Source: Eledone cirrhosa | Lineage: Eukaryota | NCBI GenBank assembly: GCA_964016885.1 | Contig: OZ024743.1 | Location: forward strand, 332,196,001 to 332,260,000 | DNA length: 64,000 nt | Direction of reading: 5' to 3' | In this document: positions 1-64,000 of the stretch, one piece after another | How the letters are laid out: each line of letters starts with the position of its first letter | Position numbering within the stretch: the first letter of the stretch is position 1 | The notes under the pieces: generated by a model | Databases searched by the model: none | What the model was told of the DNA's origin: nothing | The model's input: the letters and a program-made list of their open reading frames with translations, nothing else | Translations under genes and position numbers: made by a program

Positions 1-1607
1 ATAGCACAGTTGATTAGGGACCGGGTGAAAATAGACGAGATGCAATTTGGGTTTGTACCAGGAAGAGTCACCACTGATGCCCTCTTCCTTGTGAGGCAGT
101 TACAGGAAAAGTACCTAGCTAAAAGTAAGCCACTCTACTTGGCATTTGTTGACCTTGAGAAAGCCTTTGACAGAGTTCCACGTGCTGTAATCTGGTGGGC
201 TCTTAGAAAACTAGGAGTAGATGAATGGCTTGTGAAAGCGGTACAAGCCATGTATAGGGGAGCAGTCAGCAAAGTTAGGATTAGCAATGAGTATAGCGAG
301 GAATTTAGCGTACAGGTTGAGGTCCACCAGGGCTCTGTTCTTAGCCCCCACCTGTTCATCCTAGTCCTGCAGACAATAACGTAGGAGTTTAAGACCGGAT
401 GCTGATGACCTCGCACTCATAGCTGAATCTATGGTAGAACTAGAGAATAAATTCCAAACTTGTAAGCAGGGACTAGAAAGAAAGGGTCTCAAAGTCAACA
501 TTCCTCAGGGAAATGGCCTTGCTCAGTATGTAGGAAAGGTGTAGGTAGGAACTCCATTCTTTGCCCCAAATGCAAACAATGGGTACACAAGAGATGTAGC
601 GGGATCTCAGGAAGCTTAATTAAGAATGTAGGCTTCACATGCAGCAGCTGTGCTGGGACAGCAAGCAGCAAACAGCCACAGGAAACAAGTACCACCAATC
701 TCTGGGAGGGCTCTGTAGAAACAGTAGACAGCTTCTGCTACCTAGGTGACCGAATTAGCAGCGGAGATGGGTGTTCAGAAAGTACAATAACTAGGGTAAG
801 AACGGGATGGAAGAAGTTTAGGGAACTACTACCACTGCTAGCTGCAAAAGGCTTCTCCCTCAGAATGAAAGGCAGACTGTATGATGCGTGCATCCGAACA
901 GCAATGTTGGATGGTAGTGAGACCTGGGCACTGAAGGTGGAAGACTTACGTAGATTAGAGAGAAACGAAGCCTGCATGCTCCGATGGATGTGTAACAGTA
1001 ATATACGTGAACGACAAAGCATAAATGAATTGAGAGAGAGACTGAGCATAAGAGGAATCAAATGCTGTGTGCAGGAGAGGCGGTTGCGCTGGTATGGACA
1101 TGTGATACGTATGAAGGATGACAGCTGCATAAAAAGGTGCAGAGCACTAGAAGTCGATGGAAACCGCGGAGTGGGGAGACCCAAGATGACCTGGGATGAG
1201 GTGATAAAAGCCGACCTTACCCAATTACACCTCTCAAAGGCGATGACACACGACCGTGACCACTGGCGTCACGCAGTAATACAGAGTACCCGACCTCCCA
1301 TGGATACAAGCTGAAGCATATAGACAATATGCCCCCACCGCAAGGTGGTCGTGGAGGTGCCACGGCAAAAAAGCACCCAGCCCACACTGTAAAGTGGACG
1401 TGTAGGCGCCACGAAAAAGCACCCAGCACTCACTGTAAATGAGGTTGGTGTTAGGAAGGGCATCCAGCTGTAGAAATCAAGCCAGATCAGTTCCTGTATG
1501 AGCAATGCATGGTCAGCCGACCAGACACTGCCCACAACAGGACAACCCGTCTAACCCATGCTAGCGTGGAAGAACGGACGTAAAACGGTGATGATGATGA
1601 TGATGAT
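1..1607 (+). mobile_element. RTE-clade LINE, family A, decayed copy running off the window start; RT, PHD-like finger, 3' UTR and (GAT)n tail
   Basis: ORFs 10-384 ([23 protein letters not shown]) and 865-1314 ([15 protein letters not shown]). Nearly identical to 20320-22000 but has a stop at 382-384 and deletions near 403 (PWELLY lost) and 501. Confidence 0.95.
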
Positions 1608-1678
1608 ATACATACATATATAGATATATGTATACATACATACATATATATATATACATACATATATACACATACATA

Positions 1679-1716
<38 letters not shown>

Positions 1717-1780
1717 CACACATATATATACACACATATATATACACACACACATATATATATATACATACATACGTACA

Positions 1781-1845
<65 letters not shown>

Positions 1846-2306
1846 GGTGGCTGCCAACTCGTTTTCGAGTACGGCCACTACTTTATATCCATGTAGGAAA
1901 ACCCCTACCGATGCGCTGAACGAGTGTGACTTTTTAGTCCAGCCAGCGACTTGAAAACTCTGGTACAAACACTACACTTGTGACAATTATTGACACATAG
2001 TGCTGGGCCCATCGTACCATGTGACGACAAGTGCAGAGAGATCTCCAGATATAAAGCAATGCCTGTGCCGTGAAGCTTTTATAGTGAGCAAAGGCACTGC
2101 ACAAAGCCAGTCCCACTCTCTTAACCAAGATGATATTTAGCAAAAAGAAGAACATGTCAACATCATTGGATACCATCAGAGTTGCAGGTGTTATATCAGA
2201 GTTTTCCTTCTCCTAGAATTCTGCCTTGACAAAGGCTAAGGGGTCATCTCTCCCATATATATATATACATACATACATACATATATATATATACATACAT
2301 ATATAT

Positions 2307-2337
<31 letters not shown>

Positions 2338-2364
2338 CATACACATATATATATATATACATAT

Positions 2365-2403
<39 letters not shown>

Positions 2404-2420
2404 CATATATATATATATAT

Positions 2421-2459
<39 letters not shown>

Positions 2460-2815
2460 CATATATATACACTGTAAATGTGGTTGGTGTTAGGAAGGGC
2501 ATCCAACTGTAGAAAACCCGCCAGACAGTCCTATGCGAGCAAGACAACACTCTTGCCTCAAGTGGGAAAACCCCCGTCCAAACCCATGCAAGCGTGGAAC
2601 ACGGACGCTAAACCTGATGATGATGATGATGATGATATATACATACATACATACATACATATTCATACATCATCATCATCATTTTACGCCCGCTTTTCCC
2701 TGCTTGCATATACATACATACATATACATACATACATACATATACTTACATACATATACATACATATATATACACACACATATATATACATACATACATA
2801 TACATACATATATAT

Positions 2816-2862
<47 letters not shown>

Positions 2863-2870
2863 TTACAATA
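1608..2870. repeat. (TA)n/(TACA)n compound microsatellites interleaved with short retroelement remnants
   Basis: Direct reading; these arrays generate the spurious YI/HT-rich ORFs. Confidence 0.9.
2470..2636 (+). mobile_element. Short retroposon fragment carrying an RTE-type 3' end
   Basis: GGTTGGTGTTAGGAAGGGCATCC box plus CCCGTCCAAACCCATGCAAGCGTGG...(GAT)n tail; the same tail recurs at 46434-46527. Confidence 0.75.
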
Positions 2871-2896
2871 ATCAAAGTTCAGTTTAAGTCATTTAT

Positions 2897-2945
2897 CTGC
2901 TTACAATTGTTTCCTCCAAACCGAGGTTTGGATTCTTCGGAGCAA
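2897..2945 (-). ncRNA. Hammerhead-like motif (minimal type I, core CCGAAGA), probably in a PLE remnant spanning ~2876-3420
   Basis: Minus strand: TGCT-CCGAAGA-A-TCCAAACC-TC-GGTTTGGA-G-GAAA-CAATTG-TA-AGCA. Stems I and II and a palindromic stem III are present. Confidence 0.55.
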
Positions 2946-3741
2946 CTATTTACTGATCTATAACATACTTGACCTCCTTTTCAACCCAAGAGACACATAA
3001 AACATATGCGCATATTGATCAACAGTGGGGTGACATTCATCAAATGGTATAGCATGGCAATTTACATATAAAGGTTACAGGATAAAAATAAAAATAAAAT
3101 AAAAACAAGGATGAAAATAAAGATAAACATGAAGCGTTGGCAGTCTATGAAGATAAAGCAAGAGGAGAGTTTAGAGTAGTCAGTGTATGAAACAGTCTCA
3201 CGTGTAGCATGCACGCGTGTCTTATTTATACATGATTAGAGTGCGTCAGAATGATATTTGCAGGGTCAGGCAGTTGAGGCAGGCAATCGATCTTATTATG
3301 TGGGCTGGATTATTAAGTCATTTATTCTCATACATCTGTATGATATATAGTCTCGGATGCAGGGAAACACCAAAATATCAAAAACTTTCCACATACTATA
3401 AACCTTATTGTAACGTAAGCATATATATATATATATACATACATACAAATATATTATATATATATAGCAAAGGTAAAACTAAATATACAAAGCTCAAAGG
3501 AAAGTATAGAATTATATATGATAGTATGTAATTGACACGTCTTTTCAGAATTAGCTCAATCTGTTTATATATTATATTGGTTTGAAGAGAAAGTCTATGA
3601 TGGAGAAGTGCAAAAATATACATATATATCATGTGTATGTATAGATATTGATTATACGTTTATTGGATGTACAACTCTCTTGAAACATGTGCAAGGAATT
3701 AAAGATGATTTAAAGCTAATTTTTCCATTTATATATTTGAT

Positions 3742-3783
<42 letters not shown>

Positions 3784-4760
3784 GTAAAATATTGATATAT
3801 AAAAATAACTTGTTGAGCAATAGCCCTTGATACAAAAAAGGTGGTAAACTATCCAACAGAGGGAACTACCATAGATATTACTGGTACAACAATTTTGATA
3901 TCTTATACAAAAAAACATTATCAGTAAAAACAATGAAATATTACTTACATTTATATTAGCAATACACAGTTGTAATAAATACTCTGACAACTGTTGTTTC
4001 AGGTTCCAAAGAAACACAATAGTTACCATAATTAAATGGATAAATATTAATGTTAAGATTAGAACTTTCATCAGTGAGCTAATCTTAATTATACAAGATA
4101 TCAACTGTCCATATATAATATACGTTTTCTGTTGGTCACAGAATAACTTCTGTGACCATGCAATGATCCCTCCCTCACTCACTCACTCTCTCTTCTGTGA
4201 CTGTTTAAACCAACTACAATAGGCATTAACAACAACAACTAAAATAACAACCTGTTTCTAGCAGGTTTAGTAACCTCATAGAGGATATGTGTTTTCTAAA
4301 TTTAAGACAGTAGGGAGTGGTGTGAACGGACAGTATCACCATCAAGCTTGGAAAGAGAAAGTAGCAGAAAGTATGAAGTTGTATAGATTTTGAATGGTAG
4401 TAGAAAGAGTTCAGCAGTTTAAATGAGAGAGAAAAATCGTAAAATATTGAGTTTTATCTATTTTTTGCGTAATTGTGGGTGAAATTGAAAAAATTATCTG
4501 CGTCAAGACGCAATCGAAACTATTTCGAATACCGAATTGTAAATTTCAATTGAAGAAATTCTATATCGTAGATTTCTATAACTAAGGAGCATGACCACAC
4601 ACTGAGCTTTATAGATTATGATTTTCTCCTCTCAGATTGACACACTTGTTGCAGCAGTCCTTCAATTTTTCTAAGCCCAAAGTTGGGCTTCCATCCAGGT
4701 CTCTGGAGCAGCGATCAAGTTAGGAACTTTTCAGCATGCCCTTATATATATTGTTCCCTT

Positions 4761-4955
4761 GCGGTGGATTGGCAGTATCGGTAGAGAGTCGGACGCCATG
4801 CTTTGACGCATAGAGTTACAGGCCTTGCCATTCTGAGTTCAAATCCCGCCGAGGTTAACTTTGCCTTTCATCCTTATGGGGTCGATAGAATAAAGTACCA
4901 GTAATGCACTGGGTAATTCCTGGCCTTGTGCCAAACGTAGAAACAATTATTATAA
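4761..4955 (+). mobile_element. tRNA-derived SINE, family 1
   Basis: A-box-like TGGCAGTATCGG, B-box GAGTTCAAATCC, body GAGGTTAACTTTGCCTTTCATCC...AGTACCAG, (ATT)n tail; more than 10 copies in the window. Confidence 0.85.
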
Positions 4956-4957
4956 TA

Positions 4958-5897
4958 TATCATCATCATCATCATCATCACCGTTTTACGTCCGTTCTTC
5001 CACGCTAGCATGGATTAGACGGGTTGTCCTGTTGTGGGCAGTGTCTGGTCGGCTGACCATGCCTTGCTCATACAGGAACTGATCTGGCTTGATTTCTACA
5101 GCTGGATGCCCTTCCTAACACCAACCTCATTTACAGTGAGTGCTGGGTGCTTTTTCGTGGCGCCTACACGTCCACTTTACAGTGTGGGCTGGGTGCTTTT
5201 TTGCCGTGGCACCTCCACGACCACCTTGCGGTGGGTGGGGGGGGGGCATATTGTTTATATGCTTCAGCATGTACCCATGGGAGGTCGGGTACCCTGTATT
5301 ACTGCGTGACGCCAGAAGTCACGGTCGTGTGTCATTGACTTTGAGAGGTGTAGTTGGGTAAGGTCGGCTTTTATCACCTCATCCCAAGTCATCTTGGGTC
5401 TCCCCACTCCGCGGTTTCCATCAACTTCTAGTGCTCTGCACCTTTTTATGCAGCTGTCATCCTTCATACGCATCACATGTCCATACCAGCGTAACCGCCT
5501 CTCCTGCACGCAGCATTTGATTCCTCTTATGCTCAGTCTCTCTCTCAATTCATTTATGCTTTGTCGTTCACGTATATTACTGTTACACATCCATCGGAGC
5601 CTTGTTTTCTTTCCTACAAACTAGTACTTTGGTCTTAACCAGGTTAATTTTAAGTCCTTTTGACTCTAGGCCGTGCTTCCATGTTTGGAATTTCTTCTCT
5701 AGCTCGGCCATTGATTCCGCTATGAGTGTCAGATCGTCTGCGTATAGGAGTTCCCATGGGCAGCCTGTCTTGAACTCCACTGTTATAGCCTGAAGGGCAA
5801 TAATAAATAGTAGGGGGCTGAGAACAGAGCCCTGATGGACGCCAACTTTTACGCTAAACTCTTCACTATATTCGTTGTTAATTCTAACCTTGCTGAT
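4958..5897 (-). mobile_element. Chimeric RTE LINE: family A 3' end (4958-5600) fused to a family B RT fragment (5601-5897)
   Basis: ORF 5264-5590 matches the family A C-terminus. ORF 5583-5951 (ELLYADD...VCRKENKAP) matches family B. Junction at GCTCC. Confidence 0.85.
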
Positions 5898-5913
5898 GTA
5901 TATATATATACAC

Positions 5914-5968
<55 letters not shown>

Positions 5969-6116
5969 CATATATTTATATATATACATATATATATATA
6001 CATACATATATACATATATATATATATACACACATATATATATACACATATATATATATACACATATATATATATATACACATATATATATATATATATA
6101 TACACATATATATATA

Positions 6117-8229
6117 TCATCATCATCATCATCATCGTTTAACGTCCATTTTCCACGCTAGCATGGGTCTGGACGGGAATTGTCCCACTTGAGGCAAGAT
6201 TGGCTGTCTTGCTCAGGACTGTCTGGCGGGTTTTCTACGGCTGGATGCCCTTCCTAACACCAACCACGTTTACAGTATGGACTGGGAGGTTTTTACCGTG
6301 TTACCTAGACGGCCACATTACTGTGTGGACTGTGTGTTTTATTGTCATGACACCTACACGTCTGGCGGGTTTTCTACGGCTGGGTGCCCTTTCCAACACC
6401 AACCACGTTTACAGTGTGTACTGGGATGTTTTTACCGTGTTACCTACACGGCCACATTACAGCGTGGACTGTGTTTTTTTTGTCGTGACACCTACACGAC
6501 CTCATTTGTTTCAGACTGGATGTTGTGGTACCAACATAACTTCACATTTAAGGGGGTGGTGTGGATGGGGTGAGGGGAGTGCGACGGGGGTGTATTTTGT
6601 TAGAGGTGTCTACTGACTGTAGGTTTCGCTTTGTACTTAGGCAAGGCGGGTCTTCTGTATAACTGTGTAGCGCCAAAGATCTCGGTCCAGTGACATTGTC
6701 TTGGAGAGGTGTAAGTGTGTGAGGTCGGAATTTATCAAGTCGTCCCAGGTTTTTCTGGGTCTGCCTACTCCGTGGCTACCGTCTATTTTTATCGCCCTGC
6801 ACTTTTTTATACAGCTGTCGTCTTTCATGCGCATCACGTGACCGTACCAACGTAGTCTTCTCTCGAGTAAACAACATCTGATCCCTCTTATTCCTAATTT
6901 CTCCCTTAGTTCGTTTATGTTTTGCCGTTCACGTATATTACTATTACACATCCAGCGAAGCATGCAAGCTTCGTTTCTCTCCAGTCTGCGTATATCCTCC
7001 GCACACAATGCCCAGGTCTCACTTCCATGTAACATTGATGTTCGTATGCATGCATCATACAGCCTGCCTTTCATTTTTAGAGAGAACCCTTTCGCGGCCA
7101 ATAGTGGTATAAGCTCTCTGAACTTTTTCCATCCCGTTCTGCCTCTAGCTACTGTACTTTCAGAGCACCCTCCCCCACTGCTGATTTTGTCACCCAGGTA
7201 ATGGAAGCTGTCCACTATTTCTATAGAACCATCTGTGCAATGGAATGAGCTAGTATTCTGTGGGCACTTGCTGCTACTTATTGCACCAGAGCACCGGCCA
7301 CATATAAAATCTATATTCTTAGTTTGCTTACCTGTGATCCCACTACATCTTTTATGCACCCATACTTTGCATTTGGGACATAAAATGGAGTTTCTGCCTA
7401 CACCTTTCCTACACACTGAGCATGGCCATTTCCCAGATGGGACTGGTGCCCTATTTTCCTTCCTACAAACTAGAACTTTAGTCTTAGACAAGTTAACTTT
7501 AAGGCCTTTTGATTCTAGGCCATGCTTCCATGTTTGGAATTTCTTCTCTAGTTCCGCCATTGATTCAGCTATTAGCGTTAGATCATCTGCATATAGGAGT
7601 TCCCATGGGCAGCCGGTCTTGAACTCCTCTGTTATAGCCTGAAGGGAAATAATAAATAATAGGGGGGTAAGGACGGAGCTCTGATAAACACCAACTTTTA
7701 CGCTAAACTCTTCACTATATTCGTTGTTAATTCTAACCTTGCTGACTATTTCTTTATACATGGCTTGTAGAGCTCTCACAAGCCATTCATCAACACCTAG
7801 TTTTCTAAGGGCCCACCAGATAATTGAGCGGGGTACTCTGTCAAAGACTTTCTCCAAGTCAACAAAGGCTAAGTATAGGGGTTTACTTTTAGCTAGGTAC
7901 TTCTCCTGTAGTTGTCGTACAATGAAGAGAGCGTCTGTTGTACTTTTACCTGACACAAACCCGAATTGCATTTCGTCTAGATCAATTCGCTCTCTGATTA
8001 GTTGCGCTATTACTTTTTCTGTGACCTTCATGACCTGGTCAATTAATTTCATGCCTCTATAGTTTCCCCTATCTAGGGCATCACCTTTACCCTTGTAGCA
8101 GTTAATGATAATGCTGCTGCGCCAGTCCTTCGGAATGACCCCATTCTGTATGACTTGGTTTACTATCCGAGTGACCATAGTGTGTCCCACCGTTCCAGAT
8201 GCTTTCAGCATTTCAGCAACTATTTCACA
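6117..8229 (-). mobile_element. RTE-clade LINE, family B, 5'-truncated, open RT ORF to the stop at 6637
   Basis: ORF 6637-8322 (the N-terminal ~31 aa come from the TA array): NYRG, QFGF, DLEKVFD, YADD, C4HC3 finger, YLG, RWYGHV. 3' UTR 6117-6636 with (GAT)n tail. Confidence 0.95.
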
Positions 8230-8462
8230 TATATATATATATATACATATATATGTATATACATATATACACATATATGTATATACATATATACACATAT
8301 ATGTATATACATATATACACATATGTATTTACATATATACACATATATATATAAACATATATATGTATATACATATATACACATATATATGTATATACAT
8401 ATATACACATATATATATAAACATATATGTATATACATATATACACATATATATATATATAT

Positions 8463-10572
8463 GTGAAAAGATGTGTGGAGATGATCATTGGGAGTGGGGT
8501 GGAGTTCAGCGATGTCGACACAGACGAACTGGGCCTCCTACTTAGACTTACCTACGACACTGACTACCTAGACAGCCATGACCTTAGACGTTTCTGCCCT
8601 AGTAGACCTATAAGAGGTAGACCCCTCACCATAACCTCAATGGCAAAAATGACTCCCATGGGAAGGTGGATTGGGTGGACCAAAGCTATACGGAACCCCA
8701 AAACAATGATCAGGTAAGAAAAATGGTCGCACATGCAATAGGGGCTAGTATCAAAACTACCCTAAAGGGCCACATATTTAAGTTCAACGAGAAGATCTAC
8801 ACCCAAAATGAGGGAGCAGCCATCGGCGTCAGCATAGCTGGTGATGTTACCAACCTTTTCATGGTATGGTGGGAAAGGAGACTTAAAGATCTCCTTAATG
8901 AGAGCTCCATAGACCTCATCATGTACTCTCGTTGTGTAGACGATATCAATATAGTTATAAGAACACCTCCACTAGAGAGCACTAACAAGTTTGATTTAGA
9001 ACGTAGCACGATGGAAAGCATCCAGCAGATAGCTAATTCCATACACCAGAGTATAACTGTAACTATCGACTTCCCTTCCAAACACCCTAACAATAGACTA
9101 CCTGTATTAGACACAGAACTCTGGATTAACACTATAGACGAGAGAGCCCAATTTCTCCACTCACACTATGCTAAACCCATGGCCTCCAAATACCTGATAC
9201 TCAAAAACTCAGCAATGTCCAGTAGTGCTAAGTTTAATATTCTGATCGCAGATTTGGTACGAGTGATGAAGAATGTGTCCCGCATGTGCGACCCAACAGA
9301 AATGGAAAGACACATCCAACACTTCATCAACCGCATGCAGTTCTCTGGCTACAACCAAAGAGACAGAGTCAGAGTATACGAAGGAGCCATGGAGAAGTAT
9401 AAGACCCTCATAGAACTGGACATGAAAGGAATTTGCCCATTATACAGGAGCAAATCATGGAATAGCTTAGATAGGGCTAGACATAAGATAGGGAAAGCCA
9501 CCTCATGGTACGACAACCAGAGATACCAGAGTGTCATGTTTGTGGACGCTACCCCTGGAGGGAAATTAGCTAACCAGTGTAGAAAGGCCCTGAGAACGAC
9601 CCACTTAAAAATAAAGGTGGTAGAAAAGCCAGGAACCACCATAAAATCCCTGATCAGCAAAACCTATCCTTTTAAGAAAACCCACTGTACCAATAGGAAA
9701 TGTATCATATGTAAGGTGAACCCCGGATAAACTGTAAAACTAGAAACGTAGTCTATAGCATAAGATGTACAGAGGGTACTTGCAGAAAGATGACAACAAC
9801 ATACATAGGTGAGACAGCTCGTAGCATAGGTGAAAGGATAGACCAACACTGTGGGGAACTAATAAGGACGAAAAAACGGGTCAGTACTATACGAACATGC
9901 TAGACAACAACATGACGGTAACATAGACAACATAGAAATTAGAATAATATCTAAACATAGAAATGACCCAGCAGATAGGCAAATCAGAGAGGCCAGTGAA
10001 ATAGAAATTAAAAGACCAAGACTAAACAGAAAGAATGAATGGAATAGCAACAACACCAAAACAAACAACACTCACCTAAGAGAAGTATAAATAAGTAAAT
10101 AAAATAAAATAAATAAATAAATACATACACAAGCACAATAACAACAAGCACATAAACACACATTAGTCACCCATCACACAGCAAACAAAACATTATACAC
10201 ACACGCAAACGCATGTGCAAAGAAGACAAAATAAAATAAACAAACAAGCAAATAAATAAATAAATATATAGACAGACTGAATAAAAATGGCGTAGACATA
10301 CAATACAACAGGAAGAAAATATAGCACCACTGACGATGTTGCAGATGTGCAACGAAAGATTTATGATAAACTATATATATGTGTTTGTGTCTATATTGTA
10401 TCTGTATTATTTTTGACCGTCGGTCAGTCAATGGCAACATTGAGGACCGAGTAAGTCAGATTACCGATATAAAAGACACAGAAGCGAGAAGCGAAAACCA
10501 CCCAAACAGTGAGTGTGTTCTGTTATTAATTCTGGCAATATTACACAAATATGACCCTCCCCAAGTATAACA

Positions 10573-10573
<1 letters not shown>
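8463..10573 (+). mobile_element. Penelope-like element, Naiad-like, 5'-truncated and frameshifted (RT + GIY-YIG endonuclease)
   Basis: QNEGAAIG, YSRCVDD, DFPSKHPNNRLPVLD, YAKPMAS, SGY, CTNRKCIIC. After a shift at ~9727: NCKTRNVVY..C..C..YIGETAR, then after a further shift SVLYEH..H, RQIREA, LNRKNEW; stop near 10090. The long insert before RT motif 4 (8463-8700) resembles Naiad. Flanked by (TA)n. Confidence 0.85.
10318..10398 (+). ncRNA. Hammerhead ribozyme motif in the 3' UTR of the Naiad-like PLE
   Basis: CTGACGA (10330) T GTTGCA-GATG-TGCAAC GAAA (10354) G-ATTTATGATAAA-C TA. Stem I is imperfect (AATATAG..CAC / GTG..CTATATT). Confidence 0.65.
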
Positions 10574-10603
<30 letters not shown>

Positions 10604-10610
10604 TACACAC

Positions 10611-11380
10611 AGGGATTTTTTGAAGGCTTTTTGAATTAACCTTTAATTGATTAGTTTCTTCCAACTTAGTAGGGATTATCAAAACTTCGTAAATTTTCTG
10701 AAATTTTTTAACTTGATCTCTGGGGTAGAAAATTTTTTTCTTTCGAAAAAAAATTTTTTCTCTCTAAGGAATTTTTTAGGAAACTTTATATTTTTATTTT
10801 TTTATTATTTTTTAATTTTTTTAGTCTCTTAATCTCTTCTGATTTGTTAGGTTTATTGGGGCTTATAAGCTTTATGCACTTATTGAGGGATTTTTTAAGG
10901 TGCTTCTACGAGGTCCCAAGTCCTTCACTTTTAATGCGTAAATTATAAATTATCTAATTTTTAACCTTCAATCCCTGACTCTTAGGCCCTTTTCAAATTC
11001 TCTTAACTCCCCATAACCCATCCCTTTTACAACTCCGACAACTAATATAAAAGAGCCCCCTTAGAATATAGACCCCAAATATACAAGCGGAGCTGCTGAT
11101 GTATACCACAATTTCAAACTGCTAATCTTGAGTGAAACGTTGATGTAAATAATGAACTTACAATCACTTGTTATATGCCTTGAAAAGTCCCACCATATGG
11201 TCGGACGAAACGGCTGTCGGCAATAAACTTGTTGTAATGTCATAATAGTTCCTTTGTTCTTTTTCATTAATATTTCTGCTCTGCTTATACGCATAGAGCT
11301 TAACTAGCTACCATCGCATATTTGGTAGGTCAGGCGTGATCATCGCGATTCACATACGACCTACCATACATCTTGCTTAT
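10611..11380 (+). repeat. 5' pseudo-LTR
   Basis: Begins AGGGATTTTTTGAAGG and ends CATCTTGCTTAT; highly similar to 15992-16761 with small indels. Confidence 0.9.
11171..11226 (+). ncRNA. Minimal type I hammerhead ribozyme, U3-A8 core variant (5' pLTR)
   Basis: TTAT-A-TGCC TTGAAAA GTCC-CACCATATGGTC-GGAC GAAA C-GGCT-G TC GGCA-ATAA; predicted cleavage after GUC at 11218. Confidence 0.75.
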
Positions 11381-11432
11381 TTAGCTCCCTCCGGTAGAGC
11401 TTAACCTTCACTGAAAAACACACCGCCCTGGG

Positions 11433-14040
11433 GTGGCTTTTCAATACACCGACAGTATGCTGACAAAGGACCATCTTCCGTTATCACTTAAGAATATACC
11501 CATACCACCAAGGGGTACTTATGAAAAGCAGCTTATAGCCAGCGTTAATTCGTTTGTAAGGAGAATAAGATGGCGCACATTCCACTTCGATAGGCGCCGT
11601 AGCGCCCCACTAGAGAGTCCATCGAATAATAAGTATGGATTTAGGACATTTAGGAGCCCGCCCCATAACCCTCTACTCGATAAATTTGAGAGTGATCTAT
11701 TGTCTCTTGTCCGGTCTATTAGGTATAAAAGGAAAAACGGTAAGCGTAGCGGCTTCCAAACTAAGTTAGAATCACTAGTTAAATCTTTTAAGGACAGAAA
11801 TTGTATACTCATACCCTCGGACAAGACTAAGAATATGTACAACCTGAGTTATGAAGAATACCGCGGATTCATATACAATGAGCTACATAAAAACTATAAA
11901 AAAACCACTGTAGCCAACCTAAATGAGATTAACAGGGAGGCTAAAGTGATAGTAACGAAGCTAGGATTAGAGAAATGCACACAACCTTACACCCCCCGAT
12001 AACCAAGGTTCACATTGAAAGATCATAAGGAGGACTTTGCAAGTAGCCCCTCTGTCAGGCTCATTAGCCCCTCTAAATCTGACATAGGGATTATAAGTAA
12101 AAAAATACTAGATGAAGTCATACCGAAAGTTAAGGACAGGATTAGCCTGGACCTATGGGGAAACACTGCAGAAGTGATAAAGTGGTTCTCAAGCATTAGC
12201 AACCACAAATCACTACGCTTCATCCAGTTCGATATAGACTCCTACTATACGTCTATATCCCACATACTACTGAATAAGGCGCTCATGATGGCAACGCGGA
12301 CGGGTGGACTCACTAGATCCCAGACTGACATAGTCCTTGCCGCTCGTAAAACAATTATCACATTTGAGAATGAATTGTGGACGCGCAAGAACACTCGTAA
12401 TAACTTCGACATCACTATGGGATCTAGTGACTCAGCACAGGTGACAGACCTCGTCGGATTGTACTTGCTCAAGGACCTCAACGAGCAGTTCCCACACCTC
12501 AGAGGTGGGCTATACCGTGACGACGCATTGCTTACTGTGGAGTTTAAACGACACAACCTAGAAAGAACTAGAAAGGACCTATATAAATTCTTCAAGAATT
12601 TTAACCTATCAATAACTATGGATAGAAATAGTAAGGTAGTCAACTTTCTAGATGCCACACTAGACCTAGATAAGTTAGAATATGCACCGTACCATAAACC
12701 TAACGAAAGGCTGACATACGTCAATGCCAACTCCAACCACCCAGGCTCAGTCCTCAAAGCAATAGTTAAGGGAGTATCTAGTAGGATTAGCGGACTATCT
12801 AGCAGCGTGACCGCATTTAAGGCGAACGCGGAGTATTACAATAAGGCGCTAACTGGGTCAAAGCACAAAGATAAACTCCATTATGTTGAGACAGGCGGCA
12901 CCACCCCACCACCCCAACCCAGCACTGTAATCACGCATATGTCCATGGGAGATGGAGGGAGAGCTAGAAAGACGAATAGGGACAATAGGAATTTAGCTAA
13001 GAACAACACTCGCAATGCATACACGGATAGGGCCCACGCACCTGGAAAGCGCTACGCCGCCCCAAGCAAGTCCAACAGTGAAAACGGGGGCCAGAGGCCT
13101 AGGAGTTTTGAAACCAACACACATACCACTGGGAGCCCAGCAACCACACCTGGTAGAACCCGTAATAATATAGATGAAGGGAGGGTAAGCAGCATAGGGG
13201 ATAAGAAACGCAGTGGAAGGAATAGAAGACATGATAGTACCTTCTTTAACCCGCCCTTCAGCTCTAATATTACTACAGACCTCCCCAAATTTTTTTCTCT
13301 TTAATAGATAGGAACTTCCCCCCAGGTAGTAGGTACGGTAGTGTCATCAATAAGAATACTATCAAACTATCGTACTCAACAACCCCTAATCTGGCCTCAC
13401 ACCTAGCTCATACCAATAAGAGTAAGATTAAAGAGGGACTTAAGGCCATCCGAAATAGGAACCATGCCAGTACACACGACAACACGGGACCAACCCACTG
13501 AATGAAAGACCCAGGGGGATAACAGGCAATAGAACCGGTCCCACTAGGCAGCCCCGCGGCCGCTTGGAGGGACATGCACCCCTGATTGAGGAGCATGACC
13601 CTATTAGAAAGTGTAATTGCAGACGGAAGGACAAATGCCCACTAGCTGGACACTGCCTTATTAGCAACGTAGTATATGCTTGTAACGTAACCACAGACAC
13701 GTATACTAAGACGTATGTGGGGTCAACCGCTAACCAGTTCAAAACGAGTTTCAACACCCACCAGCATAGCTTCCGATATGAGAAGCTTAAAAATACCACG
13801 TCGTTAGCGGGGCACATACATAACTTAAAACAAACAAAAACCCCCTACACACTAAGCTGGAGATGCCTTACTAAAGCTCCTCCATATAGCTCGTTGAGCA
13901 GGTTTTGTAGCCTGTGCCTAACTGAATCTCATGCCATAGTATTCTCAGGACTTAACTTGCTCAACAGGAGGTCAGAAATCTTCTCGTCCTGCCCCCATAC
14001 TATACTTAGCTCTTTCTTTTTCTTCAGACCAGACACATAG
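11433..14040 (+). pseudogene. PLE polyprotein (RT + Cys-rich linker + GIY-YIG), disrupted
   Basis: SLKNIPIP, RRIRWR, FDIDSYYTSI, MGSSDSA, LYRDDA, NFLD, YHKPN..SNHP, FFNPP, KLSYS, CNCRRKDKCPLAGHC, VVY..YVG, CSLC, LLNRRSEIFSSCPH. In-frame TAA at 12000, frameshift at ~13300, further disruption at ~13500. Confidence 0.9.
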
Positions 14041-15341
14041 CCCTGACCCCACCCTGTCCCGCACATGGCTGCCCCGCTGGCGAATAGGGTGCTCTTGAGT
14101 AACCCCGGCCGCATTGATGCCTCGGCTCCCCGATTGCCGATGGGGACTCTGGTGAGGAACAGTCGACCCTGTGTCCCACTTGCCAACTTGGGATTGGTGG
14201 AAGCATTGTTGTTGGGCACCCTGGGGGCAGCTGATGCCTGCGGTGTGGGACATTGTGAGTGCCTGAACCCATGTTGACTAATCGGGGGAGGTGCCGTCGG
14301 AGATGTATGTCAACAAATTCGGGAACTTGCCCAAGGAAACAGTAACAGAACACCCAATATGGTGGCCGCTCCCTGCCTATAACCAATCAACCCCCCCCCC
14401 CATAATAAACCCCCCTCCCCCAAATAGATGCCCCTCCCCATTCTCCCCCATTCACTTCCTTTGAGTTAGTTCTTCTTTATTATTATTGGTTCTTTTTGAG
14501 TTAATGGGCTTGGAGAGTTGACTCCCTTGATGTCTGACCACTCGATAAGTTAGGGGTTGTGCCCCTTGAGCAGGGGTGAGTCTAGCTGGTCTACCTGCTG
14601 TCTGCTACTACCCGAGACTGGACACGGTCATAGCCACAGGCCAGCGCGTGCGCGATAGCATGGAATATATATTTTCTGCTAGTCACCTCGTGTAATATGA
14701 TACCCCAAGATTCCATGCATGAGATTCACCGAAGCATGCGCAGTCTTAACCGGGAGATGACATGCGAACTTGAAAATACCACAAGAGAGACCCTTTGGAT
14801 AGCGTAGACGCCGGACCATACCCGCAAATATATACCCTGATCTGTCTTGAATATTCATGGCTGACGGAATATGGATAACACGACCACCATCTTAGCTGGA
14901 ACCGACCCCTACAACAAACAAAGAGGGGACAGCCCTTCGCATTTGACCAGTCGCGTGTGTGCTTGGAGTTCGTGAGAGGAGGTGATATTAGCGAGAGACA
15001 CAATATACCACCCCAGTCAAATCCACACTGGTTTTTTTACCAATATAGCATGTAAACCAATATATCCTCTGCAGCGAGACCTTGGATTTAGAACCGGCAG
15101 GCTGATCTATCGCAAAAGCGTGCAACCCCCGAAACTAAAAGATCGAACGGACCACACCCAGCAACCACTAGCTATTTGATCCACAGGTACATTTCCCAGA
15201 GAGTCCACACAGCTGATAGTGAATCCCAGTTGATTCGTGAACTCTGAACTTTTAAACAAGACCAACTGTGCCTGGAGCTATGCAGATGACTACATACGCA
15301 CAATGGATATCGCACCCACAAGGTCACCTGTATTGTTCATC

Positions 15342-15593
15342 TTGCTGTATGTGTGTAAAGTATCCATGCGTGGGATATCCCTGAGTACATTTTCTTGACT
15401 ATCAATTGTTTATTGATTATTTGTTAATTAGGCAGGAATATACCATTATGTCTTTGTTAATCCTATGTGTTGCTGTATGTGTGTAAAGTATCCGAGCGCG
15501 GGTTATCCCTGAGCTAATTTTGCTTGACTGTTAATTGTTTATTGATTATTTGTTAATTAGGCAGGAATATATTATTATGTCTTTGTTAATCCT
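15342..15593 (+). repeat. 128-bp tandem duplication in the PLE 3' region
   Basis: TTGCTGTATGTGTGTAAAGTATCC starts at 15342 and 15470. Confidence 0.85.
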
Positions 15594-15991
15594 GTATTAA
15601 TAATTTTATAATAATTTTTTGATAGTACATTATTAGATTACTGAAGCTACCTTATACCTTCTTAAAAATACATTTTATAATTATTGTCTTTTTGCTTATG
15701 TATTTTCTTACTTATCATTTTCTTTAATCTTGCCCAACTTGATAAGCTCTTTGAATTGCTCCCTAATTAAATTACTTAAATTACTTAAATTATTTTATCT
15801 ATTATACCTAAGTTGTATCTGTTGAAGCAGCCCTTTGAAAATTCCTCTAATATCCCAAATCCCGTAATTTTTAACTTCTAATTTATAATTTTCCTCAATT
15901 CGTTTATATATATCCTTAAAGGCTCTCTAAAATTTTAATTCTTCGAAGGGTCTCTCGGGAGAGGTGCTTATTAAAAATATTAAAGGGGCTG

Positions 15992-16761
15992 AGGGATTTT
16001 TTGAAGGCTTTTTGAATTAACCTTTAATTGATTAGTTTCTTTCAACTTAGTAGGGATTATCAAAACTTCGTAAATTTTCTGAAATTTTTTAACGTGATCT
16101 CTGGGGAAGAAAATTTTTTTCTTTCAAAAAAAATTTTTTTCTCTCGAAGTAATTTTTTAGGAAACTTTATATTTTTTTAGGAAACTTTATATTTTTATTT
16201 TTTTATTTATTTATTTATTTTTTTAGTCTCTTAATCTCTTCTGGTTTGTTAGGTTTATTGGGACTTATAAGCTTTATGCACTTATGGAGGGATTTTTTAA
16301 GGTGCTTCTACGAGGTCCCAAGTCCTTTACTTTTAATGCGTAAATTATAAATTATCTCATTTTTAACCTTCAATCAATGACTCTTAACTCCCCATAACCC
16401 ATCCCTTTTACAACTCCGACAACTAACATAAAAGAGCCCCCTTAGAATATAGACGCCAAATATACAAGCGGAGCTGCTGATGTATACCACAATTTCAAAC
16501 TGCTAATCTTGAGTGAAACGTTGATGTAAATAATGAACTTACAATCACATGTTATATGCCTTGAAAAGTCCCACCATATGGTCGGACGAAACGGCTGTCG
16601 GCAATAAACTTGTTGTAATGTCATAATAGTTCCTTTGTTCTTTTTCATTAATATTTCTGCTCTGCTTATACGCATAGAGCTTAACTAGCTACCGTCGCAT
16701 ATTTGGTAGGTCAGGCGTGATCATCGCGATTCACATACGACCTACCATACATCTTGCTTAT
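15992..16761 (+). repeat. 3' pseudo-LTR
   Basis: Direct copy of 10611-11380; ends in a (TA)n array. Confidence 0.9.
16552..16607 (+). ncRNA. Hammerhead ribozyme, U3-A8 variant (3' pLTR)
   Basis: Identical to 11171-11226; predicted cleavage after 16599. Confidence 0.75.
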
Positions 16762-16809
16762 ATATATACATATATATGTATAAACATATATGTATATACA
16801 TATATACAC

Positions 16810-16840
<31 letters not shown>

Positions 16841-16847
16841 CATATAT

Positions 16848-16888
<41 letters not shown>

Positions 16889-16899
16889 CATATATACAC

Positions 16900-16933
<34 letters not shown>

Positions 16934-17015
16934 AAACATATATGTATATACATATATACACATATATATATATATATATACATATATAAACATATATGTA
17001 TATACATATATACAC

Positions 17016-17098
<83 letters not shown>

Positions 17099-17129
17099 TA
17101 TGTATAAACATATATGTATATACATATAT

Positions 17130-17166
<37 letters not shown>

Positions 17167-17373
17167 TATGTATAAACATATGTATATACATATATACACA
17201 CATATATATATATATATATATACATATATATGTATAAACATATATGTATATGCATATATACACACATATATATATATATATGTATAAACATATATATATA
17301 TGCATATATACACACATATATATATATATATATACACATATATATGTATAAACATATATGTATATACATATAT

Positions 17374-17420
<47 letters not shown>

Positions 17421-17837
17421 TATGTATAAACATATATGTATATACATATATACACATATATGTATAAACATATATGTATATACATATATACACATATATG
17501 TATAAACATATATGTATATACATATATACACATATATGTATAAACATATATGTATATACATATATACACATATATGTATAAACATATATGTATATACATA
17601 TATACACATACATATATATATATAGATATATATATACATATATATGTATATACATATATATATATATATATACATATATATATACATATATATATATATA
17701 CATATATATATACATATATATGTATATACATATATATATACATATATATGTATATACATATATATATACATATATATGTATATACATATATATACATATA
17801 TATATATATACATATATATGTATATACATATATATAC

Positions 17838-17906
<69 letters not shown>

Positions 17907-18098
17907 TATACATATATATATACATATATATACATATATATATATACATATATATACATATATATATACATATATATACATATATACACATATATATACA
18001 TATATATATATATACATATATATACATATATATGTATATACATATATATACATATATATATATACATATATATGTATATATGTATATATATGTATATA
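16762..18098. repeat. ~1.3-kb (TA)n-based compound microsatellite
   Basis: TA runs punctuated by TATAAACATATATG and TACACA variants. Confidence 0.95.
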
Positions 18099-18491
18099 CG
18101 GCTGGAGAGAAATGAGGCAAGCATGCTCCGTTGGATGTGCAGTGTAAATGTGCGTGAACGACCCAGCATAAATGTGTTGAGAGAGAAACTGTGTCTGAGA
18201 GGGATAGAATGTAGTGTACGGGAGAGGAGACTGAGGTGGTATGGACATGTGATGCGCATGGAGGATGACCGATGGGTGAAGAAGTGCCAGGAATTGCCAG
18301 TTGAGGGAAGACGTGGTAGAGGTAGACCACGAAAAACATGGGTGGAGGTGGTGAGAACAGACCTCAGATCATTGAAGCTCACGGTGGAGATGACGAGGGA
18401 CCGTGACGAGTGGAGAGATGCTGTGCTGAATAAGACCCGTCCCACCCTTGCAAGCAGGGAAAAGCGGACGTAAAATGATGATGATGATGAT
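18099..18491 (+). mobile_element. RTE LINE 3' fragment, family C
   Basis: [14 protein letters not shown]...RLRWYGHV...GRPRKTW, ending in a (GAT)n tail with almost no 3' UTR. Confidence 0.9.
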
Positions 18492-18642
18492 ATATATGTA
18501 TATACATATATACATATATATATACATATATAGTAATAATAATAAATTTGAAGACTAAAATCCAAAGAGGCTCGATAAGGATAAATATATATCAGATATA
18601 TAAGAACCGTAGAGCAAATATTTATTAAAATAACAGATTAAC

Positions 18643-18691
18643 GTTTAAGCAAAGAATCGCTGCTTTCACCCTTAACGGGATCTTCTGAAAC
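18643..18691 (-). ncRNA. Degenerate hammerhead-like motif (core CAGAAGA)
   Basis: Minus strand: GTTT-CAGAAGA-T-CCC-GTTAA-GGG-T-GAAA-GCA..TGC-TT-AAAC. Confidence 0.4.
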
Positions 18692-18825
18692 TAAAAAAGT
18701 CAATTTGGGAACGCAAAAGTAAATATTTCGAAAAACGTTGCAACCGAAGAAAGACAGGAAGATGATACTTTGGTTCGTGGAAACGTTCCCTGGCAAAGAA
18801 CGGGAAAAACGAAGATAATACGTCA

Positions 18826-18930
18826 TTCGAGGTTAACTTTGCCTTTCATCCTTACGGGGTTGATAAAATAAAGTACCAGTAATGCACTGGGTAATTGCTG
18901 GCCTTGTGCCAAAAGTAGAAACAATTATTT
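18826..18930 (+). mobile_element. SINE family 1, 3' half
   Basis: GAGGTTAACTTTGCC...GTAGAAACAATT. Confidence 0.8.
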
Positions 18931-19016
18931 GGAGCCGTGAAAAACAATTACACACAAAGACAAAACCACGTTTATGGTATAACAGAAATCGTAGACTATA
19001 TTTTTATATATATATA

Positions 19017-19297
19017 TCATCATCATTTAATTTTACGTCCGCTTTTCCCTGCTTGCAAGTGTGGGACGGGAACTGATACTGGCTTGATTTCTACAGCTGG
19101 ATGCCCTTCCTAACACCAACCTCATTTACAGTGAGTGCTGGGTGCTTTTTTGCCGTGGCACCTACACGACCAGTTTGCAGTGGAATCATAGGGACCCCAG
19201 TTCCTATTATCTCATTTCTACAGCTGAGTAAACTGGAGCAATGTGAAATAAAGTGTCTTGCTCAAGGAAACAACACACTTTATTTCACATTGCTCCA
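19017..19297 (-). mobile_element. SINE-like retroposon with RTE tail and fold-back 5' end
   Basis: RTE-type tail at 19017-19160; SINE family 2 body (CACATTGCTCCAGTTTACTCAGCTG); 23-bp inverted repeat 19234-19256/19275-19297. Confidence 0.7.
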
Positions 19298-19313
19298 TAT
19301 ATATATATATATA

Positions 19314-22000
19314 TGGACGGTCGTAAACACAAAAGCCTTCCCTAGTGAGGAATGTACATCCCAACATAGCTTAGTTGTCAGCGACCTCACGGTCAGAACT
19401 AGACGAGCCCTGAAACAGAGGCCAACCTGGAGAAGAAAGATCTGGAAGCTGAAAGTCCCCTCAACCAGTAACAGATTTAAAGATATTTTACTCAACGCCT
19501 ACGACAGTAAAGAAGAACAGATAGAGACATTTAACGTAGAAGAGAACTGGGAGTTCCTAAAAAATAACTTACTAGAGGCGACGGATGAGGTTTGTGGCTG
19601 GAGTAAGACCTCAAGCAGGAGGAGAGTGACTTGGTGGTGGAACAATAAGGTAGATGAAGCAGTCAAGGCCAAGAGACAGGCATGGAAAGAATGGAAGAAC
19701 GGGGGGAGCAGGGTACATTACATAGAGACCAAGAGGGAAGCTAGGCGACAAGTATACTTAGCTAGGAGGGAAGCAGAGGATAGAAAATTCAAGCATGTTT
19801 TACAACGTGAGGACCAGAAACAGGAGGTATTCAAGATTGCGAGGCAGTGTGTCAGAGATAGTTGTGATGTCATTGGAGAGAAGTGTATCCGGAATGATAA
19901 GGGTGAGCTTGCCCTCACAAGTGCTGAGAAGAAAGATGCATGGAAGAGTCATTATGATAGATTACTAAATGAGGAGAATGCATGGGAAGAAGAGACCCTA
20001 CCCCACGTAGACCCTATAGAGGGACCAGCAGTACAAGTCAGCGGCAGCGTAGTAAGTAAGGCAATCAGAGATATGAAGATAGGGAAGGCAACCGGTCCAT
20101 CGGGTATAGCTGCCGAGATGCTGAAGGCATCTGGGTCTGTAGGTCACACTATAACCACACGTATCGTTAACCAGGTAATACTAGAGGGGGCCATACCAAA
20201 AGATTGGTGCAGTAGCATCATTGTCAACTGCTACAAAGGTAAAGGGGATGCACTAGATAGAGGAAACTATAGAGGTATAAAGTTGATGGACCAGGTCATG
20301 AAAGTAACAGAAAGAGTTATAGCACAGCTGATTAGGGACCGGGTGAATATAGACGAGATGCAATTTGGGTTTGTACCAGGGAAAGGCACCACTGATGCGC
20401 TCTTCCTTGTGAGGCAATTACAGGAAAAGTACCTAGCTAAAAGTAAGCCACTCTACTTGGCATTTGTCGACCTTGAGAAAGCCTTTGACAGAGTTCCACG
20501 TGCAGTAATCTGGTGGGCTCTTAGAAAACTAGGAGTAGATGAATGGCTTGTGAAAGCGGTACAAGCCATGTATAGGGGAGCAGTCAGCAAAGTTAGGATT
20601 GGCAATGAGTATAGCGAGGAATTTAGCGTACAGGTTGGGGTCCACCAGGGCTCTGTTCTTAGCCCTCTCCTGTTCATCATAGTCCTGCAGGCAATAACGG
20701 AGGAGTTTAAGACCGGATGCCCATGGGAACTCCTGTATGCTGATGACCTCGCACTCATAGCTGAATCTATGGTAGAACTAGAGAATAAATTCCAAACCTG
20801 GAAGCAGGGACTAGAGAGAAAGGGCCTCAAAGTCAACATGACAAAGACTAAGGTCCTTATAAGTAGACGAGAAAACAGAACCCAGATCCCCTCAGGGAAA
20901 TGGCCTTGCTCAGTATGTAGGAAAGGTGTAGGTAGGAACTCCATTCTTTGCCCCAAATGCAAACAATGGGTACACAAGAGATGTAGCGGGATCTCAGGAA
21001 GCTTAATTAAGAATGTAGGATTCACATGCAGCAGCTGTGCTGAAACAGCAAGCAAACAGCCACAGGAAACAAGTACCACCAATCTCTGGGAGGGCCCTGT
21101 AGAAACAGTAGACAGCTTCTGCTACCTAGGTGACCGAATTAGCAACGGAGGTGGGTGCTCAGAAAGTACAATAACTAGGGTAAGAACGGGATGGAAGAAG
21201 TTTAGGGAACTACTACCACTGCTAGCTGCAAAAGGCTTCTCCCTCAGAATGAAAGGCAGACTGTATGATGCGTGTATCCGAACAGCGATGTTGCATGGTA
21301 GTGAGACCTGGGCGCTGAAGGTGGAAGACTTACGTAGATTAGAGAGAAACGAAGCCTGCATGCTCCGATGGATGTGTAACAGTAATATACGTGAACGACA
21401 AAGCATAAATGAATTGAGAGAGAGACTGAGCATAAGAGGAATCAAATGCTGCGTGCAGGAGAGGCGGTTACGCTGGTATGGACATGTGATGCGTATGAAG
21501 GATGACAGCTGCATAAAAAGGTGCAGAGCACTAGAAGTTGATGGAAACCGCGGAGTGGGGAGACCCAAGATGACTTGGGATGAGGTGATAAAAGCCGACC
21601 TTACCCAACTACACCTCTCAAAGTCAATGACACACGACCGTGACTTCTGGCGTCACACAGTAATACAGGGTACCCGACCTCCCATGGGTACATGCTGAAG
21701 CATATAAACAATATGCCCCCCCCCCCACCGCAGGGTGGCCGTGGAGGTGCCACGGCAAAAAAGCACCCAGCCCACACTGTAAAGTGGACGTGTAGGCGCC
21801 ACGAAAAAGCACCCAGCACTCACTGTAAATGAGGTTGGTGTTAGGAAGGGCATCCAGCTGTAGAAATCAAGCCAGATCAGTTCCTGTATGAGCAAGGCAT
21901 GGTCAGCCGACCAGACACTGCCCACAACAGGACAACCCGTCTAATCCATGCTAGCGTGGAAGAACGGACGTAAAACGGTGATGATGATGATGATGATGAT
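19314..22000 (+). mobile_element. RTE-clade LINE, family A, truncated within the AP endonuclease; uninterrupted ORF to 21698
   Basis: SQHSLVVSDL (APE C-terminal motif), [38 protein letters not shown]4HC3 finger, YLG, RWYGHV; 3' UTR and (GAT)n tail. The first ~70 codons of ORF 19101 are unrelated flank. Confidence 0.95.
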
Positions 22001-22002
22001 AT

Positions 22003-22163
22003 ATTATAATAATTGTTTCTACTTTTGGCACAAGGCCAGGAATTACCCAGTGCATTACTGGTACTTTATTCTATCGACCCCATAAGGATGAAAGGCAAAG
22101 TTAACCTCGGCGGGATTTGAACTCAGAATGGCAAGGCCTGTAACTCTATGCGTCAAAGCATGG
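22003..22163 (-). mobile_element. SINE family 1, head truncated, tail-to-tail with the LINE
   Basis: Reverse complement of 4796-4955. Confidence 0.85.
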
Positions 22164-22553
22164 AAAAATGGATGTTAAACCATGATGAGGATGATGATCG
22201 TGATTCTATATAAATATATATCTACATACAGGAAATGTGTGTGTGTGTATATGTATATATGTCACTATCATAGAAATAGACAGTTATTCTATACACATAC
22301 ATAAATATATATCTCTATACAGAAAGGGTATGTGTTAGAGAGTGTGTGTATATGTATATAAACATGTGTCATTATCATAGAAATATTTATTGTGTATACA
22401 TATATAAATATCTATCTCCATACAGGAAAGGTATGTATGTGAGAACTTGTATATGTGTGTGTGAAATAGTTTTCTTTGTATATATATATATATATACACA
22501 CATATATACAGAGAAGGTATGTGTGTGTGTTTGAAATAGTTATTCTCTTTCTT

Positions 22554-22653
<100 letters not shown>

Positions 22654-23311
22654 TATATATACACACACACACATATATATATATATATACATACATACAT
22701 ACATATATATACACACATATATATACATATATATACACATACATATATATACACATATACACATACATATATATATATACACATATACACATACATATAT
22801 AAACATATATGCATACATACATATATATATACATACACACATACATACATACATATACATACACACATACATACACATACATACACACACATTATATATA
22901 TACATACATAGACATACACACAGGAAAGGTTAGATGGCCCATGAAATTGAGTTTATCCAAAACCTGTCTTATTTCCTGTTAATTCCAAATATTTTCAATC
23001 AATCCAAACTGTCACATACCATCATTACAATAAGGACGAGAGGAGAGAAGGGAATACCTCAGGGACCCCTTCTGCATACTAAATAGATACATATATATAT
23101 TAGGTGCCTCACATGTAATATAGTGAGTTAAGAAACCATATCTCATCTGATCTATCATTACTTTATCTACCATCAACTTCACACTTCCTCAACCAATTCA
23201 CATTTGTCATTCGAAAGCTGTTGTGTAGCTCCAGTTAATGCTGATCAACTAGCTTAGTGGTTAAAATGTTAAAACTGATAAACTAGCTTAGTCTTTAAAA
23301 TGTTAGATATG

Positions 23312-24080
23312 TTTCTTTATTAGCCACAGGGGCACAAAAGAAGGGGACAAATACAAAGGGGGAAGTTTACATAATAAAAACGTGTAAAATACTATCACAA
23401 ATGCAATTTAAAAATTAATAGATTTTCCTCAATAGGGAGAGACATTTCATATGGGTAACACATACCCCCGAAAAAATGTGCAACCCTCGTCTCCAGGAGT
23501 ACGAAGAGTTTGTACCCCTTTCCTCTCTTCCTCTTTTTTCCTCAACCTACAGGCTGATATAGAGAGAAGGCCCATTCACTCGGGCCATTCTCGCCACTTT
23601 CACCCACCTTTCATAAAACTTGCTGGGGTACAGCACCTCTCTCTCCATCCTGATTCTTCTCCCAAAGTGGTATTTGAAAAAAAGAATCAGTTGTTGGCTC
23701 GAGAGAAAGGTGTCTGACCTCAGCCCTTTTAACCTCGTCCACCATACAACCTCTTTCGCCATAGCTATCACACAAAGGAAAACTGCCTCTCCTTTGTTTT
23801 AGAAGGAGGGTGGCGGTTTGATCATGACAATGGACTCGGTGGTCAACCGGATTGGCCCCACCCGCGACAATAGTCGCTCTACATAGCCCCACAGGTCGGT
23901 AACGCCCGGGCTGTGTATGAATGCATACACGGCGGTTTCTTCGTCTTGCACGCATCTCGGACAGATCTTTTTCGAAGGGTCCCTGCCCGGGCGCCCATGT
24001 CTGTAGAGCTTGTCTCGAACTGGTAGAGCTCCTCGGTAGCACTGCCAGGCCAGAGACTTTTGGAAGTTGTCCATCGATCA
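23312..24080 (-). mobile_element. L1/Tx1-like LINE 3' fragment (zf-RVT-like region)
   Basis: SLAWQCYRGALPVRDKL..CPRC..EETAVYAF..LW, then IAMAKEVVWWTR; AATAAA near the 3' end. Second, shorter copy at 29090-29435. Confidence 0.75.
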
Positions 24081-24824
24081 GATAGAAGGCTTTGCAGCAT
24101 TTGTTCTGGCTCTCTGTGCTCTGAGTTCTAATCCCCCCAAGACCAACCTTATTTTTCATTCTTTTGAGGTCAATAAATAAAGTATGAAAGCAGCCAAGGG
24201 AGAAAGTTTGATGCTTTTCACTCCAAATACACAAAGTAAATTCTTGCTGTCAAATGAAACAACCTTATTACAAATAAAGAAATCAAGGAATAAACAGGTC
24301 AGCAGTAAGTATCACCAACAATCAGCAAACAATGCCTTAGCTAGCCTGGACAGCTTTCCAGACTGCCACAAGTGAGACCAGCCAATCAAAAGGTACCTTA
24401 GCTAGCCTGGACAGCTTTCCAGACTGCCACAAATGAGACCAGCCAATAAAACTTGGCACTGTGTTATGGAAGGCAAAAGAAAGCAAGGAAGACCTAAAAT
24501 GAATTAGCCTCAGAACATTGGGCAAGATCTCTGACTGGTAAACAAGGAATGGAAGGATGTACTTGCTCTAGCTGGGAACAGGAAAGGCTGGGTTGCCCTG
24601 ACAGCCTCATATGTCTCAAAGCATGGACGCTTCTAAATAAAGTACCAGTCAAGTACTGGGGTCAATTCTTTCTCTATATCTCTTTCTCAAGAAGAAATCA
24701 GTTGTGTTTTGACATGGAGAGGAATGGGCTCCACCAGGTTTAAATGCCCAAGATACGTTATATAAACGAATGACATCCCTATAATTTAGTACATAAATCA
24801 TAGGTAATTTTCATTGATCAATTT

Positions 24825-25015
24825 AGCAGAAGGAAACTGTGGAAGAGGAAGACCAAGGAATATGTAGGCAGAGCTGAAGGAAGCTGATCTCAAGGAACTA
24901 AGTCTCATATAGGAGATGACAAAGGAAAGGAAAGAAACGAGAGGAAAGAGATGTTCTGGAGAAGACCTGTCTAACTGATGAGAGTAAGGAAATACTGGTG
25001 TAGATGATGATGATG
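24825..25015 (+). mobile_element. Decayed RTE 3' end
   Basis: GGAAGAGGAAGACCAAGG (GRGRPR), GCTGATCTC, AAGACCTGTCTAAC...GATGATGAT. Confidence 0.65.
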
Positions 25016-27495
25016 TACTGGAGAAGGCAGATCTAACCTATGGAGATATTGGTGTAGATGATGATGATGATGATATACCAGTGAAGGCTGGTCTAACCTA
25101 TGATAGTATGGAGATATTGATGTTGATGTACCAGAGAAGGCTGGTCTAACCTATGATAGTATGGAGATATTGGTGTAGATCATGATGTACCAGAGAAGGC
25201 TGGTCTAACCTATGATAGTATGGAGATATTGGTGTAGATGATGATGTACCAGAGAAGGCTGGTCTAACCTATGATAGTATGGAGATATTGATGTTGATGA
25301 TGATGATGTACCAGAGAAGGCTGGTCTAACCTATGATAGTATGGAGATATTGGTGTTGATGATGATGTACCAGAGAAGGCTGGTCTAACCTATGATAGTA
25401 TGGAGATATTGGTGTAGATCATGATGTACCAGAGAAGGCTGGTCTAACCTATGATAGTATGGAGATATTGATGTTGATGATGATGTACCAGAGAAGGCTG
25501 GTCTAACCTATGATAGTATGGAGATATTGGTGTTGATGATGATGTACCAGAGAAGGCTGGTCTAACTTATGATAGTATGGAGATATTGGTGTAGATCATG
25601 ATGTACCAGAGAAGGCTGGTCTAACCTATGATAGTATGGAGATATTGATGTTGATGATGATGTACCAGAGAAGGCTGGTCTAACCTATGATAGTATGGAG
25701 ATATTGGTGTTGATGATGATGTACCAGAGAAGGCTGGTCTAACTTATGATAGTATGGAGATATTGGTGTAGATCATGATGTACCAGAGAAGGCTGGTCTA
25801 ACCTATGATAGTATGGAGATATTGATGTTGATGATGATGTACCAGAGAAGGCTGGTCTAACCTATGATAGTATGGAGATATTGGTGTTGATGATGATGTA
25901 CCAGAGAAGGCTGGTCTAACCTATGATAGTATGGAGATATTGATGTTGATAATGATGTACCAGAGAAGGCTGGTCTAACCTATGATAGTATGGAGATATT
26001 GGTGTAGATGATGATGTACCAGAGAAGGCTGGTCTAACCTATGATAGTATGGAGATATTGATGTTGATGATGATGTACCAGAGAAGGTTGGTCTAACCTA
26101 TGATAGTATGGAGATATTGATGTTGATGATGATGTACCAGAGAAGGCTGGTCTAACCTATGATAGTATGGAGATATTGGTGTAGATGTTGATGTACCAGA
26201 GAAGGCTGGTCTAACCTATGATAGTATGGAGATATTGATGTTGATGATGATGTACCAGAGAAGGCTGGTCTAACCTATGATAGTATGGAGATATTGATGT
26301 TGATGATGATGTACCAGAGAAGGCTGGTCTAACCTATGATAGTATGGAGATATTGGTGTAGATGTTGATGTACCAGAGAAGGCTGGTCTAACCTATGATA
26401 GTATGGAGATATTGGTGTAGATGTTGATGTACCAGAGAAGGCTGGTCTAACCTATGATAGTATGGAGATATTGGTGTAGATGTTGATGTACCAGAGAAGG
26501 CTGGTCTAACCTATGATAGTATGGAGATATTGATGTTGATGATGATGTACCAGAGAAGGCTGGTCTAACCTATGATAGTATGGAGATATTGGTGTAGATG
26601 ATGATGTACCAGAGAAGGCTGGTCTAACCTATGATAGTATGGAGATATTGGTGTAGATGATGATGTACCAGAGAAGGCTGGTCTAACCTATGATAGTATG
26701 GAGATATTGGTGTAGATGATGATGTACCAGAGAAGGCTGGTCTAACCTATGATAGTATGGAGATATTGATGTAGATGATGATGTACCAGAGAAGGCTGGT
26801 CTAACCTATGATAGTATGGAGATATTGATGTAGATGATGATGTACCAGAGAAGGCTGGTCTAACCTATGATAGTATGGAGATATTGGTGTTGATGATGAT
26901 GTACCAGAGAAGGCTGGTCTAACCTATGATAGTATGGAGATATTGATGTTGATGATGATGTACCAGAGAAGGCTGGTCTAACCTATGATAGTATGGAGAT
27001 ATTGATGTTGATGATGATGTACCAGAGAAGGCTGGTCTAACCTATGATAGTATGGAGATATTGGTGTAGATGATGATGTACCAGAGAAGGCTGGTCTAAC
27101 CTATGATAGTATGGAGATATTGGTGTTGATGATGATGTACCAGAGAAGGCTGGTCTAACCTATGATAGTATGGAGATATTGATGTTGATGATGATGTACC
27201 AGAGAAGGCTGGTCTAACCTATGATAGTATGGAGATATTGATGTTGATGATGATGTACCAGAGAAGGCTGGTCTAACCTATGATAGTATGGAGATATTGA
27301 TGTTGATGATGATGTACCAGAGAAGGCTGGTCTAACCTATGATAGTATGGAGATATTGATGTTGATGATGATATACCAGAGAAGGCTGGTCTAACCTATG
27401 ATAGTATGGAGATATTGATGTTGATGATGATGTACCAGAGAAGGCTGGTCTAACCTATGATAGTATGGAGATATTGATGTTGATGATGATGTACT
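25015..27495 (+). repeat. 59-bp minisatellite, ~41 copies
   Basis: Unit GTACCAGAGAAGGCTGGTCTAACCTATGATAGTATGGAGATATTGGTGTAGATGATGAT. Confidence 0.97.
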
Positions 27496-29089
27496 GGAAA
27501 GGACAAGTCAGAGAAAGGAAGACAGACAATGAAATGTAGAGTGTGATGGGAATAGAGTTAGTAATGAATGATATAAAGAGAAATGGAATGAAATGGCTGG
27601 GTTATGTGTTGAGGAAAGATGATAGTGGCTCAGTGAGAGGAGTGATGGGAATGAATTTAGAAGGAAGTAGTGGAAAGGGAGAACCAAACAACGATAGAGA
27701 AAATGAAAGCCAAGGGGTTTTAGACAATCAACAACTGCCACCACCACCAACACTGCCACCACCACCAACAACAACAACCTTCACCTCCATCACCAACAAC
27801 CACCAACACTGCCACCAACAACAACAACCACCACAATCACTAACCAACACTCCCACCACCAACAACAACCAACACTGCCACCAACAACAACCACCACCAC
27901 CCACCACCACCACCCACAACCACCCACCAACAACAACCACCAACCAACATCAACACTGCAACTACCTCCAGCAACAACAACACTGCCACTACCACCACTC
28001 CATATATAATTTCCTGTTTATTAACTTCAAATTTGATTCATAGAAACGATATTTCCTCCAGTATTTACTTCAATGTTTTATCCACCGCCACCATCATCAT
28101 CATTCCATTCAATGCTGGCATGGGTTGGATGGGTTTTCAAAGTCTGAGGATCAAATAGATCAAAGCAACCTCACCTTGCTCATTACATTCCGTATTTGAC
28201 ATGGTTTCTATGACAGGATGCCCTTCTTAATGCCAACCACCTTACAAAGTGGACTGGGTGCATTTTATTGTGGCATCAACACTAACACTTAATAAGGTGC
28301 AACTTGTTCGTTCATTCTTTGAGGCCTTGATCTTCTCCCAGTACACTAGTCCAACCCAAGCTATACAGTCATGATTTCATTGGTGCCACCGCTCTATGCA
28401 CAGCTTGACTCCTTTTTTCTTTCATCCAGTCTTTTCATTCTGCCTTCACCGCCTCCGTCCAACTCTTCAGACCAATTTCTCGACATCTCTCTATCGACTA
28501 CACTCACCACACACACTCTACCTCCATCTTCTATAAGCCTACTGATTCCCACTCCTAGAAACACACACACACTCTTAAACTTATCCTCTCAGCTTCATAC
28601 AGGCAAATAAACACACAAGCACACGCATATACAAGATGATTTTATTTCCCTTTTCAGCTAGATGAGTTTGATCACCTTTTAAAACAAGATCAATTTGTAA
28701 AACATTGCCAGAATCAGCAGTTTTACAAGAGATGGTGACTTGAATAGACCTGTTTATTCTCTAAGAATTTTTTTTTGGGTTTCTGCCACTGCCCAGTCTC
28801 CTCTTTATTTCTATTTCTTCTTTAATTTCTCATTCTCTTTTCTGATAAAGGATTAGTGTCTGAAACATTAAGATTTTTTTCTACTATATCAAGCACAAAA
28901 CTAATAATATATTTCTTCATTGCACTGTGTTGTTTGTTTTGTCATTTCTGTTTGCATGTATGTGTGTGTGTATATATATATACATACACACATACATACA
29001 ATCCTTCTTTGCTGCCAAGGAAGATTAGAGAGAGAGAGAGAGAGGAAGAGAGAGAGACTACCCTAATGGCTCCTTAATATATATATATA

Positions 29090-29435
29090 TATTTATTTGC
29101 CACAAGGGTGCACAAGAGAAGGGGACAATACAAGGACACTGGCCGGGGATTTTACATACAATCGTGTAAAAAAATATTTTCAACAAACAAATTTAACAAT
29201 CAACATCCCCAATAGGGGGGATGCGTTACAAATGGGTTGTTTTATACCCCGTAGATAGAACAACCCTCAACTCCAGGAGCATGTGCAAGTGCTCCTTTCT
29301 TCCTTTTGCTCTCTTCTTCAACCTACAGGTTTATATACAGAGAAGGCCCAATCACTCAGGCCATTTTTGCTACATTCACCCACCTTTCAGTAAATTTACT
29401 GGGGTGCAGTGCCTCTCACTCCACTGATTCTCCTT
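29090..29435 (-). mobile_element. L1/Tx1-like LINE 3' fragment, second copy
   Basis: Colinear with 23320-23660. Confidence 0.7.
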
Positions 29436-30116
29436 AATATATATAGATACCTTATTGATGCCTGGTCAATATATATATAAAGATATACTATCAATCCCTA
29501 ATAAATATATACATAGAAAATACGCTATTGATACCTAATCAATATATATAGAAGAGGTATTATTGGTTCTTCAACAGGATGTATGGAACAGGATATAGCT
29601 AAATGTTAGTACTATACTGCATTAGTATTGTGGTTGTTGTATGTAATAAAGTATATCCTAGTAAAATTGATCAACCAATGGGAAGAAATGAATGTAAAAT
29701 CAATTGTGGCGGTGGTGATGCTTGTGGCAGTGATAATGATGATGATAGTGGTGGTGGTGATTATGGTGATGATGATGATGGTAATGGTGGTGATAATGGT
29801 GATGATGATGGTGGTGGTGATAATGGTGATGATGATGGTGATGGCAGTGGCAGTGATGATGGTGGTGATGGCAGTGGTGGTGGTGGTGATGATGTGGTGG
29901 TGATGATGGTGGTGATGATTGTGGTGGTGATGATGGTGCTAGTGGTGGCAGTGGTGGTGGTGGCAATGATGATGTATGTGGTGGTGGTGGCGGCAATGAT
30001 GATGATGATGATGATGGTGAGGAGGGAGCGGAGGAATGTAGAGTTGAGAACATTTACTTTTAGTATCTACATATTCTATTATAATTTGTGTTATAAACAA
30101 TAGTTATTGAGGCTCA

Positions 30117-30158
<42 letters not shown>

Positions 30159-30804
30159 ATATATATACATGTGTGGGGATGGGGGTATTTTAGTGACTGC
30201 CTCCATTTCTATACCTCCAATACATTAGACAACTGAGGTATGTTAGTTGATTAACAATAATACCAACACCACCAACAACAACCCTACCACCAGCACCGCC
30301 ACCACTACCACTAACCACCTTACTACCACCAACAACAACCCTATCACCATCACCACCACCACAACATCATAATCACTGTTTTCCTCCCTTTTCTCTAGTT
30401 TTTAAGGGAATGGCAAAAGCAAGAATTATTGGTCTTTTAAAGGTGTCTATCTTGAAAGGTTCTTTTGGTAAATATTACAGCTATGTTGCCTGTCATACAA
30501 TATTGAACTGTCTATCAATTGATAAGCTTTCATAGAATACTAGTTGATATCTGCCATAGTAATATGAAGGGTCATGGCCTAATGGTGAGAGTATTGATCT
30601 TTCAATCATAAGGTCAGAGGTTTGAATCTTAGATTGAGTGGCATGCTATCTTCTTAAGCAAGTCACTTCATTTCACATGGCAGGTCTGAGGGCCCTATCA
30701 TTAAAACACCCAAGAAACCTATAAGATGCAACCTCTTAGAAGGCCAGCTAAACCTCTATAGGTGTCAACTGTAACAACGACAATATGATAGAATTTAGAA
30801 TCCC

Positions 30805-31012
30805 TAAATAAAGGTTTATGAACTTCCTACTACCAATCTCAGGGACCCTAAAGAAATAAAGGGTCATAAACCTCCTACCACCAATCCCAGAGACCCTAAA
30901 GAAATAAAGGGTCATAAACCTCCCACCACCAATCTCAGGGACCCTAAAGAAATAAAGGGTTATAAACCTCCCACAACCAGTCTCAGAGACCCTAAAGAAA
31001 TAAAGGGTTATA
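30805..31012 (+). repeat. 48-bp tandem repeat, ~4 copies
   Basis: GACCCTAAAGA at 30844, 30892, 30940 and 30988. Confidence 0.9.
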
Positions 31013-31399
31013 GATACTATCTTTTCTTGATTAAGTGGGTAAAACAAAATATGGCCAAATTACCACCGATATGTAAATGAGAGGAAGATGAGATTCTAAG
31101 GATCCTGCTATTCTCAGGAATATTACCGCTATAAATTAGCTGGGTTTTCAAACTTGGTGTATGTAGACTTTGCTTCCTGAAATATTATTTCTGCAGTTCT
31201 TGCTATCTGTATCAAATATTAATGTAGACCAAATGTCTTGGAGTCATTCAAGGTTTTAGTGAGAACTAAATAAAGAAATAAGTATTTGAAATATGATCAT
31301 GGGATTTCCTCATGGTTAGTTTGAGATTTTAATCTTTTCATGGCTATATTTATAATGAAAAAAAAAAGAACTGTTATAAGTAGATATTATTAATAACAA

Positions 31400-31770
31400 A
31401 GAAATTGGGTGATTTGCTCTTCTTTGCCCACTTATTCCTGGGAGCGATGAGGGGACAAAGCCCTCAAACACTCCTTGCAACAGGATCTAACAGAAGCAGT
31501 CGTCTCCAATTGATCCAGCTGGATCCCCAAGCAAGTCCAGCTGAGCTCATTGATGTTATCCAGCCATCTTGCTCAAGGTTTACCCCTGGGTCTCCTGCTG
31601 GCTAGTTGGTTTTGCCCATAAAAACTGTCCAGCAATTCTAACCACATGTCCATAATATCGGAGTTGCAATCTCTCAATTCAGAGAAGTAGCAGTTCTACC
31701 TGGAATGACTCTCTTATTTCTGAGCTATGCAATCTTTCAAATCACGTTACTCCAAAGACCCATCAGAGTA
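31400..31770 (-). mobile_element. Decayed LINE 3' fragment (RTE-like, distinct family); related copy at 51220-51520
   Basis: Both copies share GATCAGGCTGGATCCCCAAG..GATGTTATCC-like sequence; the 51-kb copy reads MDNIHELGWSHLGI..AVASDRTNW. Confidence 0.55.
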
Positions 31771-32279
31771 AATTATTAATTATTTCATTATGAAGATGGT
31801 ATAATGAAACACTGTATCTGCAAATATTAACAGAGAAATTGGAGGGATTTGCTACAATTATTATTTCATTATAAACACTGTGTTTGTATCATAACAAAAA
31901 GTTTTTAAATTATGATGGAACATTTTAATTTAAATAGGAACACTTTAAAATGAGAGGTTTTGTTTCATAGAAATAAAGCTGGTTTTAAGCAGGATGGTAT
32001 CAAAAGAACTAATAAAAAATAATTTATAATTTAAAATGACATTTTAATTAAACTAGCATTTAATTTCATTTGTTTGGCTAATTTTAAGAAATATAGTCAC
32101 AGATACTTATTATTCCTAAATTAACACTCTGTGACATGTGGACATGTCAACCTGACCCCAAAGATTTAGCAGGTCATCTTGATTCCAGCAATATGTCTTA
32201 CTGGTGCAGTCTTGTCAATATCATGTGTCACCCTGGACCTGGTAGCATCACCTTACATTATAACTCTAGTCATTCTGCT

Positions 32280-32845
32280 TTAATTCTTTCATTGCTGTAT
32301 TTCTCATGAAAGACACCATGTCATTAGCCCTTTCATTATCATATTTCTAATGAAAGACACTGTCTATGTCATTAACCCTTTCATTATCATATTTCTAATG
32401 AAAGACACTGTCTATGCCATTAATCCTTTCATTACCATATTTCTATTTCTAATGAAAGACACTGTCTATGTCATTAACCCTTCCATTACAATATTTCTCA
32501 TGAAAGACACTATGTCATTAGCCCTTTCATTATCATATTTCTAATGAAAGACACTGTCTATGTCATTAACCCTTTCATTACCATATTTCTAATGAAAGAC
32601 ACTGTCTATGTCATTAGCCCTTTCATTATCATATTTCTAATGAAAGACACTGTCTATGTCATTAACCCTTTCATTATCATATTTCTAAGGAAAGACACTG
32701 TCTATGTCATTAACCCTTTCATTATCATATTTCTAATGAAAGACACTGTCTATGTCATTAACCCTCTCATTACCATATTTCTCATGAAAGACACTACTTG
32801 TGTCATTAACCCTTTTCTTACCATATTTCTAATGAAAGACACTGG
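32280..32845 (+). repeat. 48-bp tandem repeat, ~11 copies, resembling a MITE left end
   Basis: Unit ATGAAAGACACTGTCTATGTCATTAACCCTTTCATTATCATATTTCTA; same sequence at the start of 39784-40085. Confidence 0.9.
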
Positions 32846-33989
32846 TGGTAATGGTGATAGTGATGGTTGCGGTGACAGTGGTGGTGGTTGTGGAGACAGT
32901 GACGGTGGTGGTGGTGGAGACAGTGATGGTGGTGATGATGGCAATCATCTAATATATAATACATAGGTGTATAATAGATGTGTATATAATAAATGTGTGT
33001 ATAATTGATGGGTATATAATTGATGGGTGTATAATTGAATGGTGTATAACTGAATAGTGTATAATTGAATGGTGTATAGGATATGTATAATTGTTTCTAC
33101 TTTAGGCACAAGGCCAGCAATTACCCAGTGCATTACTGGTACTTTATTTTATCGACCCCGTAAGGATATGTATAATGAGTGTATATAATAGATGGGTATC
33201 TAAAAGGTGTGTATAATAGATGTGTGTCTAAAAGGTATGTATAATAGATGTGTATATAATGGATGCATGTATAACAGATGTGTGTATAACAGATGTGTAT
33301 ATAATGGATGCATGTATAACAGATGTGTGTATAACAGATGTGTGTATAATAGTGTATGATAGATGTGTATAAATAATGCATGTATAACAGATTTTTTTAA
33401 ATAGATGTCTATAATAGATGTATATATAATAGATAATGGATATAATAGATTGTGTATATAATGGATGTATGTATAATATATGTGTAATTAAAAGATGTGT
33501 ATTACACACACATCCATTAAAGTCTAGATAAAAGCCAGACATTTTTTCTCAGATATTTTATATCAACCAATCACAATGTGAAATTCTTCATATAGATTTC
33601 TAAGGATTCTAATGTAATATTTCATTTTATTAGCTATATTTCACCAATTCTCATTACAGCTCCAAGAGTTTTGTTTCCAATCTCTCTATACACACCCCTG
33701 CTGCACCAATCCACACAAACTTCACTCAATAAAACAATTGATAACCGATTCCTGCAGTCTTAAAGCTGCATTCACTAAACAGATATTTATATAAAACAAC
33801 ATAATTTATGAGTTTGTTTATAAAACAGTGCTGTTAAATCATTGAAAGAAAAAACACTGCGGTAAACACTATAAATGTTACATATAAGTAAACATTTAAA
33901 CACTGTAGTAAATGTTTAACTGCTGAACAGCAGGGTCTCTCTTTGTGCTGAACATAAACAAATATAATGCTCACTATGTTGAATGTGAT

Positions 33990-34245
33990 GGAGGCATGTG
34001 GTCTAGTAGTAAGGGTGTTGGACATATGATCATAATGTTGTGGATTTGATTCCTGGTGTGGGTTGTGTTGTTTTTTTTAACAAAACACTTCCTTTCACAT
34101 TGATCCAATATACTCAGCTGAATATGAGTACTAGCAATAGCTGAGGGGTTAACCCTGTAATGGACTGGCATCATATCCAAAGGGGAGTCTGGTACTCTCA
34201 GATGCTTCACACCACAAAACCTGGATAAGCACCCACCTGAGACAG
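33990..34245 (+). mobile_element. tRNA-derived SINE, family 2, decayed; related copies at ~30568, 39050 (-) and 48028
   Basis: GTGGTCTAGTAGTAAGGG A-box-like, GATTTGATTCC B-box-like, shared body TTTCACATTG..CCA..TACTCAGCTG. Confidence 0.6.
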
Positions 34246-35079
34246 AATTCAGATGTTGAAAAGCAACAAGTACGCATATACACACACACACAAATGGTGA
34301 GTGAACAGAGACAATATATTGTAGAGAGGACTCTTCATTGTTGCTGGGTATGTGACAACATCTAAATTCCTGAGGACACAAAATACACCTAGTACACACT
34401 GTAAAGTAGTAGTGCCAGGTGTCACAATAAAATACACCCAGTACACTCTGTAAAGTGGTTGGCATTAAGAAAAGCATTCAGTACACACTGTAAAATGGCT
34501 GACATTAGGAAGGGCATTCAAGCCATAGAAATCATACCGAAATATGAAACACATGCGACAGATGTGGTATCTGAACAGCCATGTATTGGACTATGACATC
34601 CTGTCCAACCCATGCCAGTGTGAGGATATAAAATGGGGAAAAGTGTGTGGTGTGTGTGTGTGTACTAGCAGGGAAAACAGACATTAATTGGTGAGTCTAT
34701 ATATTCCCACCTTCTTGTGTTACTATTTGCACAACTGTTTTGCACCATGTCCTATCCTGTTTTCAGTCATAACACTTATTAAAGTTATTTGTTTATGTAC
34801 TCACTTTACTGTCCTAGTTGAAAGACACATGTTTCCCTGTCTCTATGCTGTTATACTGTCTTATATGCATCTTTCTGTCAGCTTATATGCATCTAAGCTA
34901 CCATGCAACCTGAACTCAATATTATACAATACCACCTTTATGCACGAAATTGCATTTCCAAGGAGGTGGCTGAAGAGAAAGAAAATAGATGCTTCTGTTC
35001 ATTTATCCCATGTAATTCAACTTTTTTGGGGGGAAAAGAAATTTTATATGATGATGATATATGCACACACACACACACA

Positions 35080-35432
35080 AGGGAAAGTCGATTAAATTGA
35101 CTCCAGTGTATTACTGGTACTTTATTTTATTGACCCTGTAAGGATGAAAGGCAAAGCTAACCTCAACAGGATTTGAACTCAGAACATAAAGGGCTGTAAC
35201 TATGCTACAAAGCATGTCCAATGCTCTATTGATTATTTCCAATCCACCACCCTTATAATAATAATAATTGTTTCTACTTTAGGCACAAGGCCAGCAATTA
35301 CCCAGTGCATTACTGGTACTTTATTTTATCGACCCCGTAAGGATGAAAGGCAAAGTCAACCTCGGCGGGATTTGAACTCAGATCGTAAAGCATGGCGTCC
35401 GACCCTCTACCGATACTGCCAATCCACCACCT
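35080..35432 (-). mobile_element. Two tandem SINE family 1 copies
   Basis: Two GGATTTGAACTC B-box complements, each followed by CCAATCCACC head complements. Confidence 0.8.
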
Positions 35433-36123
35433 TTTCACCATAATAATAATGCGATATAATAATGGTGAAAATGAAATCACGGTTGAAGAAGAGTGGGATA
35501 TGAATTCAGAATGTCAAGGGACATAACTATGCCTCAAAGTGTGTTCGACACTCTAATGATACTGGCAATCTACTGCTCTAACAAAGGTTATAATAGAAAA
35601 TACTTTGCCTAATGTACTACACTGTGGGCATAGAGCCCCAATACCATATGGTTACAAAGCCTAATTGTTAAGCATATATCGGTATATAATCTGATAATTG
35701 TAAACTAAGACTGACAAGTGGAATGACCTCAGTATGAACACTAATTATTGTGATATCACAATGGCATCTTCACCATCCAGCAAGAGATCTTTGTTAATTA
35801 CTTTAGATCGTTAACTAATTAATTTATAGACATAAGAGATGGAGAAGACTCGAAACAGAATGATGGAATGGTAGATATCGACTAACTTAATTTTGTGAAG
35901 ATATCATTACATACACACATGTACACACACATACATACAACACACAAGGGACACACATGGCAAAGGCCACGCACACACACACATAATACACACACATGGT
36001 ACAAACAGAGCACACGCCACACAAGACAAATGACACACAGAGACAAACACGACACATACACCCGATCATCAGCCATATATATATACACCCACACACAGAC
36101 ACAAACTCAACCACCAGCCATAT

Positions 36124-37205
36124 ATCATCATCATCGTTTAACGTCCATCTTCCACGCTTGTATGGGTCTGGACAGGAGTTTTCCCATTTGAGGCAAGATT
36201 GGTTGTCCTGGTGCTATAGGACTGTCTGGCGGGTTTTCTAAGGCTGGATGCCCTTCCTAACACCAACCACGTTTACAGTGTGGACTGGGAGGTTTTTACC
36301 GTGTTACCTACACGGCCACATTACAGCGTGGACTGTGTTTTTTTGTCGTGACACCTACACGACCTCATTTGTTTCGGACTGGATGTTGTGGTACCAACAT
36401 AACTTCACATTTAAGGGGGTGATGTGGATGGGGTGGGGGTAGTGGGACGGGGGTGTATTTTGTTAGAGGTGCCTACTGACTGTAGGTTTGCTTTGTACTT
36501 AGGCAAGGCGGGTCTTCTGTATTACTGTGTAGCGCTAAAGATCTCGATCCAGTGACATTGTCTTGGAGAGGTGTAAGTGTGTGAGGTCGGAATTTATCAA
36601 GTCATCCCAGGTTTTTCTGGGTCTGCCTACTCCATGGCTACCGTCTATTTTTATCACCCTGCACTTTTTTATACAGCTGTCGTCTTTCATGCGCATCACG
36701 TGACCGCACCAATGTAGTCTTCTCTCGAGTAAACAACATCTGATCCCTCTTATTTCTAATTTCTCCCTTAGTTCGTTTATGCTTTGCCGTTCACGTATAT
36801 TACTATTACACATCCAGTGGAGCATGCAAGCTTTTAAACGAATGCCCATGTCTCAATGCCATGTAACATTGCTGTTCGTATGCAGGCATCATACAGCCTG
36901 CCTTTCATTTTTAGAGAGAACCCTTTAGCGGCCAATAGTGGTATAAGCCCTCTGAACTTTTTCCATCCAGTTCTGACTCTAGCTACTGTACTTTCAGAGC
37001 ACCCTCCACCACTGCTGATTTTGTCACCCAAGTAACGGAAGCTGTCCACTATTTCTATAGAACCATCTGTGCAATGGAATGAGCTAGTATTCTGTGGGCA
37101 CTTGCTGCTACTTATTGCACCTGAGCACTGGCCACATATAAAATCTATATTCTTAGTTAGCTTACCTGTGATCCAACTACATCTTTTTTGCACCCATACT
37201 TTGCA
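36124..37205 (-). mobile_element. RTE LINE family B, second 5'-truncated copy
   Basis: Colinear with 6117-7371; inserted into a CACAGACACACACTCAACCACCAGCC-(TA)n minisatellite present on both sides. Confidence 0.92.
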
Positions 37206-37349
37206 TATATATATATACCCACACAGACACACACTCAACCACCAGCCATACATATATATATATATATACCCATACAGACACAAACTCAACCACCAGCCAT
37301 ACATATATATATATATATATATATACCCATACACAGACACACACTCAAC

Positions 37350-37390
<41 letters not shown>

Positions 37391-37934
37391 CCACACAGAC
37401 ACACACTCAACCACCAGCCATATATATATATATACCCACACAGACACACACTCAACCACCAGCCATACATATATATATATATATACCCATACACACACCA
37501 AGTATATATAACATCATACATAAGTAGAAATGATTATATTAAAATATATCAGATAGAAGAAAAAAAATTACCTGAGAGTGTAATCACAGAATTATCACAA
37601 ACATAACTAATTAAATGTAGAAAAACTGAATAGAAAATGGGAAAATAATCTAATTTTTCATTAAAAGCAAAAGAATATTTTAATTTAATTCTTTAATTCT
37701 AACACAAGATAAATAACCATGGAATAGAGAAACTGAATATTTTAAACTATATTATAGAATTTATTTTCTCTCTGCTAACAAGTGTTTTACAGTCAATTTT
37801 TCTTCTAAAACAGGGGTTAGCTTTGCAGGGATGGGGTAGCTTCTCATTGTCTGCAATCCCTTGACTTTCATTTCCTCTATCATGGTTTGGTCTTACCGTA
37901 TCACTACTTCCTTCTAAATTCATTCATATCACTC

Positions 37935-38215
37935 CTCTCACTCAGTCACCTTCATCTTTCTTCAACACATGACCCAGCCATCTCATTCTATTTCTCTTCA
38001 CAACATTCATCACTAGCTCTATTCCTCTCATCCAGTCACTTTCATCTTTCCTCAACACATGACCTAACCATCTCATTCTATTTCTCTTCACAACATCAAT
38101 CACTGGTTCTATTCCTCTCATCCAGTCACCTTCATCTTTCTTCAACACATGACCCAACCATCTCATTCCATTTCTCTTCACAACATTCATCACTGGCTCT
38201 ATTCCTCTCATCCAA
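37935..38215 (-). repeat. 90-bp tandem repeat (3 copies) derived from RTE coding sequence
   Basis: Translates as WMRGIEPVMNVVKRNGMRWLGHVLKKDEGD three times; compare [14 protein letters not shown]. Confidence 0.8.
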
Positions 38216-38502
38216 GATGTCTGGTATATTCCAGCTTTTTGTATTTTCAATTCAAATCAATTCAAATCACATAACTTGTCACCTAGTTTAACACCACCCC
38301 AACCTGAACCTTGGATGCCTTAACTCGTTTGATACCTTAAACCGGCCTGATTCCACGATACTGTTGTTTATATTAAAATGTTCATTTATATATATATTAT
38401 AAAGAGTTGTGACCCAACGACTGAGCTCTTGCTATTTCAACTCTGTTGAGTAATGGTCTAATTAGTTTCAAACTTGTTCTATCCTGATATATATATATAT
38501 CT

Positions 38503-38702
38503 ATAGGAACGAGTAGGACCCCGACGGCTGAGCTCAAGCCGTTTCGACGGCTAATTCTGAATTAGTCCAGAATTAACCGTCGAAACGGCTTGAGCTCAGC
38601 CGTCGGGGTCCTACTTGTTCCTATTACCCACTCTACTACCCTAAGTATTGAGTACTTTGGTGCGTTATGGTCCACCTGGTTCCTTACCACATTTCCTTCG
38701 TT
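38503..38702 (+). mobile_element. Short PLE-derived element: 57-bp-arm palindrome holding half a hammerhead, plus a ~78-bp tail, inserted in (TA)n
   Basis: Arms 38503-38559 and 38568-38624; homologous to 46528-46690 in opposite orientation. Confidence 0.7.
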
Positions 38703-39199
38703 ATATATATATATATAAACTTACCATTATAATTTTATACAAGAAATTTTCTTAAGTTATGATCCAAACACTAACTTAATGAGAAAATTACACTGAATTT
38801 CTTCAAATTCTTGATCATTTTCAAAATATTGAAAATAAAATAGGCAGCAGATTTCATTGGAAATATGGTAAGAAAGGGTTAAGTAGAAATTATTCTGTTG
38901 CAAACATTGAGAGCACGACTCTAGTTTTAAAATATCCTCCTTTCAGAAGGATAATAAACACTGACCTTCCTTCTTCATTTCATTTTCATTTCATTTTACG
39001 TCCACTTTTGCCTGCTTGCAGGGTGGGACGGGAACTGATTCTGGCTTGATAAGTAAACTGAGTAAACTGGAGCAATGTGAAATAAAGTGTCTTACTCAAG
39101 GAAACAACACATCACCCGGTCTGAGAATTGAACTCACAACCTTTCGATTGCACTAAGCCATGTGCCTCTTCATTAAATAGTATTAAATAAATCATCATT

Positions 39200-39720
39200 T
39201 TATGTCCACTTTTCCATTCTTCATAGGTTGAACAGGCCTTTTCCACACTTGCATGGCTTGAACGGGTCTTTTCCACGCTTGCATGGGTTGAACAGGTCTT
39301 TTCCACACTTGCATAGGTTGAATGGGTCTGTTCCACGCTTGCATGGGTTGGACATGTCTTTCTTAAGTTTGCACAGGTTGGACGTGTCTTGCCCATGCTT
39401 GCATAGAGTGGACAGGTCTTTTCCATGTTTGCATAGATTGGACGGGTCTTTTCCAGCACAGTATCCCTCCACTTATTGTGTCATCTGCTCAGGGAACTTC
39501 AGCAATTTGGGGTCAGCTCTCACCACCTCTATTCCTGTCTTCTTTGGTCTTCCTTTACTAGTTTCCTTTCACTGGGATTTTTTCAGCACTTCTTCACTGA
39601 ACAACCCTCAGCTATATATAATCAAATAGCCATACCAACACATATTTCTCTCTTACACACTATATCTTATTCCTCTTATCCCCAGTTTTTTTGTTTTTTT
39701 CTCACCTCATCTAGAAATGT
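39200..39720 (-). mobile_element. Decayed RTE 3' end whose terminal 30 bp are amplified ~8 times (39220-39460)
   Basis: Unit TTTTCCACACTTGCATGGGTTGAACAGGTC, translating as KTRPTHASVE repeats. Confidence 0.75.
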
Positions 39721-39783
39721 CATGTTTTAACCATTCAAAAACAAAAGATTGTTACCAGTTACCTGATAAATAATACAGCAAAG

Positions 39784-40085
39784 ATTAACTCTTTCATTAC
39801 CATATTGCTAATGAAAGACACTGCCTATATAATTAACTTTCTCATTACTATATTTCTAATGAAAGACACTACCTATTGTTTTCAATTAATTTGGAAATTA
39901 TTCAAGAATTTGGGGAAGATTTAGTAATATAACTAACCTGTGCATTATTAAACTAATGTTTGAAGCCTAACTTAAAGATTCTTGCATAAAATTATGATGG
40001 AAGGCTTTTAGATACTTTAAAATAAACAACTTCAGTATTGTATAACCAGAAACAATTTCATACAGTTTGGTATCCAAAGCAGTTG
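39784..40085 (+). mobile_element. Decayed MITE-like element with TTAACCCTTT-type ends; related remnants near 31800-32010, 38720-38882 and 41330-41523
   Basis: Left end TTAACTCTTTCATTACCATAT, right end TGGTATCCAAAGCAGTTGA; shared internal AAATTATGATGGAA segment. Confidence 0.5.
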
Positions 40086-40499
40086 ACAAGAGAGCCTCTA
40101 CATGGCTGCTCAAATTGCTAGAAATACCAGCCAAATCTCCCCACACACTTCACTGTTTTAAAAAAGGAAAGAGACATTGGAAAATGTAATTTTACATACA
40201 CTTAAAAAGTTGAAATTGTTGTGGTTGGAATGTCTTTGACAACAGGTCCGTATGACCTGGTGCTAAACAGTAACAAATAACAAGCAAGAATGCTTTCAAG
40301 CCACTATGTTATGGATGTACCCACATCAAAAGCAGCTGTCTAAAAAATATATTGAACAGACAAGATTCCCAGGAGATATGACATTTCAAAAACTATAATG
40401 TATTCCTGTAAAGGATTGCCACAACTAAAATACCAAAGACAGAGAAAAAAGTGGAATATAGTCAGGCTTTAAGAATACAAAAAAATATTGATGGAACAT

Positions 40500-41095
40500 T
40501 CCAGTGAATTTACTACTACTACTACAACCATCATTGGCAATCAAGTATGACGTGGTATCATGTAACATTGAATTAACTACCACCACTACTACTACTACTA
40601 CTACTACAGCCATCATTGGCAATCAAGTATGACTTGGTAGCATTACTATTGAATTAACTTATGCCACTACTACTACAACTATTGGTACTGCTACTACAAC
40701 TATTGGTACTACTACTACAACTATTGGTACTACTACAACTATTGGTACTACTACTACAACTATTGGTACTACTACTACAACTATTGGTACTACTACTACT
40801 ACTACAGCATCAATGGCAATCAAGTATGACTTAGTAGCATGTACCATTGAATTAAATGCTACTACTATTGCTACTACTACTGCTACTACTACTGCTACTA
40901 CTACTACTACTACCATCACTGCCAATCAAGTATGACTTGGTAGCATGTAACATTGAATTAACTACTATGACTACTACTACAACTACTGCTGCTACTACTA
41001 CCATCATTTCCAATCAAGTATGATTTGGTAGAGTGTAACATTGCATTAACTAACATCTGTCACCACTGGCAATCAAGTTTGACTTGGTATCTGAT
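40500..41095 (+). repeat. Compound repeat: GGCAATCAAGTATGACTTGGTAGCATGTAACATTGAATTAA interleaved with (CTA)n
   Basis: About 6 recurrences with variable (CTA)n spacers. Confidence 0.8.
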
Positions 41096-41491
41096 GCTTT
41101 CACTGAATGCTACACATTGTCCGCAGAAATGTCTTTGCAGTTTTGTCCATGTGGCGCAACCAAAGCAATGCCTCAACCTAGACATAGAGTCTGTCACCCT
41201 CTCCTGTTGCCTAATAGTCCTTGTTCTTTCCCTCTTTTTCTTCTCATTTATGGCATTTATAGTCCTTTCCTCTACTTTCCTAAACAGCCAGATCTGTCCT
41301 TCTTTACCCCCTCCTTTTTTTCATTATATAATAATTTTTTTTTAATAACTAGATAAAATCATAAATGAAGTTCTAGAAAAAAAAACCCAGAAAATTGAAT
41401 GCCACCAAGAAACAAGAAAGGTTTCTTTTCTTTTATTTGATAAAATATAAACATTTTAAAATAAACAGTCTCATTTCACGAAACCAGGATA

Positions 41492-42025
41492 AGTCACAGG
41501 TGGTTTGGTAGTAAAAGAGTTAAGGTACAATGAAGTAGCAATACAAACTTGCTATGTACCACAGAACCAGTAGTAGTCACAGGTAGTTTTATAGTAAAAG
41601 AGTTAAGGTACTGTGAAGTAGCAATACAAACTTGCTATGTACCACAGAACCAGTAGTAGTCACAGGTAGTTTTATAGTAAAAGAGTTAAGGTACTGTGAA
41701 GTAGCAATACAGACTGGCTATGTACCACAGAACCAGTAGTAGTCACAGGTAGTTTTATAGTAAAAGAGTTAAGGTACTGTGAAGTAGCAATACAGACTGG
41801 CTATGTACCACAGAACCAGTAGTAGTCACAGGTAGTTTTATAGTAAAAGAGTTAAGGTACTGTGAAGTAGCAATACAGACTGGCTATGTACCACAGAACC
41901 AGTAGTAATCACAGGTAATTTGGTAGTAAAAGAGTTAAGGTACTGTGAAGTAGCAATACAGACTGGCTATGTACCACAGAACCAGTAGTAATCACAGGTA
42001 ATTTGGTAGTAAAAGAGTTAAATTA
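41492..42025 (+). repeat. 83-bp tandem repeat, ~6 copies
   Basis: AGGTAGTTTTATAGTAAAAGAGTTAAGG at 41581, 41664 and onward. Confidence 0.92.
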
Positions 42026-42404
42026 AATAGCAATACAGAGCTACTGGGTTGGGAAATAAAGATTAAATTGTTTGAGGAGTTTGACTGCTCAGTACATGTG
42101 AATCTCTGTCGCTTGACTAAAGATAAGGAGGAAAAATATTTATGATAAACTGAAGGGTCCTTCACCAGTTTCAATGATGAGCATTCAGTTGTACAGTTAA
42201 GTGGACAGAAAACTCATTGAATTAACATTCAAATGGCTGAATATTCCACAGACCAGCATACCTTTAACATAATATTCAGGAATAATTAGCATGACACCAT
42301 ATGAGAGAGAGAATCTTTGAATTACAGGTACAGCCCACTTGAGAGGCTTCAACATTGTCTCATTGACAAGATTTTGCTAACACAGTTGCCTAAGATGCTA
42401 CACA

Positions 42405-43012
42405 TCGTCATCATCACTGTTTTATGTCAGCTTTTCCATGCTTACATAGGCTGAACATGTCTTTTCCAGCAAAGCACACCTCCACATATCACAGTCTTTT
42501 GTCAACTCCACTGAGCTTCAGTGATTTGGGATCATCCCTCATAACCTTTGCATAAGTCTTCCTTAGCTCCCTTCCACTGAGATTTTTTGACATCTTCACC
42601 CAGTCATCATCATTTATACACACCACATGACCACACCAATACAGTTTCTCTGCTGCACACTACATCTGATTCCTCTTATGTCCAGATTTTCTCATAGTTC
42701 ATCCATGCTTTGTCATTCCCGTACATTAGCATTGCACATCCAACAAAGTATGCTTGCTTCATTTCTCTTTAGCCTTCACATTTCCTCTGCATTTATTGCC
42801 CATATCTCACTGCCATGCAACATTGCACTATGCACACAGTCATCATACAGTCGGCATTTCTTTCACAGAAAGAAACCTTTTATTGACAACAGAGGTAGTA
42901 ACTCCTTGAACTTTTTTCCATCCTACTTTTACTCTAGCTACTATACTTTCGGTGTAGCCTTGACTCCAATTAATTTGATCACCTAGGTCGCAGAAGCTAT
43001 CAACCACTTCAT
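42405..43012 (-). mobile_element. Decayed RTE LINE 3' fragment
   Basis: Colinear with family A 21110-21700 (VDSF.LG, WKKFKELLPL, NEASM). Confidence 0.8.
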
Positions 43013-43074
43013 GACACAGTGAGATAAAACCCAGAACCTTGTGATTTCAAAGTTAATGTCTTAGCCATTAACTG

Positions 43075-43530
43075 ATGCTTAAGTCCACATAAGGAACTAA
43101 TATTGTACAATATAACCATAGCTACCCCACTGTATTAGCTTCATAATGAACTAATATTGGTGGATTGGCAGTATCGGTAGAGGGTCGGATGCCATGCTTT
43201 CCAGCATAGTTACGTCCCTTAACGATCTGAGTTCAAATCCCGCTGAGGTTGACTTTGCCTTTCATCCTTACGGGGTCGATAAAATAAAGTACCAGTAATG
43301 CATGGGTAATTGCTGGCCTTGTGCCAAAAAGTAGAAACAATTATACAATATAACCACAGCTTCACCACTCTCATGGCTTCACATGATGAACTAATATTGT
43401 ACAATATAACCATAGCTACCCCACTGTTTTAGCCTCATAATGAACTAATATTATACAATATAACCACAGCTTCAGATGAACTAATATTGTACAATATAAC
43501 CATAGCTACTCCAATATTATAACCTCATAA
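43075..43530 (+). repeat. ~55-bp tandem repeat interrupted by a SINE family 1 copy (43160-43343)
   Basis: GAACTAATATTGTACAATATAACCATAGCT units lie on both sides of the SINE. Confidence 0.8.
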
Positions 43531-44771
43531 GGAATCATTTGAAAAGAAATTTACCAACATGTTATGCCTACAAACAGGAGTGTTTGGTAATCAGATGGAG
43601 ACAATATAGAGTCTCAGAGGATTTTTCAGTCTGAAGGAGCATGTGACAACTTCTCTAATGCTGGTTCCATGAAAAAATGCACCCAGTTCACCTTGTAAAG
43701 TACTAAAGCTGATGACATGAAAAATGTTCTTAGTACACTCTGCAAAATGGCTGGTGTTAGGAAAGGCACCCAGCTGTAGAAACCATGCCAAATATGGAAT
43801 GTATGAGCCAAGATGAGGTCACTCCTGCCTGTCAGGTCTCAGACTGTGAGAACTTGTCCAATCCATGCCAACATGGAAAGCAAATGTAAAAAGATGAAAA
43901 GGCTAAATAGGTGTTATCAACAAGCGAAATCTTTATGGTTAATCAACCTGCTAGAAATAGCAACTAGACTTCCCTCAGACCAGACATCATTTTAGTCAAC
44001 TGCAAGAGGTCACTGTTTCCTGCTTTTAACCCTTAACATCCTATACCACATGAAACATACATTAGCAGGACCTTGCAAATTTTCACAATCTGTCCACCAG
44101 TAAAAATAGTATAAACATTTGAATTAACAAACTTATTTTTAGCTATTTTCTATCAAACCATTATAGAATCTTCATTATTAGTTAAGATCAACAGGAAGAT
44201 GGCTAGAGTTTACTGACACTGTCAGAGACCAAAGGAACTGGCCTGTGAGAGGATTAACAGGGGATGGGGGTGAATGTCCTTCCAAAACAATGGTCTAATA
44301 GAGAAAGTTAGTGCCAGGATATTAACTATGTCTGCCATTATGCCTCACACATTCCAAAGTTGTAGTGGATAAATGATGATGGTGGTGGTGGTGGTAGTGG
44401 TGGCGGTGATAGTGATGATGACGGTGGTGGTGATGGTAGTGATGATGGTGGTGATGGTGATAGTGATGATGGCGGTGGGAGTGGGGGTGAGGGTAGTAAT
44501 GATGGTGGTAGTGATCATAATGGTACTGTGTCATTTGCTTTGTTATTTCTGTTTACTTTTTTTACATACATATGTACATATAAACAAATATATACATATA
44601 TATATGAATGTGTGTATAAAATCGTTTTACATCAACTTTTCTTTGGTGGCATGGGTTGCATGGGACTTTTTATTAGGAAAATGTTAGACAGTCAGATACC
44701 CTTCCTGATACCAACCCTTTTAATCCCTTCTTACAACATGCAGAGATACAGTACCTATTTTAAACTGGACG

Positions 44772-44807
<36 letters not shown>

Positions 44808-44808
<1 letters not shown>

Positions 44809-45376
44809 AAAACATGAGAAGAAAGAAGAATACTGCGTGGTTGCACATGGGTTACATATGATAAAAATAGTCCTTCGTCAGTGATTTTCCAACCATCATT
44901 GGTATTTCATCGCATTAAAAATCATATAACTCAGGTTGGTGCGAGCAATAACTAAAAAATGTTATTGGGACCAGTAAATCGCGTAAAGCGAGGGGGACAA
45001 GTAAACAACATAGAAGGATAAAAGCAAACCAAAGATAGGAAAATAAACAAGCAACATGGTTGTCCGGTCAGCATAAGCTGGGTGGATTTCATGAGTGAGA
45101 GAGGTACAGACCGTCCGACGTGAGTGAGATGTAAGCAAGAAGAGACCCACTACAAGCCAAACGGGAGGAAGTGAGAAGGGGAGAAACAGAGAGTGAGTGA
45201 GTGGAAGTGCGAGGAAGAGGTCAGCCGAGAGAAAGTGTAACTGACAGAGGGGGCGAAAGAAGGTGAGAGAAACAGAGAGAGTGGGGAAGCAGTAAGAGAG
45301 AAACAGACAAACGCAGCCGAGGTAAATATATATAAAAAACATGAGAAAGAAGAATACTGCGTGGTTGCACATGGGT

Positions 45377-45383
<7 letters not shown>
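44808..45383 (-). mobile_element. ~575-bp element with ~50-bp direct terminal repeats in (TA)n; possible solo PLE pLTR
   Basis: AAAACATGAGAA..AGAAGAATACTGCGTGGTTGCACATGGGTTACATAT at both ends; CTGACGA on the minus strand at ~44875-44881. Confidence 0.5.
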
Positions 45384-45416
<33 letters not shown>

Positions 45417-45444
45417 TATATATATATATATATACACACACACA

Positions 45445-45495
<51 letters not shown>

Positions 45496-45853
45496 TAAAG
45501 ACTCCCTTCTGTCAGGAATGACCATGGGATTTGTACCTAGAAATGTTTCTTTCCAAGGTACAAGTCTGGGCAAAGTTGTTTGTGGAAGACCAGCAGTCGC
45601 CCATAAATACCAGTCTCCCCTCTCCACGCCACCGATGTTGTCCAAGGGAATAACAATGGCCGATGCAACTTGGCACCAGTGCGAGAATCAAACTAATAAC
45701 CTCACAATTTTGAATCCAATACTCTAACCACTAAGCCACACATACATGATTCGGTAGATTTGTGGTTTACTGTGGAAGGTACCAATATTAGCACACTATG
45801 CCATAGCAGAGTGTATGCATTAATAAGATCAAAAAGTGAGATTCTTGTTTTCT

Positions 45854-45960
45854 TTGATTAATACGTCTGATGAGCAGATTGGTGCTGGTGAAGAGTTCAT
45901 AACACATAGATGGATCCTGAGCCACCCATCTGTGAAACTTTCATAACTGAGCCTAATCAA
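45854..45960 (+). ncRNA. Degenerate hammerhead-like motif with long stem II
   Basis: TTGATTA..CTGATGA GCAGAT...ATCTGT GAAA CT..AG CC TAATCAA; the cleavage triplet reads GCC rather than NUH. Confidence 0.45.
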
Positions 45961-46527
45961 TACAAACATCAATGTGAAACCTTGTTTTGTTTTATATATA
46001 TATATATATATATATAGCATGGAACAAACTACCTGCATCAGTTGTTAGCTGTCGAGACACTGCATCCTTTAAAACATCCATGCTTCCTGAGATTCGCCAA
46101 CACTACTCCTAATATTCCCCCTTCCATACATATACACACATGTATATCATGACTCGTACACTATTCACTTCCCTGACATTTGTATATTATTCTATGTACT
46201 ATACATGCATCTTTGAGGAGTTGTGGTGCACCTGAGCACTGTACACAATAATTTCATTATTATTATTATTAGAACTAAATGAATAGAATAGCAAAAATAG
46301 ACAGGCAGAATGATTGTTTTATAAAAGTGTGTGTGTATGTGTGTACATATATGTATATAACATATCATAAACATCATTTAATGTCCACTTTCCACGCTGG
46401 CATGGGTTAGACTGATATATATATATATAACGAATGCGAGCAAGACAATCACTCTTGCCTCAAGTGGGAAAACCCCCGTCCAAACCCATGCAAGCGTGGA
46501 ACACGGACGTTAAACGATGATGATGAT

Positions 46528-46690
46528 AACGAAGGAGTTGTGGTAAGGAACCAGATGGACCAGAGTGGGTAATAGGAAAATGTATGACCCCGACGGGAGA
46601 GCTCAAGCTGTTTCGACGGCTATTTCTGGAGTCCAGAAATAGCCGTCGAAACGGCTTGAGCTCTGCCGTCGGGGTCATACATTTTCCTAT
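46528..46690 (-). mobile_element. Second half-hammerhead palindromic element
   Basis: Arms 46572-46630 and 46632-46690 (57/59 complementary); tail 46528-46571 matches 38625-38702 with an internal deletion. Confidence 0.7.
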
Positions 46691-47269
46691 ATATATATAA
46701 TTATGTAATAAACAGCATAATTACATAATTAAATAGCTCTGTAGTATACATAGAACACTCTCCTTTCCTTTACCCTTTATACGGAAATACTTCATATATA
46801 TATATATATATATACACGCGCGCGCATAAATACACACATACACGTGTTTCTGTAATCATGTAAACACAGAACAGGGTATAAAATAGATGTACATATATAA
46901 ATACAAAACACAAGCAATGTAAGATAGAAAACACAACCTGTTTGTTTGTATCAAATACAGTTGAAGTAGGGGTATAAATATCCAATCACAATGTCTGATC
47001 TGTTGTTTAAGGTAATCTTAGTCCCCAGGTGGCAGTGTTGTTGCTACAGCAATTCATATAAATATATATATATATAATGTATGTATGTAGGTGTGTGATT
47101 GTGAATGTATGTATATAAATATATCGACAACAGTTGCAACTACATTTAAAATAATCTAACTTTTTACTAAATTAATACTGAAGTTGAAAAAACTCAACAG
47201 CTGGCTCACCACACGCCAAAGTTGTTCACTAAATGAAACAACTACCACCACCACCACTACTACTATTAT

Positions 47270-47302
<33 letters not shown>

Positions 47303-48369
47303 TACTACTACCACCACTACTACTACTGCCACTATTGTTTCCACTACCACCACTACCACCACTCCATAACATACAGACATTATAGAAATGATCTCCTCCC
47401 ACTCTTCCTAACCCTAACAAGGATTGGCTCTTATGCGGTTTCACTTGCGTTTTTTACATTTTAATTTTGTTTGTGCTTTCATGAATGTTATTTTGTTTGT
47501 TTATGTAATATTTTGCTGTTTTGTTGTTTGTTGATCCATGTATTTATTTAGTTACATGTTGGTGTACACATTTACCATGGAAAAGTATTCACAGATTATA
47601 TACATACACACACATACACATACATATATATATATAGAATATACATATCATCATCGATTAACGGCTATCCTCCACACTAGCATGGGTAAGACGGGTTTGT
47701 CCCATTTAGAGGCAAGTTGGGTCAGTTGACCGTGTCTCGCTCAAATAGGAGAGTTTCTGACTGGTTTTCTACGGCTGGATGCCCCTCCTAACGCCAATCA
47801 CATTTACAGTGCATCCTGGGTGCTTTTTGTTGTGTCATTTACACGTCCACATTACAGTGAGGGTTGGGTGTTTTGGGGCTTGATTTTCACAGCTGGATGC
47901 CCTTCCTAACGCCAACCACATTGACAGTCTGCTTTTCACCGTGTCTTTTACACGTCCACTTTACAGTGTGGGTTGGATGTTTTGTGGTACCAGCATAATA
48001 CACACACACACATATATATATATATATATGGTTAGAGCATTGGGCTTGCACATGGGAGTTTGTGAGTTTGATTCTCGAACCGAGTGATGTGTTGTATCCT
48101 TGAGCACTTTATTTTACATTGCTCCAGTTTACTCAGCAGTAGAAATTAGTTGCAACATTACTGCTGCCAAGCTATATTGGCCATTGCCTTTCCCTTGGAC
48201 AACATTGGTGGTGTAGAGGGGGGAGGCTGGTGTGCATGGGTGACTGCTGGTCTTCCACAGACAACATTGCATGGACTTGTCTCTCAGAGGGAAACTTTCA
48301 AGATGCAAATCCCATGGGCATTTGTGACCGAATGGGGTCTTTACTCTTTTATATGTATGTATGTATGTA

Positions 48370-48400
<31 letters not shown>

Positions 48401-49896
48401 ATACATACATGTACATATATATATATATACATATATTTATACACAATAAAAACATACAAATATTTGTACATACACACATATATAGACACATACACACATA
48501 CATATATACATATACACTTCCACACATACATACAATCATACATACAAAACATTCAAGCAAGCATTTTAAGAATGTGTGTGTGGCGATGAGTGTGTCTGTA
48601 TGTGGCCATGTATGTGTGTGTGAGTGTGTCCGTGTGTGTGTGTGTGTGTGAATGTGTGTGAGCGTGTCTGTTTGTGAGTGTGTCTGTGTGAGTGTGTGAG
48701 TGTGTTTGAGTGTGTTTCTGTGTGAGTGTGTGCGTATGAGTATAAGTGTGTGTGTGTGTGTGTGTAGTCTGTATGTGTAGGTTTGTGTGTGTGGTCTCCA
48801 TGTGTAGGTTTGTGTGTATGTGTGTAGTCAGTATGTGTGTGTGTGTGCACACATACACAGATATTTACACACACAGGCAGGCAGAACACACAAAGACACA
48901 CACGCATAATCTGAAATTCTGATTAGTGACAATCCTCAACCATTTATATAATATATTATAGAAGCCATGTGAAGCTCTAAATAATTATTGTTAAACACAC
49001 CTGATGATGGTTGTGATGATGGTGATTGTTATGGTGATGACGAAGTTAGTAATGATGATGACAATGGTGATGGTGATGACTGGTGATGATGGTGGTGGTG
49101 ATGACTGGTGGTGCTGGTGATGACAATGATGATGATGGTGGTGGTGGTGACTGGTGGTGATGGTGATAATAATGATGATGATGATGATTGTGATGGTGGT
49201 GGTGGTTGTGGTGGTGGTTGTGGTGGTGGTTGTGGTGGTGGTTGTTATGGTGGTTGTTATGGTGGTAGTGGTGGTGGTGGTTGTTGTGATGGTGGTGGTG
49301 GTGGTTGTGATGGTGGTGATGGTGGTGATGGTGGTAGTGGTTGTGGTGGTGGTGATGGTGGTGGATGTGATGGTTGTCATGGTGGTGGTTGTGATGGTGG
49401 TGTTGGTAGTGTTGGTGGTTGTGATGGTGGTGGTTGTGATGGTGGTGTTGGTGGTGGTGGTGGTTGTGATAGTGGTGTTGGTGGTGTTGGTAGTGGTAGT
49501 TGTGATGGTGGCATTAGTAGTGGTGGTGACTGTGGTGGTGGTTGTGACAGTGGTGGTGGTTGTAGTGATGAATCAGTTATATTTTACTGGGAGGTGACAC
49601 AAAACTTTTCTTACTTTTATGAATAGATTATTTTAGAACAAAACGCATAAAACCACACACACACACTTAAATACACACACACACACTAGAATACACACAG
49701 ACGCACTAAAACCACTGGGGTATATATTTAATTACAAACACAGTAAAACACAAATAAATTAAATATATATATATATCCATCATCATCATCATCATCGTTA
49801 TCATTATCATTATTGTCATCATCATCGTTTTACGTCCATTTTTCCACGCTTGCATCGAAACTATATCTCGACACAAATGACTGAATATTTATCATT

Positions 49897-50928
49897 ATTG
49901 GCAGTATCGGTAGAGGGTCGGACGCCATGCTTTGACGCAGAGTTACGGCCCTTTATGGTCTGAGTTCAAATCCCGCCGAGGTTAACTTTGCCTTTCATCC
50001 TTACGGGGTCGATAAAATAAAGTACCAGTAATACACTAGGATAATTGCTGGCCTTGTGCCAAAAGTAGAAACAATTATTATTATCATTAGGGTGGTGGAT
50101 TGGCAGTATCAGTAGCGGGTCGGACGCCATGCTTTGCAACAGAGTTACGCCCCTTTACAGTCTGAGTTCAAGGGCCGATAAAATAAAGTACCAGTAATGT
50201 ACTGGGTAATTGCAGCCTTGTGCCAAAAGTAGAAACAATTATTATTATTATTAGGGCGGTGAATTGGCAGTATCGGTAGAGGGTTGGACGCCATGCTTTC
50301 CAGCGTAGTTACGTCCTTTTACAATCTGAGTTCAAATCCCGCGGAGGTTAACTTTGCCTTTCATCCTTACAGAGTCGATAAAATAAAGTACCAGTAATGC
50401 ACTGGTGTCGATTTAATCAACTTCCCCCTTCTCCCCAAATTGCTGGCCTTGTGCCTACATAAGAAACCATTATTATTATTATTATTATTATTACAATTAT
50501 TATTATATCAAGTCGGTGGATTGGCAGTATCGGTAGAGGGTCGGACGCCATGCTTTCCAGCATAGTTACATCCCTTTACGATCTGAGTTCAAATCCTGCC
50601 GAGGTTGACTTTGCCTTTCATCCTTACAGGGTCGATAAAATAAAGTACCAGTAATACACTGGGTAATTGCTGGCCTTGTGCCTAAAGTAGAAACAATTAT
50701 TACAATTATTATTACAATTATTATGAAGGGCGGTGGAATGACAGTATCGGTAGAGAGTCGGACACCATGCTTTGCAGCATAGAGTTACAGTCCTTTATCG
50801 TCTGAGTTCAAATCCCGCCAAGGTTAACTTTGCCTTTTATCCTTACGGGGTCGATAAAATAAAGTACCAGTAATGCACTGGATAATTGCTGGCCTTGTGC
50901 CAAAAGTAGAAACAATTATTATTATTAT
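49897..50928 (+). mobile_element. Head-to-tail stack of five SINE family 1 copies
   Basis: Heads at ~49897, 50089, 50253, 50512 and 50728, separated by (ATT)n tails. Confidence 0.88.
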
Positions 50929-51571
50929 CAATATTTTAAGTCTAATTAAACGCTTTATGTCATTAATTAATATCTCTTTATATTCTAGTTTCATATCTTA
51001 CCACAGTCTGCTGGTTTGTCACCCTTCACTGAGGGGGGGGGGGGGTCAATAAAATATGTACTAATCATTGTTTTCACCCAGTCAACCATGACCAGGTCCC
51101 TACAACATGTGATTTTCTACAAATACAAACAATTCAGCATTTTCAAACAAAAGTATATTAACCCATTGTTACCAACCCATCCAAAACCAGCTCTGGTTCC
51201 CAATTTAAATAATCTTCTTTGCCCACTTATTCCCGAGAAGTTCATAGGGGGTAGTGTCCTCAAACACTCCTTCCAGTTGGTCCTATCAGATGCAACTGCC
51301 TCCAATTGATCAGGCTGGATCCCCAAGTGAGACCAGCCAAGCTCATGGATGTTATCCAACTATCTTGCTTGGAGTCTATCCTCGAGTCTCCTGCTGGTTG
51401 GTTTTGCACTTAAAATCTGTCCAGCGATTCTTTCCTGTGACATTCTAACTACATGCCCATAGTATCGGAGCTGTGATTTCTCAATTCAGAAAAGTAACGG
51501 CACTACCTAGAGTGACTCTTTGATCTATTAGATAAAAATCTTCCTATATAATTTTATATAAGAACCTTACA

Positions 51572-51803
51572 TTAAACCTTTAGCATTCACATTACTCTAA
51601 ATTTAATATTATATTTTCATTGTAAAGACTTTTTTAAAGACTCATATAATTATCTCACATAATATCGAATTTATGAGATTTTGATATTTATTTTGAGAAC
51701 AATAAGTTAACGTCAGTATGAGTGGCCAGTTACAGCCAGTTTGAACAGACAGAAGTGAAAGAATTTTGGCCTGATATGGCTGATTTAAATGCTAAAGGGT
51801 TAA
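51572..51803. mobile_element. piggyBac-like MITE (TTAA + CCTTTAGCATT TIR)
   Basis: TTAA-ACCTTTAGCATT ... AATGCTAAAGGG-TTAA. Confidence 0.7.
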
Positions 51804-53300
51804 GTTACTATCTTAGTAATGAAATTAATAATTTTAGTAAATCTCTCCAAATTCTTCATTGATTAGTTAAAATAAAGTATATTTCATTAGAAATGAAGTC
51901 ATGAATGGGTTAAATTGCATTTTTAACTAAACAGAATTAATATATTCCATCTTTATTTTATTGCTTAAATCCATTTTTCTTTTTTTGTATGAAATGTTTC
52001 TAATGTTAAAGTACATCCTCATTATAAAAGTATATCTATAAGGTAAACACAAACACTACCAGCCCTTCCTCACACCAATACCACACTCTACATTTTACAC
52101 CATCTCTTTAAAGTATTGAGAGAGCAGTATCTCATACTTGGAGCCTAGTAGTTACAATGTTAGACTCACAATCAAAAGGTCATGAGTTCAATTCCTGAAC
52201 AAGAAAGACACAGCTAATAATGATGGAGAAGGAAATGAAAACCAAGATGTTGGTGAAGGGGGTGTAGATGACAGGGAAAATAGAGAAATTTGTTATGGGG
52301 CCTGCAGTAGGCTTCAAAACAGTTTCTGTCAACCTAATTTAACTTGGATCAACCCAAGGTTTGGGTCTACCCAAGGCTACACTCATTACCGTGTGGAATA
52401 TACACAACAATGATAATAGAAGAGACTAAAGGTTGGTTTCATGGTTCACATCAGTTTTAGAAGGTGGCCTTAATGAAAGAAGGTCAAGCAGCCATGTAGC
52501 TGCTTGACCTGCTGGAAATAACAGCACAATCTAACTCAAATTTTAAAAAAAATAAAAGGAAGAACACAATAGTCTGTAAAACATGTTGGGATGGTCAACT
52601 TGAATGTTTTTGATGGCAGGGCTTGCTCAATCAGAAATGACCTAGAGTTAACCAACAACACCAACTTCCTGTGTGTGTGTATGTGCATGCATATATGTGG
52701 ATTTGCAAATAAAAAACCCATCTCATTTGCGTTACCCATAAATATGCATATAACACACACAAATGACACATGTTTCCTTTATAGTCCAGGTGGCATGGTG
52801 ATTTCAATTATATACACCCATCCAACCCATGCAAGTGTGGAAAAACCAACGTGATGATGATGATGATGATGACACTGTTACATGTTGAAGCAAGTTAATA
52901 AGAAAGATAACTGATTATCATTCTTATTGTTAACTATTGAGACAAAGTTTATAACTTAACAGGGACAGGTATATTAAGAATGTATGTTTAGAAAACAGCA
53001 AGAGGATTTGTAAATTGACTTAGATCTCTCCATAACTTTGACTAAATAAAATAGTCTAATAATAATGGGGCATACTTTTAGGTCCCAAATAATAGGGGAG
53101 AGGGTTGGAATAAGTGAGGTTGGAATAAGTGGTGGAATATGAATTGGTAATTTTTCTAGGTTGTCTACCTTGATTTTTTTTTAAAACCAGAATTAGTCGT
53201 TTAGTTTACATATTGAGACCCCAACCTCTCCTATTTATTTTATAATGTATGGGATTTCTAGTAATGTACTTTTGTCGTCATGTATAATATCTTTTAATGT

Positions 53301-53529
53301 TTAACCTTTTAGCATTTAAACCAGCCATATCCAGCCAGAATTCTCTCACCTCCTTCTGTTCTAACCGGTTGTAACAAGCCACTCATACCTATGTTAAGGT
53401 ATTATTCTCAAAATAAATAATGTTAAAATCTCGCAGATTCGATAACATGTGAGATAATTATGTGAGATAAAGCCATTTCTGCAAAAATACAATAGTAAAT
53501 ATAGAGTAATATAAATGCTAAAGGGTTAA
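53301..53529. mobile_element. piggyBac-like MITE, same family as 51572-51803, opposite orientation
   Basis: TTAA-CCTTTTAGCATTTA ... TAAATGCTAAAGGG-TTAA; internal sequence is inversely homologous to 51572-51803. Confidence 0.72.
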
Positions 53530-54055
53530 AGAAAATTGTTGCAGGAATGCTACCACTTGAAATATAATTCAATAAGGAGAGAGGGGGGGGGGGGGGGGTG
53601 AAAAATTAATAAGCAGTGGGGTATAATTATTCAAGACCTGAGAGTACACTCCCACAATGTCAGACACTTCACGATCATCACCATGATCCACCTTCCCCTC
53701 CTTGTAATGTCTACACCTCAGCCACAACCCCACCAATGCCCCCTGAGATAGTGCTGGTTCCATGACAAAAGCACCTGGATTAAAAGTTTAAGCAAACAAT
53801 ATCTGCTTTCATCCTAAAGCAGAAAAGCAGATCTTTTTACAACCACCTTAAATCTGGAATACAACCCCACACATGACAGGCCTCGTAACATTGAGTGCTT
53901 CGTCCTATCTGTCACTATAGTTACACACCTAACAGAGGGGGAGGGTGTATAGAGAGTGAGAGGGGGGGGGGGGGGAGAAAGAGAGAGTCCCAAAGAAATG
54001 TATACACATTTTGATTAGAATGCTGTTGAAGTATGTATACATTTTGGGGTGACAC

Positions 54056-54141
<86 letters not shown>

Positions 54142-54479
54142 TAGGAAAAAGAGGTCGCTCCTACCCATTTGGTCTCGAATACAACCCATGTTAGTTGTAA
54201 AATGATGATGATATATATATAGTAGACAGACAGCTAGATATAGTTAGGTGTGTGTGGGAGGAGACACAGAAGACAACTTATAATTTGTTAAATTAACCAC
54301 TTAATGTCTTTCAATTGTCACATTAGTGTGTTGACATGAGGACACTCCTATAGTTTAAATAACAGAAGGGAATTGGATGAAGGTCGTTTGTGTATGTATA
54401 TGTGTAGAGAGAGAGATGTGTATATATATTACTAGAGGTGAGGGGAGAGAGGGAGACAGATCATGGGGGAAAGAGGGGT

Positions 54480-55285
54480 AAACTGGGCACACTTTAGTGT
54501 AATATGTATATATTGTTACAAGGGGAGAGATAGGGTGAAGTTATACTGGGCACACTTTAGTTAATATATATTGTTACAGATGTGGGGGATAGAGTGAAGA
54601 GTGAGGTTATACTGGACACACTTTCGTTAATATGTATATATTGTTAGAAGGGGAGAGATAGGGTGAAGGGAGTATTATACTGGGCACACTTTAGTGTAAT
54701 ATCCTGTATATATTGTTACAAGTGGAGAGATAGGGTGAAGGAGGGTGTTATACTGGGCACACTTTAGTGTAATATCCTCTATACATTGTTACAAGGGGAG
54801 AGATATGCTGAAGGAGGGTATATACTGGGCAGAATTTAGTGTAATATCCTGTATATATTGTTACAAGGGGAGAGATAGGCTGAAGGGGGTATTATACTGG
54901 GCACACTTTTGTGTAATATCCTGTATATATTGTACAAGGGGAGAGTTAGGGTGAAGGAGGGTATTATACTGGGCACACTTTTGTGTAATATCCTGTATAT
55001 ATTGTAGAAGGGGAGAGTTAGGGTGAATGAGGGTATTATACTGGGCACACTTTTGTGTAATATCCTGTGTACATTGTTACAAGGGGAGAGTTAGGGTGAA
55101 GGGGGTATTATACTGGGCACACTTTAGTGTAATATCCTGTATATATTGTTACAAGGGGAGAGATAGGGTGAAGGGGAGGGCTATGATGGGCACACTTTAG
55201 TGTAATATCGTGTATATATTTTTAGAGGTGGGGCATACTGTTACAAGGGGGGAGGGTTATGCTGGGCACACTTTAGTCTAATATC
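54480..55285 (+). repeat. ~72-bp minisatellite, ~11 copies
   Basis: TACTGGGCAC(A/G) at 54678, 54751, 54823, 54895, 54967 and onward. Confidence 0.9.
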
Positions 55286-55566
55286 ATCATCATCGTTTTA
55301 CATTCTTTTCCACACACTAGCATGGGTTGGACAGGTCCTTCTCAGCATATCATCTCTCCACACATCGCAATCCTTCATTATCTCCCTTGTGAGTCTTAGT
55401 GATTTGAGGTCAGCACTCACAACCTGTACTCATGTCTTTCTTGGTCTATCTCTACTACAGCTTCCTTCCTTGTATATATTATTTATATTGTTACAAGAGG
55501 AGAGAAGGGGAGAGTATACTGGACACACTGATCCTCATCCAACCCATGCTAGCATAAAAAAATGAA

Positions 55567-58500
55567 TGTCCTTGGGTATAAATATGAAATAATTTATAAG
55601 GGTACACGACATTGCTGTTCTTGGGTATAAATATCAAATGATTTATAAGGGTACACAACATTGCTGTTCTTGGGTATAAATATGAAATAATTTATAAGGG
55701 TATATGACATTGCTGTTCTTGGGTATAAATATGAAATAATTTATAAGGGTATACGACATTGCTGTCCTTGGGTATAAATATGAAATAATTTATAAGGGTA
55801 TATGACATTGCTGTTCTTGGGTATAAATATGAAATAATTTATAAGGGTATACGACATTGCTGTTCTTGGGTATAAATATGAAATAATTTATAAGGGTACA
55901 CAACATTGCTGTCCTTGGGTATAAATATGAAATGATTTATAAGGGTACACAACATTGCTGTCCTTGGTAATAAATATGAAATGATTTATAAGGGTATATG
56001 ACATTGCTGTCCTTGGGTATAAATATGTAATAATTTATAAGGGTATATGACATTGCTGTACTTGGGTATAAATATGATATGATTTATAAGGGTACACAAC
56101 ATTGCTGTCCTTGGGTATAAATATGAAATAATTTATGAGGGTACACAACATTGCTGTCCTTGGGTATAAATATGAAATAATTTATAAGGGTACACAACAT
56201 TGCTGTCCTTGGTAATAAATGTGAAATAATTTATAAGGGTATATGACATTGCTGTCCTTGGGTATAAATATGAAATAATTTATAAGGGTACACAACATTG
56301 CTCTCCTTGGGTATAAATATGAAATAATTTATAAGGGTATATGACATTGCTGTCCTTGGATATAAATATGAAATAATTTATAAGGGTACACAACATTGCT
56401 GTCCTTGGGTATAAATATGAAATGATTTATAAGGGTACACAACATTGATGTCCTTGGGTATAAATATGAAATAATTTATAAGGGTACACAATATTGCTGT
56501 CTTTGGGTATAAATATGAAATGATTTATAAGGGTACACAACATTGCTGTCCTTGGGTATAAATATGAAATGATTTATAAGGGTACACAACATTGCTGTTC
56601 TTGGGTATAAATATGAAATGATTTATAAGGGTACACAACATTGCTGTCCTTGGGTATAAATATGAAATAATTTATAAGGGTACACAACATTGCTCTCCTT
56701 GGGTATAAATATGAAATGATTTATAAGGGTACACGACATTGCTGTCCTTGGGTATAAATATGAAATAATTTATAAGGGTATATGACATTGCTGTACTTGG
56801 GTATAAATATGAAATAATTTATAAGGGTATATGACATTGCTGTCCTTGGGTATAAATATGAAATAATTTATAAGGGTACACAACATTGCTCTCCTTGGGT
56901 ATAAATATGAAATAATTTATAAGGGTATATGACATTGCTGTCCTTGGGTATAAATATGAAATGATTTATAAGGGTACACAACATTGCTGTCCTTGGGTAT
57001 AAATATGAAATAATTTATAAGGGTACAACACAACATTGCTCTCCTTGGGTATAAATATGAAATAATTTATAAGGGTATATGACATTGCTGTCCTTGGATA
57101 TAAATATGAAATAATTTATAAGGGTACACAACATTGCTGTTCTTGGGTATAAATATGAAATGATTTATAAGGGTACACAACATTGCTGTCCTTGGGTATA
57201 AATATGAAATAATTTATAAGGGTATATGACATTGCTGTACTTGGGTATAAATATGAAATAATTTATAAGGGTATATGACATTGCTGTCCTTGGGTATAAA
57301 TATGAAATAATTTATAAGGGTACACAACATTGCTCTCCTTGGGTATAAATATGAAATAATTTATAAGGGTACACAACATTGCTCTCCTTGGGTATAAATA
57401 TGAAATGATTTATAAGGGTACACAACATTGCTGTCCTTGGGTATAAATATGAAATGATTTATAAGGGTACAAAACATTGCTGTTCTTGGGTATAAATATG
57501 AAATGATTTATAAGGGTACACAACATTGCTGTCCTTGGGTATAAATATGAAATAATTTATAAGGGTACAACACAACATTGCTCTCCTTGGGTATAAATAT
57601 GAAATAATTTATAAGGGTATATGACATTGCTGTCCTTGGGTATAAATATGAAATAATTTATAAGGGTACACAACATTGCTCTCCTTGGGTATAAATATGA
57701 AATAATTTATAAGGGTATATGACATTGCTGTCCTTGGATATAAATATGAAATAATTTATAAGGGTACACAACATTGCTGTTCTTGGGTATAAATATGAAA
57801 TGATTTATAAGGGTACACAACATTGCTGTCCTTGGGTATAAATATGAAATAATTTATAAGGGTACACGACATTGCTGTTCTTGGGTATAAATATGAAATA
57901 ATTTATAAGGGTATACGACATTGCTGTTCTTGGGTATAAATATCAAATTATTTATAAGGGTACACAACATTGCTGTTCTTGGGTATAAATATGAAATAAT
58001 TTATAAGGGTACACAACATTGCTGTTCTTGGGTATAAATATGAAATAATTTATAAGGGTACACAACATTGCTGTTCTTGGGTATAAATATGAAATAATTT
58101 ATAAGGGTATATGACATTGCTGTTCTTGGGTATAAATATGAAATAATTTATAAGGGTATACGACATTGCTGTCCTTGGGTATAAATATGAAATGATTTAT
58201 AAGGGTACACAACATTGCTGTCCTTGGGTATAAATATGAAATGATTTATAAGGGTACACAACATTGCTGTCCTTGGGTATAAATATGAAATAATTTATGA
58301 GGGTACACAACATTGCTGTCCTTGGGTATAAATATGAAATAATTTATAAGGGTACACAACATTGCTGTCCTTGGTAATAAATATGAAATGATTTATAAGG
58401 GTATATGACATTGCTGTCCTTGGGTATAAATATGTAATAATTTATAAGGGTATATGACATTGCTGTACTTGGGTATAAATATGATATGATTTATAAGGGT

Positions 58501-61500
58501 ACACAACATTGCTGTCCTTGGGTATAAATATGAAATGATTTATAAGGGTACACAACATTGCTGTCCTTGGGTATAAATATGAAATGATTTATAAGGGTAC
58601 ACAACATTGCTGTCCTTGGGTATAAATATGAAATGATTTATAAGGGTACACAACATTGCTGTCCTTGGTAATAAATATGAAATAATTTATAAGGGTACAC
58701 AACATTGATGTCCTTGGGTATAAATATGAAATGATTTATAAGGGTACACAACATTGCTGTCCTTGGGTATAAATATGAAATAATTTATGAGGGTACACAA
58801 CATTGCTGTCCTTGGGTATAAATATGAAATAATTTATAAGGGTACACAACATTGCTGTCCTTGGGTATAAATATGAAATAATTTATAAGGGTATATGACA
58901 TTGCTATCCTTGGATATAAACATGAAATAATTTATAAGGGTACAACACAACATTGCTCTCCTTGGGTATAAATATGAAATAATTTATAAGGGTATATGAC
59001 ATTGCTGTCCTTGGGTATAAATATGAAATAATTTATAAGGGTACACGACATTGCTGTTCTTGGGTATAAATATCAAATGATTTATAAGGGTACACAACAT
59101 TGCTGTTCTTGGGTATAAATATGAAATAATTTATAAGGGTACACAACATTGCTGTTCTTGGGTATAAATATGAAATAATTTATAAGGGTACACAACATTG
59201 CTGTTCTTGGGTATAAATATGAAATAATTTATAAGGGTATATGACATTGCTGTTCTTGGGTATAAATATGAAATAATTTATAAGGGTATATAACATTGCT
59301 GTTCTTGGGTATAAATATGAAATAATTTATAAGGGTACACAACATTGCTGTCCTTGGGTATAAATATGAAATGATTTATAAGGGTACACAACATTGCTGT
59401 CCTTGGTAATAAATATGAAATGATTTATAAGGGTATATGACATTGCTGTCCTTGGGTATAAATATGTAATAATTTATAAGGGTATATGACATTGCTGTAC
59501 TTGGGTATAAATATGATATGATTTATAAGGGTACACAACATTGCTGTCCTTGGGTATAAATATGAAATAATTTATGAGGGTACACAACATTGCTGTCCTT
59601 GGGTATAAATATGAAATAATTTATAAGGGTACACAACATTGCTGTCCTTGGTAATAAATATGAAATAATTTATAAGGGTATATGACATTGCTGTCCTTGG
59701 GTATAAATATGAAATAATTTATAAGGGTACACAACATTGCTCTCCTTGGGTATAAATATGAAATAATTTATAAGGGTATATGACATTGCTGTCCTTGGAT
59801 ATAAATATGAAATAATTTATAAGGGTACACAACATTGCTGTTCTTGGGTATAAATATGAAATGATTTATAAGGGTACACAACATTGATGTCCTTGGGTAT
59901 AAATATGAAATAATTTATAAGGGTACACAACATTGATGTCCTTGGGTATAAATATGAAATAATTTATAAGGGTACACAATATTGCTGTCTTTGGGTATAA
60001 ATATGAAATGATTTATAAGGGTACACAACATTGCTGTCCTTGGGTATAAATATGAAATGATTTATAAGGGTACACAACATTGCTGTTCTTGGGTATAAAT
60101 ATGAAATGATTTATAAGGGTACACAACATTGCTGTCCTTGGGTATAAATATGAAATAATTTATAAGGGTACACAACATTGCTGTTCTTGGGTATAAATAT
60201 GAAATGATTTATAAGGGTACACGACATTGCTGTCCTTGGGTATAAATATGAAATAATTTATAAGGGTATATGACATTGCTGTACTTGGGTATAAATATGA
60301 AATAATTTATAAGGGTATATGACATTGCTGTCCTTGGGTATAAATATGAAATAATTTATAAGGGTACACAACATTGCTCTCCTTGGGTATAAATATGAAA
60401 TAATTTATAAGGGTACACAACATTGCTGTCCTTGGGTATAAATATGAAATGATTTATAAGGGTACACAACATTGCTGTCCTTGGGTATAAATATGAAATG
60501 ATTTATAAGGGTACACAACATTGCTGTTCTTGGGTATAAATATGAAATGATTTATAAGGGTACACAACATTGCTGTCCTTGGGTATAAATATGAAATAAT
60601 TTATAAGGGTACAACACAACATTGCTCTCCTTGGGTATAAATATGAAATAATTTATAAGGGTATATGACATTGCTGTCCTTGGGTATAAATATGAAATAA
60701 TTTATAAGGGTACACAACATTGCTCTCCTTGGGTATAAATATGAAATAATTTATAAGGGTATATGACATTGCTGTCCTTGGATATAAATATGAAATAATT
60801 TATAAGGGTACACAACATTGCTGTTCTTGGGGATAAATATGAAATGATTTATAAGGGTACACAACATTGCTGTCCTTGGGTATAAATATGAAATAATTTA
60901 TAAGGGTATATGACATTGCTGTACTTGGGTATAAATATGAAATAATTTATAAGGGTATATGACATTGCTGTCCTTGGGTATAAATATGAAATAATTTATA
61001 AGGGTACACAACATTGCTCTCCTTGGGTATAAATATGAAATAATTTATAAGGGTACACAACATTGCTCTCCTTGGGTATAAATATGAAATGATTTATAAG
61101 GGTACACAACATTGCTGTCCTTGGGTATAAATATGAAATGATTTATAAGGGTACAAAACATTGCTGTTCTTGGGTATAAATATGAAATGATTTATAAGGG
61201 TACACAACATTGCTGTCCTTGGGTATAAATATGAAATAATTTATAAGGGTACAACACAACATTGCTGTCCTTGGGTATAAATATGAAATAATTTATAAGG
61301 GTACACAACATTGCTGTCCTTGGTAATAAATATGAAATAATTTATAAGGGTATATGACATTGCTGTCCTTGGGTATAAATATGAAATAATTTATAAGGGT
61401 ACACAACATTGCTCTCCTTGGGTATAAATATGAAATAATTTATAAGGGTATATGACATTGCTGTCCTTGGATATAAATATGAAATAATTTATAAGGGTAC

Positions 61501-64000
61501 ACAACATTGCTGTTCTTGGGTATAAATCTGAAATGATTTATAAGGGTACACAACATTGATGTCCTTGGGTATAAATATGAAATAATTTATAAGGGTACAC
61601 AACATTGATGTCCTTGGGTATAAATATGAAATAATTTATAAGGGTACACAATATTGCTGTCTTTGGGTATAAATATGAAATGATTTATAAGGGTACACAA
61701 CATTGCTGTCCTTGGGTATAAATATGAAATGATTTATAAGGGTACACAACATTGCTGTTCTTGGGTATAAATATGAAATGATTTATAAGGGTACACGACA
61801 TTGCTGTCCTTGGGTATAAATATGAAATAATTTATAAGGGTATATGACATTGCTGTACTTGGGTATAAATATGAAATAATTTATAAGGGTATATGACATT
61901 GCCGTCCTTGGGTATAAATATGAAATAATTTATAAGGGTACACAACATTGCTCTCCTTGGGTATAAATATGAAATAATTTATAAGGGTACACAACATTGC
62001 TGTCCTTGGGTATAAATATGAAATGATTTATAAGGGTACACAACATTGCTGTCCTTGGGTATAAATATGAAATGATTTATAAGGGTACACAACATTGCTG
62101 TTCTTGGGTATAAATATGAAATGATTTATAAGGGTACACAACATTGCTGTCCTTGGGTATAAATATGAAATAATTTATAAGGGTACAACACAACATTGCT
62201 CTCCTTGGGTATAAATATGAAATAATTTATAAGGGTATATGACATTGCTGTCCTTGGGTATAAATATGAAATAATTTATAAGGGTACACAACATTGCTCT
62301 CCTTGGGTATAAATATGAAATAATTTATAAGGGTATATGACATTGCTGTCCTTGGATATAAATATGAAATAATTTATAAGGGTACACAACATTGCTGTTC
62401 TTGGGTATAAATATGAAATGATTTATAAGGGTACACAACATTGCTGTCCTTGGGTATAAATATGAAATAATTTATAAGGGTATATGACATTGCTGTACTT
62501 GGGTATAAATATGAAATAATTTATAAGGGTATATGACATTGCTGTCCTTGGGTATAAATATGAAATAATTTATAAGGGTACACAACATTGCTCTCCTTGG
62601 GTATAAATATGAAGTAATTTATAAGGGTACACAACATTGCTCTCCTTGGGTATAAATATGAAATGATTTATAAGGGTACACAACATTGCTGTCCTTGGGT
62701 ATAAATATGAAATGATTTATAAGGGTACAAAACATTGCTGTTCTTGGGTATAAATATGAAATGATTTATAAGGGTACACAACATTGCTGTCCTTGGGTAT
62801 AAATATGAAATAATTTATAAGGGTACAACACAACATTGCTCTCCTTGGGTATAAATATGAAATAATTTATAAGGGTATATGACATTGCTGTCCTTGGGTA
62901 TAAATATGAAATAATTTATAAGGGTACACAACATTGCTCTCCTTGGGTATAAATATGAAATAATTTATAAGGGTATATGACATTGCTGTCCTTGGATATA
63001 AATATGAAATAATTTATAAGGGTACACAACATTGCTGTTCTTGGGTATAAATATGAAATGATTTATAAGGGTACACAACATTGCTGTCCTTGGGTATAAA
63101 TATGAAATAATTTATAAGGGTACACGACATTGCTGTTCTTGGGTATAAATATGAAATAATTTATAAGGGTATACGACATTGCTGTTCTTGGGTATAAATA
63201 TCAAATGATTTATAAGGGTACACAACATTGCTGTTCTTGGGTATAAATATGAAATAATTTATAAGGGTACACAACATTGCTGTTCTTGGGTATAAATATG
63301 AAATAATTTATAAGGGTACACAACATTGCTGTTCTTGGGTATAAATATGAAATAATTTATAAGGGTATATGACATTGTTGTTCTTGGGTATAAATATGAA
63401 ATAATTTATAAGGGTATACGACATTGCTGTCCTTGGGTATAAATATGAAATGATTTATAAGGGTACACAACATTGCTGTCCTTGGGTATAAATATGAAAT
63501 GATTTATAAGGGTACACAACATTGCTGTCCTTGGGTATAAATATGAAATAATTTATAAGGGTACACAACATTGCTGTTCTTGGGTATAAATATGAAATGA
63601 TTTATAAGGGTACACAACATTGCTGTCCTTGGGTATAAATATGAAATAATTCATAAGGGTACAACACAACATTGCTCTCCTTGGGTATAAATATGAAATA
63701 ATTTATAAGGGTATATGACATTGCTGTCCTTGGGTATAAATATGAAATAATTTATAAGGGTACACAACATTGCTCTCCTTGGGTATAAATATGAAATGAT
63801 TTATAAGGGTACACAACATTGCTGTCCTTGGGTATAAATATGAAATGATTTATAAGGGTACAAAACATTGCTGTTCTTGGGTATAAATATGAAATGATTT
63901 ATAAGGGTACACAACATTGCTGTCCTTGGGTATAAATATGAAATAATTTATAAGGGTACAACACAACATTGCTCTCCTTGGGTATAAATATGAAATAATT
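55567..64000 (+). repeat. 49-bp satellite, ~170 copies, continuing past the window end
   Basis: Unit CTTGGGTATAAATATGAAATAATTTATAAGGGTACACAACATTGCTGTC, with variant monomers. Confidence 0.98.

Follow-up and report, generated by a model that had tools for sequence, protein, structure and literature searches.

How Penelope-like elements (PLEs), which among retroelements are the nearest relatives of telomerase, select the site at which reverse transcription begins, and what purpose their hammerhead ribozymes serve, are the wider questions raised by a locus of Eledone cirrhosa in which two direct repeats each carry a hammerhead-like motif with a variant core. The locus lies in a stretch of 64,000 nt that was analysed as a whole (the window; contig OZ024743.1, positions 332,196,001 to 332,260,000), and all coordinates given below are window positions on the + strand.

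The element and the hammerhead motif of its pseudo-LTRs

Judged by its motifs and element structure, the element is assigned to the Hydra clade of PLEs. Its 5' pseudo-LTR (pLTR; 10611-11380), an incomplete upstream unit with (TA)n as its insertion site, and its 3' pLTR (15992-16761), which terminates at +162 from the predicted ribozyme cut with (TA)n beyond, are direct repeats of ca. 770 nt with 92.5% identity that share an exact match of 144 nt (11169-11312 and 16550-16693). Between them lie an ORF (11457-14040) for a Hydra-type reverse transcriptase (RT) with a C-terminal GIY-YIG domain, broken in this copy by a stop at 12000-12002 and by frameshifts near 13290 and 13458, and a long 3' UTR of about 2 kb (14041-15991) with an internal 125-nt duplication (15342-15464 and 15470-15593). 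The 863-aa RT/GIY-YIG frame is unbroken at locus L084, which together with L072 represents the young families with intact ORFs in this genome. The ORFs carry the RT motifs RWR and SDKT, with DKT replacing DKG, as well as the putative endonuclease motifs CNCRRKDKC (a CxCx5C linker), VVY...YVG and CSLC...E...N...CPH (CxxC and CxH around E and N), which are a reading of motifs, the searches of the ORF against Pfam and PDB sequences having rendered no relevant match. RW(K/R), DKT, the linker, the CxxC/CxH arrangement, (TA)n targets and a hammerhead near the 3' end are also described for the Hydra clade of C-terminal EN+ PLEs by Craig et al. 2021 (PMC8557442), and the pLTRs, tail, 5' truncations, inversions and (TA)n insertion found here are traits of that clade. 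On the other hand, the unit of 5.4 kb (family A spans 5.2-5.9 kb; family D has 4.2 kb) exceeds the descriptive norm of under 3 kb given there for Hydra elements, the extra length consisting of the long 3' UTR and low-complexity inserts, and the tail of 107 nt exceeds the 30-40 bp given for PLEs. An RT tree of the families of this genome alone left their branching order unresolved.

As the initial annotation had claimed, identical 56-nt motifs lie in the two pLTRs, at 11171-11226 and 16552-16607, and every part named for them is present in the sequence. They comprise stem I (TTAT-A-TGCC/GGCA-ATAA), the core TTGAAAA (11180-11186), stem II (11187-11206; GTCC/GGAC) followed by GAAA, helix III (11210-11217; ACGGCTGT) and GTC, with predicted cuts after C17, at 11218 and 16599, 5381 nt apart. 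The motif is that of a minimal type I hammerhead, with U4 G5 A6, A9, G12 A13 A14, A15.1-U16.1 and H17 in place and a Watson-Crick pair, U3-A8, at positions 3 and 8. Two parts have to be read somewhat differently than at first: the CGGCTG of stem III is indeed self-complementary, and the full helix is a longer 8-mer, ACGGCUGU; the palindromic sequence of loop II is present, and is better regarded as a continuation of stem II (a C.C mismatch, ACC/GGT and a 4-nt loop). The 3' arm of stem I is overlapped by AATAAA (11222-11227), a putative poly(A) signal that is absent from sister family D; it was rejected as the template's 3' end, copies stopping 46 or 153 nt downstream of it and continuing into (TA)n instead of poly(A).

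Among Rfam families, RF00163 (Hammerhead_1) matches 11100-11460 best, over 11175-11224, with 20.1 bits (E 0.024), short of the gathering score of 34 bits; in a scan of 8 kb, which was dominated by TA repeats, the same match had an E of 0.53. Since the consensus of the Rfam model shows C3-G8, and a stem II shorter than the one here, the low score weakens membership of that Rfam family and not the hammerhead reading. No CTGANGA occurs on the + strand of the element, so that CUGANGA searches would overlook this ribozyme, as had been anticipated, and it also falls under the Rfam cut-off. In the genome, reversed-pattern controls rendered 0 matches, against 800-1024 real ones, and the folding energy (-13.3, shuffles -10.3 +/- 2.5) is unremarkable by itself. 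We consider it very likely that the fold in both pLTRs is genuinely that of a minimal type I hammerhead and that its U3-A8 pair is compensatory.

Copy ends, twin hairpins and the template

In 97 out of 100 genomic copies the 3' end falls at one of two places past the predicted cut, namely at +52 to +55 (58 copies) or at +162 to +165 (39 copies). The first corresponds to a loose TA end at 11273 (+55; 16654 in the 3' pLTR) and the second to 11380 (+162, and up to +165 with TA microhomology), the two bounding the 107-nt tail. Beside the first lies hairpin 1 (11278-11299; 16659-16680 in the 3' pLTR), a candidate RT docking site formed by GCTC, an upper stem-loop, a 2-nt bulge and GAGC, and beside the second lies hairpin 2 (11384-11400), which exists only where the pLTR continues into the 5' UTR and is lacking in the 3' pLTR. 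Within the element of the window, a descriptor of the hairpin finds three sites, 11278, 11384 and 16659, and no others, 0.21 matches per element being expected by chance. Throughout six Hydra families of the genome, 225 of 229 TA-flanked ends are followed 0-9 nt further 3' by a GCTC hairpin (152/156 in family A, 21/21 in B, 5/5 in C, 13/13 in D, 2/2 in E and 32/32 in H). An alignment of 17 hairpin sequences has 99.1% of its cells paired, against 17-41% in slid controls; the four GCTC/GAGC pairs are invariant in it, and three upper-stem pairs change on both sides. In 16 loci of family H a hammerhead descriptor found no hammerhead of the family's own, and both hairpins are kept, which makes the hairpin independent of a canonical hammerhead.

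Read by eye, the same hairpin is visible in published coral and sea-cucumber Hydra consensi: Hydra-2_Amil and Hydra-2_Ajap have it behind the hammerhead, Hydra-1_Ajap at its 5' end. A description of it was not found in the text of the freely accessible papers searched, and the main text of Craig et al. 2021, whose consensi contain the twin hairpins, has 0 matches to 'hairpin' or 'stem-loop'. In the Anolis Poseidon PLE (Frangieh et al. 2024, PMC11167929), for which internal initiation in vitro at two tail-bounding sites and protein-assisted hammerhead cleavage are reported, the two start sites are likewise downstream of the hammerhead and bound an optional tail, the targets are also AT-rich and initiation needs RNA 3' of the start site; there, however, initiation occurs in an AC-rich stem-loop inside the ORF, whereas the ends found here are 5' of repeated bulged hairpins of the 5' UTR. 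The position and covariation of the GCUC...GAGC hairpins suggest that they probably set the start of reverse transcription, and a covarying hairpin of 17-22 nt located by 225 of 229 copy ends represents a small, direct target for in vitro tests.

The copies read through the predicted cut site and end 55 or about 162 nt past it. None of 100 copies ends at the cut, only 1 of 85 starts there, with no pile-up of 5' ends, and 1003 matches downstream of the cut compare with 1024 spanning it. Three runs of contigs from one sample behave like genomic DNA and so carry no information on expression, RNA ends or introns. The excised linear RNA of 5381 nt that the initial annotation had put forward therefore cannot be the usual template, and it does not appear as an insertion end product either; moreover, such a doubly cut RNA would carry the hairpins at its 5' end and yield inserts of 55 or 162 nt starting at the cut, as seen once in those 85 copies. 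It follows that the cut is resealed, is jumped across or does not occur in the template. In family A, 8 of 12 pLTR pairs terminate at +156 to +165 behind a complete unit (three of these eight may be one segmental duplication), and since hairpin 2 is found only before the ORF, such ends call for a circle, a jump or a tandem; this asymmetry makes the long-proposed circular template a testable requirement. The two pLTRs of one element are close sisters in 4 of 6 pairs (1-3 differences per 270 nt, family medians 14-26), with 0 differences in 1333 nt for L072, while the other two pairs, of the L086/L087 tandem, differ at 9-10 sites, some of them common to other copies. At the cut site neither a joining scar nor a recombination step was found: none of 169 copies has an indel at the junction, and linkage is undiminished, the mean r2 being 0.26 within the upstream side and likewise across the junction.

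These observations, that is, the fold, the core swap, the two fixed ends with a hairpin beside each, and the read-through of the cut site in inserts, are best explained, at about an even chance for the explanation as a whole, by U3-A8 hammerheads in both pLTRs, a slow cut by helix-III dimers and an RT start beside conserved hairpins. The two hammerheads of one transcript, acting as a helix-III-swapped dimer, would cleave slowly after GUC and release a unit of 5381 nt. The RT would bind the GCUC...GAGC hairpin 3' of its start site, so that the hairpin itself would not be copied, with the UAU just 5' of it aligned with nicked (TA)n DNA, and would copy back to the cut site and then across it into the 3' end of the unit, the passage being allowed by circularisation of the unit (or made by a precise jump from end to end). 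The outcome would be pLTR-ORF-pLTR inserts, tandems and an optional 107-nt tail. That a cut and resealed unit is the main template we hold slightly short of even; a cut-ligate-copy cycle via circular RNA has also been proposed for metazoan PLEs (PMC4209133).

It could also be the case, with a distinctly lower probability, that, with the same hammerhead and hairpins, tandem or pLTR-ended loci provide the template as read-through RNA that is left uncut, and that the ribozyme serves only outside the insertion path, to trim co-transcripts, to free a 5' end for translation or in RNA turnover. For Poseidon, PMC11167929 gives unprocessed RNA as the main substrate, with no RNA-seq reads ending at the cut site, and hammerhead mutants without effect on in vitro insertion, which speaks against the explanation preferred above. 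Multi-ORF tandems are present in the genome (C2:219.15-219.16 Mb, L098, L069 and L070), and tandem loci could provide uncut templates; however, tandems are a minority among RT matches, most two-pLTR elements end at +162, which would require a hairpin 2 behind the whole unit, and in families A-E the hammerhead keeps a fixed distance of 45-59 nt to the hairpin 1 that follows it.

The U3-A8 core in the family and its relatives

Among 800 genomic pattern matches of the window element's family, U3 and A8 are found in 794 (five deviate at position 3 and one at position 8) and C3-G8 in none. The sister families have C3-G8 at the homologous site, and this, together with the family-wide U3-A8, indicates a compensatory swap, as had been proposed. 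In 13 homologous motifs of families A-F, whose alignment has 94.4% of cells paired (21-45% in slid controls), pair 3-8 is C-G in 10 and U-A in 3, and the closing pair of stem I is U-A in 10 and C-G in 3; each change is a single event in a single lineage, so that the count of covariations is small. The core columns are otherwise invariant, except for position 4, which is C in families D and F. With the family order open in the RT tree, a derived U3-A8 rests on the C3-G8 of the sister families and of all 26 Hydra rows in File S2 of PMC8557442. No U3-G8 intermediate was seen, nor any family with 76% to about 90% RT identity, three decayed loci at 81-91% belonging to family A.

It is improbable that the motif is a decayed, inactive hammerhead carried as a passenger of a young family. 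The copies are indeed young (1-3% divergence), and near-fixation therefore says little on selection, and the Rfam score is below threshold, but the double change restores a pair, with all other core positions intact, and subfamily changes spare core and stems: in 169 copies the frequent substitutions are confined to N7 (0.23 per site) and loop II (0.17), compared with 0.010 in the core and 0.011 in stem I, so that TTGAAAA and the stems are conserved as the initial annotation required. Moreover, the swap recurs in a second, unrelated PLE family of this genome (6,483 matches) and in Schistosoma, and U3-A8 is reported to be active in vitro (cited in PMC3088659).

The U3-A8 core cannot be regarded as a novelty, since Cervera and de la Pena 2014 (PMC4209133) reported it in Schistosoma PLE hammerheads, with about 1,300 matches to a dedicated descriptor, and Perreault et al. 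2011 (PMC3088659) reported the natural covariation from C3-G8 to U3-A8, along with a U4C variant and palindromic stem III in repeat-type motifs, variants which that report, as far as its relevant sections go, ties to neither a PLE clade nor copy ends. As in Schistosoma mansoni Cercyon and other metazoan PLE hammerheads of PMC4209133, there is one type I motif per pLTR; unlike Cercyon, the host element here is of the Hydra clade and the variant is homogeneous, and, unlike for the elements described there, sister families with C3-G8 and with U4C stand in the same genome for direct comparison. What is new is only the occurrence of U3-A8 in Hydra elements and the natural series of C3-G8, U3-A8 and U4C at one homologous site, which constitutes ready material for rescue experiments.

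Proposed pairing of the two ribozymes

The unstable monomer helix III and self-complementarity of dimeric minimal PLE hammerheads are both found here: the 8-mer has a self-duplex energy of -9.7 kcal/mol, the monomer fold with a 2-bp helix III has a probability of 0.005, and an intact helix III was counted by eye in 85 of the first 100 matches. The helix-III-swapped dimer is predicted at -37.1 kcal/mol; the cofold of lowest energy (-38.4) is a duplex that swaps stem II and lacks hammerhead junctions, which speaks against the dimer reading. Minimal PLE hammerheads cleave weakly even in dimer form; the hammerhead of this element probably cleaves as a dimer under some condition. The proposal that the two ribozymes pair through their palindromes is supported for helix III and not for loop II, where ATAT occurs in only 97 of 169 copies (ATGG 35, ATGT 23) and the competing duplex lacks hammerhead junctions.

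Taken jointly, as a combined reading that we hold somewhat below even, the GCUC...GAGC hairpin, which would be shared by Hydra-clade PLEs from coral and sea-cucumber genomes to the present one, would dock a telomerase-like RT just 3' of its start site, and its duplication would give rise to the tail and to both 3' ends; copies of full length that carry the long end would come from a hammerhead-cut unit resealed into a circle, hairpin 2 being only in the 5' UTR, and the weakened cores (U3-A8, U4C) would be offset by a perfect 8-bp dimer helix III. Pairing through loop II and helix III at once, with the linear 5381-nt RNA as the transposition RNA, is very unlikely, for although the window copy has both palindromes and a stable self-duplex is predicted for stem II with its ATAT loop (-28.0; two hairpins, -16.2), loop II is non-palindromic in most sister families, and helices II and III stack coaxially (PMC4209133), so that swapping both would, we infer, need a closed ring of 28 bp. 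The short palindromic helix III, and the dimer model with it, are shared with the metazoan PLE hammerheads of that report.

Hammerhead motifs and their host element

The identical 56-nt motifs that the initial annotation placed at 11171 and 16552 are both present, one in each of two direct repeats (pseudo-LTRs, pLTRs; 10611-11380 and 15992-16761; 92.5% identity) that bracket a broken RT-endonuclease ORF, the whole element being set in (TA)n. The ORF motifs (RWR, DKT, the CxCx5C linker, and CxxC/CxH around the endonuclease E and N) agree with the description of the Hydra clade in section 11 of PMC8557442; the window copy has one stop and two frameshifts, and unbroken ORFs are found in other copies. 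A search of the genome with the RT rendered family A, that of the window element, at 94-96%, and sister families B (about 75%), C and E (70%) and D (68%); family H (47% RT identity) came from a separate search, and a pLTR end is the sole known part of family F. Family D is very young, with 832-aa open frames and identical pLTRs.

The motif parses as a type I hammerhead with a bulged A in stem I, a core reading U3 U4 G5 A6 A7 A8 A9 plus G12 A13 A14, a stem II (GTCC/GGAC) lengthened by ACC/GGT, a self-complementary 8-nt helix III (ACGGCUGU), and predicted cut positions (C17) at 11218 and 16599. Since the + strand of the element holds no CTGANGA and the best Rfam match for the region, Hammerhead_1, scores 20.1 bits against a cut-off of 34, standard screens would miss the hammerhead, as had been claimed of CUGANGA-type searches. 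Sequence comparison gives good support to the reading as a ribozyme.

Other elements lie close by. A further PLE-like element with RT and GIY-YIG (8621-10575, +) lies just upstream and terminates in the same TA tract. At about 10331-10360 it carries CTGACGA, a 6-bp stem II and GAAA, which have no fitting stem III and stem I next to them, and this region is possibly a rearranged hammerhead. Directly after a long TA tract, 18100-18473 (+) holds a retrotransposon frame fragment that we take to be RTE-like. Elements of the kinds described here share TA microsatellites with at least five more families that have canonical minimal hammerheads (L052, L064, L093, L094, L091, L125, L014 and other loci).

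The U3-A8 core and its precedents

A genome pattern search with positions 3, 4, 7 and 8 free, in which copies too decayed for exact flanks are not counted, rendered 800 places, five deviating from U3, one from A8 and none with C3-G8. In 169 distinct copies from the loci examined, a non-random set with some chosen by likeness to the window and six for core variants, frequent substitutions inside the motif are confined to N7 and loop II. The homologous site ahead of the ORF reads CUGANGA in families B, C and E, and CCGANGA in D and F. Among 13 representative motifs, hand-chosen from 62 variants, pair 3-8 is C-G in ten and U-A in three, and the stem I closing pair is U-A in ten and C-G in three; these changes are single events on one lineage, yet the right events. 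Both the 800 places and the C3-G8 of the sister families support the compensatory change that had been proposed, and U3-A8 is probably derived, because C3-G8 is found in all 26 rows of the published Hydra table (PMC8557442).

The U3-A8 core is not new. It occurs in Schistosoma Cercyon PLE hammerheads, about 1,300 of which Cervera and de la Pena retrieved by a dedicated descriptor (PMC4209133), and its natural covariation has been reported, with in vitro activity cited (Perreault et al., PMC3088659). Published work (PMC4209133) likewise already contains both the dimer model and the cycle of cutting, ligation and copying.

A second family of the genome has the same core on a different scaffold (L079, - strand, near 7685; L192-L215), with 6,483 exact pattern matches, UUGAAAA in the first 100 of them listed, and frequent short inverted pairs; a GIY-YIG frame with a Cx4CxxC linker lies upstream at two loci, and this endonuclease-frame motif suggests a Neptune-like family. 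Families D and F (L072, L074, L075, L077, L256, L257; L120) combine a U4C core (CCGANGA) with a helix III that is a perfect 8-nt palindrome, and one D-like copy is inside the window (2893-2949, - strand).

Helix III and the loop II palindrome

Helix III is unbroken in 85 of the first 100 matches listed and self-complementary in every sister family. Folding gave the monomer hammerhead a probability of 0.005, and the dimer with swapped helix III -37.1 kcal/mol. The pairing through the loop II palindrome that the initial annotation envisaged is not supported: the palindrome is present in 97 of the 169 copies (subfamilies without it have ATGG, 35, or ATGT, 23) and in about half of the first 100 matches listed, and in cofolding it shifts the preference to a stem-II duplex (-38.4) that lacks catalytic junctions. 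Helix III would gain no length from a swapped helix II. Lineages with a non-canonical core (A, D, F) have a perfect 8-nt helix III (-6.4 to -11.1), whereas in those with a canonical core (B, C, E) it has 7 nt and is mismatched at the centre (-1.6 to -2.3), an association that, with three related lineages against three, is a hint only.

Copy ends, twin hairpins and the template

The ends were recorded in 100 distinct copies (104 rows, four of them duplicates) selected solely by a motif lying immediately 3' of the cut, from 85 loci that cover most of the first 100 matches listed. Their 3' ends lie at +52 to +55 from the cut in 58 copies, at +162 to +165 in 39 and elsewhere in 3. The PLE of Frangieh et al. 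(PMC11167929) similarly has two ends bounding a tail, which were traced to internal RT initiation; there, RNA 3' of the RT start was required, and hammerhead cleavage was protein-assisted and dispensable in vitro.

The part that merits experiment is a pair of hairpins adjoining these ends, at 11278-11299 (3' of the first end) and 11384-11400 (3' of the second), each running from GCUC through a variable upper stem-loop and a 2-nt 3' bulge to GAGC. Of 229 TA-flanked ends counted across families A, B, C, D, E and H, 225 have such a hairpin 0-9 nt to their 3' side; microhomology with TA blurs the end positions, and many of the loci had been chosen around pLTRs. Within the window element the descriptor matches only at 11278, 11384 and 16659 (0.21 expected), and in 17 aligned hairpins the lower four pairs are invariant and three upper pairs are altered on both sides. 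By eye, the hairpin lies 3' of the hammerhead in the published consensi Hydra-2_Amil (coral) and Hydra-2_Ajap (sea cucumber), at the start of Hydra-1_Ajap, and in a looser form in Hydra-1_Crog (copepod), and is not seen in Hydra-1_Amil and Hydra-1_Obim. The main text of PMC8557442 mentions no hairpin or stem-loop, and a literature search over openly readable running text rendered no description. Family H (L222:1590-1875), a high-copy, young Hydra family, has both hairpins and two ends; no hammerhead in it passes the descriptor, and an upstream CAGAAGA...GAAA stretch may be a deviant core.

Hairpin 1 is within the long pLTRs, so that one uncut unit can template the +55 copies. Hairpin 2 occurs before the ORF and nowhere else; nevertheless, in family A the long site is where 8 of 12 pLTR pairs (three of the eight may stem from one duplication) terminate, with a whole unit in front of it. 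Such copies require a circular template, a jump from one end to the other, or the transcript of a tandem. A resealed unit as template seems to us nearly an even proposition. After the double cut of a swapped dimer, the 5' end of the unit would stay paired with the unit's 3' stem I arm, an arrangement that would promote closure. The pLTRs within one element are sisters of each other and tandem units are near-identical (99.9% over 4299 nt in L069), which fits a single circular template and also homogeneous tandems. Such tandems exist in the genome, and the 169 copies show neither a junction scar nor a linkage break at the cut-site junction. An uncut template is a route that we consider possible and less probable than the resealed unit. 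The usual template is not a doubly cut linear RNA, since copy ends avoid the cut (no 3' end in 100 copies, and one of the 85 5' ends inside their locus) and matches downstream of it (1003) show no excess over those spanning it (1024); the excised unit-length RNA that had been proposed can thus matter only if rejoined.

Head-to-tail tandems of whole units are found at C2:219.148-219.166 Mb (L086, L087) and at L069, L070, L098 and L155. At L086/L087 the inner two pLTRs are identical, and the outer ones differ from them at 9-10 sites in 270 nt.

What the first reader, a model, noticed from the sequence alone, without database searches (positions are those of the whole stretch)
38503..38702. Half-hammerhead palindrome: element folds back exactly at ribozyme stem II
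Seen: the right arm reads stem II (GACGG.TAATTCTG..CAGAATTA.CCGTC)-GAAA-stem III (CGGCT-TGAGCTC-AGCCG)-TC-GGGGTCC. Where CUGANGA should be there is instead a mirror copy of GAAA/stem III/GUC, giving 57-bp arms (55 complementary) and a cleavage-site half on each strand. Established: PLE insertions often have inverted 5' ends. Inference: the cDNA snaps back on the stem II hairpin and self-primes, so ribozyme structure dictates the breakpoint. Alternatively this is a self-propagating palindromic mini-element, cut in trans or producing hairpin RNA.
Basis: partly seen in the sequence, partly recalled or inferred. Interest (0 to 1): 0.75.

Follow-up and report, generated by a model that had tools for sequence, protein, structure and literature searches.

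The report
Penelope run-off palindromes record ribozyme cuts
This 200-base mirror-image DNA is one of about 20,000 short leftovers of an active Penelope-like jumping gene, each likely built anew from two separate DNA copies of the same RNA joined head to head, and a few hundred sister copies stop exactly at the gene's predicted ribozyme cut site, which would show that the ribozyme cuts in living cells.

Summary
The 57-bp inverted repeat is real and carries the 3' half of a type I hammerhead on each strand. It is one of at least 19,841 short palindromes in this genome, inserted in (TA)n. The parent is an active 3.5-kb Penelope-like retrotransposon with Hydra-clade motifs; its hammerhead has a U3:A8 core (YUGANAA), not CUGANGA, and a long stem II. 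The data fit twin priming from two internal start sites on one RNA, with end joining. Most arms stop 35-47 nt upstream of the cut site (58 of 91), likely an RNA 5' end; upstream hammerheads are read through (0 of 24 stop there). A further 321 copies end at or next to the predicted scissile bond on both arms, indirect evidence of cleavage in vivo. The architecture is published; I found the mechanism in no paper searched. This scan noted twin priming and cut-site ends before in other genomes. No RNA data were available.

The parts
38487..38505 (.). (TA)n target microsatellite, left flank; target duplication not resolvable
   Evidence: 58 of 62 short sister copies have a TA-repeat left flank
38503..38559 (-). 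Tail-less arm: inverted copy of the parent pLTR from about +17 to -37 relative to the predicted hammerhead cut site; inferred second cDNA
38560..38561 (.). 2-nt junction insert between the arms
   Evidence: one search compared with parent arms
38562..38581 (+). 3' strand of the parent's extended stem II (-43 to -24); the 5' strand, core and stem I 5' strand are absent
38582..38604 (+). Hammerhead 3' half: GAAA, stem III with palindromic loop, UC; predicted cut between 38604 and 38605
   Evidence: cut position matched by copy ends
38605..38623 (+). Stem I 3' strand with subfamily-variable bulge, ending at the inferred inner reverse-transcription start site
38624..38704 (+). About 80-nt PLE 'tail' (start of the 5' UTR of the parent), ending at the inferred outer start site
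   Evidence: the same sequence runs on into the ORF in L101 and L344
38703..38717 (.). (TA)n target microsatellite, right flank
46525..46690 (-). Second short palindrome of an older subfamily, opposite orientation, arms ending at about -39/-41, tail with an internal deletion

Best explanation
The palindrome is a dead-end short insertion of an active Penelope-like retrotransposon, likely made when two reverse transcriptases prime at the two cut strands of a (TA)n target, start at two internal sites about 80 nt apart on the same RNA, run off a template boundary (likely the RNA's 5' end) 35-47 nt upstream of the hammerhead cut site, and have their two cDNA ends joined head to head. Shown: parent element with intact ORF and full hammerhead fold; fixed outer ends (+17 and about +99); independent, symmetric arm lengths; a sharp wall at -35 to -47; a second class ending at the cut site; microhomology and inserts at junctions. 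Inferred: twin priming, one RNA for both arms, end joining by the host, that the wall is an RNA 5' end (about 0.6; a transcription start at the A at -41, 29-31 nt below a TATA-like box, about 0.4), and that the U3:A8 hammerhead cleaves in vivo (about 0.8). An RNA beginning at -41 holds only the 3' half of the ribozyme, so it could not cut itself, which would explain why the half-hammerhead is copied intact.
For: Parent: L101 ORF 719 aa between two hammerhead-bearing pLTRs; many 99-100% identical open frames and tandem 3,531-bp units. Arm ends: of 91 tail arms 58 end at -35..-47, 2 at -48..-51, 0 at -52..-149, 16 beyond, 15 shorter; 42 of 62 tail-less arms end at -35..-47; contig depth rises about tenfold at the same place. 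Independence: tail arm longer 26, tail-less longer 26, equal 10 of 62; long insertions e.g. tail arm -184 v tail-less arm about 16 kb (L344/5), and the reverse in L357, L361, L362; 14 of 15 listed short-read joints link the tail-less arm to positions at or beyond +13 of the tail arm. One template: subfamily bulge identical in 84 and within one mismatch in 93 of 98; 17 mirrored variants v about 0.7 by chance; wall-ending tail arms have a short partner in 62 of 64, long ones in 0 of 10 (p 9e-11). Run-off: 321 palindromes with arms at most 12 nt apart at the cut site; of the first 50 listed, 26 end exactly at the cut on both arms with 1-7 extra letters and 13 are blunt (hand count); 20 of 20 fetched have the tail on one side. 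Junctions: microhomology 25, blunt 3, insert 34 of 62; extra T runs in 9 of 18 arms ending at -44, re-copied stem II stretches in 10 of 98. In vitro precedent: a Poseidon PLE cuts and extends both strands, starts at two internal sites that define the tail, predicted dimer (PMC11167929).
Against: No RNA data: start site, cleavage and expression are untested. If transcripts start at -41, some full-length copies should begin there; 0 of 24 do, which needs a separate (circular or read-through) template for long copies. About 6 of the first 100 tail arms end at the cut site while the partner runs to -24..-44, which one cleaved RNA does not explain; a displacement stall plus CCG/CGG microhomology would. 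Rfam finds no hammerhead and the parent fold is not more stable than shuffles (z -0.3); a window-subfamily parent did not fold as a hammerhead in the minimum-energy structure and 13 of 21 such parents have a C3.A8 mismatch. The cap-G hint at -42 (7 of 11) is confounded by template realignment. 11 wall-ending and 6 long arms had no resolvable partner and were left out of the Fisher test. Samples come from the first part of contig C1.
Confidence: 0.72

Rival explanations
1. Twin priming as above, but the wall is a block on a long RNA: the first hammerhead after initiation, held by the protein, acts like telomerase's template boundary and stops both enzymes until a rare release.
For: The wall lies on the 3' side of the stem II apex; stutter and re-copying at the wall; upstream hammerheads are passed in elongation; tail arms at the cut site with longer partners.
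Against: The enzymes pass the stronger GC-rich stems III and II and stop in a weak AU hairpin; the cut-site class shows that arm ends do mark RNA ends; TATA-like and initiator-like motifs (recalled consensus) sit at the right spacing.
Confidence: 0.15
2. One reading: one cDNA snaps back at stem II and self-primes; later deletions at the palindrome centre create the variation.
For: Self-priming was proposed for PLE inverted junctions (PMC3846280, passages); hard outer limit near the stem II apex; centre erosion of palindromes is known (recalled).
Against: Tail-less arm longer in 26 of 62, by 5 nt or more in 12, by kilobases in long copies; left arm is the perfect complement of the 3' strand, not the natural 5' strand; joints with no shared sequence; both arms ending at the cut with untemplated letters.
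Confidence: 0.06
3. Self-propagating palindromic mini-element (SINE/MITE-like, cut in trans or copied from hairpin RNA).
For: About 20,000 short copies; four centres seen twice among 98; nicking of hairpin transcripts in the loop could also give correlated short arms.
Against: 93 of 98 centres distinct; short and long copies share the same subfamily marks; the shared arm mismatch of the window copy is a rare variant (387 hits) found on either arm and never mirrored in 30; short copies lack the sequence downstream of the tail that another PLE protein needs (PMC11167929).
Confidence: 0.06
4. Ordinary MITE of a DNA transposon, hammerhead likeness by chance.
For: Inverted repeat, TA context, no Rfam hit.
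Against: 80-nt tail outside the repeat; continuous size series into an RT-endonuclease element; copy ends at the predicted cut site.
Confidence: 0.01

Closest known systems
EN+ Penelope-like insertions with inverted 5'-truncated pLTR and one-sided tail (PMC8557442 Fig. 2; Adineta Pen2a, PMC3846280)
   Same: Head-to-head inverted arms, tail at one end, partial tandems, hammerhead in the pLTR, TATA/initiator-like motifs in the pLTR
   Different: Tail about 80 nt rather than 30-40; most insertions are 120-200-nt run-off palindromes; published explanation is self-priming, data here favour twin priming
Hydra clade of PLEs (PMC8557442 section 11 and supplement; includes an Octopus family)
   Same: RW[K/R], DKT, CxCX5C linker, CxxC and CxH motifs, C-terminal GIY-YIG, (TA)n targets
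   Different: Unit 3.5 kb (published generally under 3 kb); hammerhead core U3:A8 with a long two-part stem II and 5-bp stem III, whereas the listed Hydra hammerheads have CUGANGA and short stems; no tree built with published members
Poseidon PAc in vitro mechanism (PMC11167929)
   Same: Two internal start sites defining the tail, both target strands extended
   Different: That paper does not derive the inverted ends from this and saw no RNA reads ending at the cut site; here genomic copies end there
L1 twin/dual priming (PMC2837659)
   Same: Two cDNAs primed from the two target strands, joined by microhomology
   Different: In L1 the second priming site is variable and the arms do not overlap; here both start sites are fixed and both cDNAs copy the same stretch, giving a palindrome in most insertions
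U3-A8 hammerhead variant of Schistosoma PLEs (PMC4209133); non-LTR retrozymes (10.64898/2026.07.22.740005)
   Same: Core covariation; PLE-derived type I hammerhead
   Different: Full-size helices here; the short copies are inverted and hold half a ribozyme, not tandem repeats with a whole one

Membership tests
EN+ Penelope-like element (parent) | Single ORF with RT and C-terminal GIY-YIG endonuclease | tested here: met
   719-aa ORF; YRDD and YIG motifs invariant or near-invariant in 73 aligned relatives; relative P0001 passes Pfam GIY-YIG cut-off; the query itself has no Pfam or PDB hit; structure job not returned
EN+ Penelope-like element (parent) | pLTRs from partial tandems, inverted 5'-truncated copy, one-sided tail | tested here: met
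Hydra clade | RWK, DKT, CxCX5C, CxxC and CxH motifs | tested here: met
   RWR 37, DKT 117, CxCX5C 572, CxxC 670, CxH 698 (features)
Hydra clade | Insertion into (TA)n | tested here: met
   58 of 62
Hydra clade | Canonical CUGANGA hammerhead and length generally under 3 kb (descriptive traits) | tested here: not met
   core YUGANAA; unit 3,531 bp; hence filed as Hydra-like
Hydra clade | Phylogenetic placement with published members; absence of CCHH and IFD | not tested
Type I hammerhead (parent pLTR) | Three-way junction, U4 G5 A6 N7 A9, GAAA, G10.1-C11.1, NUH triplet | tested here: met
   L101 minimum-energy fold has this topology; positions 4, 5, 6, 9 invariant and 7 variable in 87 related arms, part selected by a core pattern
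Type I hammerhead (parent pLTR) | 3:8 base pair | tested here: inconclusive
   U-A 72, C.A 14, U.G 1 of 87; U3-A8 is a described natural covariation
Type I hammerhead (parent pLTR) | Self-cleavage at NUH | not testable with these tools
   indirect: copies ending exactly at the site; no Rfam match
Type I hammerhead (window copy) | 5' core and stem I 5' strand present | tested here: not met
MITE | Inverted repeats at both termini, uniform internal sequence, DNA-transposase partner | tested here: not met
   tail outside the repeat, 93 of 98 distinct centres, RT parent
MITE | Target-site duplication | tested here: inconclusive
   both flanks are (TA)n
Non-LTR retrozyme | Tandem units each with a complete type I hammerhead, no ORF | tested here: not met
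   single inverted copies with half a motif (definition)

The most novel reading that the evidence does not exclude
The genome holds a fossil read-out of three RNA forms of one PLE: a capped transcript that starts inside stem II and so carries a disarmed half-ribozyme (about 80% of insertions, short palindromes), a ribozyme-cut linear RNA (copies ending at GUC), and a circular monomer without a 5' end that is copied rolling-circle fashion into the long and multi-unit copies. The hammerhead would then be the switch between abortive and productive transposition, and twin priming from two fixed sites the general origin of PLE inverted ends.
Probability: 0.3. Interest if true: 0.8.

Novelty: new variant of a known kind. 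Interest (0 to 1): 0.56.

Why it matters
How PLEs get their inverted ends is unexplained (PMC8557442 names it an open task; PMC3846280 proposed self-priming), and the in vivo activity of PLE hammerheads is called 'still a mystery' (PMC7761336). This family supplies thousands of natural single-event records that discriminate between models, many intact active ORFs for biochemistry, and exact predicted RNA ends to test. About 20,000 self-contained hairpins could also be ADAR or small-RNA substrates (palindromic repeats are heavily edited in frog, PMC5625713); untested here.

Tried and rejected
CUGANGA parents: 39 genome hits, 30 viewed, were palindrome centres, unrelated flanks or a loop variant, not a shared parent. 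Tail-only DNA search returned nothing because common words are skipped. Inherited arm mismatch (suggested by the biased top-30) rejected. Splice acceptor at -40 as the wall: none of 24 junction inserts of 5 nt or more showed a common upstream exon. Enrichment of cut-site copies in the U3:A8 subfamily: 39 v 10 matches the background 43 v 14, dropped. Mirrored A-to-G editing marks: 0 of 17 mirrored variants. Cap-G at -42: 7 of 11, confounded. One search had an off-by-one anchoring bug and was redone; the x=0 bin is inflated by 5-G variants and was not used. No RNA holder listed. Pfam, PDB and Rfam gave no hit for the query. Covariation not tested: parents are 92% alike. The structure prediction had not finished at the last collection, so no fold search was run. 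(TA-flanked tail arms) was viewed but not tallied.

Full report
Observation. The window holds a 57-nt inverted repeat at 38503-38559/38568-38624, 96% complementary, folding far better than shuffles (z -17.4). The right arm reads GAAA, stem III, UC, then a G-rich strand, followed by about 80 nt of unique tail; both ends sit in (TA)n. Rfam finds nothing in the window. A second, older copy lies at 46525-46690. Positions below are counted from the predicted cut site (38604/38605).

Family size. A 19-nt arm word has 62,608 exact hits in G000; 19,841 places have two such arms facing each other within 80 nt. The genome is 3.0 Gb; the host looks like an octopod from recalled repeat types, which I did not test.

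Parent. Among the first 30 arm hits several continued upstream into a shared non-palindromic sequence. These belong to a retrotransposon: L101 has a 719-aa ORF between two pLTRs with RWR, DKT, YRDD, CxCX5C, YIG, CxxC and CxH motifs that are conserved in 72 relatives at about 40% identity and match the Hydra clade description (PMC8557442, section 11 read whole; supplement part 2). Of 129 scored genomic matches to the N-terminal 307 aa, all are 96-100% identical and many lie in long open frames; L344/345 holds four identical 3,531-bp tandem units. The tail is the start of the 5' UTR. No tree with published members was built, the unit is longer and the ribozyme differs, so I call it Hydra-like.

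Hammerhead. The parent pLTR folds as a type I three-way junction with bulged stem I, a two-part stem II and stem III (L101; not more stable than shuffles, and a parent of the window's subfamily gave another minimum-energy fold). The core is YUGANAA: U3:A8 in 72, C3.A8 in 14, U3.G8 in 1 of 87 related arms, position 7 variable (part of these were selected with a core pattern, which has 4,299 genome hits). U3-A8 is a described covariation in Schistosoma PLEs (PMC4209133, passages). CUGANGA parents were not found (39 hits, 30 viewed).

Where arms end. From the first 90 hits of a tail-side pattern of the window's subfamily (6,756 hits) I measured 91 tail arms: 15 end within 34 nt of the cut, 58 at -35..-47, 2 at -48..-51, none at -52..-149, 16 beyond; 42 of 62 tail-less arms also end at -35..-47. 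Summed contig depth in run X4 rises about tenfold there (possibly the same sample as the assembly). The wall is the 3' side of the stem II apex. It is not a general stop: of 30 intact-ORF loci, 24 run 241 nt or more past the upstream hammerhead, 5 break between tail and ORF, 1 was not scored, none stops at the wall (one of the 24 is the reference itself).

Two cDNAs, not a snap-back. In 62 short palindromes the tail arm is longer in 26, the tail-less arm in 26, equal in 10. A tail-less cDNA cannot template the tail and a shorter tail arm cannot template a longer partner. Long insertions show the same two fixed outer ends with kilobase differences in both directions. In short-read contigs, 14 of the 15 listed joints (of 99) link the tail-less arm to +13 or beyond, so the arms share almost nothing. 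Junctions show microhomology (25), blunt joins (3) or inserts (34), including a 39-nt copy of flanking DNA, T runs (9 of 18 arms ending at -44) and re-copied stem II stretches (10 of 98). This fits the in vitro behaviour of a Poseidon element: both strands cut and extended, two internal start sites defining the tail, predicted dimer (PMC11167929, parts 1-2 of 4 and passages), and resembles L1 twin priming (PMC2837659, passages). Self-priming was the published proposal (PMC3846280, passages).

One RNA. The subfamily bulge is identical on both arms in 84 and within one change in 93 of 98; 17 variants are mirrored against about 0.7 expected, while 119 are on one arm only, so arms are not being homogenised (67 copies). 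Wall-ending tail arms have a short partner in 62 of 64 resolved cases, long ones in 0 of 10 (p 9e-11; 17 unresolved left out). The wall is therefore a property of the template.

Cut-site class. 321 palindromes have arms at most 12 nt apart at the cut site. By hand count of the first 50: 26 end exactly at the cut on both arms with 1-7 extra letters, 13 are blunt (ambiguous with a CG microhomology), 2 are within one letter, 9 have 3-6 nt more on at least one arm. All 20 fetched have the tail on one side only. Of the first 100 tail arms found without requiring upstream sequence (8,748 hits), 25 were new, 22 were viewed and 8 begin within one letter of the cut; in about 6 of these the partner is longer, which the simple model does not explain. 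These ends are the best evidence that the ribozyme cuts in vivo and that arm ends mark RNA ends.

What the wall is. By analogy it is likely an RNA 5' end. An initiator-like YA lies at -41 (and -45) with a TATA-like box 29-31 nt upstream (consensus motifs recalled; similar motifs noted in an Adineta pLTR). A transcript starting there holds half a ribozyme and cannot cut itself. A loop cut at the same bonds or a protein-held boundary remain possible; splicing was not supported. Long copies need another template, circular or read-through; this is inference. No RNA run was listed.

Not self-propagating, not a MITE. 93 of 98 centres differ; short and long copies share subfamily marks; the window's arm mismatch is a rare, unmirrored variant.

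Novelty. The architecture, clade and core variant are published. Searches found no paper deriving PLE inverted ends from twin priming or reading hammerhead cleavage from copy ends; subscription papers are not covered, and supplements other than those of PMC8557442 were not seen. A review calls the in vivo role of these ribozymes a mystery (PMC7761336, passages). I also saw part 1 of 5 of the retrozyme preprint and passages of PMC5625713. After I had stated my reading, the scan's notes showed the same conclusions for other genomes; they are unchecked and not counted as support.

Verdict. Real feature; a by-product class of an active Hydra-like PLE; new variant of a known kind; interest 0.56.

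Noticed in passing
L344/L345 (G000:C1:437195500-437215300): Insertion of about 16 kb with four identical 3,531-bp units on the tail-less arm and a 184-nt tail arm; fits rolling-circle or long read-through copying.
   Followed up: partly
L040, L045, L056, L087, L184, L257: Palindromes of unrelated, apparently captured DNA next to an arm end, suggesting snap-back synthesis during end joining.
   Followed up: no
L076, L113, L277 and other parents of the window's subfamily: 13 of 21 long arms carry a C3.A8 mismatch in the core, predicted to weaken cleavage, yet the subfamily is abundant.
   Followed up: partly
protein list: 2,054 relatives at E 1e-10 or better, about 40% identical and mostly unnamed: the Hydra-like clade is far larger than the few dozen published families.
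   Followed up: no
window 11977-12134 and 10228-10270, 16190-16220: Decayed fragments matching the parent element (72-91%).
   Followed up: no
window 36834-37406 (-): Fragment of another non-LTR retrotransposon ORF (RTE-like by recall), common in many fetched loci.
   Followed up: no
window 37933-38214, 39192-39485, 40635-40930: Minisatellites of 90 bp x3, 30 bp x7 and 21-bp-type units.
   Followed up: no
L031, L046, L053: Three arms follow the same unrelated repeat at nearly the same point; possibly a preferred target or a chimeric family.
   Followed up: no
runs X5, X6: Contigs from two other coded organisms carry the same pLTR, one with a 30+30-nt palindrome; low depth, not examined.
   Followed up: no
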